A DNA stretch of 64,000 nucleotides, taken from Chryseolinea sp. Its GTDB lineage: Bacteria > Bacteroidota > Bacteroidia > Cytophagales > Cyclobacteriaceae. The notes under the pieces were generated by a model that had not been told where the DNA came from, did not search any database, and saw only the letters and a list, made by a program, of their open reading frames with translations. Each line of letters starts with the position of its first letter. The stretch's first letter is position 1. Location of the stretch: contig JAICGJ010000004.1 of assembly GCA_025923195.1 (NCBI GenBank), forward strand, positions 12,610 through 76,609, in the 5' to 3' direction. The position numbers were made by a program, and so were the translations under genes. Below are positions 1 to 64,000 of this stretch, piece after piece.

Positions 1-1055
1 TTCAGACTTTCGGGGCAGCAGTTTTTGGCCAGCTCGACTGGGAGATTACTGATAAGTTGCATTTGCTGCCAGGAATTCGATATAACTATGATAAGAAAGA
101 GGTCGACTTTGATCGCCAAACTTATGGCGGATTGGAAACAGATGATCCAGAACTGCTTGCATTGAAGCGGCTCGTATATACAGACCAGGCGTTCACCGCC
201 GATGTTGACGACACGAATTTTTCTGGACAGCTCACCTTATCCTACCGGCCAACCAAAATCGTAAATACATTTATCACTTATTCCACGAGTTACAAACCTG
301 TTGGTATTAACCTGGGTGGCTTGCCAACGGCCAGTGGTGAGGTCCTTATTGATTTAGCGCAGATCAAACCAGAGTCGGTCACTCATTTTGAGTTTGGTGT
401 GAAGACTTCGCCCTCGCATAATTCTACTGTTAACCTAACTTTTCATCACACGAATGTGGAAGATTTTCAGACCCAGGTTCAGACGGCCGAAGTAGGCGTC
501 AACCGCGGTTATCTTGCCAATGCTGAAGAGGTACGTGTGCTTGGAGTTGAATTAGACGGAAGTATGAGAATTAATGACTTCTTCTCCTTTTATGGGGCAG
601 TTGCCTATACGGATGGTGAATATGTCTCTTTTACGAATGCTCCTGTACCGCTCGAGGAAACGGGTGGGCCATCCGCATTTAAAGATATTTCCGGAAGCGA
701 TTTGCCAGGCATTTCTGAGTGGGCAGCTTCATTGGGTGCAGAACTTTCCTCAGTGTCTAAGAAAGTGATTGGTCAGGAAGGTAAATATTTTTTTGCGTTC
801 GACACGTATTATAGATCTTCCTTCTCTTCGAGCCCTTCTCCTTCAAATTATCTCAATGTTGACGGCTATGCAGTTGTCAATGCCAGGGCTGGTTTCCGCG
901 CAACGGAAGGGTTGTCCCTTTTTGTCTGGGGCCGTAACCTGTTTGACGAAGATTACTTTGAACAGCTGCTACCTGCAGCAGGTAATGCAGGCCACTATGC
1001 AGCAGTCATGGGCGATCCCAGGACGTATGGGGTCACCCTTCGCTATACTTATTAA
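1..1055 (+). CDS. TonB-dependent receptor, C-terminal part (5' end lies outside the window)
   Basis: The frame is open from the window edge (..TFGAAVFGQLDWEITDKLHLLPGIRYNY..), so the listed Met at 57 is internal. The sequence has a beta-barrel style and ends in the typical aromatic terminus ..DPRTYGVTLRYTY*. Confidence 0.85.
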   Translation, partial: QTFGAAVFGQLDWEITDKLHLLPGIRYNYDKKEVDFDRQTYGGLETDDPELLALKRLVYTDQAFTADVDDTNFSGQLTLSYRPTKIVNTFITYSTSYKPVGINLGGLPTASGEVLIDLAQIKPESVTHFEFGVKTSPSHNSTVNLTFHHTNVEDFQTQVQTAEVGVNRGYLANAEEVRVLGVELDGSMRINDFFSFYGAVAYTDGEYVSFTNAPVPLEETGGPSAFKDISGSDLPGISEWAASLGAELSSVSKKVIGQEGKYFFAFDTYYRSSFSSSPSPSNYLNVDGYAVVNARAGFRATEGLSLFVWGRNLFDEDYFEQLLPAAGNAGHYAAVMGDPRTYGVTLRYTY

Positions 1056-1092
1056 TCTCTAATAACCATTGATAATCTAATTCTTTAAATAT

Positions 1093-2040
1093 ATGAAACT
1101 TCAACTTTTGATTATTCTATTCCTTATCTCGATCTCGCTCTACGCTCAGTCAGATGTAGACGCCTCAAGATCATATAAGAATCCCGTTGTTATTGTAACC
1201 GGTGCGAGATTCTCATACAAACTGGTTCAGAAATGGATCGATGATTTTAACAAAGTGAATCCAAATATTCAGGTAATAATTGAATCGAGGGGTTCGTCCG
1301 ATCCGTCTCAATATGACGTCTTGGCCGAAGTGTATGAACATGACCCCTCCATAAAGGAAACGCGGGAGTTCGTATATGTCGGCCGTTATGCGATCTTGCC
1401 TGTTGCGAATGATAGGTCTGAGTTTTCGAGGACTTACAAAAAAAAGGGACTGACGACAGAACTAATCAAACTAATCTATTTTAACGACGTCTTTGCCGAC
1501 CAGGAAAAAGCGGCAAAGATCAAGCACGCCTATACGTGTTATACGAGATTGCAAAAAGCCGGAGTTGCCCGCGTGTTTGCAAAATATTTTGGATTTGATC
1601 AAAAGGACATTAAGGGGAACGCTATTGCAGGGTCAGATGAGCACTTGCTGAAAGCAATATTGCGTGATTCTGTTGGGATTTCATATCTACCCACTCCGTT
1701 GATTTTTGATCCCTTGACAAAGAGACCCGTTCGAGGATTGAGTATACTGCCTGTCGATGTGGATGGCAACGGGAAGGTCAATGATGAAGATAGGTTCTAT
1801 AGCGATCTGCCGGCTATCATTCAGAAACTGGAATCAACGAATCCAAAGGATATTGCCAACGTACCCATAGAATATCTGCACCTATCGGTTGACAGGGAAG
1901 CAAGTCCGGAGGCAATTGCTTTTCTGAAATGGGTGATTGAACACGGGCACGAGGATCTGAATGACTTTGGCTATCTGAAACCCGAAACTTCGCGGCTACA
2001 ACGAGATCGCTTCGAAGAATTTGCCAGGGGCGTAAATTAG
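1093..2040 (+). CDS. PstS-family (PBP-like) phosphate-binding protein, secreted
   Basis: Signal peptide MKLQLLIILFLISISLYAQ. TGARFSYKLVQKWIDDFNKVNPNIQVIIESRGSS matches the PstS N-terminal pattern (GA.F..p.y.kW...y......v.yq..GS). No pstCAB genes are adjacent. Confidence 0.65.
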   Translation: MKLQLLIILFLISISLYAQSDVDASRSYKNPVVIVTGARFSYKLVQKWIDDFNKVNPNIQVIIESRGSSDPSQYDVLAEVYEHDPSIKETREFVYVGRYAILPVANDRSEFSRTYKKKGLTTELIKLIYFNDVFADQEKAAKIKHAYTCYTRLQKAGVARVFAKYFGFDQKDIKGNAIAGSDEHLLKAILRDSVGISYLPTPLIFDPLTKRPVRGLSILPVDVDGNGKVNDEDRFYSDLPAIIQKLESTNPKDIANVPIEYLHLSVDREASPEAIAFLKWVIEHGHEDLNDFGYLKPETSRLQRDRFEEFARGVN

Positions 2041-2076
2041 CATCAACTTATTGCTAATCTGTCGTAATTTTATGGG

Positions 2077-3603
2077 ATGATATATCGTGTGAAAAGCATC
2101 GCAGTGATACTGCTCCTGCAATTTTCTGCTATTGCTTTCGGTCAACAGTACGATCATAGAAACCTTAGAACTCTAATCGTATTCTTTGACGGACTGCGTC
2201 CTGATTATATTACTGCGGAGACAATGCCCAACCTGTATGCCTTTTCCAAGGCAGGATGTTACGGCAAACAACATCATAGCGTTTTTCCAACGGTTACTCG
2301 CGTAAATGCTTCTTCCTATGCTTCGGGTAGTTACCCGGGAACCCACGGGTTAATGGGCAACACCGTATACTTCCCTCATGTTGATGCAAAGAAGGGACTA
2401 AACACGGGCGACCACGCCGATTTAAATAGGATCAATGAATCTACCCAAGGCCGCTTGCTAACCGCGACGACGTTGGCTGAAGTTCTTCAAACCGCAGGGG
2501 CAAGTATGATGGTATTTAGCTCAGGTTCAACAGGACAAACCATACTGCAGAATCGTGTGGTGAATGGCGCCATCGTCAACCCTGGTCTCATCCTGCCCGA
2601 ATCTTTTCGAGACACCCTCATTCGCGATATCGGGCCCATTCCTGCCAAAGCTTTACCCAATACGGCACAGCATAAATGGGTGGCCGATGCACTTATCAAG
2701 TATGCACTTACATTAGACGGTCCGTTGGTTAGCGCCATATGGTTTTCCGACCCGGACGGAACCGCCCACCGCGACGGAATTGGCGCCCCTTCTTCAATGG
2801 AGTCGATTAAAATTGTTGATGCCGAATTCGGTAGGATTTTGACTGCGCTGAGGAACAAGATGCTGGATGTACATTATAATATAGTGATATCTACAGATCA
2901 CGGTTTTATCACCAACGCCGGAAAGCAAGGGCTGGCAGAATTTCTCATTACCAAGGGATTCAAGAAAGACCTCCTGAGTGAGGACGTGGTCGTCGCGGAT
3001 GGTGCAATCTATGTGAAGGACCACAATATGAATGTCATCCGGAGTATTGTTTCGGCATTGCAGGCTGAACCATGGGTGGGTGCAATCTTTACCAAGGCAG
3101 GAAACCCGGGAGAAACAAAAGGGGCTGTGGATGGTACTTTGTCCTTTGAATCAATTCATTGGAATCACCCGGAGCGCTCGGCTGACATACTGGTAGACGA
3201 GAATTGGGACGATCGCAAGAATGAAATGGGTTATGCTGGTACAAATTTTTCGATGGGTGTGGCCGGCCATGGAGGCTTAAGTCCATACGAAGTCCATACC
3301 TCGCTTCTGACAGGGGGTCCAAGCTTTAAGAAGGCTTTCACGAGTGATCTGCCTACCTCTAACGTGGACATCGTTCCTACTATCCTCGCCATACATAAGA
3401 TCAATATTCCGGCGACAATGAATGGGAGAGTGCTTACAGAATTTCTTGCTGAAGGGAAAGGTAACGATATGCAGCCTAAAAAGGAAACAATCAAGACAAG
3501 CGTTGGGATTGCTGGGGGAAAATATACACTTACGTTGCAGAGAACTGTGTTAGGCAAATACAGCTATGTAGACTTTGCCAAGGTTGTCAGAGTCCTGAAA
3601 TGA
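2077..3603 (+). CDS. Type I phosphodiesterase / nucleotide pyrophosphatase (NPP, alkaline-phosphatase superfamily)
   Basis: Signal peptide present. Motifs FFDGLRPDY, FPTVTRVNASSYASGSYPGTHGLMGN and ISTDHGF are the NPP metal-ligand and nucleophile motifs. Confidence 0.8.
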   Translation: MIYRVKSIAVILLLQFSAIAFGQQYDHRNLRTLIVFFDGLRPDYITAETMPNLYAFSKAGCYGKQHHSVFPTVTRVNASSYASGSYPGTHGLMGNTVYFPHVDAKKGLNTGDHADLNRINESTQGRLLTATTLAEVLQTAGASMMVFSSGSTGQTILQNRVVNGAIVNPGLILPESFRDTLIRDIGPIPAKALPNTAQHKWVADALIKYALTLDGPLVSAIWFSDPDGTAHRDGIGAPSSMESIKIVDAEFGRILTALRNKMLDVHYNIVISTDHGFITNAGKQGLAEFLITKGFKKDLLSEDVVVADGAIYVKDHNMNVIRSIVSALQAEPWVGAIFTKAGNPGETKGAVDGTLSFESIHWNHPERSADILVDENWDDRKNEMGYAGTNFSMGVAGHGGLSPYEVHTSLLTGGPSFKKAFTSDLPTSNVDIVPTILAIHKINIPATMNGRVLTEFLAEGKGNDMQPKKETIKTSVGIAGGKYTLTLQRTVLGKYSYVDFAKVVRVLK

Positions 3604-3719
3604 AGGATGCAAGCAAGATTAGGCCGGTCTCTAGAAAAAATATTGTTTGGTCATGGTACTATTTGCTCCCAATTAAGGAGAATTTGTGGATGACTCTTTT
3701 TCTTTGATCGACTAGATAC

Positions 3720-6083
3720 CTATTCTATTTTAGGTGCATCCTTTTTTTGTCCTCCCATGTCCAAGTTTAGTTTTTCAACCTTCCCGTCGGGGCCATTGAT
3801 AAACAGAATCCTTCCATTTGCTTCCTTTAAAACAAATTCTGTTTCGGACACAGGAAAGATCTCCAACTTTGGTTGATTTGTTCCCTGCGCAAATATTTTG
3901 TCGTTTTCAGTTGTGACCGTAATGTGAAAGTTATTTCCATAGTCATACTTGCCGACATACTTTCTATAGAGCATGGGGTCAACCGATATAACTTTTTCTT
4001 CTTTCATTTTCGGTACATCGATTTCATTGCCTCCTTGCGAAAAATGACCGCCGGTTACTTCACCTTTGTCATTTCTTGTGAATTTTATTTTTGCCTCCAC
4101 GACTTTCCAAAAGAATTCATCTGGCGCTGAAGGAAAGATCGGGAATTTGCTCTGGCCTGTGAGTTGGGCAAACAAATCGTTGCCCTCTGAGGTGATGGTC
4201 ATTACTGCACCATTTCGAAAATCATAGCGTCCTTCATAAGCTTTCAAGTTCTGAGCTGAAACGGACTGAGCGGCGTACGACGACTGCTTTGCCATTTTGC
4301 TCCACAAATAGAATTGGGCGATCGTATTCGCATTCAGGTTCGCTTGAGGAGGCGAGATGTTTGTTAATATCACTATCGTCAATTTGTCATCCGGATACCG
4401 CGATAGCTGAGATATAAAACCATGGAGTCCGCCTCCATGCTGTGCTGTGGGAATATCCCTGAATTTGCCTAAACCCAGTCCATAGCCATACTCAAACCCG
4501 GCGGGCACGGTTCCGTTGTTGAGTTTTGCAGGTGTCATTGCAGCCGACAGGCTTTTATCACTCAATACTTCTCCATTGTAGAGTGCTTCATTCCATCTGT
4601 ATAAATCATCGACAGTAGAATAAAGCGCGCCAGCGCCACCCGCCCACGTCATATCCCAATCAAGCGCACTTTCATATTTGCCCCCGCTGTTAATGTAGCC
4701 CTTTGCCTCATTTTGCAAGGATAGGCTACGCGAGTGAACACCAGTATCTTTCATACCAAGCGGATCAAAAAAAGTGTGGCTTAAATATGCTCCGTAACTT
4801 TTTCCAGATACTTTTTCGATGATGTATCCCAATAGAAAGTATCCTGAATTATTATAACGCGCTTCTTCCCCTGGATTAAAATCGTAAGGGTCGTTTTTGA
4901 AAAAATTAAGTAATTCTTCATTCGTAACTGGCTTTGTTACCTTTTCGATGAATTCAGGCTTATTCGTGTAACTGTGAATCCCGGAAGTATGCGTAAGTAG
5001 GTGATGCAATGTCACTTCGTCTGCCCTGGGAAAGTCAGGAAAGTACTGAGAAAGCTTGTCTGTTACCTGCAGTTTATTCTCCTCCTGAAGTTTCAGAATT
5101 GCCGCTGCTGTAAATTGCTTGGTTATCGAACCAATCCTGAACTTCGAAGCTTCCGTTGCCTTTATGTTTTTCTGGATATCAGCGTATCCGAAAGCTTTCT
5201 TATACACCACTTTTCCATCTTTGGACACCAACACGACCACACCAGGAGATACTTTTGTATTGACAGCACTGTAAAGATTGTCTATCAGCTTTTCGGGAGC
5301 AGGCATAGCGTCATCTGTTGCCCCATTTTGTAGCAGCAACTGAGCAGCCTCGTCACGCCCGAACAAGCGCGCTGCTTGTAATGCGGCCAGTCCGGCAGCA
5401 TTCTTCTTGTTTATATCAGCGCCTGCATTTAAAAGAAGTTTGATCTCGTCAAGATTGCCTTTGCCGGATTCCGTTATTAGCCGTTCCCCCAGTGCAGCCC
5501 GATCAAGGAAACGGGCAGTGAACCCCCAATCTCCCGTGATGTCCTGGATGCCGATGAGTATTTGGTTGCTTCCCTTTACCAACGGAATGGATATCATGTC
5601 CTGATCGGGGATGAGACCTCGGGGTGTCCAGTTCTTATGAACTAGTTTGTTGTTATGCCACACTTTTACTGCGTCATCGCTTCCAACGGCGAGGAACGCA
5701 TGGTACGCTGAGTCAGCTACAAATTCTGCAACTGCATACGCGATAGCATAGTCATGTTTGAATAAACTGTCAAGGTTGATGACATTTCCCTTTGAAGAAT
5801 AGGCTTGCCATTGTAGGCTTTTGCCGGACATATTTACCGGCGTATTATTTTTTTTAATGGGCGTTATGACCGATACTTGACTGTCATCAAAGAATTTTTT
5901 TTGCGTTCCTTCGTCCACAGCCTTGGATGTATCTGGGTCAACTGGTATAGGGCCAAGCAGCCACCATTTTTTCATGTATTTGCCTTCATCAGCAGCAAGA
6001 TACGTTGCCTCCGAACGTGGCTGCTTTTTTTGGGCCTCCACTAGGAAAGGAAGCAATAGGAAAAGTACCAGGAGCTTTGACAT
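3720..6083 (-). CDS. Secreted multidomain serine hydrolase: N-terminal beta-sandwich-like domain, ankyrin repeats, beta-lactamase/PBP fold, two C-terminal DUF3471-like repeats
   Basis: Start moved to MSKLLVLFLLLPFLVEAQ (signal peptide, ATG at 6083). Ankyrin-like LLNAGADINKKNAAGLAALQAARLFGRDEAAQLLLQNGA. SxxK motif in FRIGSITKQFTA. Duplicated C-terminal module (YEGRYDF...DLFAQLTGQSKFPIFP and YVGKYDY...KIFAQGTNQPKLEIFP). Confidence 0.8.
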   Translation of the reverse strand: MSKLLVLFLLLPFLVEAQKKQPRSEATYLAADEGKYMKKWWLLGPIPVDPDTSKAVDEGTQKKFFDDSQVSVITPIKKNNTPVNMSGKSLQWQAYSSKGNVINLDSLFKHDYAIAYAVAEFVADSAYHAFLAVGSDDAVKVWHNNKLVHKNWTPRGLIPDQDMISIPLVKGSNQILIGIQDITGDWGFTARFLDRAALGERLITESGKGNLDEIKLLLNAGADINKKNAAGLAALQAARLFGRDEAAQLLLQNGATDDAMPAPEKLIDNLYSAVNTKVSPGVVVLVSKDGKVVYKKAFGYADIQKNIKATEASKFRIGSITKQFTAAAILKLQEENKLQVTDKLSQYFPDFPRADEVTLHHLLTHTSGIHSYTNKPEFIEKVTKPVTNEELLNFFKNDPYDFNPGEEARYNNSGYFLLGYIIEKVSGKSYGAYLSHTFFDPLGMKDTGVHSRSLSLQNEAKGYINSGGKYESALDWDMTWAGGAGALYSTVDDLYRWNEALYNGEVLSDKSLSAAMTPAKLNNGTVPAGFEYGYGLGLGKFRDIPTAQHGGGLHGFISQLSRYPDDKLTIVILTNISPPQANLNANTIAQFYLWSKMAKQSSYAAQSVSAQNLKAYEGRYDFRNGAVMTITSEGNDLFAQLTGQSKFPIFPSAPDEFFWKVVEAKIKFTRNDKGEVTGGHFSQGGNEIDVPKMKEEKVISVDPMLYRKYVGKYDYGNNFHITVTTENDKIFAQGTNQPKLEIFPVSETEFVLKEANGRILFINGPDGKVEKLNLDMGGQKKDAPKIE

Positions 6084-6670
6084 CCTGAGTACCCTAAAGT
6101 CAAGATTGCTTCCTGAACATGTTGAGGAGCCAAAGTTCGCCGTGCTGAGCTCCCTAAAAATACAAATTGTGCTTCTGGTCGAAGGATGGGATGGGTAATA
6201 ACGGTTTTTCATGTGGTGAAGATTGTGGCAATTAATATAGATAAATAAGACCAAGGACTAAAATAACTTATACGAGAAATCGTATCGGACGATTGAATTT
6301 TGCGTCAAATTCATGACAATTAAATTTCCGCGGTCATAAACCACCTATAGTAAAATGACGACTCCTGCGGATACAGTGCGCAAGTGTTGAGAAACCAGCT
6401 GGTGGTCGTCAACTTGCTGCATTAACATGAGTGCATCTAGGTATAACGTTGCGAACTTTCGGCTATGTGTTGAAAATTAGCCTGTCGAAGCGTGTGGAAT
6501 TATTTTCAGTCTCGAAGAGGCTTTTATTCCACATATAGGGGTGAAAAGTGTCATTTTCAGTATCTGTATAATGACGTTCAATTCCAGATGGCTGATGGCA
6601 TAGATATTGGCTTATAAAAGGAGCAGAATATGAAACTGCTAATGAGTTCAGAAATTAAATAACATACGTC

Positions 6671-7417
6671 ATGAAAAAAACTGTAGTATCGCTTGTAATC
6701 GTGTTGACTATTTTGTGCTATACAAATATGTATGCGCAGAAGCCAGCAGTAGTGTCTAGCAATGAGGCGGGGTGGCAACATATTGGCCAGACTACCGCAA
6801 GTTTTAAAACTCAAAGTGAGTCTATCGCAATCTTGGGCGCTGATGAGTTCACCGCTATCAAACTTAAAGTCACCGAGGCACCTCTGCATATCGAGAGGCT
6901 GCAAGTATTTTACGAATCAGGTGACATGGAAGAGATTGATGTCCGTAGCGAGATCGGTGCAAACGCTGAAACAAAGGTCATTAAGTTAAAGCATCCTGAC
7001 AGAGATATCAACAAAGTTGCCTTCACTTATAAGACAGCGCCAAATGCTGAAGGAGACAAGGCTGACGTTGCACTTTACGGTTTGAAGACAGGTCAACCAG
7101 CCGGTGAGGATTCATATCAGGATGAAAAAGCAGAAATTAAAGAAGATGCCAGAGAGACCCGCGACGATGTGAAACGGGAAGCTAACGAAGCCGCTGATGA
7201 TGTAGAAGAAGGAGCTCAATCGGCCGGTGACAAAGTCAGTGAAGGTGTTAATGACGCAGCTGCTGCCATCAAGGATCAAAAAGTGAAAGATAAGGTTGGC
7301 CCGGGGGGAGAGACGGTGTATATCGACAATGATGCGAAGTATTATTATATCAACAACAAAGGGGATAAGGTATTCATAACAAAGCTTGAGCTGAAGGACA
7401 AACCGAAAGACAAATAA
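6671..7417 (+). CDS. Hypothetical secreted protein with an acidic low-complexity C-terminal half
   Basis: Signal peptide MKKTVVSLVIVLTILCYTNMYAQ. Long clean ORF followed by a terminator hairpin. No family recognised. Confidence 0.6.
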   Translation: MKKTVVSLVIVLTILCYTNMYAQKPAVVSSNEAGWQHIGQTTASFKTQSESIAILGADEFTAIKLKVTEAPLHIERLQVFYESGDMEEIDVRSEIGANAETKVIKLKHPDRDINKVAFTYKTAPNAEGDKADVALYGLKTGQPAGEDSYQDEKAEIKEDARETRDDVKREANEAADDVEEGAQSAGDKVSEGVNDAAAAIKDQKVKDKVGPGGETVYIDNDAKYYYINNKGDKVFITKLELKDKPKDK

Positions 7418-7474
7418 CCCGTCCCTAAGCTGATCCTATCTCTATAATCAATTTTCTGGGCAAATGCGGGTAAT

Positions 7475-7510
7475 AGAAGGCGCTCTCATCGAGGGTGCCT
7501 TCTTCTTTTC
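7475..7510 (+). terminator. Rho-independent terminator candidate after the 6671..7417 gene
   Basis: AGAAGGCGCTC-tcatcga-GGGTGCCTTCT gives a stem of about 10 bp including two G.U pairs, followed by TCTTTTC. Confidence 0.6.
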
Positions 7511-7714
7511 ATCCCATTTCAGACTGTATTGGGACAATCCAAGACATCTGTTGCGCAAAATCGGGAGCTTTTAATTAAGATTTGTACGACATGCTTGACC
7601 GACAGTTGTAGAATTTCTTAAAAACTGGAGTTCACAATTCTTCCATCAAATTCATATATTTCAACATGAATAACACTGAGGCAACTGAAAGTCGTGCTTG
7701 AGGTTTTATAAAAA

Positions 7715-8797
7715 ATGAAGAAAATACCGCTTATAAATTTATTATGTCTGTTAGCGACCCTGGGAGCTGTTATGAGTTGTAAGCAAGAGATGTCCGGTGA
7801 TGAAGGTGGAGCAGAAAGGAATGATAGCCTAGCGAAAATTTCTAGCGGATATGTATTTGAAATACCACAACCTTTCTTACAATGCCACGCGTCTACCGTG
7901 GTGCATACACGCGATGGAAAATTTCTCGTCGCGTGGTTTGGCGGCACCCATGAAAAGCATGATGATGTGGGAATTTGGCTATCGAAGGGCAAACCTGGCC
8001 AATGGTCTCCGCCGGTTGAGATAGCAAAGATACGAGAGGATGCTCACTGGAATCCCGTACTGTTTCAAGGTGATGACGGCGCGATAATAATTTATTTTAA
8101 AGTGGGCAAAACTATAGACCATTGGGAAACGTGGTACAAGGTTTCGAGTGACGGTGGAGACACGTGGAGCGAAGCCAAGGAACTTGTTGCGGGTGATAGA
8201 GGGGGAAGAGGGCCTGTAAGGAATAAGCCGATCGTTCTTTCTGATGGTACATGGCTGGCACCTGCATCAAATGAGAACAAAGGGGTCTGGAATGCCTTTG
8301 TGGATCGAAGCGACGACGGTGGCACAACCTGGTCGGCCTCATCTTTTCTGTCGGTCAACAGGGATTCTATTGTTGAAGAGGGAGTAATACAGCCTGCTTT
8401 GTGGGAATCCTCCAATGGTAATGTTCATATGCTGTTAAGAAGTTCGTCTGGATTTATTTGCCGCAGTGACTCCAAAGATTTTGGTAAAACGTGGTCGCCG
8501 GTTTATAAAACAAATTTGCCGAATCCAAACAGCGGTATTGATGTGACCAGGCTTGATGATGGTACGCTAGTTCTTGCCTACAATCGCGATGACAAAAACT
8601 GGGGAGAGAGAAGGCCTATCTCATTAGCAGTCTCTAACGACAATGGAGTTACGTGGCCAACATCGATCGATGTCGAAACAGGCATCGAAGGTGACGAATT
8701 TTCTTATCCCTCAATAATCCATTTCGGTGATTCTGTTGCCCTTACCTACACATGGAAGCGCCAACGCATTGCTTTTTGGATGGGAAAACTGAATTGA
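7715..8797 (+). CDS. BNR/Asp-box repeat sialidase-like glycoside hydrolase, lipoprotein
   Basis: Lipobox ..LGAVMSC. Four Asp-box repeats: SSDGGDTWS, SDDGGTTWS, SKDFGKTWS, SNDNGVTWP. Confidence 0.8.
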   Translation: MKKIPLINLLCLLATLGAVMSCKQEMSGDEGGAERNDSLAKISSGYVFEIPQPFLQCHASTVVHTRDGKFLVAWFGGTHEKHDDVGIWLSKGKPGQWSPPVEIAKIREDAHWNPVLFQGDDGAIIIYFKVGKTIDHWETWYKVSSDGGDTWSEAKELVAGDRGGRGPVRNKPIVLSDGTWLAPASNENKGVWNAFVDRSDDGGTTWSASSFLSVNRDSIVEEGVIQPALWESSNGNVHMLLRSSSGFICRSDSKDFGKTWSPVYKTNLPNPNSGIDVTRLDDGTLVLAYNRDDKNWGERRPISLAVSNDNGVTWPTSIDVETGIEGDEFSYPSIIHFGDSVALTYTWKRQRIAFWMGKLN

Positions 8798-8988
8798 CTT
8801 ATAACCTGTATGGCGATTTTTTAGCGTCAGGATCAATAACAAATTTTCCGTTTGATTGTAAAATAGTAGTTAGCGAGGCGCGTCGGTATCGTTCTATTTC
8901 TTAGCTGTTTGACAAGTGATATTGGCTTTTGAAATTCGACAGGCACTATGTGCCTGATGTGCAGTCAAAAAATTTAAACCACAGAACA

Positions 8989-9651
8989 ATGAGAAAAATT
9001 ATCACAAACACGTTTGTTACGCTTGATGGCGTTATGCAGGCTCCTGGTGGACCCCAGGAAGATGTGACGGGCAACTTCGAACTGGGGGGATGGTCCGTCA
9101 ATTATTGGGACGATGTCATGATGCAAACCATGGGGGAAGCATCTCAGACGCCCTACGATTTGCTGCTGGGAAGGAAAACATATGAAATTTTTGCGGCGCA
9201 TTGGCCGTTCCTGTCGAATGATCCCATGGCGGATAAGTTTAATAAGGCTACGAAATATGTCGCAACAAAAACACTCAAGTCCGCATCATGGCAAAACACA
9301 GAGCTTCTTCAAAGCGATGTTGTTGAGAAGCTAAAAGATCTGAAGTCGCAAGAGGGAATAGACTTACAGGTACACGGCAGCGGCAACCTGATCCAGTCGC
9401 TGCTTCAGCATAACCTTATTGATGAATTCCATATTTGGATATTCCCCGCCCTCATTGGTAAGGGAAAGCGTCTTTTTGAAGGCGGAACAGTGCCTGCAAA
9501 CCTGAAACTCAAAGAACACAAGGTGTCAGGGTCAGGTGTGATTATAACTACGTACCTTCCTAACGGAAAAATCGAAACCGGCTCCTTCGCACTTGAAGAA
9601 CCTACATCCTTAGAGACGGAACGTCGAGGCAAAATGGAGCAAGAGGTTTGA
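8989..9651 (+). CDS. Dihydrofolate reductase family protein (RibD C-terminal domain type)
   Basis: MRKIITNTFVTLDGVMQAPGGPQED.. and LLLGRKTYEIFAAHWP are typical of the RibD_C/YyaP-like family. Start placed at the ATG at 8989 rather than the upstream ORF start. Confidence 0.7.
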   Translation: MRKIITNTFVTLDGVMQAPGGPQEDVTGNFELGGWSVNYWDDVMMQTMGEASQTPYDLLLGRKTYEIFAAHWPFLSNDPMADKFNKATKYVATKTLKSASWQNTELLQSDVVEKLKDLKSQEGIDLQVHGSGNLIQSLLQHNLIDEFHIWIFPALIGKGKRLFEGGTVPANLKLKEHKVSGSGVIITTYLPNGKIETGSFALEEPTSLETERRGKMEQEV

Positions 9652-9738
9652 GGTATAATGTCTTCACTTCAGAGACAGATATAACCATGAAAGGTATCCA
9701 AAACTTGTAACGCACGAGGTCGCCACCACACGAATAGA

Positions 9739-9761
9739 AGGCACAGGGTAACCCTGTGCCT
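9739..9761. terminator. Bidirectional terminator hairpin between convergent genes
   Basis: AGGCACAGGG-taa-CCCTGTGCCT is a perfect 10-bp stem. GCTTTTG follows on the plus strand. Confidence 0.6.
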
Positions 9762-9819
9762 AGGTGCTTTTGATATTTCCAAGCATGCAGGTCATGGCTT
9801 GATACAATGCATTGTCCCT

Positions 9820-11697
9820 TTAGAAATCAACATTTTCTGTTATTCTCACTCCCTCGTTTTTAAACCTGGTCATAAAATCCTGAATTCTACTCCTGGCTAC
9901 CTTCATGTCGTGATTATTAATATTGATATTCAACAGGTCGATAAACCAGGGAGCCTTCACGGGATCGAGTACATAGGCATTAACTATCTCCCGCGATATG
10001 GGTAAGGTAGTAGTTTTCGAATCGTCGTGAACGTCTTTATTTTTTGCTGCCAGTAGTTTTCTATACTCCTCCTCTAATAGCCTTGAGAAAAATTGGCCAT
10101 TAAATACACTGCCGGCCTTCATCCCAGTATCGGGATCATTCTCGGTCAGCTTCGCGCCTTTGTGCACCCACTCCCACAAGATACTCAGCCGGATCTCCCC
10201 AGTGGCCATATCCTCCATCAGATATAAGATATCATCGTTGCTGAAAAAGTCAGCCGGCTTCAGGGCCGCAGCCTGCATGCCCTGCAAAAAAGCGTTGCCA
10301 TACTGTAGTGCGACGCTTAACAAGTTTCGCGCGCCACGAATCGTTGTCGGTGCCGGTTCCAGTAGCAGCAGTCCGTCTGCATCATTCCGCGTATAGGTCA
10401 AGGGTGGAAATTTTCGTCCGATCTGATTAGGTTGCCCTGTTTTTTCCCAAACAGGCCTTACAATATGTACCATTTTCCAGTGTGCAACCCATTTCCCGCT
10501 TGCTCCGTCACGCTGCTCACGTTCCGCACCTGCTACGGCCTTTGCCATACTAGATGCAACACCTTGGGTAGATCCAACAGGGATATTAGGTTCCATACCT
10601 CCCTGCCAAAGGGCATAGTTTCCCTCGTCATCGGGGGTATTGACAGATCGCCTGACGCGGTCTTCATAGTTGCGCATATATCCATAGGTCATAACGATCC
10701 CTTCAATGTTCGGATTGATAAAGGTGGTATCCCACGCCATAGCGTCAGATACACTGTTGATGTAATCCCATCTGCCGGTGTTAAAGCCTACAAAATGCTT
10801 TCCGAGAACTGCACGAATTTCCATCAGTTGAAATGTTGCCTCCAACTGCTCCACGAGAACATACACTTTAATCGTTCCCCCTTTCAGTCCGATGAGGTCT
10901 TCCAGCTCGTTGATCATCTCATTCCATACGGCGGCTTCTTCAGCGGTCTGTATCTTTGGCAGATACAGGACGATCGAAGATCCTGCTTCTTGCAATGCCT
11001 TATAATTGTTCACGACATACAACGTCAGGTCAACGATGGATGCAGCTATGGCTGTGCCCTGTTGATCGCGTAAATGACGGTCGTCCAAGTGAAGGCCCCT
11101 AGCACGGAATATTTTTGTTGTAAAATTAAGCTGTGCACTCCAGTCGCTGATGATCTCGCGGCCCAGAAATCCCTTCGACCAATTATTCATCTCGGAAGCT
11201 ACCTTTTCAGCGGTATCGAGAAAAGCCGGGTCCTTGTGAATGGCTAATTTAAGGTTGCGCTGGTTGTCGAGCGACATTGCGTTAATCTGCCCAAGAGCAT
11301 CTTCGCCGTCAAACATCCAGCCATCGGCGCCGGAAAGCAACGCATAGGCTACATTTCTGATGCTGCTGGCCAATGGAGCATTAGGTTTGGCAGCAGGCCC
11401 TGTACCTTGAATCCACTGCCTTTGCAAATCGTGGGGAATTGGAGTACCAATAAACTTGCCTTCCCGGGCATCTTTTACTTTGATGTTCGTCCGAGGTATT
11501 ACACTTTCAGGATCAAGAAAGGTTATTCGTTGCTTGTTTTTCTGACGCTCTGCCCTCCGTTTCAATCTGGCACTCATGATTGATTTTATCTCGGCGTTAA
11601 AGTGGGAAAGTGAGGAGAGAGTCGAAAGGACTTCAGCTGTATAGATGTCGCGATAGAGTTCTTTGAGATTGCTTCGGATGATGATGTCAGACTTCAT
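9820..11697 (-). CDS. Malate synthase-like enzyme (divergent, about 625 aa)
   Basis: GADGWMFDGEDALGQ parallels the malate synthase DFED metal/substrate motif, and GFNTGRWDYINS parallels the CGRWDYIFS motif. Start placed at ATG 11697 (MKSDIII..); the ORF-track start at 11721 is TTG. Confidence 0.7.
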   Translation of the reverse strand: MKSDIIIRSNLKELYRDIYTAEVLSTLSSLSHFNAEIKSIMSARLKRRAERQKNKQRITFLDPESVIPRTNIKVKDAREGKFIGTPIPHDLQRQWIQGTGPAAKPNAPLASSIRNVAYALLSGADGWMFDGEDALGQINAMSLDNQRNLKLAIHKDPAFLDTAEKVASEMNNWSKGFLGREIISDWSAQLNFTTKIFRARGLHLDDRHLRDQQGTAIAASIVDLTLYVVNNYKALQEAGSSIVLYLPKIQTAEEAAVWNEMINELEDLIGLKGGTIKVYVLVEQLEATFQLMEIRAVLGKHFVGFNTGRWDYINSVSDAMAWDTTFINPNIEGIVMTYGYMRNYEDRVRRSVNTPDDEGNYALWQGGMEPNIPVGSTQGVASSMAKAVAGAEREQRDGASGKWVAHWKMVHIVRPVWEKTGQPNQIGRKFPPLTYTRNDADGLLLLEPAPTTIRGARNLLSVALQYGNAFLQGMQAAALKPADFFSNDDILYLMEDMATGEIRLSILWEWVHKGAKLTENDPDTGMKAGSVFNGQFFSRLLEEEYRKLLAAKNKDVHDDSKTTTLPISREIVNAYVLDPVKAPWFIDLLNININNHDMKVARSRIQDFMTRFKNEGVRITENVDF

Positions 11698-11776
11698 AAC
11701 TCGTTGGTTCTTCAAATTCAAAATTCAAAATGGAAATCGGAAAATATTTACTGTTGGCCCAGGCGTGCTTATTAAA

Positions 11777-13522
11777 CTATATCTTCTTCCTGTTTATCCA
11801 AACTACTGAGACAGCAACTATGATTAGTGCAACAGCCAGAATCAACAGATATGTAAAGCCTGTCGAAACATTCGCCTCGTCGACTGCAAGGGCACCTGTC
11901 TTTTTATAAACGGGGATCATCCATTGCATAACATAAGCCTGCAAACAGGTGAGGATACAAATTACGAAAAGCATGATAAAGCTGTGTTTTACTGTAAACC
12001 GGAAAAGGTCCGATTCCTTTCCCACCAGGCCGACAGCGGCGGCACCAATTGCAATAGATTGCGGAGAAATCATTTTTCCTGTTACACCACCAGAGGCATT
12101 GGCGCTCACAGTGACAACCGGATCAACGCCTAGGGTATCCGCCGACGTAGCTTGAAGTTTACAAAATAGCGCATTCGATGATGTATCTGAGCCTGTAAGA
12201 AATACACCCAACCATCCCAGGATAGGGGAGAAGAAGGGGAAGAGCGCTCCCGTGCTGGCAAGCGCTACAGCCATCGTAATGGACATTCCGGAATTATTAG
12301 CTATAAAAGCAAACCCAACAACACAGGCGATCGTGATAACGGGGAATTTTAATTGCTTCAAGGTCGACCAGTAAATTTGGGCACCTCTGCGATAGGTTAG
12401 ACCCAGGAGGGGAATTGACATAATTGCGGCAAACAGCACTGCTGTGCCAGGTGCCGAGAGGTAATTGAATTCGAAAGGTTTTATTACCAGCGGGCTTCCA
12501 TCGGCTTTTTGTATCGCTCCATTCAAACCTGGGACATCGAACTTAATGATGCCGATGGAATTTAACGCATCCTTCACAGGCTGAAGGCCCCAGGCTACGA
12601 TGAACATTGTCATGATAATAAAAGGACACCAAGCCTTGAAGACCTTGCCGGCTGAGTAATGGAGTTTGGTATCAAGGGTCTGAGGCGGCTCCTCTTGAAA
12701 GCGCCATGTGGATTTGGGTTTCCAAAATTTAAGGAGCACGATCAGACATACTATCGACGCTATGCCAGCCAGTACGTCGGGGAGCATTGGTCCTAGATAG
12801 TTTGCGGCAAACCACTGGAAAAATGCGAATGATACGCCGGACACAATGAGCGCCGGTAATACTTCCAATGATTTTTTTAATCCCGACATTAATATTACCA
12901 AGTAGAACGGCACTACCACCGACAAGACAGGAAGTGTACGACCCACCATTTGGGATATTGCCATCTCAGGGATGTCGGAAATGCGCGAGGCCATTATTAT
13001 CGGTGTTCCCACTGAACCGAATGCAACGGGTGCGGTATTCGCGATCAGGCAGATACCTGCGGCGTAAAGCGGGTTAAATCCTAATCCAACAAGCAATGCC
13101 GCAGAAATGGCAACAGGCGCTCCAAATCCAGCAGCGCCTTCAAGAAAAGCACCAAAAGAAAATGCAATTAAAATGGCTTGAAGCCTGCGATCGGGAGTGA
13201 CCGAGGCCATAAAATTTTTAATGATATCAAATTGACCACTTTCTACCGTGATATTAAAGAGAAAAACAGCGCCAATAATAATCCAGCATATGGGAAAGAG
13301 TCCGTATAAGGCGCCATGAATCGCCGACGCGGCTGCAAGCTTCAGCGGCATTCCATAGACCGCCATGGCCAGCAGAATCGACAACAATATCGTAAGCAAG
13401 CTGGCAACATAACCCTTTACTTTTCTGATCAACAACCAGAAAATAAAAATTACGGGAATGGCGGCTACCAGAGCCGAAAGGACGATGTTGTTAAAAGGAT
13501 CAATGACTTGCGTCCAGCTCAT
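11777..13522 (-). CDS. L-lactate/glycolate permease (LctP/GlcA family)
   Basis: 581 aa polytopic membrane protein. The N-terminus MSWTQVIDPFNNIVLSALVAAIPVIF and overall layout are typical of LctP. Its start overlaps the stop of the upstream dehydrogenase by 4 nt. Confidence 0.85.
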   Translation of the reverse strand: MSWTQVIDPFNNIVLSALVAAIPVIFIFWLLIRKVKGYVASLLTILLSILLAMAVYGMPLKLAAASAIHGALYGLFPICWIIIGAVFLFNITVESGQFDIIKNFMASVTPDRRLQAILIAFSFGAFLEGAAGFGAPVAISAALLVGLGFNPLYAAGICLIANTAPVAFGSVGTPIIMASRISDIPEMAISQMVGRTLPVLSVVVPFYLVILMSGLKKSLEVLPALIVSGVSFAFFQWFAANYLGPMLPDVLAGIASIVCLIVLLKFWKPKSTWRFQEEPPQTLDTKLHYSAGKVFKAWCPFIIMTMFIVAWGLQPVKDALNSIGIIKFDVPGLNGAIQKADGSPLVIKPFEFNYLSAPGTAVLFAAIMSIPLLGLTYRRGAQIYWSTLKQLKFPVITIACVVGFAFIANNSGMSITMAVALASTGALFPFFSPILGWLGVFLTGSDTSSNALFCKLQATSADTLGVDPVVTVSANASGGVTGKMISPQSIAIGAAAVGLVGKESDLFRFTVKHSFIMLFVICILTCLQAYVMQWMIPVYKKTGALAVDEANVSTGFTYLLILAVALIIVAVSVVWINRKKI

Positions 13523-16413
13523 GATAAGGTTTTAGGCCTGACAACTTCCACCCAATGTTTAGGCTTGACGCCGGTAAAATGATGAATCTGATGGCGGCAG
13601 CTGAATCCATTGGCAACGAGGGTGGTACCCGCTTTCATGGCCTTAACCGCAGGGAATAGCACACTTTCGCCGATCTTACGGGATATTTCATAGTGCTCTT
13701 TCTCGTATCCAAAGGACCCCGCCATGCCGCAACAGCCCGATGGAATTTCAGAAATGGTTTGACCGCTTTTGCTTAACAGTCGCTTCAAACCATCAGTGCC
13801 ATACAGGGATTTCTGGTGACAATGTCCGTGAATAAGAAGATCACCTGCGATGGATTCGAATGTGCCGTTGAGCCTTCCACTGCCAACTTCGTTTTCAAGG
13901 AACTTATCGATCATTATGACTTTGTCGCGCAACTGGCGTCCATATGCCTCGTCATCGATCAGATCTGGAAGGTCGTCGTTTAGTGCGGATGCACAACTGG
14001 GTTCACATACGACGATCGTTAAGCCCTCGTCAATGTATTTCCTTAGCGCGTCGACTGTTTTCGTTCCATCTGCCTTAGCGTCTCTCAAAAAGCCGTGGGA
14101 AATCCGCGGCCGTTGACAGCAACCGGCATTTGCCAGGATCACCTCATAGCCACACGCGTTCAGCAACTCTAGGGCTCCAATGCCTATGTTTGGCTCATGG
14201 AAATTCAGATATGTATCTGCAAAAAGAACAACCTTCTTCTCTGGATTTTTATAAGTATTGTTGCCTGACTTTGCAAACCATTTGTAAAATGGTTCGTTGG
14301 CATATTCGGGCAATGTTCTGCGGTGATCAAATCCAGCGATCTTTTCCAATGTTGATCTAAATAAGGCTGTGCCCTGGATCGAATTGATCATCGAGGAAAG
14401 GCGACCTGAAAAATGGGAGGCAGCCCTAGAAGAGTCACGGATCATCCGGTCGCGCATCGTCACACCGTGCTCATCATAGTACATCTGCAAGACATCACTT
14501 TTCATCTTCGCCATATCCACATTGCTTGGGCATTCCGCCTTACAGGCTTTGCATGAAAGGCACAAATCCAATACCTCGTGAAGTCGCTTGCTTGTTAATC
14601 CCGCTTTGTCAAGCTGACCCGACATCGCAAGGCGCAGCGCATTTGCGCGTCCTCTGGTTGAGTGTTCCTCATCGCGCGTTGCCTTGAAACTTGGACACAT
14701 GGTGCCTCCTAACATTTTTCTGCATTCACCAACGCCCGTGCACATGTGTACCGACTCTCCAAAACTATTCTCGGTTCGATAGTGAAACGTTGTCTTCACA
14801 TCCTGATCTCGGTAATGGGTTCCATATCGGAGGTTATGTTCAATGGTTTGAGAATCCACAATCTTGCCTGGATTCATCAGGTTCTCCGGATCAAATAATT
14901 TCTTTACGTCCCTGAAGGCCTGATACAGGGTTCGACCAAAAAATCGTTCGTTATAGGCACTTCTCACCAGCCCATCACCGTGTTCTCCGCTCCATGATCC
15001 TCCATATTTTACGACAAGGTCAAAGGTCTCATCGGTAATATTTTTCAGATTGATGATATCCTGTTCCTGGCGCAAGTCGAGAAGCGGTTGAACATGGATC
15101 ACGCCGACGCTGGCATGGGCATACATCGAGACTTCTGTGTTATGCTTTGCGCAGATCTTTAGAACCTGGTCAATATATTCAGGCAGGACATTCGTCGGGA
15201 TAGCGGAATCTTCGATAAAACTTAACGCTTTCTTTTCGCCTTTGATACCCATCATAAGACCGAGTCCTTTTTTACGAAGGGTCCACACATCGTCGTATTC
15301 CTTACCGGCAGGGAAGTAAGGATATGCATAGCCCAGGTTAAGTTGCTGCAACGCCGTCGCCATTTGCTGTGGCCTCTGCAGAACGGATTCCAGCGTGTCC
15401 CCATAAAACTCGACGATAAGGATGGCAGCAGGATCACCATCAATGAAATGACATAGCCGCTGGGTTGTCAGATTCTCAGCGCTTAACCTTAAAACGATAC
15501 GATCGAGAATCTCTATTGCCGAAGGTTTGAATGGTAACATGGGTTCGACGGCCCGTATGGCTTCAAGCAATTCGGCAAAATGCACCACCGCAACCGACTT
15601 GAATCTTGGAAGCGGCTCAAGATTTATCTTTACTTCCAGTGTTACGGCCAATGTCCCTTCACTGCCCGTAATAAGCTTTGAGAGGTTCCAACGGTCGGTG
15701 TACACAAATTCATCGAGATTATAACCACCGACTCTCCGCATTACTTTTGGAAACCGCTGTTTTATTTCCTCTCGATTTTGGTTAATCGTACTCTGGAAAT
15801 TCCGGTAAATTTCACCTTCCCGGTTTTGCTGCCGCACCTTTTCTTCTAATTCCTCAGGCGAAAGTTCCTTCAGATCGAGGCGTGTTCCATCGGCCAGCAG
15901 TACCTTTGCTTCGAGGATATGATCTACAGTCTTGCCGTATAAGATACTTTTGGTGCCTGACGAATTATTACCAACCATACCACCAACATTCGCCCTGCTT
16001 GAGGTGGCTGGATCAGGGGCAAAATGCAGATTGTATTTTCCCATAACCTCATTCAGTTCATCGCGGACGAGCCCTGGCTGAACTTTTACCCACCTCTCAT
16101 TTTCATTGAATTCCAGGATCTTGTTCATGTACTTGGAAAAATCAATGACTATTGCTTCCCCTACGGTCTGACCAGCCAGGCTCGTGCCGCCACCTCGCGG
16201 CAAAATTTTTATTTTATGGGTTCGCGCGATTTCAACTGCCTTGATAACATCCGACTCGTCGCGAGGAAGGACGACTGCTAGAGGTCGGATCTGGTAAAAG
16301 CTGGCATCTGTCGAATACATGCCCAGCGAATAATCATCTAAAAGCACATCACCTTTGATATTCTTGAGTTCGTCAACAAAAGGGAGTGAGCCTACGCTTT
16401 CTTGTTTAAGCAT
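13519..16413 (-). CDS. Fused FAD-linked oxidase / 4Fe-4S / CCG-domain 2-hydroxyacid dehydrogenase (GlcD+GlcF-like, YdiJ-like)
   Basis: FAD_binding_4 motif PRGGGTSLAGQ. Ferredoxin-type Cys clusters CTGVGECRK..CP and CLSCKACKAECP. Two CCG motifs (GCCQRP, GCCGMAGSFG). Confidence 0.85.
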   Translation of the reverse strand: MLKQESVGSLPFVDELKNIKGDVLLDDYSLGMYSTDASFYQIRPLAVVLPRDESDVIKAVEIARTHKIKILPRGGGTSLAGQTVGEAIVIDFSKYMNKILEFNENERWVKVQPGLVRDELNEVMGKYNLHFAPDPATSSRANVGGMVGNNSSGTKSILYGKTVDHILEAKVLLADGTRLDLKELSPEELEEKVRQQNREGEIYRNFQSTINQNREEIKQRFPKVMRRVGGYNLDEFVYTDRWNLSKLITGSEGTLAVTLEVKINLEPLPRFKSVAVVHFAELLEAIRAVEPMLPFKPSAIEILDRIVLRLSAENLTTQRLCHFIDGDPAAILIVEFYGDTLESVLQRPQQMATALQQLNLGYAYPYFPAGKEYDDVWTLRKKGLGLMMGIKGEKKALSFIEDSAIPTNVLPEYIDQVLKICAKHNTEVSMYAHASVGVIHVQPLLDLRQEQDIINLKNITDETFDLVVKYGGSWSGEHGDGLVRSAYNERFFGRTLYQAFRDVKKLFDPENLMNPGKIVDSQTIEHNLRYGTHYRDQDVKTTFHYRTENSFGESVHMCTGVGECRKMLGGTMCPSFKATRDEEHSTRGRANALRLAMSGQLDKAGLTSKRLHEVLDLCLSCKACKAECPSNVDMAKMKSDVLQMYYDEHGVTMRDRMIRDSSRAASHFSGRLSSMINSIQGTALFRSTLEKIAGFDHRRTLPEYANEPFYKWFAKSGNNTYKNPEKKVVLFADTYLNFHEPNIGIGALELLNACGYEVILANAGCCQRPRISHGFLRDAKADGTKTVDALRKYIDEGLTIVVCEPSCASALNDDLPDLIDDEAYGRQLRDKVIMIDKFLENEVGSGRLNGTFESIAGDLLIHGHCHQKSLYGTDGLKRLLSKSGQTISEIPSGCCGMAGSFGYEKEHYEISRKIGESVLFPAVKAMKAGTTLVANGFSCRHQIHHFTGVKPKHWVEVVRPKTLS

Positions 16414-16789
16414 GTTATCATCTTCAGTAGACCAAAAGGTAATTAAAAAAGAATGGAAGAGAAAAGAAAAATGTCAGGCGGTTTAGATTGGAGACTACAA
16501 CAAAATGTCGTGTTGTCGATAAATGATTGTCGGAGAATTTCGCCTATCCGATAAGGCAATTCGTAAAGTTGGGTGAATTTTGAACCTCCTGGCATTTTGG
16601 TGTGGTGAATTTCTATCCATTGGCGACGGGCCATTAAAAATTTCTGGAAATTCTAAGGTTATCATGTCGTGACTTGGACTATCTTGTGCAACTTTAATGG
16701 ATTCTTTCCGAGTTCCAAATTGAGGGAAGTGGTACTTATGCTGTGATGAAACCACTTGTCGAGGGGTTAGTAATTAATAGTCAATATAA

Positions 16790-17473
16790 ATGATCTTTAA
16801 TCTCGCCCTCGTCATTTTTACATGGATAGCACTTCGGCTTGAAAAAAAGGATCTGGACGTATTGGGACTCAGACCGGTGCCTAAAAGATTCGTTCAGCTA
16901 GTACTAGGCCTATCGTTAACATTTGCTCTGTCAACTTGTGTTAACCTGCTTTTTTCGCAAAGCGCGAACTTTGAGTGGATCAGAAATCCGCATTTCAATG
17001 TGGATCAAATTCCTAGCGCCACTTACCGGACGTTTAATTCTGTTGTTTTTGAAGAGTTGATCTTCCGGGCTTATGCACTCTACAAGCTCAACCAATTGTT
17101 CGGCGAAAAGGTGGCCGTTTTTTCGACAAGTATCGCCTTTGGAATCTATCATTGGTTTACTATGGGGGCTCTTGGCAATTTCGCAATGATGATATGGTTG
17201 TTCTTTTATACAGGGCTTTGGGGAGCGATGTTCGCATATTGTTTTACACGAACGGGAACGGTTTTACTGGGAACTGGTCTCCATTGGGGATGGAATTTTT
17301 TGGAACAGGTAGTTTTTGCGAAGCAAGGTGAGGGACTCCTCAAGCCATTGACCTCCAGTCAAACGCAATACCTGAATTTAACCGCTGGCATTGTAGTTAC
17401 AACACTTCCACCGATCCTGTTTGCCGCTGCAATCATTCTTTTTTTGGTCAAACGGAAACCTGTATGCATCTAG
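16790..17473 (+). CDS. CPBP family intramembrane glutamic endopeptidase (CAAX protease-like)
   Basis: Multi-TM protein with FEELIFRAY (EExxxR) and FGIYHW motifs. Confidence 0.75.
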   Translation: MIFNLALVIFTWIALRLEKKDLDVLGLRPVPKRFVQLVLGLSLTFALSTCVNLLFSQSANFEWIRNPHFNVDQIPSATYRTFNSVVFEELIFRAYALYKLNQLFGEKVAVFSTSIAFGIYHWFTMGALGNFAMMIWLFFYTGLWGAMFAYCFTRTGTVLLGTGLHWGWNFLEQVVFAKQGEGLLKPLTSSQTQYLNLTAGIVVTTLPPILFAAAIILFLVKRKPVCI

Positions 17474-17675
17474 TCATAGTAATGTGTAAGGATTTTGCTA
17501 AGTGTGGATTCTGCTTAACTATTCATTTCAAGAAACCAGGGAATAATTTGATTCCACTGCTCATAGAAAGATTGCCATGGGTTGCCATTGCGAATAAATG
17601 GATACTGAATGGAACGTATAGGCACACAGAAACCCTCACACGAATACAACGTGCGGTTCAATTACTTCGGAACAT

Positions 17676-17876
17676 TCAAACAGGGGTTGTCAACTCGTCC
17701 TGCGGCACAAGCTTCAATGGCTTCGGTGCATCCGGTCGAATGTCGTATTTAGCGGCGCCGTCGCCGGTATACACCTTGGTAACGACCCAAACTGTATCAG
17801 AATCCTGAAGCAACATCACTTTGTCACCCACTTCAAACGTCGGTTTACTGGGATCTTCGTCTATGTGCATAATCAA
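17676..17876 (-). CDS. Small hypothetical protein (66 aa)
   Basis: Isolated ORF in an otherwise empty 540-nt gap with non-repetitive, globular-looking sequence (..FEVGDKVMLLQDSDTVWVVTKVYTGDGAAKYDIRP..). No family recognised. Confidence 0.4.
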   Translation of the reverse strand: MIMHIDEDPSKPTFEVGDKVMLLQDSDTVWVVTKVYTGDGAAKYDIRPDAPKPLKLVPQDELTTPV

Positions 17877-18016
17877 AAGCTTTTAATACATAGTTGGAAC
17901 AACCAGAATTTCGAAAAGTTATAATATATTTTTTTTGCAATAACGGCCTGGCATAGCGATTTCCCATCCTTGCACTGCGCGCCTCTTACGGCTTTCTTGG
18001 GAAGCTAACGAGTTGT

Positions 18017-19729
18017 TCAATAAACTTTAGACACCCTTCTGACCTTGCCATCAGATTTGGTTATTACGTATAATTCGCCATTGAAACGATCGTACCCAAT
18101 CCGTTGATGCAATCGTTTTGTACGACTCATTTCCTGAAGTGTGGTTTGGTTGCCGTTTTCCATGATGGTCAATTCGTAGACTGCTGAATCGGTTAGCAAT
18201 GGATCGACATTCACATAAAATAAACGGCCGTTAACAATATCGCCGAAAATATATTTGTTCTTCAGTGCGTCAAGCTTTCCTTCATATACATATCCACCAC
18301 CGATGGCATATCCCTCTTCATGATCATATTGCACAAAGGGCCGTTTATACCGATCGATGTCACTCTTCCCTAGTATATAAACAGTTTTCATATCTCTGGT
18401 AGTAGTAATTCCAAAATTGCCCTCTCTATTAGGCCATCCGTAGTCACCGCCTTTGTCAACTATATTGATTTCTTCAATATTCGATTCGCCAATGTCCGTT
18501 ACAATCATTCTATTTCCGTTGGCTGCGTCCCACGCTAAACGATGAGGATTTCTGAATCCGAAGGCATATATCTCCTTGACCGTTGACGGATCTGTATCGT
18601 CGACAAACGGATTGTCATCGGGAACGCCATACTTTCCATTTCGACTGTCGTTTCCCTGAGGGTCTATACGCAATATAGTGCCGAGGAATGATCTTAGATG
18701 ATGTCCTAACTCGGGGCGTTTGATATTGTTAGAGCCGCCATCACCGTAACCAATATACAATAAGCCGTAATCGGGATTTTGTTTATCGATGTTGGGAATA
18801 AATCCTATGTCCTGACAGCCGTGCGCAAAGGTGGGAGCGTGAAGTCGAAGGAGTTCTCGATGTGGTCCGCTAAAGACCTTGTCATTGATATTATCCATTT
18901 TCCACTCACTTATTACCCATTGAACTTCTGCCTTAATCGAATCAGAAATGCGATAATCAGGAATCTGTCCTTTAAACGTTTCTGCATGCGTGACATACAA
19001 TAAACCGTTGTGTAAAAAGTCGGGATGGAAATCAAAACTACCAAGCCCAGTAGCAATTCCGGGACCGCTTTGGAAGTCTTTGATATGTTTCCGGACGTCC
19101 AGAAATACTTCTGCTTTGTTTTCTGAGATTCTGTAAATGATCCCGTTTTGATCGCTGACAAATAAGACGCCATTGCCCGATGGATGAGGCCTAAGGGTCA
19201 CTATGCCGAGATCAGGGGATGTGCCTGGCAGTCGAGGAATCTGAACGACGTCTTCGAGTTCGATTTTTATTCCCGAATTTTTTACAGGTCGCACAAGTCT
19301 TCCTGATAACTTGTGGGCCGCGGTGTCGCTGACGAGCATCGCTACGAGATGATGTTCATTTGTCTCTTCGTTGATGTACGCTAAAATATCGCTGATCTCT
19401 GAATGATCCATCCATTCAAATGAGGGCATCACCTGTTTGTATCTTGCCCGTTGACTTACCGCCCTTGCGTCACCTGACTCCATTATTTTAGAAGGGTTCT
19501 TAATAAAGCTCACAAGGGTCTGTTTCGAAAGCAGATTGGTAATACCTCCTAAAGGAGGACCGAAACCATCCTCTTCAAGTCCATGACAGGAACTGCAATA
19601 CTTTGAGAAAAGCTCCTTTCCACTTGCAATAGTCTCATGGTCGGATGAGTAACTTTTTTTAAAGGCTGTGAGGTAGATGAGGGTGGCCAGGGCCAGGGCA
19701 AGCGACGCATAAATTAAATATCGAACCAT
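18017..19729 (-). CDS. PQQ-dependent (soluble glucose/sorbosone dehydrogenase-like) beta-propeller fused to an N-terminal cytochrome c domain
   Basis: N-terminal TM/signal anchor and heme motif CSSCHG. The remainder resembles the sGDH family (..YAFGFRNPHRLAWD.., GGDYGWPNREG). Confidence 0.75.
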   Translation of the reverse strand: MVRYLIYASLALALATLIYLTAFKKSYSSDHETIASGKELFSKYCSSCHGLEEDGFGPPLGGITNLLSKQTLVSFIKNPSKIMESGDARAVSQRARYKQVMPSFEWMDHSEISDILAYINEETNEHHLVAMLVSDTAAHKLSGRLVRPVKNSGIKIELEDVVQIPRLPGTSPDLGIVTLRPHPSGNGVLFVSDQNGIIYRISENKAEVFLDVRKHIKDFQSGPGIATGLGSFDFHPDFLHNGLLYVTHAETFKGQIPDYRISDSIKAEVQWVISEWKMDNINDKVFSGPHRELLRLHAPTFAHGCQDIGFIPNIDKQNPDYGLLYIGYGDGGSNNIKRPELGHHLRSFLGTILRIDPQGNDSRNGKYGVPDDNPFVDDTDPSTVKEIYAFGFRNPHRLAWDAANGNRMIVTDIGESNIEEINIVDKGGDYGWPNREGNFGITTTRDMKTVYILGKSDIDRYKRPFVQYDHEEGYAIGGGYVYEGKLDALKNKYIFGDIVNGRLFYVNVDPLLTDSAVYELTIMENGNQTTLQEMSRTKRLHQRIGYDRFNGELYVITKSDGKVRRVSKVY

Positions 19730-20155
19730 TGGGAAAATTTAATAAATCCGCAGGATCTTGATCAGGAAATATTCGTAAAGTAGCGGATTGAATCTAGGTT
19801 TCCCCTCCATTGTGACAATTGGCCTAACGTTCGTTGCGCTGAATGCTTTTTGGTGAAGAGTGGCAACATTTCTTTGAAAGTACAAGGGCCGGTGGAGGTG
19901 TGCGTGCAGGTGTTGCCGCTGCGCAATAATTTCTTAACGCAATAGGCGAGGCTAGACAGGTTAATTTTGCATTAATAAATTAATGAATTCGTACCCAGTT
20001 CTTGCTTAGCCGTTCGTAAAACTACATTGGCAGACCTGACACATACCAGGCTGTCGGATTTAAGTGCGAATTCTGCCAAAGCATTCTTAAATTTACCGGA
20101 CCAGTCGCAATTTGGTGACGTGCAGTAAGTAATCCTGATTTACAATAGCATTTCA

Positions 20156-21250
20156 ATGAAGTGGATCGCCCATCTTAGTATCTATTTAATTGTGTTTTTA
20201 TTTCAGACTTGTTCGACACCTGAAAATGATGGGGTTCGCGTGAACCAAATTCAGGTTATTGGAAGTCACAACAGTTATAAGCAGCAAATTGAGGATCCCC
20301 TTATGAGGATCACCCTTTCGCGCGATTCCAGTACACTTGGATTGGATTATCGGCATATTCCTATCAACGAACAACTTGACCTTGGTTTGCGTGGACTTGA
20401 AATAGATATCTTGCACGACCCTCAAGGCGGAAGATTCAACGCGCCATTAGGACTCAGGTTGCTGGCTGAAAATGGTGTCAGTGCGAAACCATACGATACG
20501 CTTGGCGAACTTTCAAAAGGGGGGTTGAAGGTCCTTCACGTTCCTGATGTCGATTTTAGAAGTCATTGTCTTACATTCGTAAATTGTTTGCAGGAAGTAA
20601 AGGAGTGGTCTCAGCGCAATCCGGACCACATACCTATCATCATTACGATCAACCCAAAAGAGACGGGCATTGAGGAACCTGGAGCTGCAAAAGTCCTTCC
20701 ATTTACATCCCCGGCATTAGATAGTGTTGATCGCGAAATTTTATCAGTTTTTTCAACATCAGAATTAATTACGCCTGATCTCGTCCAAGGAGAATTTGCC
20801 TCATTGCGGGAATCGGTGACTACAGTAGGTTGGCCATCGGTGGAATCATCAAAAGGCAAAATCCTTTTTGTATTCGATGCCGACCCTTTGTTGACATCGG
20901 AATACATCAAGGGGGGTCTGAAAGGTAAACCCATGTTTCCCAATGTCGGTAAGGATCATCCTCATGCCGGCTTCTTCATCATGAACGATCCGAAGGATCA
21001 ACACCAGGAAATTCAACGTTTGGTGAAATTAGGATTCATGGTTAGAACTCGCGCTGACGCCGATACAAAAGAGGCCAGAACAGGGGACCTTTCGAGACTT
21101 GAGTCGGCTATTGCTTCCGGAGCGCAACTTATCAGCACTGATTATTACCTTGCTAAGTTAAGTCCATCAGGTAAATTCCAGATAACTTTGCAGAATGGAA
21201 GTTATGAATCTTGTAATCCCTTGATCGCACCAGTTCAATGTAAATTATGA
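20156..21250 (+). CDS. PI-PLC X-domain-like phosphodiesterase (Ca-dependent phosphoinositide phospholipase C-like)
   Basis: Signal peptide. VIGSHNSYK catalytic-His motif and TIM-barrel PLC-like layout. 4-nt overlap with the next gene. Confidence 0.65.
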   Translation: MKWIAHLSIYLIVFLFQTCSTPENDGVRVNQIQVIGSHNSYKQQIEDPLMRITLSRDSSTLGLDYRHIPINEQLDLGLRGLEIDILHDPQGGRFNAPLGLRLLAENGVSAKPYDTLGELSKGGLKVLHVPDVDFRSHCLTFVNCLQEVKEWSQRNPDHIPIIITINPKETGIEEPGAAKVLPFTSPALDSVDREILSVFSTSELITPDLVQGEFASLRESVTTVGWPSVESSKGKILFVFDADPLLTSEYIKGGLKGKPMFPNVGKDHPHAGFFIMNDPKDQHQEIQRLVKLGFMVRTRADADTKEARTGDLSRLESAIASGAQLISTDYYLAKLSPSGKFQITLQNGSYESCNPLIAPVQCKL

Positions 21251-22602
21251 TAAGCAGAAGAAATTTTATTAAACAATCCTTTGCAGTGTCCGCAGGCTTC
21301 TCAGGATTAAATCTATTTTTGTCTATGCCCTCCGTTGCTGGTGCAGTTACTATGAATCCCGTGGTAGAGAAATGGCTGGAGCTTCCTGAAGGGTTTAAGG
21401 CAAAAATAATATCCAAATGGGGAGATAAGATGTCGGATGGGTTTTTTGTGCCGGGTCATCCCGACGGAATGGCGGCTTTTGACGTTAAGGGAAAGGTTGT
21501 GCTCGTGAGGAATCATGAAAACAGTCCAGGACCAACAAGGTATGGACCCTTTGGCGAAGATCTTTCCTTGTTACCGAAGGCCGACAAGAGCAAATTTTTC
21601 GATTATGGTTTCGGCACGACTCCTGGATTAGGAGGGACCAGCACAGTAATTTTTAATGAAGAAAAGCAACGCGTTGTATCGCAGTTTTTAACTCTGATAG
21701 GAACTAACCGTAATTGCGCCGGAGGCCTGACACCGTGGAACAGTTGGATTAGCTGTGAGGAGGACACAACTTTGAAAAGCAGCCAATCCGAAAAAAATCA
21801 TGGGTATAACTTTGAAATCCCCGCTTCGGGTAAAAAATTGGTAGACCCGTTGCCTTTAAAGGAAATGGGCCGATTTAATCATGAGGCGATTTGCATTGAT
21901 CCCTCAACAGGAATTGTCTACTCAACTGAGGATCGCAGCGATAGCCTCGTTTACCGATTTTTGCCGAAGGCTACAGGTAAGCTGCACCAGGGCGGCACTT
22001 TGCAGGCACTTTCTATCAAGGGCGAAAAAGGGTTTGACTCGCGAAATTGGGAACAGTCCACTTGCAAAGTCGGAGATGCTCTCGAAGTTGAATGGATTAC
22101 ATTGTCCGATGTTGATACCGATGAAGATGACTTGAGGCTGAGAGGTCATTCACAAGGCGCCGCGTTATTTGCACGAGGCGAAGGAATGTGGTTTGGAAAT
22201 AGGGAAGTATATTTTGCGTGTACGAATGGTGGTACTACTAAGTCTGGCCAGATCTTCAAGTATATTCCGGCTGCCAGTGAAGGGAAAACAGATGAAAACG
22301 ATGCTCCTGGAAAATTGATCCTATTTGCAGAGCCTAACAATACTAATATCCTCAAGTATTGTGATAACCTCACCGTTGCGCCATGGGGTGATGTCATACT
22401 GGTGGAGGATTCTAAGGACGCTTACATTCGTGGGATCACGCCAGCCGGAAAAATTTATAACATTGGTCGAAATATTGGATCTGATTCTGAGCTTACCGGA
22501 CCATGTTTTTCGCCTTCCGGAAAAACGCTTTTCCTAAACATTCAGATGGAAGGACTGACACTTGCGATAACCGGACCCTGGGAACGTTTGAGGCAAGCCT
22601 GA
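21247..22602 (+). CDS. DUF839 / PhoX-like secreted phosphatase with Tat signal
   Basis: Tat-type N-terminus MISRRNFIKQSFAVSAGFSGL. NCAGGLTPWNSWISCEE and RFNHEA motifs are typical of the DUF839/PhoX family. Confidence 0.75.
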   Translation: MISRRNFIKQSFAVSAGFSGLNLFLSMPSVAGAVTMNPVVEKWLELPEGFKAKIISKWGDKMSDGFFVPGHPDGMAAFDVKGKVVLVRNHENSPGPTRYGPFGEDLSLLPKADKSKFFDYGFGTTPGLGGTSTVIFNEEKQRVVSQFLTLIGTNRNCAGGLTPWNSWISCEEDTTLKSSQSEKNHGYNFEIPASGKKLVDPLPLKEMGRFNHEAICIDPSTGIVYSTEDRSDSLVYRFLPKATGKLHQGGTLQALSIKGEKGFDSRNWEQSTCKVGDALEVEWITLSDVDTDEDDLRLRGHSQGAALFARGEGMWFGNREVYFACTNGGTTKSGQIFKYIPAASEGKTDENDAPGKLILFAEPNNTNILKYCDNLTVAPWGDVILVEDSKDAYIRGITPAGKIYNIGRNIGSDSELTGPCFSPSGKTLFLNIQMEGLTLAITGPWERLRQA

Positions 22603-22787
22603 TCTGAGTAAGCAGTGTACAGCTTTCAGCTTACAGCAGTGTGCATTTCTTAACCTGTGAAGAACTGTCGTCAATGGGAGGTAAGAAAATTTCCGGCGAA
22701 TGTTGGTGAGGGGTTTCATGTTCAGCTTGCACAAACCCCAACTTAGAACTTCAACACTTAGAACTCCAACACCTCAACACCTGGTTA

Positions 22788-23546
22788 CTACTTGAATTTG
22801 TAACTCACATAGAGCGATGGCCCGCTCGCGTACATAGGTACGACAGTGAGTTGAGATGGCTTGTTTTTCCACTTATAGCGATGAGTCAGATATGCCAGGT
22901 TCGTGGAAAGAATACCTATGCCAGCACCCGTTAGTACATCCGAAACCCAGTGACGGTTATTAAGAATTCGCATAGCACCAACCGTCGTGGCCATTCCGTA
23001 GGCTCCCACCGCATACCAGATACTTACGTCCTTATATTCCTTTGCCATGAATGTTGCGGTGGCAAATGCTTGTGCAGTATGTCCTGAGGGAAACGACTCG
23101 ACGTCCGTATCATCCGGCCGCCTAACGTTAGTGATCGACTTAAATGAAAAAGTAAGTGCGAACATAATAGCTTCCGATTTAATGAGCAGGAGTGTTCTGT
23201 TTCTGAAGTCATGCTTGCCCTTAATGCCCGCTATGTTTAGCCCGTAAACTATTGCAATAGGGGCATGCATCAGGTAATTGTCAACTTTCGTTTGAAAGTT
23301 GGGCAAGTGCTCATTCCGTTCCTCACGAACCTCGTAACGGTTGATGACATCATCACTTAAACATGAATACGTCCCAAGACCAATAAGAATCGCGGGTACC
23401 TTTACAGCATGAAGGAATGCGTTTTGTTTTTTGGGCTGACTGGTTTGATCAACTTTATAAGATCGCTTTTCCCGTTGCTGGACATTATACTGAGCGCCGG
23501 CGAAGTAACCTGTGCACACCAGGGTCAGGACTGCAATGAATCTCAT
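22788..23546 (-). CDS. PAP2-family acid phosphatase / lipid phosphatase
   Basis: PAP2 tripartite motif KSITNVRRPD ... PSGHT ... MRILNNRHWVSDV. Start placed at MRFIAVLTLV (signal peptide, ATG 23546). Confidence 0.8.
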   Translation of the reverse strand: MRFIAVLTLVCTGYFAGAQYNVQQREKRSYKVDQTSQPKKQNAFLHAVKVPAILIGLGTYSCLSDDVINRYEVREERNEHLPNFQTKVDNYLMHAPIAIVYGLNIAGIKGKHDFRNRTLLLIKSEAIMFALTFSFKSITNVRRPDDTDVESFPSGHTAQAFATATFMAKEYKDVSIWYAVGAYGMATTVGAMRILNNRHWVSDVLTGAGIGILSTNLAYLTHRYKWKNKPSQLTVVPMYASGPSLYVSYKFK

Positions 23547-23782
23547 TTTAATGGAATTCGGTCTAGGTAAATTAAAGGTAGTGATGTGAGCTGGCATGAG
23601 CAAGCGATTTGTTAAAACGCCGGCATATTCAAAAAATTTTATACCCCAATACTAATAATTTTCGCCGGGCTTGATGGCGCTAAAAAGGGTCGGGGATACG
23701 CGGGTAAGAATATGGCCCAATTTCTCAGCTATTGGAATCCAATTTTGGGAATAGGTATTGCAGATCAGCGTTTTCAACGAAT

Positions 23783-26269
23783 TTAGAGGCTTACCCGGTA
23801 GTAAAAGAATGGCAGGGTGCCCAGTTGATACTCCTCGGTGACGCTACCTTCGTTCTGATTCGCGCCAGGGATATAAGTAAGCTTTAGCACATTTGCCCTG
23901 TTAAAAACATTAATCAGGTCAAGTGCAAGCTCGTGTGAGATGCTTGGCAGATTGAGTTTGTAGCTAATTCTTAGGTCCAGGCGAAAATAAGGCTTGAATT
24001 GTCTGGTATTTTTTTCTTCGCTGAAGAAGACAACGTTTTTTTCTGCAATGGAAGCAACAGTATCAACTGGACCATACCACCGACCGCCGGCAGCAATAAA
24101 TTTACTGCCCAGGGCGATTATGTTCTGTTTTTTTAATCTCCATTCGCGCGTAAAAAGCAGGTTCGAAATATATTTACAATTAAAGTCCGAATTACGCCAA
24201 ACGCGATCACTCCCCTCATATTTTGATTCAAAAAGGGACCCGGTAAAGAGAAACAAGTATCCAGACGAAAACGCCCTTTCAGCGGTAAGTTCAAGCCCAT
24301 AATTTTTCGCTCGTCCTTCATTCTTAAGCTTGTCAGGCGTGAGTCGGGTGAAATCCGCACCTGTATTGATCAGAGAAAACGATGTAATCTTTTCATCTAC
24401 CGGAACATCGTATAGACTCTGATAGTATGCCTCGAGTTTAATTCGTATTCCCGAGGAATCAGATCCGAAATATTTTTCTACTCCGGCGACAAGGTGCCTG
24501 CTCCGGGTGAAGCCCATATTTATATTTTGGGGAATGGGCTTTTTATTCGAATCATTTTCAGATCCATAGAAATATAAGTAGGGCTGCTGTATCTGACTAT
24601 GTAATCCGAAACCAGCATTGAGCTTGGTCTTCTCATTCAAATAATACTGTACACTTATACGCGGTTCAATAATGGAGCGGCTCTTGTTCAAAGAAAAAAA
24701 TTGGTGGTGTAGACCCGTAATGATGTCAAACTTATTAGCCGTATATTTCCATTGGGCATAAGGTTGGATCAGAGTGCTGTTGGTCATACTCTGCCAACGG
24801 ATCCGCCATGTGCCAAACAATGAATCATCTATATCCATATTTATATTACGACTGCTATCAAGGAAAGAAAAGATATAGTGATCTATTCCGACACCTGCTT
24901 CAAGTTGATGGCTTCTGTTCAGCCGTTTGGTATAGTTTGACGAAGCTGAAATCCTGGTTTCCTTGAACTTGTAATCCAATATTCCTGGATACATTATCCC
25001 ATCCGGGAAGCTATCATATCTAAGAATAGCTTCTCGTATGTCAGGAGGATTTACAAAGTCATGATGGGAAACAATACGTTCGGCGGATACTGCCACAGTA
25101 GTTGCGAGAAAAGCAGAAGTCCGGATCTTCTTTTTATAAGATAACCCCACGACACCAGACGAGCTTTTGAAATATTGGTCCCGATCCTTTTCGCCGTATA
25201 AGTTTTGAGAGACGTCGTCCTGTTGACTGATAAGTATATCAACCTTACTTATTCCGCCGAGCCCGAATAGGGAAAAAGAGGAGCCCTTGCCCGAGGGAAA
25301 ATTTATTTTGAACGATGCGTCTGTGTATCGGGGTATGGATTCAGTTCCAAGATCGATATTCAATGCATCAAAAAAACCTAAAGTAGAATGCCGAACTGAA
25401 AATATATAGGAGGATTTGCCTTTGGTCGACAGTGGTCCCTGTCCTGAATACTCCAGGCCCAATAATCCCAATTGCGCGGTTGTGTGATGTGCGGTTGTAT
25501 CACCATTGCGGAAACGAAGATCAAAGATACCGGATGTAGTGTTCCCGAATTCAGCAGGAAATGCACCGGAATAGAACGAGGAACTGGCTAACATTCGATC
25601 ATTAATTATTGAAACAGGACCACCTGATGTTCCGGGGATGTTAAAGTGATTTGGGTTAGGAACGTTAACACCTTCGATGCGCCACAAGACGGATTGTGGC
25701 GAATTCCCTCTGATGATGATGTCATTTCTTGAGTCATCCGCGCTTTGAATGCCCGGCAACACAGCTACTTTACGTATAGCTTCACCGCGATTTCCGGCAT
25801 GTCTGTTCAGGTCATCTGTATCTATCAGGTTTGCACCAAGAGGAGCAAGATCATCCAGAGAGTGAATTTTCAATTCGGTAAGATAGAGTGGCGAAACCTC
25901 CATAGGTACTTCCACGACACTTCCCCTTGATGCCTCAACCATTACTGTCAGCAGAACTTCCTTGAAACCCAAATAGGAAACCCTAAGCGTATGGCGTCCA
26001 ACACTTATTTTTTTCAGATCAAAATTTCCATTTGCATCGGTTATAGCCCCAATGTAGGAGGTCTCTTCGCGCTGGAGTGCTATTGTGGCGCCTGCTAACG
26101 GCTGATGATTATCTTTTTCGAAAACGCTTCCCTGTATTGTTTGAAGCAGAATTGAATCCTTCGGGGGAAAGACGGAATTGCTGATTTTTTTTATTAGCGA
26201 TAAACCTGTAGTCTGCGCCTGAGCAGGCAAACAAAAAAGCAAAAGGGTTATACAGCTGAGGAGTTTCAT
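23783..26269 (-). CDS. TonB-dependent receptor with N-terminal carboxypeptidase-regulatory-like domain
   Basis: Signal peptide, CarboxypepD_reg-like segment (GSVFEKDNHQPLAGATIAL...GRHTLRVSYLGF), plug-like segment (..IIIRGNSPQSVLWRIEGVNVPNPNHF) and a long beta-barrel region. Confidence 0.85.
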   Translation of the reverse strand: MKLLSCITLLLFCLPAQAQTTGLSLIKKISNSVFPPKDSILLQTIQGSVFEKDNHQPLAGATIALQREETSYIGAITDANGNFDLKKISVGRHTLRVSYLGFKEVLLTVMVEASRGSVVEVPMEVSPLYLTELKIHSLDDLAPLGANLIDTDDLNRHAGNRGEAIRKVAVLPGIQSADDSRNDIIIRGNSPQSVLWRIEGVNVPNPNHFNIPGTSGGPVSIINDRMLASSSFYSGAFPAEFGNTTSGIFDLRFRNGDTTAHHTTAQLGLLGLEYSGQGPLSTKGKSSYIFSVRHSTLGFFDALNIDLGTESIPRYTDASFKINFPSGKGSSFSLFGLGGISKVDILISQQDDVSQNLYGEKDRDQYFKSSSGVVGLSYKKKIRTSAFLATTVAVSAERIVSHHDFVNPPDIREAILRYDSFPDGIMYPGILDYKFKETRISASSNYTKRLNRSHQLEAGVGIDHYIFSFLDSSRNINMDIDDSLFGTWRIRWQSMTNSTLIQPYAQWKYTANKFDIITGLHHQFFSLNKSRSIIEPRISVQYYLNEKTKLNAGFGLHSQIQQPYLYFYGSENDSNKKPIPQNINMGFTRSRHLVAGVEKYFGSDSSGIRIKLEAYYQSLYDVPVDEKITSFSLINTGADFTRLTPDKLKNEGRAKNYGLELTAERAFSSGYLFLFTGSLFESKYEGSDRVWRNSDFNCKYISNLLFTREWRLKKQNIIALGSKFIAAGGRWYGPVDTVASIAEKNVVFFSEEKNTRQFKPYFRLDLRISYKLNLPSISHELALDLINVFNRANVLKLTYIPGANQNEGSVTEEYQLGTLPFFYYRVSL

Positions 26270-26418
26270 AGCGTGTAGGAGTCACTCGACACACATGCAC
26301 CCGCGGTAAGTTTCAGGCTAACGCCGGCAATATGAGGTACAAACAGGAAGTCCAGGGTTGCAAAGACTTCAAGGGGAAAACATCTAAGCATGGTATAGGT
26401 ATTTACTAAAATAATATA

Positions 26419-27282
26419 TTATAGTTGTTTCCCGAAATGCATTGTCGTTTGTATCGGTCGCAGACTGTATTGCGGGTTATTGGTTTTGACTTTGGGGTCG
26501 TCGCGCCTAAAGATTTGCTGAACGATCCATTCTACAATGTAAGACGGTAACCTAAGCGACAATTGGTAGAACATTTTATTAATAAGGCCCGGAATTATCC
26601 TTTTCTTTCTTTGAAATAATTTTTGGACAGCTTCCTTGGCAACGTCATCAGGCATTTGATGAAAATTCCAGTTTCCGATACTCGTTGAAGAAAGTCGATC
26701 CATTATTGATGTGTTTGTAATAGTTCCTCCGGGGCAAAGACAGCATACATGAATATGATAAGGCCTAAGCTCAACTCTTAGCGACGCTGAGAATGTGTAC
26801 ACAAAACTCTTAGTCGCTGCGTAAACAGATTTGTTAGGAAGAGGAAAAAACGCAGCGAGGCTGCCCACGTTCAATACGTAGCCACCGCCGCGACTTTTAA
26901 GGTGCGGGATGAATAATTGTGTGAGAGCAACAAGCACGTGATTGTTTAGGGATAACATTCGGGTGATCAGTTCAGGGTCCGTTTCTTCGAAGCAGCATAG
27001 ATTCCCGAAACCGGCATTGTTAACTAATATTTCCACATCATACTGACGAGATAGGCACCAGCTAAAGATTGCATTAGGACTTCCGGGTTCTGTGAGGTTA
27101 GTTTCCAGAAGATCCGCTTTGACCCCAAAGTTTGTTACCAGATCACGCCTGACGTTTTCCGTTCCCGAACCCGGCAATGCTACCAGTATCACATTGATTT
27201 TCAGACGGGCAAATTCATAGGCAAGGGCCCTTCCAATACCTGAACTGGAACCTGTGATCAATGCATAAGAATTGCTTTTCAT
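26419..27282 (-). CDS. Short-chain dehydrogenase/reductase (SDR)
   Basis: TGSSSGIGRALA cofactor motif, NNAG, and catalytic YAATKSF (YxxxK). Confidence 0.85.
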   Translation of the reverse strand: MKSNSYALITGSSSGIGRALAYEFARLKINVILVALPGSGTENVRRDLVTNFGVKADLLETNLTEPGSPNAIFSWCLSRQYDVEILVNNAGFGNLCCFEETDPELITRMLSLNNHVLVALTQLFIPHLKSRGGGYVLNVGSLAAFFPLPNKSVYAATKSFVYTFSASLRVELRPYHIHVCCLCPGGTITNTSIMDRLSSTSIGNWNFHQMPDDVAKEAVQKLFQRKKRIIPGLINKMFYQLSLRLPSYIVEWIVQQIFRRDDPKVKTNNPQYSLRPIQTTMHFGKQL

Positions 27283-27926
27283 ATGGATAGTCTTTTTGTG
27301 ATGGGGGATATAATCGTAAAATAAGGATTAGCCCTAAGGGCAATAATATCGTTGGAAAGTGCCAGGGCCACATGAATAGAAACAGCGGCCCAAACGTTGT
27401 TTGTGACAAAGGTAATGTAGCACAACAAGCCGCCGAATGGAACCGATAGCAAGAACTCTTTTTCGGACTTGAACAGGTGCGCGAGCGCATAAGCGACAAC
27501 TCCGATAATAAATGCATTTTCAACCGTAGTAAACTCAAGACAGGAATAAAGGAGATAACCTCGAAATAGAAACTCATATGCAGTAAGGTAGATTGTCCAG
27601 CTCAACGCGTTGCCAATCAATAGCGTTAGGTTCCATTCTCTCGTCCTGACTTGCGGATGTATTTTAGTATTTTCCGAATGACCTCCAATCTTGGACATCA
27701 CTATTACAGATATTACAGAGAATATCAGCGCATAACCAAGTGTTGCATACAAGTCTGTAGCTGTGATATCCCAATAAGGAAAGAGATTTTCCGTTGCAAA
27801 GGGAAGCGGCAAAATTAAGATGATTGCGGCAATGCATCTTCTTAGCATTACCCTCCCAGCAAAGCAGCGCGATTGAACGACCATACTGGCCGTGGCTACT
27901 AATGAGCAAATAATAATGTTTTGCAT
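27279..27926 (-). CDS. CPBP family intramembrane protease-like membrane protein
   Basis: Multi-TM protein with YEFLFRGYL (E..xxR) and AYALAHLF motifs. Start placed at ATG 27926 to avoid overlapping the upstream gene. 4-nt overlap with the SDR start. Confidence 0.65.
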   Translation of the reverse strand: MQNIIICSLVATASMVVQSRCFAGRVMLRRCIAAIILILPLPFATENLFPYWDITATDLYATLGYALIFSVISVIVMSKIGGHSENTKIHPQVRTREWNLTLLIGNALSWTIYLTAYEFLFRGYLLYSCLEFTTVENAFIIGVVAYALAHLFKSEKEFLLSVPFGGLLCYITFVTNNVWAAVSIHVALALSNDIIALRANPYFTIISPITKRLSI

Positions 27927-27937
27927 AGAATGTGGGG

Positions 27938-28933
27938 TTAATAGTAAATGTGCATATCGTTCTTGAACCACGTTAGCGTGCGTTCGATCCCTTCGTCCAG
28001 GGGTGTAATGGAATATCCCAATTCATTAATTGCCTTCTCGCTTGAACAGGCAGTGTTATAGCTGTACTTCCTTATCCATTTTCTTGTGATCATAGGCTTC
28101 ATCCCGAACCATGTCGCCAACAATTCTTCTTTCCAGGCGAAGACTTTCATCAAGGCAACCGGAAAATGTACAAGTAGGTAACGTCTGTCAGATTTCTTGC
28201 GGAGCACCTTAAAAAATGTATTGAAATCTGTGTTGATACCACCAAGAATATACCGTTCCCCCGGAATACCTTTTTCCATCGCCAGAATGTGCCCCTCTAC
28301 CACGTTATCGATATACGTGAATGAACCAATGGTTTTACCGTTGCCTGGAATAATATGCCAGTCACCTGTTATATACGCCTTGATCATACACGATAATGCG
28401 TTGCTTTCTGATAGCTTTCCCGGCCCATAGACTCTTGCCGGGTTTACCATGACGACAGCAAGCCCCCTCCGTACATATGCGTTCACCCGTTCTTCCGCCA
28501 TAAACTTCGAGGCCTCATAATCGGTAAAGAAGTCAGTGACTGAGGTCGTCGTTTCATTGACTGGCTCTGATAGACTCGCACCAAAAGTGCCTCTGGTGGA
28601 AGTTACCACTACCTTCTTCACGCCTGCATGAAGGGCGGCGTCCAGTACATTCACCGTCCCCTGAACGTTCACCTCAAAAAATGTCTTTCTCCGATTGGCC
28701 CACGACCTCGCATACGCAGCCGCATGATACACTTGGTCACAGCCCGCTATTCCTTCCGAAATTTTTTGAACATTTAGGAGGTCACCTTCGTAAATCGTAA
28801 CTCTTGGATTATTGAACAAATCGCCTTCGGGCCAGCAACGACACAGTGCATGAATCTCATGTCCCAGGTTAAGGAGCCTCATGGTCAATTTTTGGCCGAT
28901 GTATCCCGTCGCCCCTGTTATGAAGATTTTCAT
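27938..28933 (-). CDS. NAD(P)-dependent epimerase/dehydratase, 3beta-hydroxysteroid dehydrogenase-like extended SDR
   Basis: MKIFITGATGYIGQKL Rossmann motif at the chosen start (ATG 28933). Catalytic YEASK (YxxxK). Confidence 0.8.
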   Translation of the reverse strand: MKIFITGATGYIGQKLTMRLLNLGHEIHALCRCWPEGDLFNNPRVTIYEGDLLNVQKISEGIAGCDQVYHAAAYARSWANRRKTFFEVNVQGTVNVLDAALHAGVKKVVVTSTRGTFGASLSEPVNETTTSVTDFFTDYEASKFMAEERVNAYVRRGLAVVMVNPARVYGPGKLSESNALSCMIKAYITGDWHIIPGNGKTIGSFTYIDNVVEGHILAMEKGIPGERYILGGINTDFNTFFKVLRKKSDRRYLLVHFPVALMKVFAWKEELLATWFGMKPMITRKWIRKYSYNTACSSEKAINELGYSITPLDEGIERTLTWFKNDMHIYY

Positions 28934-28937
28934 CAGA

Positions 28938-30572
28938 CTATATATTTTTGCTTCGAACGTTTTTCTTTGCTTCGTCGAGGAGTTGCTGACATTGACTCTT
29001 TCGGATCTTATCGTCTGGCTCAATACACGGTAGCTTCAGTGCATGCTGCAGCACCTCAATCGCTGCGTTGTATTGAGAACCTTCGTATAGGGCATTTGCT
29101 TTGCCATAGTGAAAGAGGATATAGTCTGGTTTCAGTCTGATCGCTTTATCATAGTAGCGCAGCGATTGGTCTAGTGAGACGTCCTTGGGAATCCCGCCGA
29201 ATAGAGCTTTGCACGCAAGTTTTTCAATCCAGGTCAGCCTTGATACCTCGTAATGCCATTTTCCCAGGATGTAGTAGGTGGGACCGCTAAGTGAGTCGAG
29301 GGTGATAAGTACCTCTGCTTCTTCGCGAATGCGCATCGCATTTCTGAATTTTTCGGAGGGGTTATTACTTGCTTGTGATAACATTCCGAGGGAAATAATA
29401 TAATTAAGACGAGCTTCGATATGATTTGGATCTAGATCAATGGCATGCATGGCATACATGTGCGCGGAATCTGCTTTTTGAAACTTTCGTAGCTTGTCAT
29501 ATTCCCTGCCAGCCAACGTACACAATACACGGCTGCAACGAATAAGAGCTTCCGTACAATCATTATCGTGTTGAATCGCCTTCTTGTAATATATCAGCGC
29601 GGACCTTTCGTCATGTTTTTTTTCTGCATCAATGCCCAGCAGTAAAAACTGCCGCTCGACTTGTGCATGGCTATTGAGTGACACTAGTATAAGTACGGCG
29701 ATAACGACATAGACAAATTTTGCCAGCCCGATTTTCGGCTGCTCGGGCTGCGCGGAGCAAACGCTGCCACTCCAACCGGGCGCCGCAAAGAGCAGCTTCA
29801 CGGCGTTCAAACCTACAGGGGTTTTTCTAAGGTCCTTGATAATCTCAATCCACTCATGAAAGATCACGTAAAAAAGTGTGTTCGTGGGGAGAGGTTTTGC
29901 GAGCCCGTAAACTGGATGTTCCTCCTCCTCTTTAAAGGTTCCGAATAGTTTATCCCAAATGATAAGTACCCCACCAAAGTTCTTGTCGAGATATTTCTCG
30001 TCGCTTGCGTGATGTACCCGGTGATGCGAGGGCGTATTGAATACGTATTCCACCCATCCAAGTTTTTTTATGAGTTCCGTGTGCTGGAAGAAAGCGTAAA
30101 TAAGTATTAATGCATCCATGGTTAGAACCATTGTGGGGGAAAAACCCAATAGGATCAATGGCGCAAGCGTTGCAAAACGAAATCCTGAGTTAGTCAGGGG
30201 CGTGCGGATCGCCGTTGCGAAATTGTACTTGTGTGACGTGTGGTGGATGGAGTGCATGGCCCAAAAGAATCTGGATTTATGACCCAAATAATGGAATAGA
30301 TAGGATTGAAAATCAGTGAGAAGAAAAAGAACGATCCAGGAAATGAGGCCTTCCTCGATTTTGAAGAGTGAGTATTCTTGAATGGTGGAGTAGACCAAAT
30401 ATACTGATCCCTTGATTAGCACGTTTAAAACAACATTGATTGCAGCAACAGAGAGACTCGTAATGGTGTCTTTTCTTTCATAGAGCCCACGATGTTCTCG
30501 GGCACTCAGGTATGCCTCAAGGATAATACAACCTATGAGCACTGGCGGTACTATAACTTTTATCGTTTCCAT
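28938..30572 (-). CDS. Fatty acid hydroxylase / sterol desaturase superfamily membrane enzyme fused through an extra TM to a C-terminal TPR-like helical domain
   Basis: Three His boxes: HYLGH, HSIHH, HRVHH. Then hydrophobic KFVYVVIAVLILVSL and a helical-repeat tail of about 240 aa (..ALIYYKKAIQHDNDCTEAL.., ..SLRYYDKAIRLKPDY..). Start placed at METIKV (ATG 30572). Confidence 0.75.
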   Translation of the reverse strand: METIKVIVPPVLIGCIILEAYLSAREHRGLYERKDTITSLSVAAINVVLNVLIKGSVYLVYSTIQEYSLFKIEEGLISWIVLFLLTDFQSYLFHYLGHKSRFFWAMHSIHHTSHKYNFATAIRTPLTNSGFRFATLAPLILLGFSPTMVLTMDALILIYAFFQHTELIKKLGWVEYVFNTPSHHRVHHASDEKYLDKNFGGVLIIWDKLFGTFKEEEEHPVYGLAKPLPTNTLFYVIFHEWIEIIKDLRKTPVGLNAVKLLFAAPGWSGSVCSAQPEQPKIGLAKFVYVVIAVLILVSLNSHAQVERQFLLLGIDAEKKHDERSALIYYKKAIQHDNDCTEALIRCSRVLCTLAGREYDKLRKFQKADSAHMYAMHAIDLDPNHIEARLNYIISLGMLSQASNNPSEKFRNAMRIREEAEVLITLDSLSGPTYYILGKWHYEVSRLTWIEKLACKALFGGIPKDVSLDQSLRYYDKAIRLKPDYILFHYGKANALYEGSQYNAAIEVLQHALKLPCIEPDDKIRKSQCQQLLDEAKKNVRSKNI

Positions 30573-30773
30573 AATGATGATATTTTCTTGTCTGATAAAA
30601 CTGCCTTTTGTCAGCAGCAAACCTGATATAAAAGTATCTTCAGCATGGACGGTAAAACATCCCATGTACTTAGTAAATAGTATTGCTAAACAGTGGAAGG
30701 TACCATGTTTATGGTATGGTGCATTCCTGATTTGCGGGATGGATATTCCGGTAAAACCGACCAGTGTACGCGT

Positions 30774-31400
30774 TTAACCAGCGCGAAATTTTGCAGACGC
30801 TTCTGATCGCGAGTGAACGCCCAATTTATTATAGATATTTTTTATGTGTGAGTTCAGAGTCTGAATGGAGATGGCACACTTGTCAGCTATGTCTTTGTAA
30901 CTTAGTCCATCCATAAGAAGCTCCAGAATTTCATGCTCGCGTTTTGTAAGATGGTATTCATCGGGTTTTTTTACAGTTGGTTTTTTATGAAAGTATTCAA
31001 GTACCTTTCTCGCTATGATACCATTCATTGAACTTTTGCCTTCATATACATCCTGGATCGAATCCAGAACTTTTTGAGGAGAGTCTTTCTTTAGCAGATA
31101 GCCGTCTGCACCAGCCTTAATGGCAGCAAAGATCTTATCTTCGTCTTCAAAGACGGTAAGCATTAATACCTTGACGTCTGGATAGGATTTCTTCAATTCA
31201 GCTACGCCTTCGATCCCACTTTTCCCCGGCAAATTAATATCCATAATTACAACGTCTGGTGTATATTTTCTAACCTCCGAAATTATTTCGTTACAATTGC
31301 CAACGATAAAAACGGGTGTGGCTTTATCGGAACTTGATAGGATTGTCCGGAGCAACTCCTGGTACCGGGTGTCATCTTCTACTACACCAGTTTTTATCAT
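30774..31400 (-). CDS. Response regulator, NarL/LuxR family
   Basis: Receiver domain (DVVIMDINLPGKSG) plus a LuxR HTH (LTKREHEILELLMDGLSYKDIADKCAISIQTLNSHIKNIYNKLGV). Confidence 0.9.
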   Translation of the reverse strand: MIKTGVVEDDTRYQELLRTILSSSDKATPVFIVGNCNEIISEVRKYTPDVVIMDINLPGKSGIEGVAELKKSYPDVKVLMLTVFEDEDKIFAAIKAGADGYLLKKDSPQKVLDSIQDVYEGKSSMNGIIARKVLEYFHKKPTVKKPDEYHLTKREHEILELLMDGLSYKDIADKCAISIQTLNSHIKNIYNKLGVHSRSEASAKFRAG

Positions 31401-32218
31401 ATATGTTTTTCGTCAAAATATTGATCCTGTGGCTCATGGTGTTTCAATTGAAGTAACGTACCCTTACCCAATTCACTCTTAATTGAAAATATTGCATTCA
31501 TCAATTTTGCTCTTTTTGTCATGTTCGCGAGGCCTGATTGATTTACAAAACCTCCCTGGTCGGGTAAATAAATGAACCCCTTACCATTATCCTGAACGGA
31601 CAGTTCAATCAGAGGTCTGTTAAACTTCAAGCTTACAGTAATGTGCGTGGCTTGGGCGTGCTTAATGACATTGTTTAGTGCTTCCTGCGCTATTCTGAAG
31701 AATATCATTTGCCTCTGTGGTTCAAGTGCAAATTCTTCTCCGGTGCACTGATATTCAGTCGTGAACATTTTCGTTCGCTTTAACCTCTCAAGTTCATTCC
31801 GGATTGACTGGCTCAAGCCCATTTTCTGAATGTGGTCGGGATTGATGCTCCGAGAAATGTCTCTTAGAATACCCAATGCCTCATCAAGTGTTTTGTTGGC
31901 TTCCAAAATGTTTTTGCTTGCCGTCTCATGCGCACTTGCAGCCATTGTCTTAATATGTACTAATGCGATTGAGATTAGTGTACCAACATTATCGTGAAGT
32001 TCCTGTGAGATCGTTTCAAAAGTTTGGGCTTGGGTTTCGAGCTGAGTCTTCAAAACTTCGCGTTCGTAGACGTTTTTTAGTTCAGAAAGTTCCTGGCGAT
32101 GCCTGAATCGTCGACGCTGGCTGATAAATAAGGCAGCAACAATAAGGATGATGAGGATTAAAATGATAAGCGTACTGCTTATCAAAATCAGGACAACCTC
32201 TGATAGCTTTTCCTGCAT
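31397..32218 (-). CDS. Sensor histidine kinase (HisKA_3 / NarX-DegS type)
   Basis: One TM, H-box SQELHDNVG, HATPase_c N and G boxes (EALNNVIKHA, DNGKGF). 4-nt overlap with the response regulator. Confidence 0.85.
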   Translation of the reverse strand: MQEKLSEVVLILISSTLIILILIILIVAALFISQRRRFRHRQELSELKNVYEREVLKTQLETQAQTFETISQELHDNVGTLISIALVHIKTMAASAHETASKNILEANKTLDEALGILRDISRSINPDHIQKMGLSQSIRNELERLKRTKMFTTEYQCTGEEFALEPQRQMIFFRIAQEALNNVIKHAQATHITVSLKFNRPLIELSVQDNGKGFIYLPDQGGFVNQSGLANMTKRAKLMNAIFSIKSELGKGTLLQLKHHEPQDQYFDEKHI

Positions 32219-32850
32219 AAGAACCCGATCATAATTAGAATATTGAGTAATATAGAAAATGCATTTGAGAAATATCGATAATAAAATACTGTGAAATCGT
32301 AGAAGTTATCAGACATATAATTAAACATTCCTAAAAAGGGCAGGGTACCGCCAAAATACAGAATTAACCCGAACGTAAACCAGAAGAATGGATCTCGAGT
32401 AATGCTTTCGTGGTCGGTGCTTGTGAACAATTCCCAGAAATATGCTCCTGACAAAAAGATGCTAAAAGCCCCCCCGATGACTAATGGATAAGTCTGCAAT
32501 GAAAACAAATCCTGGAGAAAAAGCGTATTGTAAATTGCAAAGAGAATAAAAACTATATAGAACACGGATATTGAAATTTTTATCCATTCATTTTTCAGCT
32601 GTTGATAAAATATACTGGCGAGATAGATGTAATAGAAGATATGAAAGATATTATATAGCCAATGATTCGGGTTTTGTCCTTCCTTGATAAGGTGCCCTGG
32701 TAACTCGACGAGGAATGTGATGATGCATAACTGGGCGAACATTCGAAGAGAACGAGGCGATTCGCCGAGAAATACTCTTATGCTCAATAGTGCGGCGAGT
32801 CCAATGAAAAACAGTGGTAAAAAGGATATTACCTGATCAAACGTGTCCAT
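32188..32850 (-). CDS. Polytopic membrane protein (about 6 TM), possible detached sensor module of the adjacent kinase
   Basis: 220 aa, hydrophobic throughout. Its 3' end overlaps the kinase start by 31 nt. Confidence 0.6.
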   Translation of the reverse strand: MDTFDQVISFLPLFFIGLAALLSIRVFLGESPRSLRMFAQLCIITFLVELPGHLIKEGQNPNHWLYNIFHIFYYIYLASIFYQQLKNEWIKISISVFYIVFILFAIYNTLFLQDLFSLQTYPLVIGGAFSIFLSGAYFWELFTSTDHESITRDPFFWFTFGLILYFGGTLPFLGMFNYMSDNFYDFTVFYYRYFSNAFSILLNILIMIGFLCRKSYQRLS

Positions 32851-33008
32851 TTCTTCCTAATACATTTGATAAAGAACCGATAAAGCTGAGAGGAAGCAAT
32901 AGTTTGAAGCTGTATGTCAATTTATAAGAATTTCCGAAATACGCAACAGATGTGGACAGTGTATCCTGAAATAAAGTGAAAAATATTGATTGATTGGAAG
33001 TGTGCGCC

Positions 33009-33527
33009 ATGACCAAAGAATTGAAAATAGAAAATACACTGCCCACTGATTTAGAATTCATCCATCAGCTCTACGATGAAGCAATCCGGTATCAGCAAGC
33101 TAACGGCTTTCCGGTTTGGGTAGACTTTGACAAAAGAGTGTTGGAAAGTGATGTCTTAAATGGGAATCATTACAAAGTTGTGGTGAATTCGCAGGTTGCT
33201 ATCGTCTTTAGCGTTTGCTACTCCGATAAAATCATTTGGCGGGATAAGGAAAAAGGTGACGCCCTATACCTCCACAGAATTGTAGTCAATCCGGTTTTCA
33301 GGGGACAGAAACTTTTTGGTGTCATCGTAGACTGGACAACAAGACACGCAAGACGAATGAAATTGCGGTTTATCCGAATGGATACATGGGCAAGCAATGT
33401 TGTCCTTATAGAATACTATAAGAGTTTCGGTTTTGCATTTATAGAACACTACAAGACTCCCGATAGCATCGAATTACCGGCTCAAAACAGGAAACTGGAA
33501 CTAGCGCTGCTGGAGTTAAGAGTATGA
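33009..33527 (+). CDS. GNAT family N-acetyltransferase
   Basis: Acetyl-CoA binding motif LHRIVVNPVFRGQKLFGVIVDW (R/Q-x-x-G-x-G/A type). ATG at 33009 preferred over the TTG at 32994. Confidence 0.75.
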   Translation: MTKELKIENTLPTDLEFIHQLYDEAIRYQQANGFPVWVDFDKRVLESDVLNGNHYKVVVNSQVAIVFSVCYSDKIIWRDKEKGDALYLHRIVVNPVFRGQKLFGVIVDWTTRHARRMKLRFIRMDTWASNVVLIEYYKSFGFAFIEHYKTPDSIELPAQNRKLELALLELRV

Positions 33528-33853
33528 ATGTCTTCGTAATGATTCCATTATTGGGAAGGAATAGCACGAAAAAAATGTCGTTTGGTTTATGACTCAGTCA
33601 ATATAAGTGGTAAGCGATGAAGACATAACCCGCGACAGTCAAGGCGCACTCAATACTATCGGAATTCTGTGTGCCTCGACCTTATCACCTTAGTAAAAAA
33701 GAAAATATTTTGCGCAATCAATCTTATTGCCTTATCAAGCGCTGACTCTAAGTTGTATGCTCATAACTACGTGCATTGAGCAACGATCGTTTTTCGAAAT
33801 ACAAAACCCAATATGATTGGTTAGAAAACAAATAAAGGTAAACCAACGTAGGT

Positions 33854-34258
33854 TTAATGGCAATCCTTGAGATGAGGCATCACCTTTTCGACAGGCTTGG
33901 GCTTGATCTTCATGATATCTGTTGGAGTATGGCAGACAACGGCGCAGCGGTTGAAGATCACGATAGGGTACTTTATTAAATGGCTATCGTGAACCAGCAC
34001 CTCTAACCATCCATCCATCGTATAAGTATTAGTTGAAACTTTTGCCTTGTAGTCAGGATGAGAATGATCCAATAAATCGTTCGGATGGACGTGAGCCATG
34101 TTAAGGATTTCTTTCCAGTACGTTGGCGAAAGGCGCTCATGCACTACATCAACTTCATTCAAATGTTTACACATATCATGTGCTATCGCCCTGGTTTGTT
34201 TACCGACATTGGAATGTGGATCGTATACCAAAAACAGCTCATTGGGGTGGAATTGCAT
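33854..34258 (-). CDS. ArsC/Spx-like thioredoxin-fold protein (no N-terminal redox Cys seen)
   Basis: Size and N-terminal beta-alpha pattern (ELFLVYDPHSNVGKQTRAIAHDM..) resemble the ArsC/Spx/YffB family. Assignment is weak. It lies 81 nt downstream of nuoN on the same strand. Confidence 0.4.
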   Translation of the reverse strand: MQFHPNELFLVYDPHSNVGKQTRAIAHDMCKHLNEVDVVHERLSPTYWKEILNMAHVHPNDLLDHSHPDYKAKVSTNTYTMDGWLEVLVHDSHLIKYPIVIFNRCAVVCHTPTDIMKIKPKPVEKVMPHLKDCH

Positions 34259-34339
34259 GGCCGTTGATTTTTTTCATTTTGATCAATATACAACAAAGAA
34301 AACTCCATAACAATCGGTTGCGGGTTTTTCAGCAGGATC

Positions 34340-35782
34340 CTAGTCAAGTGCAAGGAGCTCATGGATAAGTACCATCATGCCGTTGGGGTGCACACCGATC
34401 CAGATAAGAAGAATTGTAAGTATCGCCATTGTCACGCCGCTCACGACATATACTGATGGATTCAGCTCATTTGAGGCTGGCCGTTCCACCTCATTTTTTT
34501 CCATCATTGTTGCAATGATCTTAATATAATAGTATAAGCCAATAGCACTGTTGACCGCCAGCATCACCACCAGAAGCCACAGATGTTCCCTCACACCTGC
34601 AGCGACCAGGTAAAATTTGCCAATAAAGCCGGCAGTCAATGGAATCCCAGCCAAAGACAGAAGCATGGATGTGAACATTGTTGCAGTCCAAGGTCTTGTC
34701 CAAAACAGGCCTCTATAGTCGTCCAACAATTCCGCGTCTCTATCCCTGTCTGAAAGGGTTGCAAGTATACCAAAAGCACCCGTTGAAGTAATGAAATAGG
34801 CAACCAGATAAAAACTCACAGCTTCGATCCCCAACGTTCCTCCTGCCAGGAATGCAACGAGCAGATATCCAAGATGGGCAATAGAGGAGTATGCCAGCAC
34901 GCGCTTAACGTTACCCTGTCTCAACGCCAGAAAATTTCCGATGAACATCGACGCGATTGCGATAATAGTGAAAATCAAGATGAGACCATGATACTGATAG
35001 CCGTCGATTGCCGTGAAAAAACGAACCAACAATGCCATCATACCTCCCTTCGAAACGGTTGCAATAAAAGCCGTAACGGGTGCGGGTGCTCCTTCATAAA
35101 CATCGGCAGCCCACATATGGAAAGGCACAACGCCTAATTTAAATCCTATTCCAACGGTCATGAGTCCGAAACCAGCAAATACAATGACTGGCATGGCTTC
35201 TAAAGACGAGAGATGGCTGGCAATTTTAGAAAATTCCATGGTGCCCACCGCTGTATATACCAGTGCCATTCCAAATAACAGAAAGGCTGACGAGAATGCA
35301 GCTAAAATCAGGTACTTGATCCCAGCTTCATCCGAACGTGCACGTTTGCGTAGGTAGGCAATCATGGAGTATAGCGATACGCTGAGAATTTCGAGACCAA
35401 GAAAAAGCGACACAAAATGCTTGCTGATCACAAGAACAATCGCCCCGAGTGTGGCAAGTATCAGCAGGATGTAATATTCCTCCTTCCTTTCTTCGCGTTG
35501 TTCAAAGTAGGCGTAAGAGATCATCGTGACAGCGAGTGCTGTTAATAATATAAGGCCGGTATTGAAGGTGCCAAATCCATCGAATATAAACAGCGGTTCA
35601 ATAACCCAAGTAGCCGTCGCCTTATACCAGACGAGAAAGATAAAGTCGATAGCTAGCGACACCGTTGTAATGACATAAATTACCTTATGGTCTCGCTTTA
35701 CTGCGATGGAAAACAAAATGAGAATAGCTGCACTTGTCAGTATAAATAGCGGAACTACGCTTAAAAAATCAGTTTTACTCAT
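34340..35782 (-). CDS. nuoN: NADH-quinone oxidoreductase subunit N
   Basis: 480 aa antiporter-like polytopic protein, last in the nuo gene order. 8-nt overlap with nuoM. Confidence 0.9.
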   Translation of the reverse strand: MSKTDFLSVVPLFILTSAAILILFSIAVKRDHKVIYVITTVSLAIDFIFLVWYKATATWVIEPLFIFDGFGTFNTGLILLTALAVTMISYAYFEQREERKEEYYILLILATLGAIVLVISKHFVSLFLGLEILSVSLYSMIAYLRKRARSDEAGIKYLILAAFSSAFLLFGMALVYTAVGTMEFSKIASHLSSLEAMPVIVFAGFGLMTVGIGFKLGVVPFHMWAADVYEGAPAPVTAFIATVSKGGMMALLVRFFTAIDGYQYHGLILIFTIIAIASMFIGNFLALRQGNVKRVLAYSSIAHLGYLLVAFLAGGTLGIEAVSFYLVAYFITSTGAFGILATLSDRDRDAELLDDYRGLFWTRPWTATMFTSMLLSLAGIPLTAGFIGKFYLVAAGVREHLWLLVVMLAVNSAIGLYYYIKIIATMMEKNEVERPASNELNPSVYVVSGVTMAILTILLIWIGVHPNGMMVLIHELLALD

Positions 35783-37307
35783 AAGTGTCTCCTTTCATGA
35801 TATCCACATATAAGTTATCCGGGACGACCGTTGTCGAATGATTGGCCTGGATTGGATCCAGCGATGGCCTCACCGTATCCAATATTGGTTGAGGATATAA
35901 TCCGAGCCAAACGATGATAAGGACAAGAGGAACAAGGATCAGTTTTTCCCGGAATGACAGATCGCTGAGCTGATGAGTGTTTTCCTGCGTGCCATAGAAT
36001 ACTCGCTGCATAATTCTCAGGGAATAAATTGTGCCTGCCACCAAACCCACCGCTGCCAGAATGGTGAGTTTATGAGTGGCTTTCCAGGAGCCGATGAGCG
36101 TTAAAAACTCCGCGATAAAATTTCCCAACCCTGGCAATCCAAGAGACGCCATCGCAAACACAAGCCCTATAGTGCCCATGAACGGCATTTTTTTCCAGAA
36201 TCCTCCCATTTGTCCTATATCGCGCGTGTGGATTCGCTCATAAATAGAACCAGCTAGAATGAAGAGCGCGCCTGTGCTGATGCCATGTGTGATCATCTGC
36301 ATAACGACACCTTGCGTAGCCCATTCGTTGAACGCAAATACCCCGAGCATTATAAACCCCATATGACTAACGCTCGTGTAAGCCACAAGCCTCTTTAAAT
36401 CAGTTTGTGAGAAGGCCAACAAGGCTCCATATAGAATACCAAACACGCCTAACGACATGGCCCACGGAGCGATCTCATGCGCTGCGCCTGGAAACAGCGG
36501 AACAATAAACCGGAGCAATCCATATGCACCGGTTTTGAGTAATAATCCCGCCAATATAACGCTGCCGGCCGTCGGTGCTTCAGAATGTGCGTCAGGTAAC
36601 CACGAGTGAAATGGCACCACTGGCAGCTTGACTATGAAGGCTGCGAGGAATCCAAGCATTAGCCAACGTTCAGCCTCTGCAGAAAATTTTGTGCCAATCA
36701 GCTGAAAATAATCGAAGGTAAAGGTGCCAGTTAAATTTCCATGTATATAGTATAGACCTAGAATAGCAAGGAACATTAGTAACCCGCTAGCCTGGGTGAA
36801 AATGAAAAATTTATAGGCAGCATATCGCCTGTTTTCGTGTCCCCATATCGCGATGAGAAAATACATAGGGATCAGCATGACCTCCCAGAAGAAATAGAAC
36901 AGGAACAAATCCATAGTCAGAAACACCCCGGTGATTCCGGCCAGCACCCACAACAAATTAAAATGAAAGAATCCGACCCGGTACTGTATTTCTTTCCAGG
37001 AAGTAAGCACAGCAAACATGCCCAACAGGAAAGTCAGCAGCAGCATCAACAAACTTAGTCCATCGAGGGCCAGATTGAAGCTTATTCCAAAGCCGGGTAT
37101 CCAGGGTAAATTGTATTTCGCCAGCCACGCCGAATTCGAAAGGTCCATGAGGTATTCCTGTTCCATCCAGAGAAGAAAGGTTATTATAAAGTTTGCAAGC
37201 AGTGCAATTAGAGAAATCCAACGTGAAACGTTCGTATTAATCCGGGCGCCAATCCAAGCGACAATCCCTCCGGCCATAAGCATGATAATCAAAACGGGAA
37301 GTATCAT
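35775..37307 (-). CDS. nuoM: NADH-quinone oxidoreductase subunit M
   Basis: 510 aa antiporter-like subunit (..PFHSWLPDAHSEAPTAGSVILAG..). 4-nt overlap with nuoL. Confidence 0.92.
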   Translation of the reverse strand: MILPVLIIMLMAGGIVAWIGARINTNVSRWISLIALLANFIITFLLWMEQEYLMDLSNSAWLAKYNLPWIPGFGISFNLALDGLSLLMLLLTFLLGMFAVLTSWKEIQYRVGFFHFNLLWVLAGITGVFLTMDLFLFYFFWEVMLIPMYFLIAIWGHENRRYAAYKFFIFTQASGLLMFLAILGLYYIHGNLTGTFTFDYFQLIGTKFSAEAERWLMLGFLAAFIVKLPVVPFHSWLPDAHSEAPTAGSVILAGLLLKTGAYGLLRFIVPLFPGAAHEIAPWAMSLGVFGILYGALLAFSQTDLKRLVAYTSVSHMGFIMLGVFAFNEWATQGVVMQMITHGISTGALFILAGSIYERIHTRDIGQMGGFWKKMPFMGTIGLVFAMASLGLPGLGNFIAEFLTLIGSWKATHKLTILAAVGLVAGTIYSLRIMQRVFYGTQENTHQLSDLSFREKLILVPLVLIIVWLGLYPQPILDTVRPSLDPIQANHSTTVVPDNLYVDIMKGDTYE

Positions 37308-39184
37308 AGCAGTAGCCCCAAGGTTAAGATCAGGATTGCACCTATTACCATGCTCATAATATACCAGCGGAGAATTCCTCCCTGTGAACGGGCAAATATT
37401 CTGTGCAGAAGTTCCGTTGTATAAACGATTAGCGAATAAAATTTGTCAACTATGTCGTTCTTGTTAACTGTCGCAAGAAAAACATATGGCTTCACAAGTA
37501 CGCTGTCATACAGATTATCAAATCCCCAACCCATAAACCAAAAACGATGAAGACCGGCCAAAGAGCTTTTCAGCTGAGATGCCTGTTCAGGCTTTCGGAC
37601 ATAATAATGATAAGCGATGAAAATACCCACTAGTGACAGCACCATCGTGATGCCCTGGATGGTCCATTCCATCCCTGTTGTAGCACTCGGATCAACTGCA
37701 ACGGCTGGTAATACGGGCTTCAGAAAGTCTGAGAACAATTCAAGATGCCCAAGTGTGTGAGGAAGCTCAATAAATCCTCCTACCAGGGAGAGTACTGCCA
37801 GGATAACCAACGGTATAGTTATTCGCGCACCTGTGTGATGTCCTACGGCGGTTTTGGCTTCCCCAAAGAAAGTGACGAAGACCATTCTGAAGGTGTATAT
37901 TGACGTGACAAACGCACCAGTCAATCCAGCAAGGAAAAACCATATATTTCCTTTTTCTCCGGCAAATGAAAGCCAGAGGATACTGTCCTTACTGTAGAAG
38001 CCGGCTGTGATGAAGGGTAGGGCGGCTAATGACGCAGACCCAATCAGGAATGTCCAATAGATCACGGGAAGTTTATTTCTTAGTCCTCCCATTTTAAACA
38101 TGTCGTGCTCATGGTGTAAGACCATAATTACCGCGCCCGCGCCAAGGAATAATAATGCTTTGAAAAATGCGTGGATCATAAAATGAAAAATAGCGGCCGA
38201 CCAGGCGCCAACTCCTAGGGCAAGGAACATATATCCTATCTGGCTAATGGTGGAATACGCCAGCACACGCTTCAAGTCAAACTGTGTAAGGGCGCTAAAC
38301 CCTGCGATCAGCAACGTGAGGGCGCCGATTATTCCAACACATAGCTGTGCCGTAGGCGAGAGCTCAAAGATGACGTGCATACGTGCGATCAGATAAACAC
38401 CGGCGGTAACCATTGTGGCAGCATGGATCAATGCGCTGACTGGTGACGGACCAGCCATAGCATCGGGCAGCCATGTCTGTAAAGGAAGTTGAGCAGATTT
38501 TCCAACAGCACCACCTAAAAGCAGCAGGGCAACAACCATAGCAGTTTGCGAACCGACAGACCAAAGCTGAGGGGCTTGTTCTAAAATGTCATTGATGATT
38601 AATGTGCCGAAGATATCAAAGAGCATGAATAATCCGATTGCCATGGCCGTATCGCCAACACGTGTTACAATAAACGCCTTTCGTGCTGCGTCACCATTTT
38701 TCTTCTCTTCATACCAAAAACCGATCAGCAGATAGCTGCATAGACCCACACCCTCCCATCCGAGATACATCAACACCAGATTATCAGCCAGTACTAAAAT
38801 CAACATGGATGCAACAAAGAGGTTCAGATAAGCAAAAAATCTGGCGAAGCCCTCGTCTTCCGCCATGAACTCGGTTGAATACACGTGTATCAAGAATCCT
38901 ACGAAGGTGATGACAAAAATAAAAACCAGCGAAAGTGAATCCAGGTGAAACCCAAAAGCAGGGCTCAATCCCGCAACATCAATCCATTGCCATAGCACCT
39001 GTCTGAACGGCCCGGCCGCGGGAGCATAATTCAAACCTATCAGGATAACCAGCAGCGCTGACAACCCAACACTGCCCGCGCCAACAAAAGACGCTGCTAT
39101 ACGTGAGAGTTTTGTCCCAAGGATTATCAGAATGATTGCACCCAGGAAGGGGAGAGCAGGCACTATCCAGAGTAGTTCTGTCAT
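37304..39184 (-). CDS. nuoL: NADH-quinone oxidoreductase subunit L
   Basis: 626 aa (..LPLQTWLPDAMAGPSPVSALIHAATMVTAGVY..), with the position expected for nuoL. Confidence 0.92.
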   Translation of the reverse strand: MTELLWIVPALPFLGAIILIILGTKLSRIAASFVGAGSVGLSALLVILIGLNYAPAAGPFRQVLWQWIDVAGLSPAFGFHLDSLSLVFIFVITFVGFLIHVYSTEFMAEDEGFARFFAYLNLFVASMLILVLADNLVLMYLGWEGVGLCSYLLIGFWYEEKKNGDAARKAFIVTRVGDTAMAIGLFMLFDIFGTLIINDILEQAPQLWSVGSQTAMVVALLLLGGAVGKSAQLPLQTWLPDAMAGPSPVSALIHAATMVTAGVYLIARMHVIFELSPTAQLCVGIIGALTLLIAGFSALTQFDLKRVLAYSTISQIGYMFLALGVGAWSAAIFHFMIHAFFKALLFLGAGAVIMVLHHEHDMFKMGGLRNKLPVIYWTFLIGSASLAALPFITAGFYSKDSILWLSFAGEKGNIWFFLAGLTGAFVTSIYTFRMVFVTFFGEAKTAVGHHTGARITIPLVILAVLSLVGGFIELPHTLGHLELFSDFLKPVLPAVAVDPSATTGMEWTIQGITMVLSLVGIFIAYHYYVRKPEQASQLKSSLAGLHRFWFMGWGFDNLYDSVLVKPYVFLATVNKNDIVDKFYSLIVYTTELLHRIFARSQGGILRWYIMSMVIGAILILTLGLLL

Positions 39185-39392
39185 GGTTGTTTCTGTTATC
39201 CGTTATCCGTTATCCGTTATCCGTTAATAGTTATCCGTTATCCGTTACTAGTCAATAGTTAATAGTTAATAGTTAATAGTTTTTAGTTTTTATTGGTGGC
39301 TCATCAATTTAGCAATCAGCTGCAGACCGTTGAGCAGCACCACACCCTCGCTCACCCCCACTTTTATCGGATAACGGATAACTGATAACGGA
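39185..39392. repeat. nuoK-nuoL spacer element: 14 phase-locked heptamers, a core, a C-rich box and an inverted heptamer arm
   Basis: 39196-39293 reads TTATCCG x4, TTAATAG, TTATCCG x2, TTACTAG, TCAATAG, TTAATAG x3, TTTTTAG, TTTTTAT with no phase break. CACCACACCCTCGCTCACCCCCAC lies at 39339-39362. GGATAAC GGATAAC TGATAAC GGAT at 39369-39393 is the reverse complement of the left arm. Confidence 0.9.
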
Positions 39393-39701
39393 TCATCCCT
39401 TCATCTTATTCGCCGCATCACTATCCAGTGTTTTGAGCTGGTGATAGATCTGCAGGATCAACGCAAGCCCTACAGAGACTTCTGCTGCGGCCATGGTTAG
39501 TATGAAGATGAACATTACCTGTCCGTCTGCCTGTGACCACTTTGCGCCCGCTACCACAAAAGCAAGGCCCGCTGCGTTCAGCATGATCTCCACGGAAATC
39601 AGCATAAAAATAATATTGCGCCTGATCAGTACGCTGATAAGACCCAGCGTAAAAAGAACGCCTGCCAATATTAGTCCCGCTTCCGTAGGTACCTGGTCCA
39701 T
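39393..39701 (-). CDS. nuoK: NADH-quinone oxidoreductase subunit K
   Basis: 102 aa, 3 TM (..[30 protein letters not shown]..). Confidence 0.92.
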
Positions 39702-39924
39702 GGGTTATCCGTTATCCGTTATCCGTTAATAGTTGATAGTTAATAGTTAATAGTTATTAGTTATCCGTAAATAGTTAAGCTTTATACCTAATACATAATA
39801 CCTTATTCCCTTATTCCTTATTCCTTACTCCATTATAACTTCAGCAGCGCCTGTTCATCTGCGCCACACTCACCCCACACTCACCCCCACACCCACGATT
39901 AACGATTAACGATTAACTATTAAA
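39702..39924. repeat. nuoJ-nuoK spacer element: 11 phase-locked heptamers, CCTTATT x4, a core, a C-rich box and GATTAAC x3
   Basis: 39705-39781 reads TTATCCG x3, TTAATAG, TTGATAG, TTAATAG x2, TTATTAG, TTATCCG, TAAATAG, TTAAGCT. CCTTATT-type units lie at 39801-39829. CCACACTCACCCCACACTCACCCCCACACCCAC lies at 39864-39896. GATTAAC x3 lies at 39897-39917. Confidence 0.9.
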
Positions 39925-40452
39925 CTAACTAGCTTCTTCCTCCAAAAACCTGTGAACAATTTTCTTCTTTTGTCGTCCCAAGTGATATGCGCCAACGATC
40001 CCTGCCATTAGTAATATTCCACTCAGTTCCACACCTATAACGTAAGGTCCGTAGAGTGACATCCCTACAGCTTTGGAGTCAACAATCTGCGCGTCCGATG
40101 GGGCAACTTGTGCTCCCACAATAATGTAAATCAGCTCTGCCAGCAGCACTAGCGACAGCAATGCTGGTCCGGTGATGATCCCGCGACTTAACCATTGCCG
40201 CTCCTGCGCGACTGCCTCCTCTTTGAGGTTCAGCATCATAATAACAAAAATGATCAGCACGACAATAGCACCAGCATAGATGATCACCTCGAGCGCCGCG
40301 ACAAAAGGTGCTCCTAAAAGATAAAAAACGACCGCTACTGCCAAGAATGAAACTACTAAATATAGCAGGGCATGAATCAGGTTATGATTCGTTATTACCA
40401 TCACTGTTGCAATGACCGCAATGGCCGATGTTATGTAGAAGGCGAGTTGCAT
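39925..40452 (-). CDS. nuoJ: NADH-quinone oxidoreductase subunit J
   Basis: 175 aa, 5 TM (..VVFYLLGAPFVAALEVIIYAGAIVVLIIFVIMML..). Confidence 0.9.
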   Translation of the reverse strand: MQLAFYITSAIAVIATVMVITNHNLIHALLYLVVSFLAVAVVFYLLGAPFVAALEVIIYAGAIVVLIIFVIMMLNLKEEAVAQERQWLSRGIITGPALLSLVLLAELIYIIVGAQVAPSDAQIVDSKAVGMSLYGPYVIGVELSGILLMAGIVGAYHLGRQKKKIVHRFLEEEAS

Positions 40453-40623
40453 TATCTGTTATCTGTTATCTGTTATCTGTTATCCGTTAATAGTTTATAG
40501 TTTATAGTTTATAGTTTTTAGTTTTTAGTTTTTAGTTTTTAGTTTTTAGTTTCTAGTTTTCCCCACTCACACACCCACGTATAACTGATAACGTATAACT
40601 GATAACTGATAACGGATAACTCC
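40453..40623. repeat. nuoI-nuoJ spacer element: 16 phase-locked heptamers, a C-rich box and 6 inverted heptamers
   Basis: 40452-40563 reads TTATCTG x4, TTATCCG, TTAATAG, TTTATAG x3, TTTTTAG x5, TTTCTAG, TTTTCCC in one 7-nt phase. CCCCACTCACACACCCAC lies at 40561-40578. GTATAAC TGATAAC GTATAAC TGATAAC TGATAAC GGATAAC lies at 40579-40620. Confidence 0.92.
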
Positions 40624-41148
40624 CTAAGGCAAGAGACTGCGAACATCCACCGGAGGATCTTCATTCTGTGCTTCTCCTTTATCTTTTCCTCCGATCGCCA
40701 ATCCAGCAACTTTATAATAGTTGTAACCTGGATATTTCCCCTGTCCGTCAATAAGCAGATCCTTTTTTTCGTATACCAGGTTCTGACGATCATATTCGCC
40801 CATCTCAAAATCAGGTATCAGTTGAATGGCATACGTCGGACATGCTTCCTCGCAATAGCCGCAGAAAATACACCGTGAAAAATTAATTCGAAAGAACTCA
40901 GGATACCTCCTGCCATGTTCGTCTTCAGTTGCCTGCAGCGAAATACAATCTACCGGACAGGCTGCAGCACAAAGGTAGCATCCAACACATCGTTCACCCA
41001 TATCCGGATCCCGCGTCAGGACAATTCTTCCCCGCCAACGCGTCGTGAGCTTATTCTTTTGTTCGGGATACTGGACGGTTTCACGCTTATGAAACATGTG
41101 CATAAACGTGATCCACATACTGCGAATGATGCTAAACATATTTTCCAA
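40624..41148 (-). CDS. nuoI: NADH-quinone oxidoreductase subunit I (2x[4Fe-4S] ferredoxin)
   Basis: [12 protein letters not shown] and [12 protein letters not shown] motifs. Confidence 0.93.
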
Positions 41149-41195
41149 TTTTTATAGTCCCAACTTCCGATCTTTCAATCTTCAAATTCAACCTT

Positions 41196-42158
41196 TCAGC
41201 CTTCTCGCATCAAAACTACACCTGCCGTTATCATCAAGTTGATCAATGTGAGCGGCAGGAGTATCTTCCAACCGAATTCCATCAGCTGATCATAACGCGG
41301 CCTCGGAAGTGACGCCCTTAGCAAAATAAATAGTGCTATAAAGGCAAACGTCTTCAATACAAACCATACCAAAGGCGGAAGAAAATCTGGTCCAAGCCAT
41401 CCGCCAAAAAACAGGCAAACCGTAAGGCTTGAAATCAACGTTATGCCTAGGTATTCCCCAACGAAAAACATCCCGAATTTCATTCCCGAGTATTCGGAGT
41501 GAAATCCAGCAACTAGTTCGCTTTCGGCTTCCGGAATATCAAAAGGAAGGCGATGAGTTTCCGCTATGCCCGCGATAAAGAATATCACGAAGCCAACGAA
41601 CTGCGGAATCACGAACCACATACCTCTTTGCGCTTCAATGATATCAACGAGGCTGAATGAGTTGGCCAACAATACCGTGCCCATCAGCGCTAGTCCCATG
41701 AAGACTTCGTACGATATCATTTGTGCTGCACCCCGCATAGCACCGAGCAATGAATATTTATTGTTGGAGGCCCATCCACCCAGGATAATGCTGTAGGCAC
41801 CCATTGAAGACATTGCCAAAAAGAAAAGTATTCCAATATTCAGATCCGTAACAATTATTCCCGGTGCAAAGGGAATGATCACAAAGCTGAAGAATACCGT
41901 AATCATCACGATGGCTGGAGCCATGACAAACACGACCTTATCAGCAAAAGGAGGAATCCAGTCTTCCTTAAAAAAAAGCTTTATGGTGTCAGCCAATACG
42001 ATGAGCACCCCAAAAGGACCGGCTCGGTTGGGGCCATAGCGGTCCTGCCACAGCGCTAACAGTCTTCTCTCTAGCCATATAAGACCGGGGGCCACTATGA
42101 GCAATCCGCCCAATACGCCACCGACGATAAGCAAATGATTTATTGTTGCTTCATCCAT
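41196..42158 (-). CDS. nuoH: NADH-quinone oxidoreductase subunit H
   Basis: 320 aa polytopic protein (..[15 protein letters not shown].., ..[29 protein letters not shown]..). Confidence 0.93.
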
Positions 42159-44848
42159 TTCATTTCCTTATTAAGAATACCCCATGCCGGCAATTCAACA
42201 AATGGAAGACCCGGTAGCCCATATGGCAATCCCGCCATGCCTCTAGGCATTTCGCTACTTACTTTAACCGGTAATTGATAAGGTTGACCGCCTACCTCGA
42301 ATGATAGCTCCTCATTTTCATGAATTTTCAGATCAGCAGAATCGGCAGTGTTGACCATGACGTATGGTGCCGGACAACGCTCGCCCACGGCCGGAGACCG
42401 CGCGCTTAATTCTTCTGAACCAAAAATATGGTGCAGGGGTACAATCAGCAGGTGGTCCTCTTGTGATTCAAATATCGCGGGGTCTGACTTAAAATACTGA
42501 ATTTTCGAAGTCTGAACGGGTTCAAAACACCGTATGCCTGGATCCCCGTCGCGCAACGGTCCGCCTACTTCCTGTTGATATTTGTTGATGGATTGTACAG
42601 AATTCCAACCAGGAGCCCAGAAGAAAGGAATCATGGAAGATGGTGGTAGCCCGCGGAACCCCTCCATTGTATACGACAAAGGTGAATCAGAATCTACAGG
42701 AGGCTTGGGTTCACTCACATTTATGTTTGCCAACATCGCAGTGCGACCGCTAAAACGATGTGTCTCTCGCGGAACCCGTTGTCCATTTATTCTGAATCCC
42801 GCGGGAGGGCTTACTTTGTCTATATTCTTCAAAAACGGTTCTTCCTTGGCAATAGCCTGGGTGATATCTTCAAAACTTTTCCAATGTGACATTTCATCAA
42901 CTCCCAAGGCCGTACCCAACCCCAGCAGCCATCGCCAACTTTCCTGTATGTTCTCGGTTGCCTCATACACCTGGAAGAATCGTTGAATACGTCCTTCATT
43001 GTTTACGAGCGTTCCATCGGATTCTGCGAACGTTCCAGAGGGTATTAAGATATTCGCTTTTTCAGTCGTGGGATTTGGAGAATGATCGAGGACAATAATA
43101 TTCTTGCAGACTTTCAAAAATTCATCAACTATAGATTTTTTACCATGCCGGTACAAATCATTCTCCATGATAATGGCTGTATCGGCGTGACCATTCAGTA
43201 CGGCGTTAAATGCAGCTTCCAATCTATGACCGCCCATCATTGCAAGTCCCAATGAGTTGCATTCAGGGAGAGTAAGTACAATCCCGGCTTGCTGGTTTTT
43301 GCGATGCAACGCCCACGCTATGTTGGCTGCAGCTTCGAGCACGTGATCCGTCTCACACGACGCACCTGAAATAATTACGGGACGTTTTGCCATGGACAAA
43401 ATGCTGGCAATCTTCTGTGCCAGTTTGCTTTCTTCCGGCGAGAGACTTGCCTCTTCAGGACTGTCATCGTCCAGCAGGTGAGCCACGGCAAATCCAAGGC
43501 GCGCAATTTCGTCTGGTGACGAGTGGAAGGTTTCCGTCGCTACATCATCAAGTTTTGTCGTGTGAACAGACGCAATAAAAAGCGGACCTTTTTGCTCCTG
43601 AACCAATTCCCGCACCGCGCCATCATGCCAAGCAGGAATGTTGATATGAGCCAGCTGCTCCATGGGTTGTCGGCGAACGCTTTGCCTTACAGCAAGCGCC
43701 ATCATGGGTGCTGTGTTGGTAAGGTCCTCACCTAAAATAAAAACGGCATCAGCAAGTTCGACTTCTTTCATCGAAAGAGTGGGGGCAGGGCCCTCGTGAA
43801 GTATTTTTATGACAAGGTTGGCAAGGTCGTGCTCATTATCTGAAACACCATGGTAAAAATTGTTTTTACCGACAAGCATTTTTAGTGCAAAGTTTGATTG
43901 AACTGAAGCTCTGGGCGAACCGATCCCAATAACCTTCGATGATCCTATCAAGTGTTTCATCCTTTCCGTTACTTCCTCTTTCCTTACCACTTCCGTATCG
44001 CACACAGCTTTGCGTATTCTGCCAGGGGCATTTACAAACTCGTATCCAAAACGACCTCGGTCGCAAATAAAGTAACCATTTACCGCTCCATTATACCTGC
44101 TGGTGATTGAACGCAATTCCCCATAGCGCTCTCCGGCGATGATATTACACCCAAGGCTGCAATGCTGACAAACAGAAGGCGCCGTGGTGAGGTCCCATTT
44201 ACGCGTATAGTGTTGCTTTAATGTCTTGTCGGTAAACACACCGGTGGGACAAACTTCGGTGAGATTTCCGCTGAATTCGCTTTCCAATACGCCGTCTTCA
44301 TGCCTCCCAAAATAAACATTGCTGCGGGAGGCGAACACATCCAGATCCTTTCCGCCAGCATAGTCTTTATAAAACCTGACACAACGGTAACACTGGATGC
44401 AACGGTTCATTTCATGATTGATGAAAGGGCCAAGGTATTGATTTTTGTGCGTCCTTTTTTTGAAATTGAAGCGTCTGTAGGCGTGACCTGTCATCACGGT
44501 CATGTCCTGGAGGTGGCATGAGCCGCCTTCGTCACACACCGCGCAGTCATGAGGGTGATTGGTCATCAGCCATTCAATCACATGCTCACGAAACTCCCTT
44601 GCTTCTGCATCCTGTATTGAAATGCGCTGATTGTTTGCTACGGGTTCCATACAAGACATGATCAGCCTTCCCTTTTTATCGTCTTCATCTCTGTACATCT
44701 TAACTGCACATTGGCGGCATGCGCCCACAGATCCTAACGATGGATGCCAGCAGAAATATGGCAGGTCAAAACCCAGGGTCAGACACGTCTCCAGAAGATT
44801 TTTTCCGGCTTTCACGTCATAGGGTTTGTTGTCGATGTAGAGCGTCAT
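42140..44848 (-). CDS. nuoG: NADH-quinone oxidoreductase subunit G (long, about 900 aa, E. coli-like form)
   Basis: N-terminal 2Fe-2S and 4Fe-4S Cys motifs ([17 protein letters not shown]; [18 protein letters not shown]; [10 protein letters not shown]) plus a molybdopterin-oxidoreductase-like C-terminal region. Confidence 0.93.
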
Positions 44849-44930
44849 GGGTCAGTAATCAGTAGTCAGTTAAGTGCTTAGTAGTTAATAGTTATTAGTT
44901 ATTAGTTAACACGTATGTCCGTTCTCGCGA
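44849..44930. repeat. nuoF-nuoG spacer: about 8 heptamers (TCAGTAA/ATTAGTT type) plus a 9-bp hairpin straddling the nuoF stop codon
   Basis: 44852-44907 reads TCAGTAA TCAGTAG TCAGTTA AGTGCTT AGTAGTT AATAGTT ATTAGTT ATTAGTT. TCCGTTCTC (44918-26) pairs with GAGAACGGA (44937-45). A GGATAAC unit at 44943-49 lies inside the nuoF 3' codons. Confidence 0.8.
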
Positions 44931-46223
44931 TTACCGGAGAACGGATAACGTCTCTCTTTCATACGGACATACTTTCTCATGTATATGCTTTTCGAAATCC
45001 TCGCGAAAATATTTAAGTGCACTTTGCAAAGGTTCCATCGCGCCAGGTGCAAACGCACAAAATGTATTTCCCGGTCCTAAGTATTTGGTATGAAAAGCAA
45101 GCAACTGCAAGTCTTCCATTCTGCCCTTACCCAGGTCGATTGACTCCAGTATCTTTTCAACCCAAGGCAAACCCTCGCGGCAAGGGGTACAATATCCGCA
45201 AGACTCCTGTGCAAAAAAATGCTCCAGGTTTTTTACAAACCCAACCGGGCAAGTTTTATCATCCAAAATTACCAGCGTACCGGTTCCAAGACGACTGCCG
45301 GCAGCTGCTACCGAAGTGTAATCCAGTTTGACATCCAGGTGCTCTTCAACCAAAAAGTCCGTAGAGGCTCCGCCAGGCAATGCCCCTCTGAATCTCAGGC
45401 CATCCTGCATTCCACCCGCGTATTCTTCGATGAGTTCACGCATGGTTATACCCATTGGCAACTCCCAGGCTCCCGGTTTTTTTACCCTGCCACTGACACC
45501 ATATATTTTGGTGCCCGCGTCAGAAGTGCGGCTTAAATCTTTGAACCAGTCCGGGCCATTCATCAAAATATGTGGAAGGCAGCATAAAGTTTCAACATTG
45601 TTCACAATGGTGGGCCTTCCGAACAGGCCACTGATCTGAGGGAATGGAGGTTTAGCGCGCGGGGTTGCACGCTTACCTTCCAGTGAATTTAGAAGAGCTG
45701 TTTCTTCTCCACACATGTATCTTCCCGCGCCGGTGTGAAGATGCATCTCCAGATTAAATCCTGACCCGAGAATATTTTGCCCCAGATATCCTGCAGCTTT
45801 AGCCTCCTCAAGTGCCTTTGTTAGGGCATGTGCTGCTGTCTTATAAGCCCATCGCAAATAGATGTATGATATATTTGCCCCGATCGCATAGGAAGCAAGT
45901 ATCATCCCCTCAATCAGTTGATGTGGAGTACATTCCAGCAATATCCTGTCCTTGAATGTTCCAGGTTCCATTTCGTCGGCGTTGGCGATCAGGTATTTGG
46001 GTGTGGTGGAATCCGCGGGAACAAAACTCCATTTCAAACCTGTGTTAAATCCTGCACCGCCGCGCCCACGCAGGTTTGACTCTTTGACCAAGTCAATTAC
46101 CGCCTTTGGGGTCATCGCCTTGATCACTTTTCGCAATGACTGGTATCCCCCAGCCATCTCATATTCTTTGAGGGTAAGCGGTTGCCTGTCTGCGCGTATA
46201 TGTTGGGTTAGCGGTTTTTCCAT
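44931..46223 (-). CDS. nuoF: NADH-quinone oxidoreductase subunit F (FMN/NADH-binding)
   Basis: GRGGAGFNTGLKW FMN motif and 4Fe-4S motif ESCGYCTPCREG. Confidence 0.95.
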   Translation of the reverse strand: MEKPLTQHIRADRQPLTLKEYEMAGGYQSLRKVIKAMTPKAVIDLVKESNLRGRGGAGFNTGLKWSFVPADSTTPKYLIANADEMEPGTFKDRILLECTPHQLIEGMILASYAIGANISYIYLRWAYKTAAHALTKALEEAKAAGYLGQNILGSGFNLEMHLHTGAGRYMCGEETALLNSLEGKRATPRAKPPFPQISGLFGRPTIVNNVETLCCLPHILMNGPDWFKDLSRTSDAGTKIYGVSGRVKKPGAWELPMGITMRELIEEYAGGMQDGLRFRGALPGGASTDFLVEEHLDVKLDYTSVAAAGSRLGTGTLVILDDKTCPVGFVKNLEHFFAQESCGYCTPCREGLPWVEKILESIDLGKGRMEDLQLLAFHTKYLGPGNTFCAFAPGAMEPLQSALKYFREDFEKHIHEKVCPYERETLSVLR

Positions 46224-46314
46224 TTCTTAAATCGCATAGTCAATCAATATGCCATTCGATGGCAAGCCCATCACTATTGGTGACACAATTCCTTTTGACG
46301 GTTTACTATAGAGC

Positions 46315-46779
46315 TCAATCATACTTTGCCAAAATATAGTCCAGCTGGTCCGTTGTGAGATTTCTGTAGAGATCGTCATCGATCATCAGCGCCGGAGCGC
46401 AGTCGCAGGTCCCTAAGCAGCAATTAGGAAGTAAGGTATACCGCCCATCAGTCGTTGTTTCGCCATACTTTATTCCCAGCTTAGTGGAGAGGTCTTGCAA
46501 AATATTCTCGTACCCCATCACCCAACAACTAATGCTGTCACAAAGCAGGATGATGTGCCGTCCCACCGGTTTCCTGAAGATCAGGTTGTAAAATGTTGCA
46601 ACCGAGTCCAATTCCTCGGGTGACATATCCATATAGGCGGCGATATCGCGCAAGCTTTCGTCTGATATCCAGCGGCGATGCTCCTGAACAATTTTCAGAG
46701 CATCTATTCCAGCCGCCTTTCTCACAGGTACCAGACTTATGGCATGATCAATTTCATTTTTTTCTTCGGTCGTCAACAT
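46315..46779 (-). CDS. nuoE: NADH-quinone oxidoreductase subunit E (2Fe-2S)
   Basis: CDSISCWVMG ... CCLGTCDCAPALMIDD thioredoxin-like ferredoxin motifs. Confidence 0.93.
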   Translation of the reverse strand: MLTTEEKNEIDHAISLVPVRKAAGIDALKIVQEHRRWISDESLRDIAAYMDMSPEELDSVATFYNLIFRKPVGRHIILLCDSISCWVMGYENILQDLSTKLGIKYGETTTDGRYTLLPNCCLGTCDCAPALMIDDDLYRNLTTDQLDYILAKYD

Positions 46780-46801
46780 GTTGTTCTATTGTTTGATTCC
46801 A

Positions 46802-48583
46802 TTATCTGTCAATATCCGCCAGTACATAATCCATTGCACCGAGAATGCTCAACAAATCTGCGACGGTATAACCACGGCTTATATAGGGTAACATTTGCAT
46901 ATGTGCAAAGGATGGGGTACGAATCCGAACTCGATATGGGGACGTATTACCATCACTGACGGCAAAATATCCGTTTGCGCCCTTAGGTGCCTCGATACAG
47001 CTCAAAGCTTCTCCTCCTGGGATAACAGGTCCCCAGCTAACACCTAGAAAATGCGTAATGAGTGTCTCTATATCCTGCATTGTATTTTTTTTAATTGGTG
47101 GTGTTGTGAGCGGGTGATCCGCTTTATACGGACCCGGCGGCATATTTTTCCAGCATTGTTCGATGATCCGAAGACTCTGACGCATTTCTTCAACTCGTAC
47201 AGCAGCGCGATCAAAACAGTCGCCGTTATTTCCCAGTGGCACGTCGAAGTCGAACATTTCATAACCTGAATACGGACGTTTTTTTCGGAAGTCCCAATCA
47301 AAACCGCAGGCTCGCAGGTTGGCACCCGTCGCCCCCCATTCAATGGCTTCCTCGGTTGTAAAAATTCCTATGCCTTCCGTCCGAGCCTTAAACAAACTGT
47401 TCTTCATTACCAGGTTGTCGTATTCGCGAAGGCGGGCCGGAAAATAATCAATGAATTTCTTAACGAGCGAGTCCCAGCCGACGGGTAGGTCCTGTGCAGT
47501 ACCACCGATTCGAAACCAGTTCGGGTGCATTCGTCCGCCACAGACGGCCTCAACAATATCGAATACCCTTTCCCGGTCTGTGAACATGTAGAAGACAGGG
47601 GAGAGCTGGCCGACGTCCTGTGCAAAAGTACCGTACCAAACCAAGTGACTGGCAATTCTGAAAAACTCGCACATCATGACACGAATTACTTTTGCCCTTT
47701 CAGGGACCGTGATGCCTGCAAGATTTTCGACTGCTAATAGATAGGCGAGGTTGTTGTTTACTCCACCCAAATAATCGATCCTGTCGGTGTAAGGAATATA
47801 GGTGTGCCATGATTGACGTTCAGCCATTTTTTCAGCACCGCGATGGTGAAAACCGATGTCAGGCACGGCCTGGACAATATCTTCGCCGTCCAACTGTAAG
47901 ACTATGCGCAAGACGCCATGCGTTCCCGGGTGTTGCGGTCCGATATTCAGGAACATGAAATCAGATTCATCGCTATGAAGTTCCATGCCCCACTCCTCAG
48001 GACGGAATTGTAGTGCTGATTGTTCCAGGTCCTGCTTTTCCTGCCATAAGCGGAAGGGACCCATCTCTGTCGCCCTCGCGGGGTGTTCTTTTCTCAATGG
48101 ATGACCTTCCCACGTAAGGGGCATCAGGATTCTCGTCAGGTGTGGATGTCCATCAAAGTGAATACCGAACATGTCGTAAACTTCGCGTTCATACCAATTG
48201 GCATTAGCCCAAAGCGCCGAGATGCTGGGTACGGCAGGATAATCTTCGCGCAGGGCAATCTTGATGCGTATGAACGTATTGCGGTCAAAGGAAAAAAGAT
48301 GGTATACGATGCTAAAATGTGAAGTGGGGTAGTCACCATCCTTCTTTCGGCTTCGTTCGTCAATGGCCGTCAGATCGAATAAGAAAGGGAAGGGATTGGG
48401 GATTTCAGATTTAAGAAACCTTAATACTTCAACGATGCGATCCAACGGTACCCAAACGGTGAGTAGATCATCCTTTGTTACTTGCTTGGTGAATGTTGCT
48501 TCACCAAACCTTAAATTCAAACTTTCTGTTGGATCAATGTTCTCCATAAGTTTATGGTGGATGTCCAATGGTTCACAGTCCAT
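46802..48583 (-). CDS. nuoC: Fused NADH-quinone oxidoreductase subunit C/D
   Basis: A single 593-aa ORF. The N-terminal part is NuoC-like (..[19 protein letters not shown]..) and the C-terminal part is NuoD-like (..[14 protein letters not shown].. ending ..[12 protein letters not shown]). Confidence 0.93.
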
Positions 48584-48676
48584 AGTCTATAGTCCATAGC
48601 CGCTGTTCTTAAGTCTTTGTGCCTTAGGCCCTCTTCATTGCCATGGACCATCGACCATGGACCATGGACTTTCCTC
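48581..48676. repeat. nuoB-nuoCD spacer: CATAGTC-type heptamers facing CCATGGA-type heptamers
   Basis: CATAGTC TATAGTC CATAGCC lies at 48581-48601 and starts on the nuoCD start codon. CCATGGA CCATCGA CCATGGA CCATGGA lies at 48641-48668. The arms are imperfect reverse complements (AGTCCATAG vs AGTCCATGG). Confidence 0.8.
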
Positions 48677-49315
48677 TCAAACCTCGTCCGGCGACCGGAA
48701 TGTTATCATATCCTTTCTCTTTTCATACCTTCTATCTTTTACGGCAATCTTTTCAGGTTTGACTACACCTTGTTCACCAATCACCCAGCTGAGCGGCCGT
48801 TGTTCTTTTCCAACAGACTCAGCGAGCAGCATCAACCCTTCCATAAAGGCATCGGGTCTTGGCGGGCAGCCTGGGACATAAACGTCTACAGGCAGGAATT
48901 TGTCAACGCCCTGCACGACACTATAAATATCATACATACCCCCTGAGTTGGCACATGATCCCATGGAGATCACCCACCGGGGTTGCATCATTTGTTCGTG
49001 TAGCCTTTTGATGATAGGGGCCATTTTTATAAAAACAGTTCCTGCAATTATCATAACGTCAGCCTCTCGCGGCGTGCCACGTATAACTTCTGCTCCAAAT
49101 CGTGCAACGTCGTACTTTGGTGTCATACTCGTGGCCATTTCCACGAAACAGCAGGACAATCCAAAATGAAATGGCCACATGGAATTCTTTCGGCCCCAGC
49201 CCAGCAGGCGCTGTACAGAGGTTAGCATAACACTTTGACGCACTGATTCTTCAAAGGAGCCTGTACCTTGCAATGCACTGACAGGGGCGTCTGGTTTGCT
49301 TAGCCACCATTTCAT
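48677..49315 (-). CDS. nuoB: NADH-quinone oxidoreductase subunit B
   Basis: [21 protein letters not shown] and GCPPRP motifs. Confidence 0.95.
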
Positions 49316-49746
49316 GACTTGATTTTTTTCTTTGTTAGTTTTTTATAAGCCTTTAGGATTTTCTTCCCGTCAGGACCAAAGTCAAGCGCGCCATTCCGCC
49401 ATTCATAAATAAGTACGACAAACAAAAGGATAACAAATATTCCCACACCAACATAGCCGAACCAACCCAGTTCCCTGAATGCAATTGCCCATGAAAAGAT
49501 GAATATGGTCTCTACGTCAAAAATGACGAAGAGCATTGCGATGAGATAGAACTGTGAAGAAAAACGGAGACGGGCGCCGCCGGTGCTAAGAATACCACCT
49601 TCATAAGGTTCGTTGGTGGCGTGTTCTTTGTGACGCTGACCTAATATAAACGAAAGACCCAGCATTAATATTACCAGGCCAATCACAATGGCCCCGTAAA
49701 CCAATAGAGGCCATAAGGGAACAGTATTTTCACTCGAAACTTCCAA
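49312..49746 (-). CDS. nuoA: NADH-quinone oxidoreductase subunit A
   Basis: ..[22 protein letters not shown].. is the NuoA signature. Only a TTG start at 49746 keeps TM1, because the next in-frame ATG is 28 codons in. Confidence 0.88.
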
Positions 49747-50287
49747 AGCGATTTGCCTCCCGCAAATATTCTTTTATGTTCGAAATCTAAATACTTTTAA
49801 AAGTCACTCGGCAAATTCCTTCTCCTAGATATCACCGTGTGCCGCGCAACAATAGAATGCAATCGCAACACAAAACCTGTATAAATTTTTTCTCTTACTA
49901 TACTTATCGTGCGATGAATTGAAGGTAAAAGTTTTCGCAAAACAAACAAAGGCAATCGTTTGTTATTATCTGAAAGGCCTCGGAAAATTTTCCGTGTCCT
50001 GCACTACCCGGCTCCTACCCGCAACCAGCAATTCTATTTAATTGCTATGTTTCATGGATTAGACACTCACAATTTTCAGGAATTCATCCCTTCATTTCTG
50101 TTTCGACGTGAATTTACGTCCACAAATTCATTACACTGGTTGTATCACATTATCTTTGCTCATTGGGAGAATTGCTTCATAGCGGAAATTTATTTTTACA
50201 CCATTTGAGCAAGAACGCTAGGGTAAGAATAGAGGTCCTGAACATGCACGGTTAAGTAAATTATAAATCAAGCGCCCACTTCGCGAA

Positions 50288-52363
50288 ATGAAAGAGAACA
50301 GCTTCGTCAAGGCCAACGATACATTTTTTGATCGAGATCTAAGCTGGCTTTCTTTTAACGAACGCGTTTTGCTGGAAGCAAGGAGTGAAACCGTGCCACT
50401 CATGGAGCGTATAAGATTTCTTGCGATATACTCTTCCAACCTGGACGAGTTTTACCGTGTGCGAATGCCAACATTGCTGGCCCTTCGAAAATTGTCGGAT
50501 GGTGGCGTAACTGTTCCAACGCATAAAAACCTTGAAGCGATCAATCGGACGATTTCTGAACAACTGCAAAGTTTTGGTGAAACGGTTTCAACCCTAATAC
50601 TGCCTGAACTGAGGCGTAACAATATTCACCTGATATATGATGAACCTTTACCCGACTTTTTGCTGCAGCAATTTAAAATCTATTTTTTGCATCACGTCGC
50701 TGGATTTGTGCAGATCAGTAATCTTTTAAAGGATCGTAAATTTTTTCCGGAAAACAATAAGCTATATCTGGCAGTGTCGGTGGATGAAATCAGAGATGGA
50801 AAGCAGGTCTATATTGTCAACATTCCGTCCGATAGCCTGTCCAGGTTCTATAGCTTAAGGTACGGGGAAACGCAATACATCATTTTTCTGGATGACATCG
50901 TCAAGCTCGCGTTACCTTTACTCTTTTCCGGACGCTTTATCGCATCTCACAGCTTTAAAATTACAAGGGATGCCGAACTGGATCTGGAAGATGAATTCAA
51001 AGGAAATCTTGCCAGGAAAATCGAAAAGAAAATTCACAAGCGCGATCTGGGACTCGCAACGCGATTTTTGTATGAACCAGGCTTTCATTCCGACACTTTA
51101 AAACTACTTAAGACACATCTGAGCTTGAAAAACGCGTGCGTTGTGCAAGGTGGCAGATATCATAATTTGAAAGATCTTTCGTCTCTCCCCGTTGACAATC
51201 CAACTTTGAACTATACCACCTGGTCTAGCATCGACTCGAAGATAAATCATGATTCTATCTTCGACGTCATTAAGAGTGCCGATCGACTATTGCATCCACC
51301 CTATCATAGCTATGATGCGGTAATGCATTTTTTTAATCAGGCGGCCATAGACCCGGCGGTCAAAAGCATTTATGTCACGCTTTACAGGGTTGCTAAGGAA
51401 TCGCGAATAGTTAATGCCTTGATAACCGCTGCGAAAAACGGCAAAAGGGTAATCGTTTTTGTTGAGCTAAAAGCGCGGTTCGATGAAGCAAACAACATCA
51501 AATGGTCCAAAAAAATGAAAACGGCCGGAGTAAAAATTATAGAAAGCATTCCCGGCCTGAAAGTCCATGCGAAGCTAGCATTGGTCAAACGTGTGGCAGA
51601 AGGCCACACTGAGCTGTTTGGACTTCTTTCGACAGGTAATTTCAATGAAATGACGGCTCGTTATTATACGGACCATATTCTCCTAACCTCAAATTACCAG
51701 ATGCTAAGGGAGGTGGAATACCTTTTTAAGGTCCTGCACAATAGAAAAGCAAGAATTGATCATGTTCCCAACCTATTCAATCAACTGCTCGTGGGTCAGT
51801 TCAATTTGCAGCAGCAATTTATTGAATTGATCGATCGGGAGATTCTACACGCAAAGAAGGGACTACCGGCTTCGATAGGTATTAAGTTTAACAACATTGA
51901 GGATAAGGTATTGATCAGTAAATTGTACGAGGCTTCCAATGCTGGTGTAGAAATTATATTGATCGTTCGGGGTATCTGTTGTCTCGTACCCGGTGTGGAA
52001 GGCACGAGTAAGAACATTAAAGTCAGCCGGATCGTTGATCGCTATCTCGAGCACGGTAGAGTGTTCATTTTTCATAACAACAATAATCCCGATGTCTACC
52101 TCGGTTCAGCGGACTGGATGATACGCAACATCTATCGGAGAATTGAGGTCTGTTTTCCGATTTATGATGTAGCATTAAAGACCGAGCTTATAAATATTTT
52201 TCATATACAGGCTCGAGACAACGTGAAGGCTGTGAACCTCGATGAGTGGTGCAGGAATATTCCGGTAGATAGTGACAAAGAAAATGTTATCCAGTCGCAG
52301 CAAGACATTAGCAACTATTTAAGAGATCGCTTGGTTCACGAATCTGTAGAGTATCCAGAATAA
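50288..52363 (+). CDS. ppk1: Polyphosphate kinase 1
   Basis: N-terminal FFDRDLSWLSFNERVLLEA, two PLD-like HKD-type domains (..KVHAKLALV.., ..YLEHGRVFIF..), 691 aa. Confidence 0.93.
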   Translation: MKENSFVKANDTFFDRDLSWLSFNERVLLEARSETVPLMERIRFLAIYSSNLDEFYRVRMPTLLALRKLSDGGVTVPTHKNLEAINRTISEQLQSFGETVSTLILPELRRNNIHLIYDEPLPDFLLQQFKIYFLHHVAGFVQISNLLKDRKFFPENNKLYLAVSVDEIRDGKQVYIVNIPSDSLSRFYSLRYGETQYIIFLDDIVKLALPLLFSGRFIASHSFKITRDAELDLEDEFKGNLARKIEKKIHKRDLGLATRFLYEPGFHSDTLKLLKTHLSLKNACVVQGGRYHNLKDLSSLPVDNPTLNYTTWSSIDSKINHDSIFDVIKSADRLLHPPYHSYDAVMHFFNQAAIDPAVKSIYVTLYRVAKESRIVNALITAAKNGKRVIVFVELKARFDEANNIKWSKKMKTAGVKIIESIPGLKVHAKLALVKRVAEGHTELFGLLSTGNFNEMTARYYTDHILLTSNYQMLREVEYLFKVLHNRKARIDHVPNLFNQLLVGQFNLQQQFIELIDREILHAKKGLPASIGIKFNNIEDKVLISKLYEASNAGVEIILIVRGICCLVPGVEGTSKNIKVSRIVDRYLEHGRVFIFHNNNNPDVYLGSADWMIRNIYRRIEVCFPIYDVALKTELINIFHIQARDNVKAVNLDEWCRNIPVDSDKENVIQSQQDISNYLRDRLVHESVEYPE

Positions 52364-52466
52364 ATTTCTCAATGAGTTTATGGATGGGTGAAATACAATT
52401 AGCGGATGCAAAATGAATGCTGATCCACCTGTAACGTCATCGCACTAGGCTAAAATTGAATGTACC

Positions 52467-54839
52467 TTACTCGGCTCTAAGCGAATTCACAGGATTGATC
52501 ATCGCGGCTTTGGCAGATCTGAAGCCCACGGTTAGCAGTGCGATTATCGCTATTATTGATATTTCCATAAAAAAGATCCACCAGGTCATATTGAAACGAT
52601 ATTCATAATTCTCAAGCCACCGCGACATGATCCACCAGCCCGTAGGAGCTGCCAGTGCGAACGCAATAATGATGAGCAATGAAAATTCTTTCCCGAATAT
52701 CCAAAGTATGTTGGCGACACTTCCACCAAGGACTTTACGAATCCCAATCTCTTTTGTTTTTTGAATCGCCATAAAAGAAACGAGCCCATACAATCCCATA
52801 CAACCGATAAACAATGCTATTACAGAAAAGACCTGGATAAGTCTTAACATGGTCTGTTCTGCTTCATAGAATTCGGCGGTTTGCTGGTCAAGGAATTCAT
52901 ATTCATAAATGAGTTCCGGATACATATTGCTCCAAGACTTTTCCAATGCCGCGAGCGTTGTACGTGCGTCTTTCATATTGATCTTTACGGCAATTTCGTT
53001 ATAGTTCTCTCTTGAAGTGGCTATGAATACAGGTGAGATAGCAGACCGGAAAGACAAATCATGAAAATCCTTCACCACTCCGACAACTGGCCCCTGCTTG
53101 CCATTAGATAGTATCATTTTGCCTAGAATTTCCTCTGGCGAAAGATTGAGTTTGCTGACCAGGGTTTCATTTACAAGAAACTCTCTAATAGTATCGGAAG
53201 GCGTCAGATTTCGGCCTGCTATCAGCTCAATACCAAATGTTGAAATGAAATTCTCATCGCCGCCTTTAAAACTTACTGAAAAGTTTTCAGTTTCCGTCCT
53301 TTTGTCAAAGGTTATCATTGTTCCCCACCGACTACCGGAGGCCGGAGCTGCGAAACAGGCCGTGACGTTCTCTACATTCGGAATTTGTCGAAGTTGTTCC
53401 CTTAATAAATTCATTTTGTTGTCCCTGGATCCTACGGGAAGCATGACGATAGCGTCCCGGCTAAAGCCCATGTCTGTTTGGAAAAAATATCTCATCTGGA
53501 AAACAATTACGATAAGTCCGATCATCAACACCTGTGCGATAGTAAATTGCGCAATGATCAGTACCCGCCGGAGCCCAAATTGGCTACGGCTCTGACTTGT
53601 AAGTTTGCCTTTTAATGCCTGAACTGGCTTAAATCCAGATAGAATAAGGCCGGGATAGGATCCCGATAGAAAAGTGACTACGATTATAGTTCCCACCAAA
53701 AAGAAAATAAATGCCGGATCAGAAAATAGATCAAGCGTCACGCGCGTATCGAACCATGAATTCAGGTAAGGGAGTAAAGCATATGCAAGACAGAAGGCAA
53801 CCAGCGATGAAAGTAATACGATGACGCTGGTTTCAACCATGAATTGAAAAAACAACTGTACCCGTACACTGCCGAGCGCTTTGCGAACTCCAATTTCTCT
53901 TGCTCTATTAATGGCCTGTGCAGTGGCAAGGTTAATAAAATTCAGACATGCCGTGATAATTAAGAAGACACCAATTACGGCTAAAACGCCAATGGTGGTC
54001 TTAGACATTCTACCCTCGTATTTCGGATTGAAGTGCATATCGTCAAGCGGCTGAAGCTTGTAATGATGTACGTTCTTATTTTCTGCTCTGTATTTTTTTA
54101 CGTATGCAGGCAGTGCCTCTTCAACTTCACCGGGAATTACTCCGGGGTGTAGCAGTACAAATGATTGAATATCGGATGTGATCCCGCTCCAGGCGTCATC
54201 GGCAGCATACCACTCATTATATTGACCGATGGTAGGGTAGGAGAAATATATTTCGGAACGGAAATCAGTATTATCGGGAATATCTTTCAGTACGCCGGTG
54301 ATTTTAAAATCGATTTGATTGCCGAAGCTGAACGTTTTATTCAAAGGTGATTCATTCCCAAAATATTTTCTGGCGATGTTTTCGGTTATGATGGCAGTAT
54401 TTGGCTCTGCAAGTGCCGTTCGTAGGTGCCCGGCGATCAGCGGAAAATTAAATATTTCAAAGAACTCAGTCTCGGCGAATGCAACAGTTTCTCTGAACTT
54501 ATTAGTATTCCCATTATCTTCAACGGTGATCAGCCGCTCAGTAAGTGTACAGATTCGCCCCACCTTTTCTCCAAAAGTGTAGTCATCGCGAAAAGCCTTT
54601 CCGAACGCCGGAGGAACACTTGACGCATATGTAACTATGTCACGATGCTGTTCGGTAACAAAACGATATATCCTTTCTTTGTTTTTATGGAAATTATCGA
54701 AACTCAAATGGTAGTGAACTAAAGAAAATATTAATAACCCACAGGTTATGCCCAGCGCTAGCCCTGAAACGTTAATAGTCGTCGATGAAGCGGATCGCAT
54801 AATATTTCTAATGGCGATCTTAAAATAATTGCGAAACAT
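52467..54839 (-). CDS. ABC transporter permease, FtsX/MacB-like with two FtsX domains
   Basis: Classic N-terminus MFRNYFKIAIRNIMR. Two 4-TM FtsX modules are each preceded by a large periplasmic domain (..EIGVRKALGS.., ..EIGIRKVLGGS..). Confidence 0.88.
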   Translation of the reverse strand: MFRNYFKIAIRNIMRSASSTTINVSGLALGITCGLLIFSLVHYHLSFDNFHKNKERIYRFVTEQHRDIVTYASSVPPAFGKAFRDDYTFGEKVGRICTLTERLITVEDNGNTNKFRETVAFAETEFFEIFNFPLIAGHLRTALAEPNTAIITENIARKYFGNESPLNKTFSFGNQIDFKITGVLKDIPDNTDFRSEIYFSYPTIGQYNEWYAADDAWSGITSDIQSFVLLHPGVIPGEVEEALPAYVKKYRAENKNVHHYKLQPLDDMHFNPKYEGRMSKTTIGVLAVIGVFLIITACLNFINLATAQAINRAREIGVRKALGSVRVQLFFQFMVETSVIVLLSSLVAFCLAYALLPYLNSWFDTRVTLDLFSDPAFIFFLVGTIIVVTFLSGSYPGLILSGFKPVQALKGKLTSQSRSQFGLRRVLIIAQFTIAQVLMIGLIVIVFQMRYFFQTDMGFSRDAIVMLPVGSRDNKMNLLREQLRQIPNVENVTACFAAPASGSRWGTMITFDKRTETENFSVSFKGGDENFISTFGIELIAGRNLTPSDTIREFLVNETLVSKLNLSPEEILGKMILSNGKQGPVVGVVKDFHDLSFRSAISPVFIATSRENYNEIAVKINMKDARTTLAALEKSWSNMYPELIYEYEFLDQQTAEFYEAEQTMLRLIQVFSVIALFIGCMGLYGLVSFMAIQKTKEIGIRKVLGGSVANILWIFGKEFSLLIIIAFALAAPTGWWIMSRWLENYEYRFNMTWWIFFMEISIIAIIALLTVGFRSAKAAMINPVNSLRAE

Positions 54840-55141
54840 AACAGCCTTTTAAACAAAATTCTTCTTCCGATAATCATGCCACATTGACGATCCCTGTTTG
54901 CACATGAATAACCCTTTCAGTTTGTGAATGCCTGTCCGTTTGGATGAATACTTGTTCGTTTTTGAAACACAAGTGAGCACAAGAAGAATAGGAACGTGAA
55001 CAACTGAAAATCTTGGGTTGTTATAATTTTCAAACTATACGTTCAATTCGAATTGAGACATTACAATATCCAGCAGGGTATTGTGGTTCGAGTGATTGAA
55101 AAAAATCCGATGAAAAGAATTTCAACTATTAAAAAAAACTT

Positions 55142-55972
55142 ATGGATAACAGTAAGATTATGTTCAGGTACATTGTTAATGATACCGAAAGGGCAATGCG
55201 GTTCTATGAGGAGAATCTGGACTTTAGAGTTGATATGCATCCGGCCCCAGGATTTGCTGCACTGTCGAGAGGAAACCTACGATTATTCTTGAATCAACCC
55301 GGTGTAGGAGGCGCAGGGCAAAAAATGCCGGATGGAACCGCCCCCGAGCCAGGTGGCTGGAACAGGATCCAGATCAATGTCGACAACGCAGAAACCATGT
55401 ACCGTAAGTTAAAGGACAAGGGTGCCGAATTCAGGAGCGGGATCATTGAAGGAATCGGTGGAAAACAAATTTTGTTAAAAGATCCATCTGGAAATTTGAT
55501 CGAGCTCTTTGAAGCCAAGCAAAACGGTCAGCCGAATTATATTCCCGAAGGCTATCATACTATCACACCTTTCATCGCCACGGACCAGCCAATTGAAGTG
55601 ATCCAGTTCATCGAATCCGCGTTTAAGGGTGAAGTTAATTCGAGCATGAACTCCGACGATGGCATTCTCCGGCACGCTACGATCCGGATTGGAGATAGTC
55701 TCATTATGATTTCAAATGGTACGGATCTTTACGAATCCATGCCTCTCATGCTTTATGTGTACGTTGAGGATGTTGACGAAACTTATCGGCAGGCTTTGCA
55801 GGCTGGATCAATTTCGATGCAGGAGCCTCGCGATGAGTTCTATGGTGACAGAAGAGCGGGAGTGAAAGATAAATGGAATAATAGGTGGTGGATTGCTACG
55901 CACATAAAAGATCTGTCAGCTAACGAAATTAAGATGCGCGAACGCGAGTTCCGGCAGCAGACTAAAACGTAA
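55142..55972 (+). CDS. VOC (glyoxalase/bleomycin-resistance/dioxygenase) family protein, two tandem domains
   Basis: Two beta-alpha-beta-beta-beta modules (..RAMRFYEENLDF.., ..DPSGNLIELFE..; ..FYGDRRAGVKDKWNNRWWIAT..). Confidence 0.75.
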   Translation: MDNSKIMFRYIVNDTERAMRFYEENLDFRVDMHPAPGFAALSRGNLRLFLNQPGVGGAGQKMPDGTAPEPGGWNRIQINVDNAETMYRKLKDKGAEFRSGIIEGIGGKQILLKDPSGNLIELFEAKQNGQPNYIPEGYHTITPFIATDQPIEVIQFIESAFKGEVNSSMNSDDGILRHATIRIGDSLIMISNGTDLYESMPLMLYVYVEDVDETYRQALQAGSISMQEPRDEFYGDRRAGVKDKWNNRWWIATHIKDLSANEIKMREREFRQQTKT

Positions 55973-55976
55973 AACA

Positions 55977-56036
55977 TCCCTCGAAGGGTCGGCGATGTCT
56001 ATTATTAAATGATCCTTCAGCCGATTCTTCGAGGGA
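55977..56036 (+). terminator. Long stem-loop 5 nt after the VOC gene stop (terminator-like, no U-tract)
   Basis: 55977-55993 TCCCTCGAAGGGTCGGC pairs with 56020-56036 GCCGATTCTTCGAGGGA, giving 17 bp including 2 G.U pairs. The loop is 26 nt. Confidence 0.45.
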
Positions 56037-56235
56037 GAGATAGTTTCAGTCGGAGTAAATAAGTTTTTTTGCAATACGAGCCCCCGAACGGTGTTTAGTG
56101 CCAAAACCTCAATGCAAACGTTGTCCCTCTGGTTTTTCGGGGGGGAATCACAATTACTCTGTGGTCAAGAGAGTGCTTAGTCCCAACGTATTGCATAATT
56201 TCTTATTTTTATCTCTTATACAATCTGGAAACTGC

Positions 56236-57198
56236 ATGTTCTTTAATAAGATCAAGAGAAAAGAGTCTGGTCTTTTGCTCTACGGTATTACGCCGCCAAA
56301 GTCATCGACGCCTGCGGAAAAGGTAAGTGAGATCGCTGAAAAAAGCCTGAATATCCTGTCAAAACTTGACATTGATGCATTAGTTGTTTATGACGTACAG
56401 GATGAATCAGCGAGAACGTCGGAAGAGAGGCCATTTCCGTTCGCCAGTGCACTTGATCCCTTCGAATTTACAAGTCAGTACTTGGGACGCCTTGCAGTTC
56501 CCAAAATAATCTACCGGCCCGCAGGTATGTTTACTCGTGACGAGTTAACACAATGGTTGAACGCGCTGAAGACGCATGGATTTTATCCTGTATTTGTTGG
56601 CGTGCCTGCACCTGATTATGTGGTTAAGACTAGTCTGAAGGAGGCTTATGAGATCTGGCGTGAGCATCATGTTGAACACTCCGTGATCGGAGCAGTCACC
56701 ATTCCTGAAAGACACGCTATTTTAAAAGACGAAGATGTAAGGATCCTTGACAAAGTGGATTGTGGTGTATCGTACTTTATATCCCAATGTATCTTCAATG
56801 TAGAGTTTACAAAAAAAATTCTTGATGACTTAGTTGCTGCCTGTCGACATAAAACACAGGAATTACCAACCATAATTTTTACGCTCACAATATGTGGGTC
56901 CGTTAAGACGCTTTATTTTATGGAGTGGCTTGGGATCCACATCCCCGACGACATCAAAGCGGACCTGAAGGCATCTCCCAACGCTGCCGCCCGTTCCGTG
57001 GAATTAGCCGTGGCAATTGCCAAGGATCTTACGCAATATTGCATCGACAGGTCCATCCCATTTGGATTTAATATAGAAAGCGTTGCGACCAGGAGAGATG
57101 AAGTTGATGCTTCTCTGGAGCTGTTGAATACAATAGCGGGACTGCTTAGGGAAAATGGCTTGCGTAGTCAGGTGAAAAAACACCAGTTTGTAAGCTGA
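56236..57198 (+). CDS. Methylenetetrahydrofolate reductase-like TIM-barrel protein
   Basis: ..LLYGITPPKSSTPAEK...LDIDALVVYDVQDE.. resembles the MTHFR family N-terminal pattern (E..PPk......l......L......d...VT). Start set at ATG 56236. Confidence 0.5.
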   Translation: MFFNKIKRKESGLLLYGITPPKSSTPAEKVSEIAEKSLNILSKLDIDALVVYDVQDESARTSEERPFPFASALDPFEFTSQYLGRLAVPKIIYRPAGMFTRDELTQWLNALKTHGFYPVFVGVPAPDYVVKTSLKEAYEIWREHHVEHSVIGAVTIPERHAILKDEDVRILDKVDCGVSYFISQCIFNVEFTKKILDDLVAACRHKTQELPTIIFTLTICGSVKTLYFMEWLGIHIPDDIKADLKASPNAAARSVELAVAIAKDLTQYCIDRSIPFGFNIESVATRRDEVDASLELLNTIAGLLRENGLRSQVKKHQFVS

Positions 57199-57509
57199 AG
57201 CGCCAACAATTTGGCTTATTTTTTTCAACATTTTGCGGCCTATTTTCAAGTTTCCATATTTGGTACAGTGATGGCTAGGGCAAATACCGGGACCATTACT
57301 CGAAATTGTTAGACTATAACGGATGGTATTTTATACACTACCCGCCACAATTCTTTCAAAAGGCGAATCAGTCTTCCAGGAGTAGATTTAGTTGCGTTTC
57401 CAAAAGCGTCTCCCGCTTCGCGGCATGGAGCCTACGAGCGTAGATAACCAAAAAGTTTAACTACATCAAATTGTGTCTAAATTAGAGCTGCTTTGCGACA
57501 CATCGCCTA

Positions 57510-57962
57510 ATGAAAGCTTTAAGTACTATCTCTGTAAAATATCTAATTCTATTGATTGCAATTTCTGTCCCCAGTGTTTCCTTTGGACAGCCAGACGAAG
57601 AGCAGGTTGCGCTGGCGATTGAACGTTTTAGGGTGGTCATGGTTAATCCCGACAGCCAGGTGCTTGCAGACCTTGCTTCCGATGATCTCGAGTACGTTCA
57701 CTCCAGTGGAACGGTGCGTGACAAGAAGGGATTCATTGATGAATTCATGCAAAGGTGGACCAATTTCACAAGCGTTACAATCCAAAATCAGACAATAAAG
57801 ATATCGGGCGACAATGCGATTGTTAGACATCGCCTGGTTGCTGAAGCAGATAATCCTGGGTATCCCTCAAGAGTTGATATCATTATTTTGATGGTGTGGA
57901 GAAAGGAGCAGGGAAAGTGGAAGATGCTGGCCCGCCAGGCAGCCAAAGTGCGCGAGAAATAA
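57510..57962 (+). CDS. NTF2-like (SnoaL/DUF4440) secreted protein
   Basis: Signal peptide. 150 aa with a typical DUF4440 layout (..DLEYVHSSGTVRDKKGFI.., ..WRKEQGKWKMLARQA). Confidence 0.65.
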   Translation: MKALSTISVKYLILLIAISVPSVSFGQPDEEQVALAIERFRVVMVNPDSQVLADLASDDLEYVHSSGTVRDKKGFIDEFMQRWTNFTSVTIQNQTIKISGDNAIVRHRLVAEADNPGYPSRVDIIILMVWRKEQGKWKMLARQAAKVREK

Positions 57963-58012
57963 AAAGTTAAAGAGTCGTAATTTGCATCGTGGATTAAATT
58001 TTTAGTTGGCAC

Positions 58013-60025
58013 ATGAATACCAAAATCCCTTGTACGGTTTTTTTCTTCGTTATGCTGACAGGTCTGGGTTGCTACGGTCAGGAGAGACGCAATAAGCATT
58101 ATCCCACCAATCAGGCTCCTCTGCTTGCCTTACCATATACTCCCCTGCCACTAGGTGCGATCAAACCGCGAGGTATGATGCTAGAGATGCTGGACCGGCA
58201 ACGCACCGGGCTGACGGGCCACTTGGATAGCGCATACCGTTTGGTCTGCGGGCCAGACAACGGTTGGCTTGGTGGCACCGGCGATGGGTGGGAGCGAGGT
58301 CCTTACTGGATCGATGGGCTGATTCCCCTTGCATATCTGCTCGATGATAAAATCTTGAAGGAAAAAGCACAAGCCTGGATTGAATGGAGTATCAAAAATC
58401 AGCGAGATGATGGATACTTTGGTCCGGTGCCATTGCAGGAGGGATATACCGTGATTAAGGGCACACAACAAGATAATCGCGAGGACTGGTGGCCAAAGAT
58501 GGTGATGTTAAAGGCCCTTCAGCAATATTATAGTGCGACCGGTGATAAAAGAGTACTCGGCCTGATGACCAACTATTTTCGCTACATGCTGGCCAAACTT
58601 CCCGGGCAGCCCCTCGATCGTTGGACCTACTGGGGAGCGCAGCGAGGCGGGGATAATTTAGCGATTGTATACTGGCTTTATAACATTACCAAAGACAATT
58701 CCTTATTACAGCTCGGAGAACTGATTCACAAGCAAACATTCAACTGGACACAAATCTTCACTGACAATACATTGCGAAAACTTAATCCATTGCCCAATTT
58801 ACACTGTGTAAATGTAGCGCAAGGGCTTAAAGAGCCAGTTATCTACTATCAACAAAGCAAGGACAAAAGACACCGTGACGCGGTCAGGGAAGGACTATCG
58901 GCGATAAGGGATACACACGGATTTGTAAACGGAATGTATGGGGCTGATGAGCATATGCATGGCAACAACCCGACGCAAGGATCTGAGCTGTGCTCTGCGG
59001 TCGAAATGATGTTTTCTTTTGAGAGCATTTTGCCCATTACAGGCGATGTCTACTACGGGGACTATTTGGAAAAAATCGCTTACAACGTACTCCCTACTCA
59101 AATTAGCGATGACTTCATGCGCAAACAATATTTTCAGCAGGTCAACCAGGTCCTCATTACAAATGAAGGTCGGAATTTCTTTAATGACAACAATGGACAC
59201 CTTGTTTTTGGCACAACAAGCGGTTATCCCTGTTGTGTTACGAACATGCATCAGGCTTGGCCCAAGTTTGTACAGAATTTATGGTATGCTACTAGCGACA
59301 ACGGTGTTGCGGCTTTGGTGTACGGAGAATCGGAGGTTACAGTTAAAGTTGCTGATGGCCGAGAGGTAAAGATCGTGGAGGAGACATCCTATCCTTTCAA
59401 GGACGAAATCAGTTTCACCATACAAACAGAGCGACCGATCAAATTTCCATTTCATCTGCGGGTACCCCAGTGGTGTAAGTCACCTGTCATAAAAATCAAC
59501 GGCGAAAAGTCAGAGGTGCCAATACGTAACGGGGTAGCAGTGATAGACAGGACGTGGAATGAGAAGGACAACGTGGCCTTAACGTTGCCAATGGAGTTCT
59601 CCACGAGTGTCTGGTACAACGGTTCCATTGGTATCGAACGTGGACCGCTGGTATTCGCTCTAAGAATAAAGGAGGAATGGGTTGAGGTAAAAAAGGAAGG
59701 TTTTGACGATACATATTGGGAGGTAAGGCCGAAATCTTCTTGGAATTATTCCCTCGCCCGCAAGGATGTTGAGGAAAGAAATTTCGAGGTATCCCTCCGG
59801 GACGAGCTGGCAAGTTATCCCTGGAATTCCGAAAATGCGCCGATAGTAGTAAAGGCCAGGGGATACAAGGTTGCGAACTGGACGATTGTAAATGGACAGA
59901 CCGGGATGCTTCCATCCCCCGGGGGACCATCAGAGCAGGTAAAAGACACGGAAAGCGTGGAAATCGAACTCATACCTTATGGCTGCTCAACGTTAAGGAT
60001 TTCCCAGTTCCCGGTGTTGCGGTAA
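58013..60025 (+). CDS. Glycoside hydrolase family 127-like (beta-L-arabinofuranosidase, DUF1680)
   Basis: About 670 aa with a signal peptide. GSELCSAVEMM (E-x-C) and SGYPCCVTNMH (CC) correspond to the GH127 Zn/Cys catalytic-site pattern. Confidence 0.7.
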   Translation: MNTKIPCTVFFFVMLTGLGCYGQERRNKHYPTNQAPLLALPYTPLPLGAIKPRGMMLEMLDRQRTGLTGHLDSAYRLVCGPDNGWLGGTGDGWERGPYWIDGLIPLAYLLDDKILKEKAQAWIEWSIKNQRDDGYFGPVPLQEGYTVIKGTQQDNREDWWPKMVMLKALQQYYSATGDKRVLGLMTNYFRYMLAKLPGQPLDRWTYWGAQRGGDNLAIVYWLYNITKDNSLLQLGELIHKQTFNWTQIFTDNTLRKLNPLPNLHCVNVAQGLKEPVIYYQQSKDKRHRDAVREGLSAIRDTHGFVNGMYGADEHMHGNNPTQGSELCSAVEMMFSFESILPITGDVYYGDYLEKIAYNVLPTQISDDFMRKQYFQQVNQVLITNEGRNFFNDNNGHLVFGTTSGYPCCVTNMHQAWPKFVQNLWYATSDNGVAALVYGESEVTVKVADGREVKIVEETSYPFKDEISFTIQTERPIKFPFHLRVPQWCKSPVIKINGEKSEVPIRNGVAVIDRTWNEKDNVALTLPMEFSTSVWYNGSIGIERGPLVFALRIKEEWVEVKKEGFDDTYWEVRPKSSWNYSLARKDVEERNFEVSLRDELASYPWNSENAPIVVKARGYKVANWTIVNGQTGMLPSPGGPSEQVKDTESVEIELIPYGCSTLRISQFPVLR

Positions 60026-60152
60026 CCGACTCAGTTTGCCATGCTTAAAAATCATTTTTATAGGATTTGAATTTCGCGTAACTTATTACGAAGGATAATC
60101 GCAACGCAATAAGTACCTGGTATTGGGTTTTTTTTTAAGTAACATTGGTTAT

Positions 60153-60851
60153 ATGGAAAGAAAGGAATTTATTAAGCAATTAGGGTTTGGTAGTCTGTTA
60201 CTTCCTTTATTGGCCACTAGTGGAAACGTTTTTGATAACCAATTAGGCGCAGGGATGACCTCAGAAAACTGCGCGTCGACACCAAGAGCCACAGCTGGCC
60301 CATTTCCTACAAAGAGTCCATCCAACGTGGTGATGACTGATATTCGTTCCGATAGAGCTGGTGTTGAAATGGATATAAAAATTATTGTTCAGAATAAGAA
60401 TGATAACTGTGCTCCTGTTCGTGGTGCGCTTGTGGATATATGGCATTGCGATAAAGATGGATATTATTCTGAATATGGAGGAACAGGCATGCAGTCCGTT
60501 AATTATCAGAAGCTTCATTTCTTACGCGGCAGACAGACAACTGATGCCCGTGGAACGGCCTCGTTTAAGAGCATATTTCCGGGCTGGTACGGAGGGCGGG
60601 CACCGCACATTCATGTTCACATTTATGATTCGACAGGAAAGTCACTGCTGGTGACGCAGATTGCCTTCCCCACCGATGTCTGTAATACAGTCTATACAAA
60701 GGCCACACAATTTTATACAAGAGGATTACAAGATACTCCCAACGATTCCGACTTTGTATTTTCGCATAATTGGAGAGACCTGCTAAGTACTGTGACAGGA
60801 AGTATTAGCGATGGATTTGTTCTGACCGATGAGATTGTTGTCAGCGCTTAG
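60153..60851 (+). CDS. Intradiol ring-cleavage dioxygenase-like protein (secreted)
   Basis: Tat/Sec-like N-terminus MERKEFIKQLGFGSLLL. VDIWHCDKDGYYS and GWYGGRAPHIHVHI motifs belong to the intradiol dioxygenase core. Confidence 0.65.
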   Translation: MERKEFIKQLGFGSLLLPLLATSGNVFDNQLGAGMTSENCASTPRATAGPFPTKSPSNVVMTDIRSDRAGVEMDIKIIVQNKNDNCAPVRGALVDIWHCDKDGYYSEYGGTGMQSVNYQKLHFLRGRQTTDARGTASFKSIFPGWYGGRAPHIHVHIYDSTGKSLLVTQIAFPTDVCNTVYTKATQFYTRGLQDTPNDSDFVFSHNWRDLLSTVTGSISDGFVLTDEIVVSA

Positions 60852-60854
60852 TTC

Positions 60855-61535
60855 ATGGCTTCTGAATCTGTGATCTATTTGGGAGATGAGCGGGGAATTA
60901 CGCGATCTTCATCTTACGAAAGTTTCCACACTTTTAATTTTGGATCCTATCAGAAAGAATACCGTAATCCGTTCATGGGACTCACAGTCTTTAATGAAGA
61001 TATGCTGAAACCTCGATCGATGTTAACCTATTCGGTGCCCGAAAATTATTTCGTGTTTGTACTTCCTGTGGTTGGTGGAATAGAATTCAAAATAAAAGAA
61101 AATGACTCCATCACATTCATTGAAGCCGGTCAACAATTAATCATCAATGTGAAGGAGGCGTCACAACTAATACTTGTGAATCCCTATCAAACGGGCTCCG
61201 TAAGTTTCATCTGTTGTTGGTTCAGAAGGGAACGAACTGGGAGTGATACACACGCGATTTCTTCTTTTGATTTGGAGGGATCTCAGAATAAGCTCGTATG
61301 TCTTTTTTCAACTGAAGTGGTAAAAGCCCACTTGGGGAAATTTGCTGGACGTCAGGATTTTGTTTTGAAACTGGACAAAGATCATTCGAGCATTTTTGCA
61401 TTTGTTATCGAAGGCGCATTCGAATTTCAGAATAGACTTCTCCAGCCAAAGGATGCACTGAGCATAAATAGTGTTTTGGAGGTTGAATTTGAAGCACTAT
61501 CAAATGGTGCGATTGTACTGATTTTCGAATTGTAG
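60855..61535 (+). CDS. Pirin-like bicupin protein (metal-ligand His residues not evident)
   Basis: N-terminal ..ERGITRSSSYESFHTFNFGSYQKEYRNPFMGLTVFNEDML.. parallels the pirin/YhhW N-terminal pattern. Confidence 0.45.
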   Translation: MASESVIYLGDERGITRSSSYESFHTFNFGSYQKEYRNPFMGLTVFNEDMLKPRSMLTYSVPENYFVFVLPVVGGIEFKIKENDSITFIEAGQQLIINVKEASQLILVNPYQTGSVSFICCWFRRERTGSDTHAISSFDLEGSQNKLVCLFSTEVVKAHLGKFAGRQDFVLKLDKDHSSIFAFVIEGAFEFQNRLLQPKDALSINSVLEVEFEALSNGAIVLIFEL

Positions 61536-61594
61536 AATGGGTGTGTTATAATCCTTCATTCCCGTATGCCGGTACACTGCGGCTGGTGTAATAT

Positions 61595-62161
61595 TTACCT
61601 GGTTTGTTCCAACCCTCGGATTACTCGGCATGGATTACCTGCCGCGAAAACATCCGCGGGAATGTCTTTTGTTACCACGCTGCCCGCACCGATCACGCTG
61701 CGATCGCCAATCGATACGCCAGGGCAAATCACTGCGCTACCACCTACCCAAACGTCCTCTCCGATTGCGATCGGTTTCGCATACTCAAGTCCGGAGGCTC
61801 GCACTTTAAAATCGATCGGATGTGTTGCAGTATAGATCTGGACGTTAGGTCCGAACAGTGACCTGCTTCCGATAGTAACATGCGTAACATCGAGAACGAC
61901 GCAATTGAAGTTGAAGAAAACCTTGTCTCCAACTCTCATGTTTGTTCCGTAGTCACAATAGAAAGGTGGTTGCAGCCAGAGTCCTGCTCCTGCATGGGGA
62001 ATGAGTTCCTTTAGTATTAATGTCCTTTCTTCTACTTCATCCTCGCGGGTATCATTGAGTCTTTTGATCAGAAGTCTCGTCCTCAACCTCTCATCGGAAA
62101 GTTGCTTGTCAAGCGCATCATATAATTCGCCTGCAAGCATTTTTTCTTTTTCAGTTCTCAT
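61595..62161 (-). CDS. maa: Maltose/galactoside O-acetyltransferase (hexapeptide-repeat)
   Basis: N-terminal MRTEKEKMLAGELYDA..D..L..ER (Mac domain) and left-handed beta-helix repeats (IGEDVWVGGSAVICPGVSIGDRSVIGAGSVV). Confidence 0.88.
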   Translation of the reverse strand: MRTEKEKMLAGELYDALDKQLSDERLRTRLLIKRLNDTREDEVEERTLILKELIPHAGAGLWLQPPFYCDYGTNMRVGDKVFFNFNCVVLDVTHVTIGSRSLFGPNVQIYTATHPIDFKVRASGLEYAKPIAIGEDVWVGGSAVICPGVSIGDRSVIGAGSVVTKDIPADVFAAGNPCRVIRGLEQTR

Positions 62162-62228
62162 GATGTTGCATAATCAAATAAAGGGATAACAATATATTCA
62201 GTAAATGGCAACGAGGGCCATATTGATG

Positions 62229-64000
62229 TTACTTCACAACCTTCATCGTTCCCTGCATGGAATAAAAATGACCTGGGATTGTGCATACATAAGTATAATC
62301 TCCTGGCTTATCCGGCGCTATAAAGAAAATACTTTCGCTGGTGTGGGGCTGTAAAATATTCGTATGAAATAGTACCTTGGGAGTGTCGGGAACATAGTTT
62401 TTCTCCTCGCCCTTCAACCCTAACTTCATAGCTGTTTCTCCAACCTGAATGGCACTGCCGGGGAGCACAACTACAAAGTTGTGAAGCATGTCGTCATTGT
62501 TGTTAAAAACAACCTGGACTTTGCTTCCGGCTTTCACTTGAAATTGTTCCAAACTGAACTTCAGACCAGGCTTTGTTCCCATGGTGATGGTATGATCTGG
62601 CGCTCCCCACGCAGCAGGTTTTTTGGTGGTTCGTTTGGCTAAAGTTTTCGGAGCGGAGGTTGCCGCGACTTTTGGCGGGACTGGCTTCTTCTCGACGGGT
62701 TTCGACATACTCGCATGGTCATGTTTTGGAGCCGCAAATACAATGTTTAATTTTTCTCCATCAGGAATGGCGTTGAGCGTATAGTAGCCAGTGTGATGAA
62801 GAAGCGGTTTTCCATTTGCCGCCTTTACACCCTCCGCTATTATTTCATGAATGTATCCAAGGCGTAAACTATCTACGACAAGGCGTGCCTTTAATCCATC
62901 CTTCGACACCACAACGCCGCGAACAGGGCATTGTTTACTGTTGATAACAGGGCTTCCGTAAGTTGAATGATACTTATAATTGAAACCTGTCACTTTATAC
63001 GAATCGGGATTTCGCGCAAGCGCTGTATCGACGGGCATCGTATATTCAATTTCAAAACCATCGGGCATCGCCCGAACCGTTTTCATTTCAAAGGGTATCT
63101 TTCCAGTCCAGGCCAGCCGTTGTATACTATATAGCTGTTGTCCTGTTGATGACCAACCACGGCTGGTCATACCTGCAAACAGAGACCCGTCATTGCCCCA
63201 GGTCAGCCTTAATATTCCGGATGAAAATCCTTCCCGGAACGCAAATACAACGCCTTGATATTCGCCTTTTATTTTTTCGAGCGCTACTCTCATGATCTTG
63301 CTCTGGCCCTGGTCTCCAACAAGCAGTTGGTTTTCGAACGGTCCAAATTTTCCCTTAGTGCTATCATAAACGAATCCTGAAGTTGAGATTCCAAATATTC
63401 CATGTGGCAACCATATGGCAGGAGCCTTTAACCCCTGCACTTCTTTTGCTACGTCGTACAACGGTCTCCCTGTACTTGGAATATCCTCCGGCTTTAACTT
63501 GACAGGTGAACCCGGAAGACTGGACCATTTAAGACCTTCTGCGTTTCCCGCAAAATCGCCTTTCTCAAGGTGCGTCATCCGCCCGGAGCCAACCCAATCT
63601 CCCTGATTTTCCGTATAGAACACATCGCCTTCAGGATTGAATCCATAGCCTGCAGGAGATCGAAGGCCTGCCGCAATTGGTGTCATTTTTCCATCAGGCG
63701 TAATTTCCAAAAGCCATCCTCTCCAGGGAGCGAGACTTACCCCGTGTCCGAGACTGTTGCTCCACCCAAGATTCAAGGTCACGAGCATGTTGCCGTTTGG
63801 CAGAAAAAGCGGTCCGTAAGAATATTCGTGGTAATTACCTGATAATGGCCATGAATAGACCTTGTCATACGAGTCTGCTATGCCGTCTTTATCGCTATCG
63901 CGCAATCGCGTCAGCTCGCTTCGTTGCGTTATATAGATATCACCATCCTTAACGGCAAGTCCAAGAGGTTCATGGAGCCCGTGAGCGAATCTCTTAAAAA
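62229..64000 (-). CDS. Beta-propeller (sGDH/DUF7133-like) protein fused to a C-terminal type-1-copper cupredoxin domain; 5' end lies outside the window
   Basis: The reading frame stays open through 63906-64000 (..HGLHEPLGLAVKDGDIYITQRSELTRL-RDSDKDGIAD..). The C-terminal region carries azurin-like ligands HNF ... CTIPGHFYSM. Confidence 0.75.
   Translation of the reverse strand, partial: FKRFAHGLHEPLGLAVKDGDIYITQRSELTRLRDSDKDGIADSYDKVYSWPLSGNYHEYSYGPLFLPNGNMLVTLNLGWSNSLGHGVSLAPWRGWLLEITPDGKMTPIAAGLRSPAGYGFNPEGDVFYTENQGDWVGSGRMTHLEKGDFAGNAEGLKWSSLPGSPVKLKPEDIPSTGRPLYDVAKEVQGLKAPAIWLPHGIFGISTSGFVYDSTKGKFGPFENQLLVGDQGQSKIMRVALEKIKGEYQGVVFAFREGFSSGILRLTWGNDGSLFAGMTSRGWSSTGQQLYSIQRLAWTGKIPFEMKTVRAMPDGFEIEYTMPVDTALARNPDSYKVTGFNYKYHSTYGSPVINSKQCPVRGVVVSKDGLKARLVVDSLRLGYIHEIIAEGVKAANGKPLLHHTGYYTLNAIPDGEKLNIVFAAPKHDHASMSKPVEKKPVPPKVAATSAPKTLAKRTTKKPAAWGAPDHTITMGTKPGLKFSLEQFQVKAGSKVQVVFNNNDDMLHNFVVVLPGSAIQVGETAMKLGLKGEEKNYVPDTPKVLFHTNILQPHTSESIFFIAPDKPGDYTYVCTIPGHFYSMQGTMKVVK

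Follow-up and report, generated by a model that had tools for sequence, protein, structure and literature searches.

The window analysed here, a 64-kb stretch of DNA, carries a nuo operon on the minus strand in which three consecutive junctions, nuoI-nuoJ (I-J), nuoJ-nuoK (J-K), and nuoK-nuoL (K-L), are occupied by long intercistronic spacers (Table 1). Re-measurement of these spacers returned the lengths given in a preliminary description of this DNA, and the ORF map bore out the tight junctions it had noted elsewhere in the operon, where A/B and L/M overlap by 4 nt each, M/N by 8 nt, and G/H by 19 nt. Cutting the sequence into 7-mers reproduced the unbroken 7-nt register reported earlier, with 14 units in K-L, 11 in J-K, and 16 in I-J, together with the unit sequences listed for them; the statement that the spacers consist almost entirely of heptads held for I-J (~89%) and was too strong for J-K and K-L (~60% each). 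Tandem Repeats Finder (TRF) placed the period-7 arrays at 39195-39292, 39704-39778, and 40452-40560. The nuoF-nuoG (F-G) and nuoB-nuoCD (B-CD) spacers also contain smaller heptad arrays. Every array lies wholly downstream of one gene's stop codon and upstream of the start codon of the next gene on the same strand, and no small ORF was seen on reading the spacers of the window. The longest nuoCD ORF begins within an array, and the nuoCD start used here is that of the 581-aa gene called in a near-identical metagenome-assembled genome (MAG), L001.

Table 1. Coordinates of nuo genes and of the modules of their intercistronic spacers in the window; unit sequences are given as on the mRNA
Feature	Coordinates	Strand	Basis
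nuoL, cistron downstream of the K-L spacer	37304..39184	−	Pfam Proton_antipo_N/M on identical product
nuoK-nuoL intercistronic spacer, 208 nt, entire hairpin element	39185..39392	−	ORF map, RNA fold, arm duplex
K-L start-proximal forward array, (UAACGGA)n, 3′ stem arm	39195..39247	−	TRF period 7, 7.6 copies
K-L A-rich forward heptads (AACUAUU, AAAAACU)	39244..39292	−	TRF, register check
K-L G-rich block GUGGGGGUGAGCGAGGGUGUGG, adjoining the 5′ arm on its 3′ side	39340..39361	−	Sequence; alignment A1
K-L stop-proximal reverse array (GUUAUCN)n, 5′ stem arm	39362..39393	−	TRF 39368-39393, inverted repeats I1-I3
nuoK	39393..39701	−	PF00420
nuoJ-nuoK intercistronic spacer, 223 nt	39702..39924	−	ORF map
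J-K forward arrays, (UAACGGA)3 grading into (AACUAUU)n	39704..39778	−	TRF, 11 units in register
J-K core heptad array, (AAGGAAU)n	39801..39836	−	TRF period 7, 4.9 copies
J-K G-rich block, an 11-12-nt tandem repeat (GGGGUGAGUGUG)	39864..39896	−	TRF period 11/12, 2.8 copies
J-K stop-proximal reverse array (GUUAAUC)n, following the nuoJ stop codon, 5′ arm	39895..39923	−	TRF
nuoJ	39925..40452	−	PF00499
nuoI-nuoJ intercistronic spacer, 171 nt	40453..40623	−	ORF map
I-J forward arrays, (UAACAGA)4 + UAACGGA, grading into (AAACUAU)n and (AAAAACU)n	40452..40560	−	TRF, 16 units
I-J G-rich block CGUGGGUGUGUGAGUGGGG	40561..40579	−	Sequence, alignment A1
I-J stop-proximal reverse array (GUUAUCA, GUUAUAC)n	40577..40620	−	TRF; exact TAACTGA copies on + strand
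nuoI, 171-aa gene call	40624..41139	−	Fer4 families
nuoF-nuoG spacer, forward heptads UAACUAA, UAACUAU, then UAACUGA-like	44849..44930	−	Sequence, TRF 44852-44909
nuoB-nuoCD spacer, hairpin with a different arm heptad	48548..48676	−	Sequence, TRF, arm duplex

Period-7 match scores in the three long spacers were 0.88, 0.88, and 0.98, and in each of the five spacers with arrays the observed score exceeded that of all 1,000 dinucleotide-preserving shuffles of the same spacer (0/1000 in any of the five). The tandem arrays are longer than composition predicts, as in the class of long simple sequence repeats with units of 5 to 11 nt; the preliminary description had been ready to drop its claim if period-7 arrays were no commoner than composition predicts, and in the spacers of this window they exceeded their shuffles. 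Apart from 7, no period between 3 and 12 attained a match score of at least 0.8 anywhere in the 64 kb. The comparison of intra-operon with other junctions that had been proposed earlier, carried out across the 64-kb window, found heptad arrays at 5 of the 12 nuo junctions and at 0 of the 37 others.

Each long spacer also contains a second heptad array that the preliminary description did not include, which is inverted and lies beside the upstream stop (39368-39393, 39895-39923, and 40577-40620). This reverse array directly follows the nuoK stop codon in K-L and begins 3 nt past the nuoI UAG in I-J. On the mRNA strand, the order of elements is stop, (GUUAUCN)n, G-rich block, short unique core, A-rich heptads, (UAACNGA)n, and AUG, where the outer arrays (GUUAUCN)n and (UAACNGA)n are reverse complements. 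The polarity is constant, the stop side having the G-rich block and the start side the A-rich arrays; neither this polarity nor the stop-to-start hairpin featured in the preliminary description. The three spacers and the I-J spacer of a relative, L127, aligned as one modular design (alignment A1), in which the GTGGG.GTG columns are invariant and the non-repeat block GCTGCTGAA is common as well. The long nuo spacers are intercistronic inserts of hypermutable GATAAC/TAACTGA-family heptanucleotide microsatellites arranged on one polar plan. Other identities were considered for parts of the spacers: a G-quadruplex in the G-rich block was rejected on reading, as the G runs are inconsistent between spacers, and so was a DnaA box as the identity of TTATCC, which matches at merely 5 to 6 of 9 positions. 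The Bacteroidota −7 promoter motif TAnnTTTG was not seen on reading the spacers, and searches against Rfam returned nothing at the gathering score in the 64 kb and nothing at an E value of ≤1 in 39100-40700.

RNA folding predicted that the two ends pair in the K-L spacer (−61.9 kcal/mol, z −5.45) and in the I-J spacer (−40.1 kcal/mol, z −3.98), while the complete J-K spacer folded no better than its shuffles (z +1.0). In K-L, inverted repeat I1 pairs the forward array with 39360-39393 (34 nt, 91% complementary), and the A-rich heptads, which are in register with the 3′ arm, stay largely unpaired in the fold; in J-K, inverted repeat I4 pairs the reverse array with 39726-39754 (86% complementary). 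When the 5′ 45 nt and the 3′ 45 nt of a spacer were paired as a duplex and compared with 200 shuffles, z was −7.9 for I-J, −6.4 for K-L, −3.8 for B-CD, and about −2.5 for J-K; the value was +0.12 for F-G, whose forward heptads have no inverted partner. In B-CD, one arm, (GUCCAUG)4 at 48641-48669, follows the stop, and the other is (CUAUGGA)3 at 48577-48599. Predicted stems contain 23 to 57 base pairs. Folding energies of the sense and antisense strands were about equal, mixed, and without trend, and because both strands fold about equally, these energies do not separate RNA-level selection from maintenance of a palindrome at the DNA level. By duplexfold, pairing began at observed median distances of 2 and 4.5 nt from the stop or start; this metric was set aside because the relative span of the stem over the spacer was similar in shuffled controls (0.10 against 0.07, not clearly different).

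Unit numbers were then compared between the window and three near-identical MAGs with an identical NuoL protein, with the caveat that these variants come from MAG assemblies, in which tandem repeats can be mis-assembled. The I-J spacer measured 171, 178, or 220 nt among the assemblies, and the J-K spacer 223, 211, 223, and 187 nt in the four. On its forward side, I-J has 16 units in the window, 14 in L001, and 18 in L002, and its reverse (5′) arm has 6, 8, and 10 units, respectively; the arms vary independently between strains, and the unit numbers show no compensation. J-K was affected as well: the forward-array unit number differs in L002 and L003, the core array has fewer copies in L003, the G-rich repeat of L001 lacks one 12-nt copy, and the reverse array has 2 units in L002 versus 3. 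As read from these MAG assemblies, close strains differ in length by whole units, in the manner of a slippage microsatellite.

At 85% NuoJ identity, relatives have only 20 to 50 nt at the same junctions, and across the range of 78 to 85% NuoJ identity the spacers are 20 to 80 nt long, without arrays or hairpins; these relatives do without the hairpins, and the element is therefore dispensable. By alignment and reading, the K-L “empty site” CAATGAAAAACTATTGA matches both edges of the AACTAnn expansion of the window (the empty site of L208 has edges matched by the A-rich heptads of K-L). Alignment of the empty sites in L208-L210 to the window revealed no recognisable duplication; parts of the arrays seem to have grown in situ. 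Slipped-strand or duplicative growth had been proposed in the preliminary description, together with the comparisons of strains and of orthologous operons made here, and is well supported by the whole-unit differences among MAGs with identical NuoL, the short junctions in relatives, and the match of the K-L edges to the empty site. These results indicated that the arrays lengthen and shorten in whole units via slipped-strand mispairing and that the long spacers are lineage-specific.

Comparable elements were found in other genomes. A stop-(GTTATCN)n ... (NGATAAC)n-start hairpin fills I-J, J-K, or K-L spacers in the relatives L127, L135, L136, L137, and L152; the same kind of hairpin is also present upstream of nuoJ in one Chloroflexi MAG and one Verrucomicrobia MAG, and a Saprospiraceae MAG has it in the rpsC-rplP spacer. 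For a census of orientation, 138 arrays were taken from species-representative genomes with an unbiased pattern scan. Within 30 nt upstream of a start, forward units were counted 35 times and reverse units once, and within 30 nt downstream of a stop, reverse units were counted 32 times and forward units 7 times. The pattern scan matched some Bacteroidetes, Cyanobacteria, Beggiatoaceae, and several other phyla, and the heptamer units proved frequent in viral contigs too.

In relatives both arms change together, and the arms of orthologous H-I spacers read 5′ TTGAAGTG with 3′ CACTTCAA versus 5′ TTGATGTG with 3′ CACATCAA (L144, L146). Hairpins built from unrelated units (GUCCAUG, AGUUGUU, and GGUUUGU) still have complementary arms, and the arms are the part of the K-L spacer that is conserved across species. 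With GATAAC-type arms, two separate orientation rules could be enough to yield complementarity as a by-product. In L018, a Verrucomicrobia MAG, the heptad-armed nuoI-nuoJ hairpin encloses a gene for a PF05635/TIGR02436 “23S rRNA intervening sequence protein.” With jackhmmer, this was the only locus among more than 200 to carry a PF05635 gene, and none was found in the spacers of the window; a general link to these four-helix-bundle genes was dropped, since it concerned one locus only.

The REP/BIME, ERIC, and Correia families are palindromic intergenic repeat elements that are co-transcribed with operons. The nuo spacers resemble them as imperfect palindromes between cistrons, with predicted folding in the mRNA and several copies of one design; those families, however, have arms of fixed sequence and many copies genome-wide, whereas the arms here are microsatellites and the copies in the 64 kb are confined to the operon. 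The preliminary description had taken the cyanobacterial short tandemly repeated repetitive (STRR) heptanucleotides, reportedly described by Mazel et al. in 1990, as the nearest analogue, and the comparison is reasonable: STRR sequences are said to be intergenic or intercistronic heptanucleotide tandems with several unit types per genome. They are also said to have other unit sequences, to occur genome-wide in heterocystous cyanobacteria, and not to be defined by the pairing of opposed arrays, whereas the host of the window belongs to the Cytophagales, as judged by its NuoJ relatives. A closer match is the TAACTGA heptamer, of which the window units are one-base variants and in places exact copies.

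In Beggiatoaceae, Cyanobacteria, and five Bacteroidetes, TAACTGA occurs intergenically as tandem repeats, and a translational role was proposed for forward repeats located just before starts, including those in ribosomal protein operons (MacGregor 2015, Front Microbiol, PMC4679880). In the window, exact TAACTGA stands on the + strand at 40582, 40596, 40603, and 39379, with a tandem (TAACTGATAACTGA) at 40596-40609 that reaches the class threshold of at least two copies; most units are the one-base variants TAACGGA and TAACAGA, and the match to exact TAACTGA is partial. Forward arrays of variant units stop 0, 2, 11, and 3 nt short of the AUGs of nuoJ, nuoK, nuoL, and nuoG, respectively, in the placement that MacGregor reported for forward repeats, and the exact copies lie in reverse orientation after stops. 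The distribution is likewise sporadic, as the groups listed by MacGregor were matched and relatives at 78 to 85% NuoJ identity lack arrays. Both sets comprise intergenic 7-nt tandems whose forward members end a few nucleotides before starts, with occasional reverse sets right after a stop, mixed heptamers per spacer, and occurrence in operons for multi-subunit machines, in some Bacteroidetes but not in their close relatives. MacGregor's set, in contrast, consists essentially of direct repeats, with one inverted repeat in 170 sets (PMC4679880), and includes neither paired reverse and forward arrays filling a spacer as a hairpin nor the G-rich block nor the nuo cluster; its TGATAAC differs from the dominant unit of the window, GGATAAC or AGATAAC. 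Heptanucleotides are the commonest class of long simple sequence repeats in prokaryotes (Mrazek 2007, summarised in PMC4679880), and the spacers share with these repeats (5 to 11 nt) a unit length of 7, array lengths far beyond chance, and slippage dynamics; that class is purely descriptive and silent on polarity, pairing, and operon position.

For a nuo operon, the searchable literature yielded no account of arrays of this kind, in line with the preliminary description, which was aware of none inside a Bacteroidota respiratory operon. Heptanucleotide arrays in Bacteroidota are nevertheless not new as such, because TAACTGA repeats were already described there (MacGregor 2015). For the TAACTGA repeats, no later explanation was found in the literature beyond that paper and one Nostoc preprint, in which deletion of heptamer repeats altered reporter output (10.1101/2022.06.06.494920). 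The heptamer class itself, though obscure, is already known; the nuo spacers arrange its arrays in such a way that opposed arrays can pair as a stop-to-start hairpin.

We favor the reading, at a probability of roughly 0.4, that these spacers are slippage-grown stop-to-start hairpins that serve translational coupling or initiation independent of Shine-Dalgarno (SD) pairing. Bacteroidota, and largely Cyanobacteria, start translation without such pairing, and in known systems elsewhere the upstream ribosome opens an mRNA stem and so couples translation, ribosomes use standby sites, or a stem is bypassed by a shunt-type mechanism. The resemblance of the spacers to these systems is one of functional analogy only: the upstream ORF ends at one foot of the predicted stem, the downstream AUG lies at the other, and an unpaired A-rich stretch adjoins. 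Assuming that the nuo transcript includes the spacer and that a long imperfect stem forms from it, the foot of this stem would set the upstream stop a few nucleotides from the downstream AUG, and a ribosome terminating on the upstream cistron would melt the stem base and expose the start region. The unpaired A-rich heptads may offer a landing site of the standby or S1 type. In this way, membrane-arm subunits could remain translationally coupled over a gap of 170 to 220 nt in a phylum without SD pairing. As every forward unit contains UAA, the arrays would also close all three reading frames just before the AUG.

This reading has to be weighed against others. The arrays might be neutral or selfish microsatellites that expand where tolerated, with the palindrome produced by inverted duplication and arm-to-arm gene conversion and with no function in nuo expression, a view we hold to be somewhat unlikely. 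It agrees with their lineage specificity and absence from close relatives, the strongly polymorphic copy number and uncompensated arms, folding without strand asymmetry, the abundance of the units in viral contigs, and the rank of heptanucleotides as the commonest long prokaryotic simple sequence repeats (Mrazek 2007, per PMC4679880), but is hard to reconcile with the strong start/stop orientation bias (35:1 and 32:7), the confinement of the window arrays to nuo junctions (5/12 versus 0/37), the involvement of one junction in three phyla, the K-L arms conserved across species, and the constant polarity, G-rich on the stop side and A-rich on the start side. Alternatively, the heptad units could be recognised by a protein that binds specific RNA or DNA sequences (S1, a cold-shock protein, or another regulator) as parts of a post-transcriptional regulon of the kind proposed by MacGregor, the hairpin being secondary. 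The recurrence of one unit sequence in distant phyla under a strict orientation rule and the conservation of the arms at the sequence level would then be accounted for, in agreement with MacGregor's own argument (PMC4679880) and with the changed reporter output upon heptamer deletion in Nostoc (10.1101/2022.06.06.494920). Hairpins with unrelated units of 7 to 9 nt (GUCCAUG, UUGAAGUG, and GGUUUGU) occupy the same kinds of junction, however, and no candidate binding protein is encoded within the window, which makes protein binding quite unlikely as the primary role.

Intervening sequences are excised from 23S rRNA, and the PF05635/TIGR02436 gene inside the heptad-armed nuoI-nuoJ hairpin of the Verrucomicrobia MAG, along with predicted stems of 23 to 57 base pairs, would suit stems that act as processing sites for RNase III or another endonuclease and split the nuo polycistron into segments of differing stability. 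We consider this very unlikely, given that the gene was present at 1 of more than 200 loci and that mismatches at every 7th position may weaken recognition by RNase III. The design common to I-J, J-K, K-L, and the I-J spacer of L127, including the non-repeat blocks GTGGG.GTG and GCTGCTGAA, could also be read as the trace of a MITE- or cassette-like element, small, mobile, and palindromic, that was inserted three or four times in the operon and survives as copies or remnants; the presence of the arm type in many phyla and viral contigs and the gene cassette between the arms in L018 point the same way. Against such an element, neither a target-site duplication nor a terminal repeat besides the arrays was recognised, no transposase lies nearby, no copies occur outside nuo within the 64 kb, and parts of the arrays appear grown in place from an ancestral spacer, and insertion is on balance most unlikely. 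Hardly credible, finally, is a phase-variation (contingency) locus in which changes in unit number switch nuo expression on and off: unit number does differ between strains, but the arrays are intercistronic rather than located in a reading frame or promoter spacer, no promoter motif was seen on reading the spacers, and complex I is a housekeeping enzyme.

Beyond the favored reading of coupling or SD-independent initiation lies a broader proposal, which we regard as unlikely, that stop-to-start microsatellite hairpins are a dedicated SD-independent device for internal cistrons. Such a device would hand ribosomes over by coupling or shunt-like bypass, would be heritably tunable via slippage, and would have been recruited repeatedly, possibly horizontally, in several phyla, both before nuoJ, at the boundary between the peripheral arm and the membrane arm of complex I, and in ribosomal protein operons. 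In practical terms, the heptad spacers are hypervariable strain markers and a likely source of contig breaks and of start-codon miscalls. Repeats of the TAACTGA/STRR type would gain an anatomy for functional tests. Translation of internal cistrons in long operons for stoichiometric complexes is poorly understood in SD-independent phyla, and the recurrent polar hairpin between stop and start, like the natural allelic series of arm lengths, provides a concrete and testable candidate.

The heptad feature of the nuo spacers is real and highly non-random. ORF coordinates reproduced the lengths given in the preliminary description for the spacers between nuoK and nuoL (K-L, 208 nt), nuoJ and nuoK (J-K, 223 nt), and nuoI and nuoJ (I-J, 171 nt), as well as the tight junctions elsewhere in the operon, with overlaps of 4 (A/B), 4 (L/M), 8 (M/N), and 19 nt (G/H). 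The unbroken 7-nt register and the unit types read previously were recovered in all three spacers (see the table), and the period-7 score of each spacer exceeded those of all 1,000 dinucleotide-preserving shuffles. When periods 3 to 12 were scanned over the 64 kb, a score of 0.8 was reached by period 7 only. A census of the 49 junctions of the window located period-7 arrays in 5 of 12 nuo junctions versus 0 of 37 other junctions, and five of the six nuo junctions of at least 50 nt carried them.

Genes and heptad arrays around the three nuo spacers (Pfam was run on identical or near-identical products of three NCBI MAG contigs)
Feature	Position	Strand	Units	Basis
nuoL	37304-39184	minus		Pfam
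Period-7 array, K-L	39195-39292		14	Tandem Repeats Finder
Inverted array, K-L	39368-39393			
nuoK	39393-39701	minus		Pfam
Period-7 array, J-K	39704-39778		11	Tandem Repeats Finder
Inverted array, J-K	39895-39923			
nuoJ	39925-40452	minus		Pfam
Period-7 array, I-J	40452-40560		16	Tandem Repeats Finder
Inverted array, I-J	40577-40620			
nuoI	40624-41139	minus		Pfam

Among the other genes of the operon, the longest ORF of the fused nuoCD (46802-48583) begins at an ATG within a heptad array (48583); in the MAGs, nuoCD is called as a 581-aa gene that starts at 48547. NuoG (42140-44848), whose gene overlaps nuoH, is unusually long (902 aa) and is split into 651 and 230 aa in comparison locus L124. 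A 134-aa ORF after nuoN (33854-34258) gave no Pfam hit, and it is conserved at this place in the MAG contigs L001 to L003 and in locus L125.

Each spacer also holds, at its opposite end, a second, inverted heptad array that the preliminary description had overlooked. On the mRNA strand, the three spacers share one polar plan, in which the stop codon is followed by a reverse array, (GUUAUCN)n or, in J-K, (GUUAAUC)n. Downstream of it lie a G-rich block that includes GUGGG.GUG, a short stretch of unique core sequence, heptads rich in A (AAAAACU, AAACUAU, and AACUAUU), and, abutting the AUG, a forward array, (UAACGGA/UAACAGA)n. The J-K version of the G-rich block is an 11- to 12-nt tandem repeat (39864-39896). 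In an alignment with the three spacers, an 89% relative showed the same design in its I-J spacer, with invariant G-rich-block columns. The two outer arrays complement each other as inverted repeats of 24 to 34 nt (79 to 91%), and RNA folds joined the spacer ends in K-L (z = -5.45) and I-J (z = -3.98); folding of the whole J-K spacer was no better than that of shuffles (z = +1.0). Duplex energies for pairing of the two terminal 45-nt stretches, evaluated against 200 shuffles, gave z values of -7.9 for I-J, -6.4 for K-L, and -2.5 for J-K. The B-CD spacer likewise has complementary arms (duplex z = -3.8), (GUCCAUG)4 following the stop and (CUAUGGA)3 lying further downstream. In the F-G spacer, forward units of the UAACUAA type stop 3 nt short of the AUG and lack a partner arm. 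The J-K G-rich repeat resembles (GGGTGTR)n heptads found after a stop in a Microcystis locus (L091), which also carries (TGATAAC)n before the next start. In the H-I spacers of the window (41140-41195) and of relatives L135 and L136, purine-rich 8-mers (GAAGATTG, AAAGATYG, and AGGATTAT) are repeated in direct orientation only and lack an inverted partner.

Unit numbers were compared between the window and three MAGs whose NuoL is identical to that of the window. The 171-nt I-J spacer of the window has counterparts of 178 nt (L001) and 220 nt (L002); in this order, the three have 6, 8, and 10 units in the 5′ arm and 16, 14, and 18 units on the 3′ side. In J-K, single 7-nt units were gained or lost in three different arrays, as was one 12-nt unit of the G-rich block (L001 has one copy fewer), and the length of K-L was invariant. 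MAG assembly error may lie behind these differences; real polymorphism is likely, since a typical read exceeds the arrays in length and unit composition differs too.

Comparison of orthologous nuo operons showed that the spacers of near relatives are not equally long: at 85% NuoJ identity, I-J is 20, J-K 37 to 40, and K-L 39 to 50 nt, and at 78 to 81% identity, spacers range from 34 to 82 nt. The long spacers are thus lineage-specific expansions. At the short K-L site of relatives, CAATGAAAAACTATTGA matches CAATAAAAACTA ... TTGA of the window, with four inserted heptads between, and this alignment, together with its reading by eye, hints at growth in place.

Relatives of NuoJ bear the names Cyclobacteriaceae bacterium or Chryseolinea sp., in line with a place for the window in Cytophagales, Bacteroidota. 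Across 80 metagenome loci that encode a NuoJ relative, lineages of at least 72% identity often had an expanded H-I, I-J, J-K, or K-L spacer, and more distant ones mostly had junctions of 0 to 10 nt. The (GTTATCN)n + GTGGG + (NGATAAC)n design recurs in L127 and L152 (I-J), L135 (J-K and K-L), L136 (I-J and K-L), and L137 (I-J, J-K, and K-L), and the arms are the conserved portion of the K-L spacer across species sharing it. In other expanded spacers, the hairpin arms consist of unrelated units, tandemly repeated with periods of 7 to 9 (e.g., AGTTGTT/AACAACT, GGTTTGT/ACAAACC, and GGTCTGT/ACAGACC). In the orthologous H-I hairpins of L144 and L146, built of 8-nt units, the change of the 5′ unit from TTGAAGTG to TTGATGTG is compensated throughout both arms by a change of the 3′ unit from CACTTCAA to CACATCAA; therefore, the arms evolve together. 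Repeats of other kinds occur in a K-L spacer with an approximately 23-nt tandem repeat (GGATTAYAGGATTTGTGGATGATCA; L131 and L133), a J-K spacer with a 324-nt insert of two approximately 160-nt copies (L191 and L194), and a Prevotellaceae spacer (L059) chaining five different heptad arrays. In L126 (8646-10528) and L207 (3-1363), an opposite-strand gene, not nuoI, precedes nuoJ; in L126 this gene is of the beta-lactamase family, although L126 shares an identical NuoJ with L125, whose operon is intact. This arrangement could be a split operon, a second copy, or a mis-assembly.

Tandem TAACTGA heptamers have been described as intergenic, forward-oriented arrays of up to 43 copies, ending a few nucleotides before start codons and occurring within ribosomal protein operons, in marine Beggiatoaceae, 15 Cyanobacteria, and 5 Bacteroidetes (MacGregor 2015, PMC4679880). 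They are mixed with other heptamers, close relatives lack them, forward units block all three reading frames, in Flexibacter litoralis one set is reversed and directly follows a stop codon, and a translational role via S1, cold-shock, or CsrA-like proteins was proposed (PMC4679880). Deletion of heptamer repeats in Nostoc is reported to alter reporter output, the preprint leaving the mechanism open (10.1101/2022.06.06.494920). Exact TAACTGA occurs on the plus strand of the window at 39379, 40582, 40596, and 40603 and the other units are one-base variants, so the arrays are assigned both to this family and to the long simple sequence repeats.

A pattern scan of species-representative genomes with GTTATCNGTTATCNGTTATC returned at least 120 stretches, and the matches listed were mostly from Cyanobacteria and Beggiatoaceae, along with Poribacteria, Planctomycetota, Acidobacteriota, Chloroflexi, Verrucomicrobia, and several Bacteroidota families. 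Among the 138 arrays in these listed matches, units within 30 nt upstream of a start codon were forward in 35 cases versus reverse in 1, and those within 30 nt downstream of a stop codon were reverse in 32 versus forward in 7. Stop-to-start hairpins of the window type were present, among the matches listed, in Poribacteria, Pyrinomonadaceae, Desulfohalobiaceae, Thermoanaerobaculia, and two Saprospiraceae MAGs. Within ribosomal protein operons, a GATAAC-type hairpin lies between rpsC and rplP in one of these two Saprospiraceae MAGs (L110, 4506-5998) and a forward-only array between rpsS and rplV in Chroococcus (L014, 3164-3871). Two of the 138 arrays lie directly upstream of nuoJ, against a chance expectation of about 0.03, roughly estimated from a few thousand intergenic regions per genome. 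In the Chloroflexi contig (CAADGU010000489.1; L117, 6061-6147), the 87-nt spacer from a nuoH-like gene to nuoJ consists only of (GGTAATC)4 and then (GATAACC)5, a minimal stop-to-start hairpin. In the Verrucomicrobia MAG (JAFLEH010000003.1; L018, 295-1936), nuoI and nuoJ are separated by a 132-aa gene belonging to the '23S rRNA intervening sequence protein'/four-helix-bundle family (PF05635, TIGR02436). The gene is enclosed by (GTTATYG)5 and (GATAACN)3 and looks like a cassette within a heptad-armed hairpin. More than 119 viral or proviral contigs (IMG/VR, L212 to L330) carry (GTTATCN)3 arrays under a weaker orientation rule, with reverse arrays after stops most common (48) and reverse arrays before starts also common (22); such contigs could be a route for horizontal spread.

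The novelty suspected earlier for arrays in a Bacteroidota respiratory operon held in part: the heptamers were already known in Bacteroidetes, and their concentration in nuo was not found in the literature searched. Unlike the repeats of PMC4679880, those described here pair a reverse with a forward array so that a hairpin fills the intercistronic spacer, include a G-rich block, are concentrated in nuo operons, and recur before nuoJ; a literature search returned no report of these features, and Rfam held no family matching the 64-kb window or the spacer region. The repeat family of these arrays is thus known, if obscure, and what is new is the hairpin organization, the operon specificity, and the recurrence at one junction across phyla.

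The analysis establishes the anatomy of the spacers, the complementary arms, their polarity with respect to stop and start codons, the differences in whole units, the expansion specific to this lineage, and, in relatives, the joint evolution of the arms. Beyond this, we infer that the stop-to-start stem may couple translation across the spacer. Against this stand the lack of strand asymmetry in folding (sense versus antisense), the weak J-K fold, the unpartnered F-G array, the near relatives that dispense with the element, and the independent variation of the two arms among strains; moreover, two orientation rules acting separately could by themselves make GATAAC-type arms complementary. The leading alternative is that the microsatellites grew neutrally or selfishly and that the palindrome was homogenized at the DNA level. 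Given less weight are readings in which the arrays are protein-binding sites or serve phase variation, the stems are RNase III processing sites, or the spacers are a mobile palindromic element.

Under translational coupling, the spacer would probably be co-transcribed, and its predicted fold brings the stop codon and the start codon together at a single stem foot, with the A and G of the nuoJ AUG paired at the stem base and 16 A-rich nucleotides, including the AUG, unpaired at nuoL. A ribosome terminating upstream would melt the stem foot, and unpaired A-rich heptads could act as a standby site. Bacteroidota are an SD-less phylum, and coupling would in this way persist there across a long gap.

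Follow-up and report, generated by a model that had tools for sequence, protein, structure and literature searches.

What do short tandem repeats do to an operon when two arrays face each other in a spacer and one of them runs straight into a start codon? Several bacterial phyla carry heptamer tandem repeats in large numbers, and we know of no function established for them after more than 30 years. The question arises at the nuoI–nuoJ junction of a soil Cytophagales bacterium related to Chryseolinea, within a window of 64,000 nucleotides (the whole stretch of DNA that was analysed). Read in mRNA sense on the minus strand, the nuoI–nuoJ spacer runs from the stop codon through (GTTATCN)x6, a G-rich box, (AAACTAN)x10, ACGGATA and (ACAGATA)x4 to the ATG. 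This is the heptamer layout described in the initial annotation, whose coordinates and unit counts proved exact. Its features are as follows:

40624-40626, minus strand: nuoI stop codon (sequence)
40579..40620, minus strand: 5' arm, (GTTATCC/GTTATCA/GTTATAC)x6, starting 3 nt past the nuoI stop (sequence, TRF, fold)
40561..40578, minus strand: G-rich box GTGGGTGTGTGAGTGGGG, directly 3' of the 5' arm (sequence)
40491..40560, minus strand: (AAACTAN)x10 array, the G-free, unpaired hairpin loop (TRF, 10.0 copies, 95% match; fold)
40453..40487, minus strand: 3' arm, ACGGATA (40481-40487) then (ACAGATA)x4 (40453-40480), abutting the nuoJ ATG (sequence, TRF, fold)
40450-40452, minus strand: nuoJ ATG (sequence)

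The arms had been expected to form a duplex of about 35-40 bp that takes in the nuoJ AUG. RNA folding of positions 40440-40635 gave an MFE of -42.6 kcal/mol, compared with -27.3 +/- 3.4 kcal/mol for 200 dinucleotide shuffles (z = -4.48), and 0 of the 200 shuffles folded as well. The predicted extent of pairing held, at 36 bp between the arms, whereas a continuous duplex did not: the pairs fall into six short helices of 8, 7, 6, 5, 6 and 4 bp, separated by mismatches of 1-2 nt. In this predicted fold, the A, U and G of the nuoJ start codon are all paired, in helix 2, which places the AUG inside the duplex as anticipated, and nuoJ codons 2-4 are paired with GGGAG just past the nuoI stop. The antisense strand of the spacer folds about equally well (z = -3.1). 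The nuoI–nuoJ heptamer-repeat feature is thereby confirmed as real, consisting of facing arrays of 7-base units with a predicted long, imperfect hairpin over the nuoJ start.

Heptamer arrays also occupy other spacers of the same operon:

39360..39393, minus strand: nuoK–nuoL 5' arm CCGTTATCAGTTATCCGTTATCCGATAAAAGT, abutting the nuoK stop (39393-39395) (inverted repeat I1, 34 nt, 91% complementary; fold)
39338..39361, minus strand: nuoK–nuoL G-rich box GTGGGGGTGAGCGAGGGTGTGGTG (sequence)
39195..39252, minus strand: nuoK–nuoL 3' arm, (ACGGATA)n plus one AACTATT, ending about 11 nt before the nuoL ATG at 39184 (repeats, inverted repeat, fold)
39895..39924, minus strand: nuoJ–nuoK 5' arm, TTTAATA then (GTTAATC)x3, from the nuoJ stop (39925-39927) (inverted repeat I4, 29 nt, 86% complementary)
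39864..39894, minus strand: nuoJ–nuoK G-rich box with a 12-nt period and a 12-nt indel relative to a 99% identical strain, L001 (TRF, sequence)
39704..39778, minus strand: nuoJ–nuoK forward arrays, (AACTATT)n then (AACGGAT)x3, ending 2 nt before the nuoK ATG at 39701 (TRF, fold)
48641..48669, minus strand: nuoB–nuoCD 5' arm, (GTCCATG)x4, a different heptamer (TRF; fold)
48577..48599, minus strand: nuoB–nuoCD 3' arm, (ATGGACT/ATAGACT)x3, including the predicted nuoCD ATG (48581-48583) (TRF; fold)
44852..44909, minus strand: nuoF–nuoG forward-only arrays of TAACTAA, TAACTAT, TAACTGA, CTACTGA and TTACTGA, stopping 3 nt before the nuoG ATG (TRF, sequence)

The nuoK–nuoL geometry was as the initial annotation had it, with TTATCCG x4 from 39196 facing GGATAAC GGATAAC TGATAAC at 39369-39389 beside the stop codon in arms that are 91% complementary, and this spacer folds with an MFE of -61.9 kcal/mol (z = -4.77) into helices of 10 and 15 bp with a single mismatch between them. 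Better folding than dinucleotide-shuffled controls was thus found for nuoI–nuoJ and nuoK–nuoL but not for the whole nuoJ–nuoK spacer, which folded no better than its shuffles (z = +1.17); its outer arm-to-arm stem appeared in both the MFE and centroid structures. The nuoB–nuoCD hairpin, which the initial annotation had not described, comprises helices of 14 and 12 bp with a single mismatch between them (z = -5.11), and the nuoF–nuoG arrays have no inverted partner. Arm units match within a spacer even though they differ between spacers, being GTCCATG/ATGGACT in nuoB–nuoCD and GTTATCN/NGATAAC elsewhere.

TRF reported period-7 arrays of 3.6-10 copies (78-100% match) in the nuoF–nuoG, nuoI–nuoJ, nuoJ–nuoK, nuoK–nuoL and nuoB–nuoCD spacers, in agreement with a separate period-7 scan, in which every long array (at least about 31 nt) of the 64-kb window fell within a nuo spacer. 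All five exact copies of TAACTGA in the window, counting both strands, also lie within nuo spacers, which hold 7 of 11 TAACNGA on the plus strand and 16 of 29 TCNGTTA, most of them being the variants TAACGGA or TAACAGA. The same spacers also contain units of TAACTAT and TAACTAA; the nuoB–nuoCD unit GTCCATG is unrelated to TAACTGA. Forward arrays in the window stop 0-11 nt ahead of the nuoG, nuoJ, nuoK and nuoL ATGs.

The spacers carry few other recognizable signals. No promoter-like or terminator-like sites were found in them, and an intrinsic terminator or attenuator was rejected for 39185-40623, in which no U-tract follows the stems and the 3' arms run into A-rich sequence. Rfam returned 0 matches at gathering score over the whole window, with one chance-level match in the operon (E = 0.09). 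We found no conserved spacer core, as the centres of the four spacers match neither each other nor the window nor about 200 fetched loci. G-rich boxes like GTGGGTGTGTGAGTGGGG recur 3' of the nuoJ–nuoK and nuoK–nuoL 5' arms and at loci L004, L016, L093, L114 and L119. A general association of such boxes with GTTATCC arrays was rejected, since only 5 of the 129 arrays examined possess one and mean downstream G content is 0.23-0.25. The nuoI–nuoJ box has some G4-like character, with too few G-runs for a G4.

The arrays very probably belong to the intergenic heptamer-repeat class (STRR or TAACTGA repeats). TAACTGA-type repeats lie in forward orientation just upstream of start codons in Beggiatoaceae, cyanobacteria and five Bacteroidetes, and it has been suggested that they act in translation (MacGregor 2015, PMC4679880). 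Like them, the arrays described here are non-coding, head-to-tail, intergenic 7-nt units reading forward a few nucleotides ahead of starts, they mix one-base variants (TAACGGA, TAACAGA, TAACTGA and TAACTAA), they change copy number in unit steps through 7-nt indels between strains, and close relatives have short, repeat-free spacers. They differ in that BOGUAY has 169 direct sets and one indirect set with no secondary structure predicted (PMC4679880), whereas here the arrays form opposed pairs and long predicted hairpins; moreover, the main unit here is TAACGGA/GGATAAC, and the Cytophagales host falls outside the Bacteroidetes listed in that study (PMC4679880).

For the STRR hairpins in the hupS–hupL spacer of cyanobacteria, transcript stabilisation or translational coupling has been suggested (PMC2670836). 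Both cases involve 7-bp tandem repeats in a hairpin-capable intercistronic spacer of an operon for a multi-subunit redox enzyme, and both invite the same two hypotheses, transcript stability and translational coupling; in silico, opposed heptamer arrays within one spacer fold into a hairpin here too (z = -4.5, -4.8 and -5.1). The phylum, the units and the operon are different, however, and here four spacers of one operon are involved, with loops of about 100 nt composed of further arrays and a G-rich box, in a host that initiates without Shine-Dalgarno pairing, so that a different consequence is to be expected.

Enterobacterial REP/BIME elements, which the initial annotation had offered as a comparison, turned out to be a poor match. 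A REP unit has a conserved sequence of about 35 nt that by itself makes up an imperfect palindrome, and REP units combine into the mosaics called BIMEs. Such elements are likewise repetitive, extragenic and often located between co-transcribed genes, and their RNA stem-loops can protect upstream mRNA, but each arm here is a tandem heptamer array without structure of its own, the stem is formed by the pair only, the spacers share no core and, in the 64 kb of this genome that were covered, a RAYT (IS200/IS605-like Y1) transposase is not in evidence. In stop–start coupling hairpins, sequence after the stop codon pairs with the downstream initiation region, and the start stays hidden until the stem opens. 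Post-stop sequence is predicted to pair with the downstream initiation region in the nuo spacers too; the classical hairpin, in contrast, has a single register and is opened by the terminating ribosome, whereas the repetitive arms here can re-pair in another register. The GGGNATC heptamer repeats of Xanthomonas and Nostoc contain G-tracts and form G4 (Rehm et al. 2015, PMC4692102). They share with the nuo repeats an enrichment of heptamer arrays between co-oriented ORFs and a variable copy number, but the nuo arms are AT-rich and without G-tracts, G4-like character being confined to the separate G-rich box.

The same arrays occur at many unrelated metagenome loci, mostly solitary, with GGATAAC reading into a start codon. 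In an unbiased metagenome sample of (GGATAAC)x3 arrays, none of 82 lay inside a long ORF, and within 30 nt upstream of an ATG-initiated ORF we counted 13 arrays in forward and 2 in reverse orientation. About one-quarter of metagenome arrays had an inverted partner within 350 nt, the other three-quarters or so being solitary. Array depth in soil metagenomes was 50-100x flank depth, and loose ends led into many different sequences. Arrays break short-read assemblies, as seen at contig ends here, and inflate local coverage. Contigs from shallow soil metatranscriptomes covered nuoJ and nuoK at a depth of 2-6, ran into the adjacent arms and broke in the repeats.

Among relatives, the inserts come and go. 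The closest NuoJ relatives (70-86% identity) are Cytophagales near Chryseolinea and Ohtaekwangia, which led us to reject the Thiomargarita or Beggiatoa origin that the TAACTGA-like units had first suggested. Most relatives have nuo spacers of 6-30 nt at these junctions (median 11 nt for nuoI–nuoJ, -4 for nuoJ–nuoK and 29 for nuoK–nuoL), indicating that the inserts are dispensable, and one close relative may carry an insert at a gene junction where another has none. The nuoI–nuoJ spacer differs from that of strain L001 by 6.4 substitutions per 100 nt plus 21 gap columns, compared with 0.2 substitutions per 100 nt in coding sequence. Its 5' arm has 8 units in L001 rather than 6 (a 14-nt indel), the (AAACTAN) array differs by a 7-nt indel and the L001 3' arm consists of ACGGATA x4 followed by ACAGATA and ACAAATA. 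The G-to-A changes that separate the 3' arm units of the two strains have no compensating change in the 5' arm. Despite the other unit counts, the L001 hairpin persists as the MFE structure (z = -4.8); the centroid structure is empty, which means that many registers compete. Soil populations carry 7-nt indels at 39895 and 40607. At least five intercistronic spacers of one nuo operon carry these fast-evolving 7-nt tandem arrays, and elements so dispensable and hypervariable count against a dedicated regulatory device.

Where relatives have expanded nuo spacers, 14 of 51 fold with z < -3. The hairpins of relatives are built from opposed 7-9-mer arrays of unrelated units, for example GAAGTGTT/AACACTTC, GGTCCAT/ATGGACC, GTTGTTC/GAACAAC and GGTAATC/GATTACC, and opposed arrays are also found further afield, as GGTCTATCT/AGATAGACC in a Nitrospira and TTTCAGG/CCTGAAA in a Victivallales. 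In every strong hairpin (18 of 18), the 5' arm is rich in G+U and the 3' arm, on the side of the start codon, is rich in A+C; the stem starts a median of about 3-4 nt past the stop codon (range 0-7 nt). The 3' arm in relatives mostly ends 10-48 nt ahead of the start codon, so what is conserved is not an AUG inside the stem. Both nuoF–nuoG and the nuoI–nuoJ spacer of L003 (z = +3.2) accommodate direct arrays that lack structure, which argues that a hairpin is not required for tolerance. Strand discrimination by G-U pairing was rejected for the 18 hairpins, with 64 such pairs on the sense and 82 on the antisense strand and a more stable sense fold in 12 of 18; the G+U-rich 5' arm rule holds equally on the reverse complement and is therefore uninformative on strand, defining a palindrome class only. 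Chryseosolibacter histidini PWU4 (L020) is a cultured carrier, with hairpins of opposed arrays in its nuoH–nuoI and nuoL–nuoM spacers, and Adhaeribacter rhizoryzae DK36 (L046) has one in nuoH–nuoI.

The explanation that we tentatively favour, taken as a whole at somewhat less than an even chance, is that STRR/TAACTGA arrays face each other in the spacers and form a slippery hairpin that hides the downstream initiation region. It builds on a rule of position: NGATAAC (TAACNGA in another register; A/C-rich and G-poor) runs into the start, and its complement GTTATCN follows the upstream stop, so that in a short operon spacer the two arrays face each other. On the polycistronic mRNA, the arrays would fold into a long, mismatched hairpin able to slip between registers, which would loop out about 100 nt, join stop and start codons at its base and sequester the downstream initiation region. 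Initiation in Bacteroidota works without Shine-Dalgarno pairing and relies on an A-rich leader that is free of structure; nuoJ would be expected to initiate less on its own, and so would nuoK, nuoL and nuoCD. Downstream expression would then hinge on an agent that opens or cuts the stem, be it a helicase, a nuclease, a single-strand-binding protein or ribosomes coming through from the cistron before, and the upstream mRNA segment would gain a 3' hairpin. Initiation in Bacteroidetes is tuned by mRNA structure (PMC6847099). That the hairpin forms on the mRNA in vivo is somewhat more likely than not; that it would measurably lower or couple downstream translation is somewhat less likely than not.

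The calculated cost of opening the region from -18 to +12 was 12.2 kcal/mol for nuoI–nuoJ, 10.8 for nuoJ–nuoK, 8.4 for nuoK–nuoL and 24.3 for nuoB–nuoCD, and 5.6-6.8 kcal/mol for spacers without inverted arms (5.6 for nuoF–nuoG). Simple coupling by a terminating ribosome, an option raised in the initial annotation, was not supported by this calculation: with 13 nt from the nuoI stop masked, opening at nuoJ cost 12.1 instead of 12.2 kcal/mol, because the repeats can re-pair in another register. Forcing the stop-codon footprint to be unpaired gave no relief for nuoI–nuoJ, nuoJ–nuoK or nuoB–nuoCD in this equilibrium model of the terminating ribosome, and this form of coupling was rejected. Complex I needs fixed subunit ratios, a counterpoint to strong occlusion of four cistrons.

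The hairpin could instead be a neutral by-product of DNA-level slippage and of intrastrand template switching that copies one arm, with the RNA kept open by ribosomes, helicases or single-strand-binding proteins and no measurable effect on nuo expression. Much of the comparative evidence fits: hypervariability is seen both between strains that are 99% identical and inside soil populations, most relatives have no arrays, very many unrelated loci carry the arrays at the elevated metagenome depths given above, G-U pairs show no strand asymmetry, mismatches are uncompensated between strains and non-palindromic arrays are tolerated in the same operon (nuoF–nuoG). A purely DNA-level process would not, however, be expected to produce an orientation bias of 13 to 2 before start codons or an A+C-rich arm beside the start codon in 18 of 18 hairpins, and hairpins predicted at -40 to -60 kcal/mol, in which opening the initiation region would cost 8-24 kcal/mol, are difficult to disregard in a host without Shine-Dalgarno help (PMC6847099). 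We consider full neutrality unlikely, if far from implausible. A role in RNA processing or stability appears improbable. Under it, RNase III cleavage or a block to 3'-to-5' exonucleases would segment the 13-gene nuo transcript into parts with differing half-lives, and cleavage would free the downstream initiation region and so turn translation on, a function like that of REP/BIME elements or the T7 and adhE RNase III sites. RNase III acts on about two helical turns (approximately 20 bp or more of near-regular dsRNA). The nuoK–nuoL (10 + 15 bp) and nuoB–nuoCD (14 + 12 bp) stems, with one mismatch each, would be long enough, stems begin 0-7 nt past the upstream stop as 3' stabiliser hairpins do, and with no U-tract behind them they are not terminators; transcript stabilisation is also one of the proposals for STRR hairpins (PMC2670836). 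But the longest uninterrupted nuoI–nuoJ helix is 8 bp, with breaks every 6-8 bp, conservation is lacking, with relatives getting by without the elements, and a register-slippery stem offers no defined cleavage site.

Two further accounts make the hairpin incidental to something else. If the arrays were multivalent sites for a sequence-specific protein, whether an RNA binder (S1, Csp or CsrA-like), as has been put forward for TAACTGA repeats, or a nucleoid or regulatory protein on DNA, the TAAC core of most forward units (TAACGGA, TAACAGA, TAACTGA, TAACTAT and TAACTAA), common to the TAACTGA repeats of Beggiatoaceae, cyanobacteria and Bacteroidetes (PMC4679880), would be a natural target. The forward orientation directly upstream of starts is consistent with this, as is the change in Nostoc reporter output when a heptamer repeat was deleted (bioRxiv 10.1101/2022.06.06.494920). 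Unrelated units (GTCCATG, GAAGTGTT, GTTGTTC and GGTCTATCT) nonetheless give the same geometry, so one sequence-specific binder cannot account for the hairpins, and we regard this account as quite improbable. It is hardly credible that each insert is a MITE-like or REP-like miniature mobile element whose terminal inverted repeats happen to be heptamer arrays. Presence and absence at the same junction between close relatives would suit such an element, as would the order of arm, G box and arm shared by three spacers and by the non-nuo locus L114; yet the four spacer centres are unique, with no match among the roughly 200 fetched loci, target-site duplications are not apparent, arms grow or shrink one unit at a time and three-quarters of metagenome arrays are solitary.

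Returning to the occluding, slippery hairpin, a broader version is highly improbable: that unit-matched opposed arrays are a general, repeatedly evolved bridge across long intercistronic inserts that would set stop and start side by side, so that ribosomes which have terminated would pass over the hairpin base in shunt-like re-initiation, with copy number as a heritable, rapidly mutable dial for subunit ratios and the lineage-specific G-rich box as an auxiliary signal, either structural or for protein binding. It draws on the finding that Cytophagales, Nitrospira and Victivallales all have such arrays in nuo spacers, made of 7-9-nt units that are unrelated. A tolerated repeat that expands by itself and has tuning side effects describes the element better than a fixed regulatory switch does. 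The feature is a fast-changing, dispensable member of a known heptamer-repeat class, not a conserved switch.

This operon offers an unusually clean natural test set on one transcript, with four hairpin-forming spacers, one with direct repeats only and two without long arrays, encoding fixed-ratio subunits in a phylum where leader structure, not the Shine-Dalgarno sequence, governs initiation. Should translation be tuned or coupled by the hairpins, slippage in copy number would give the organism a fast and reversible change in subunit ratio; if they are inert, the operon would show how much structure a polycistronic mRNA without Shine-Dalgarno sequences tolerates.

A 13-gene nuo operon runs on the minus strand from nuoA (49746) to nuoN (34340), with the full nuoA–N set in E. 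coli-like order. A period-7 scan placed all five long arrays of the 64-kb window in nuo spacers (named here by flanking genes, as in I–J), and outside these TRF returned only a few short 2–3-copy matches. Sequence, TRF and the period-7 scan exactly reproduce the I–J layout described in the initial annotation, in which heptamer arms, a G-rich box and arrays run into the ATG.

Features of the nuo operon, with arrays read in mRNA sense
40453–40623, minus strand: nuoI–J spacer, 171 nt; nuoI stop TAG, GGA, (GTTATCC/GTTATCA/GTTATAC)x6, GTGGGTGTGTGAGTGGGG, (AAACTAN)x10, ACGGATA, (ACAGATA)x4, nuoJ ATG
48577–48669, minus strand: nuoB–nuoCD spacer; stop, (GTCCATG)x4, 39 nt, (ATGGACT/ATAGACT)x3
46802–48583: nuoC–nuoD fusion, one ORF of 593 aa
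44849–44933: nuoF–G spacer; forward-only arrays TAACTAA, TAACTAT, TAACTGA and TTACTGA, reaching the nuoG ATG
40561–40578 (I–J), 39864–39894 (J–K) and 39338–39361 (K–L), minus strand: G-rich, C-free box, rough consensus GTGGGTGTG..GTGAG..GGGG

B–CD, built from a different heptamer and absent from the initial annotation, is a fourth case of opposed arrays, in which an array after the upstream stop codon (5′ arm) faces an inverted partner before the downstream start codon (3′ arm); its 3′ arm contains the predicted nuoCD ATG. In each such spacer the arms are complementary and matched unit for unit, and their orientation relative to the genes is non-random. The F–G spacer holds no inverted partner for its arrays; the loop of a separate 8-bp stem there (CCGTTCTC...GAGAACGG) contains the TAA stop of nuoF.

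All structures described here are thermodynamic predictions. Folded as RNA, 40440–40635 (I–J) reaches −42.6 kcal/mol; 200 dinucleotide shuffles gave −27.3 ± 3.4, and none folded as well (z −4.48). The arms form 36 bp in six helices of 4–8 bp separated by mismatches, with the nuoJ AUG paired in the second helix and nuoJ codons 2–4 paired with GGGAG after the nuoI stop codon. The inverted-arm duplex proposed to include the nuoJ AUG is thus borne out in the predicted fold, as is the same geometry proposed for K–L, where the stem is better (34-nt arms, 91% complementarity, MFE −61.9 kcal/mol, z −4.77). Of the three spacers nominated for the shuffle test, I–J and K–L withstood it; the whole J–K spacer folds no better than its shuffles (z +1.17), although its outer arm-to-arm stem is kept in both MFE and centroid structures. 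For B–CD the prediction is a 14-bp and a 12-bp helix (z −5.11). Because I–J, J–K and K–L (39185–40623) have units in common, arms could also pair between spacers, 5′ with 3′, and loop out whole cistrons; one example would be the arm behind the nuoI stop pairing with that before the nuoL start.

The G-rich box lies directly 3′ of the 5′ arm in I–J and J–K, and behind a 7-nt GATAAAA linker in K–L. It recurs at L004, L016, L093, L114 and L119, relatives or metagenome array loci, but GTTATCC arrays do not generally carry it (5 of 129). In J–K the box repeats with a period of 12 nt and differs from that of a near-identical strain by a 12-nt indel; in I–J its G-runs are too few for a canonical quadruplex.

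Short tandem repeats seem to be seeded in nearly every spacer of this operon. J–K also holds a (GGAATAAG)x4-like array (39801–39836) whose unit forms both arms (GGAATAGGGAATA... / ...TATTCCCTATTCC) of the nuoI–J hairpin in the closest relative (L002), and H–I (41140–41195) has degenerate GAAGATT/TTGAAAG-type repeats, of which a longer array fills the nuoH–I spacer of L004. Single-copy echoes of array units precede other start codons (...GATGATAAC ATG before a 964-aa ORF, region 13519–16413; ACAGATAATGG, 20 nt upstream of nuoE, region 46315–46779), which suggests that GATAAC-like leaders are seeds for array expansion. Another repeat-rich intergenic stretch (22618–22782, plus strand, downstream of an ORF ending at 22602) contains TACAGCT x3, the 15-mer ACTTAGAACTCCAAC x2 and CAACACCT x2, and bears no relation to the nuo arrays. 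Rfam searches of the spacers and window gave no match, and no promoter-like or terminator-like sites were found in the spacers.

Among species representatives, the closest are Cytophagales allied to Chryseolinea, Ohtaekwangia and Chryseosolibacter (NuoJ identity 70–86%); at greater distance the genome scan found NuoJ relatives in, among others, Gammaproteobacteria, Nitrospira and Acidobacteriota. Among expanded nuo spacers (60–300 nt) of related loci, 14 of 51 fold with z < −3, and the strongly folding ones carry opposed tandem arrays that draw on unrelated units.

Opposed arrays in nuo spacers of related loci
L004 and L059: GTTATCC/GGATAAC
L014: GAAGTGTT/AACACTTC
L020, Chryseosolibacter histidini: GGTCCAT/ATGGACC and GGTAATC/GATTACC
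L029: GTTGTTC/GAACAAC
L062, a Nitrospira: GGTCTATCT/AGATAGACC
L079, a Victivallales: TTTCAGG/CCTGAAA

The B–CD unit pair also builds the nuoH–I hairpin of C. histidini. Every one of the 18 strong hairpins joins a G+U-rich 5′ arm to an A+C-rich 3′ arm. Stems begin a median of ~3–4 nt after the stop, and the distance from stem end to start codon ranges from −1 to 48 nt, so that the AUG falls within the stem here (I–J, B–CD) and usually outside it in relatives. An unbiased search of metagenomes for (GGATAAC)x3 recovered at least 120 loci from hosts of widely differing GC content. In the first 80, long ORFs contained none of the arrays, GGATAAC read ≤30 nt upstream of an ATG-ORF in 13 cases versus 2 in reverse, GTTATCC lay ≤60 nt after a stop codon in 20 versus 10 in reverse, and about a quarter of arrays had an inverted partner ≤350 nt away. 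Paired examples include a near-copy of the window architecture at a non-nuo locus (L114) and arms of ~200 nt each (L156).

The window sequence itself occurs in soil metagenomes. In four of them, array depth (39156–39267, 39716–39771, 40444–40555) is 50–100x that of flanking nuo genes, and dozens of soil DNA contigs run from arrays into unrelated sequence, indicating the same arrays at very many community loci. The arrays also break assemblies, which accounts for contigs ending here. Spacer inserts as a mobile element are highly improbable. MITE, REP/BIME and terminator assignments all fall at their defining tests, in analyses of spacer cores and terminator sites.

The arrays turn over rapidly. 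An exact NuoJ protein lies on a 22.6-kb contig of GCA_025931155.1 that shares 99.1% identity with the window across 6.5 kb. Its spacers nevertheless depart from those of the window: the I–J 5′ arm shows an indel of 14 nt (two units), the AAACTAA array one of 7 nt, and the 3′ arm a block change from ACGGATA to ACAGATA without compensating change opposite. I–J carries 6.4 substitutions per 100 nt versus 0.2 in coding sequence, and soil populations add further 7-nt indels. The strain's I–J still folds (z −4.8), with an empty centroid structure reflecting many competing registers.

We tentatively favour a tolerated, self-expanding heptamer repeat whose opposed layout may have a tuning side effect, a hairpin that occludes or couples. 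The computed cost of opening the initiation region (−18 to +12) is 12.2 kcal/mol at I–J, 10.8 at J–K, 8.4 at K–L and 24.3 at B–CD, against 5.6–6.8 kcal/mol for three nuo spacers without opposed arrays. In Bacteroidetes, initiation lacks Shine-Dalgarno pairing, and leader structure and upstream adenines tune it (PMC6847099); a hairpin, if formed, should lower independent initiation of the downstream cistron and give the upstream segment a 3′ hairpin. Unmasking of the nuoJ AUG by a ribosome terminating on nuoI was unsupported in the equilibrium model: forcing the footprint open left the cost at 12.1 kcal/mol, since the repeats shift their pairing to another register.

That the hairpin is a neutral by-product is a real if doubtful possibility, to be weighed against these opening costs. 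Direct arrays without structure are tolerated at equivalent positions (F–G; I–J of L003, z +3.2), so tolerance needs no hairpin, and most of 80 related loci have short nuo spacers (medians 11 nt for I–J, −4 for J–K, 29 for K–L), so long inserts are unneeded for complex I expression. G-U counts and sense-versus-antisense energies show no strand bias, and the G+U-rich 5′ arm rule is equally true of the reverse complement; sequence therefore cannot say whether the palindrome matters on mRNA. Cruciform extrusion in duplex DNA is unlikely with 40–140 nt between arms, which would favour a single-stranded context. An RNase III or stability element is unlikely, and protein-binding arrays are quite improbable. 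Soil metatranscriptome contigs (nuoJ and nuoK depth 2–6) extend a few nt into the arms and then stop.

Returning to the tolerated, self-expanding repeat, the window arrays match a published class of intergenic heptamer direct repeats (STRR / TAACTGA), which replaces the REP/BIME analogy first offered. TAACTGA arrays are intergenic, forward, a few nt from start codons and mixed with one-base variants (MacGregor 2015, PMC4679880); they show 7-nt indels between strains, are missing in close relatives and occur in Beggiatoaceae, cyanobacteria and five Bacteroidetes (PMC4679880). TAACGGA, TAACAGA and TAACTAA here are one-base variants of TAACTGA, itself also present. Whereas those repeats are almost exclusively direct with no structure predicted (PMC4679880), the window has opposed arrays and predicted hairpins, an arrangement of heptamer repeats already known from cyanobacteria; the same rule holds for GGGNATC heptamers in Xanthomonas and Nostoc, whose G-rich strand comes behind stops and whose complement precedes ORFs (PMC4692102). 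The structural proposal of the initial annotation is sound on predicted folds, and what it observed is real and extends further than it noted; the functional reading of the hairpins is inferred. New here are the host lineage and operon for a known heptamer-repeat class, and an unusually complete natural series in one transcript.
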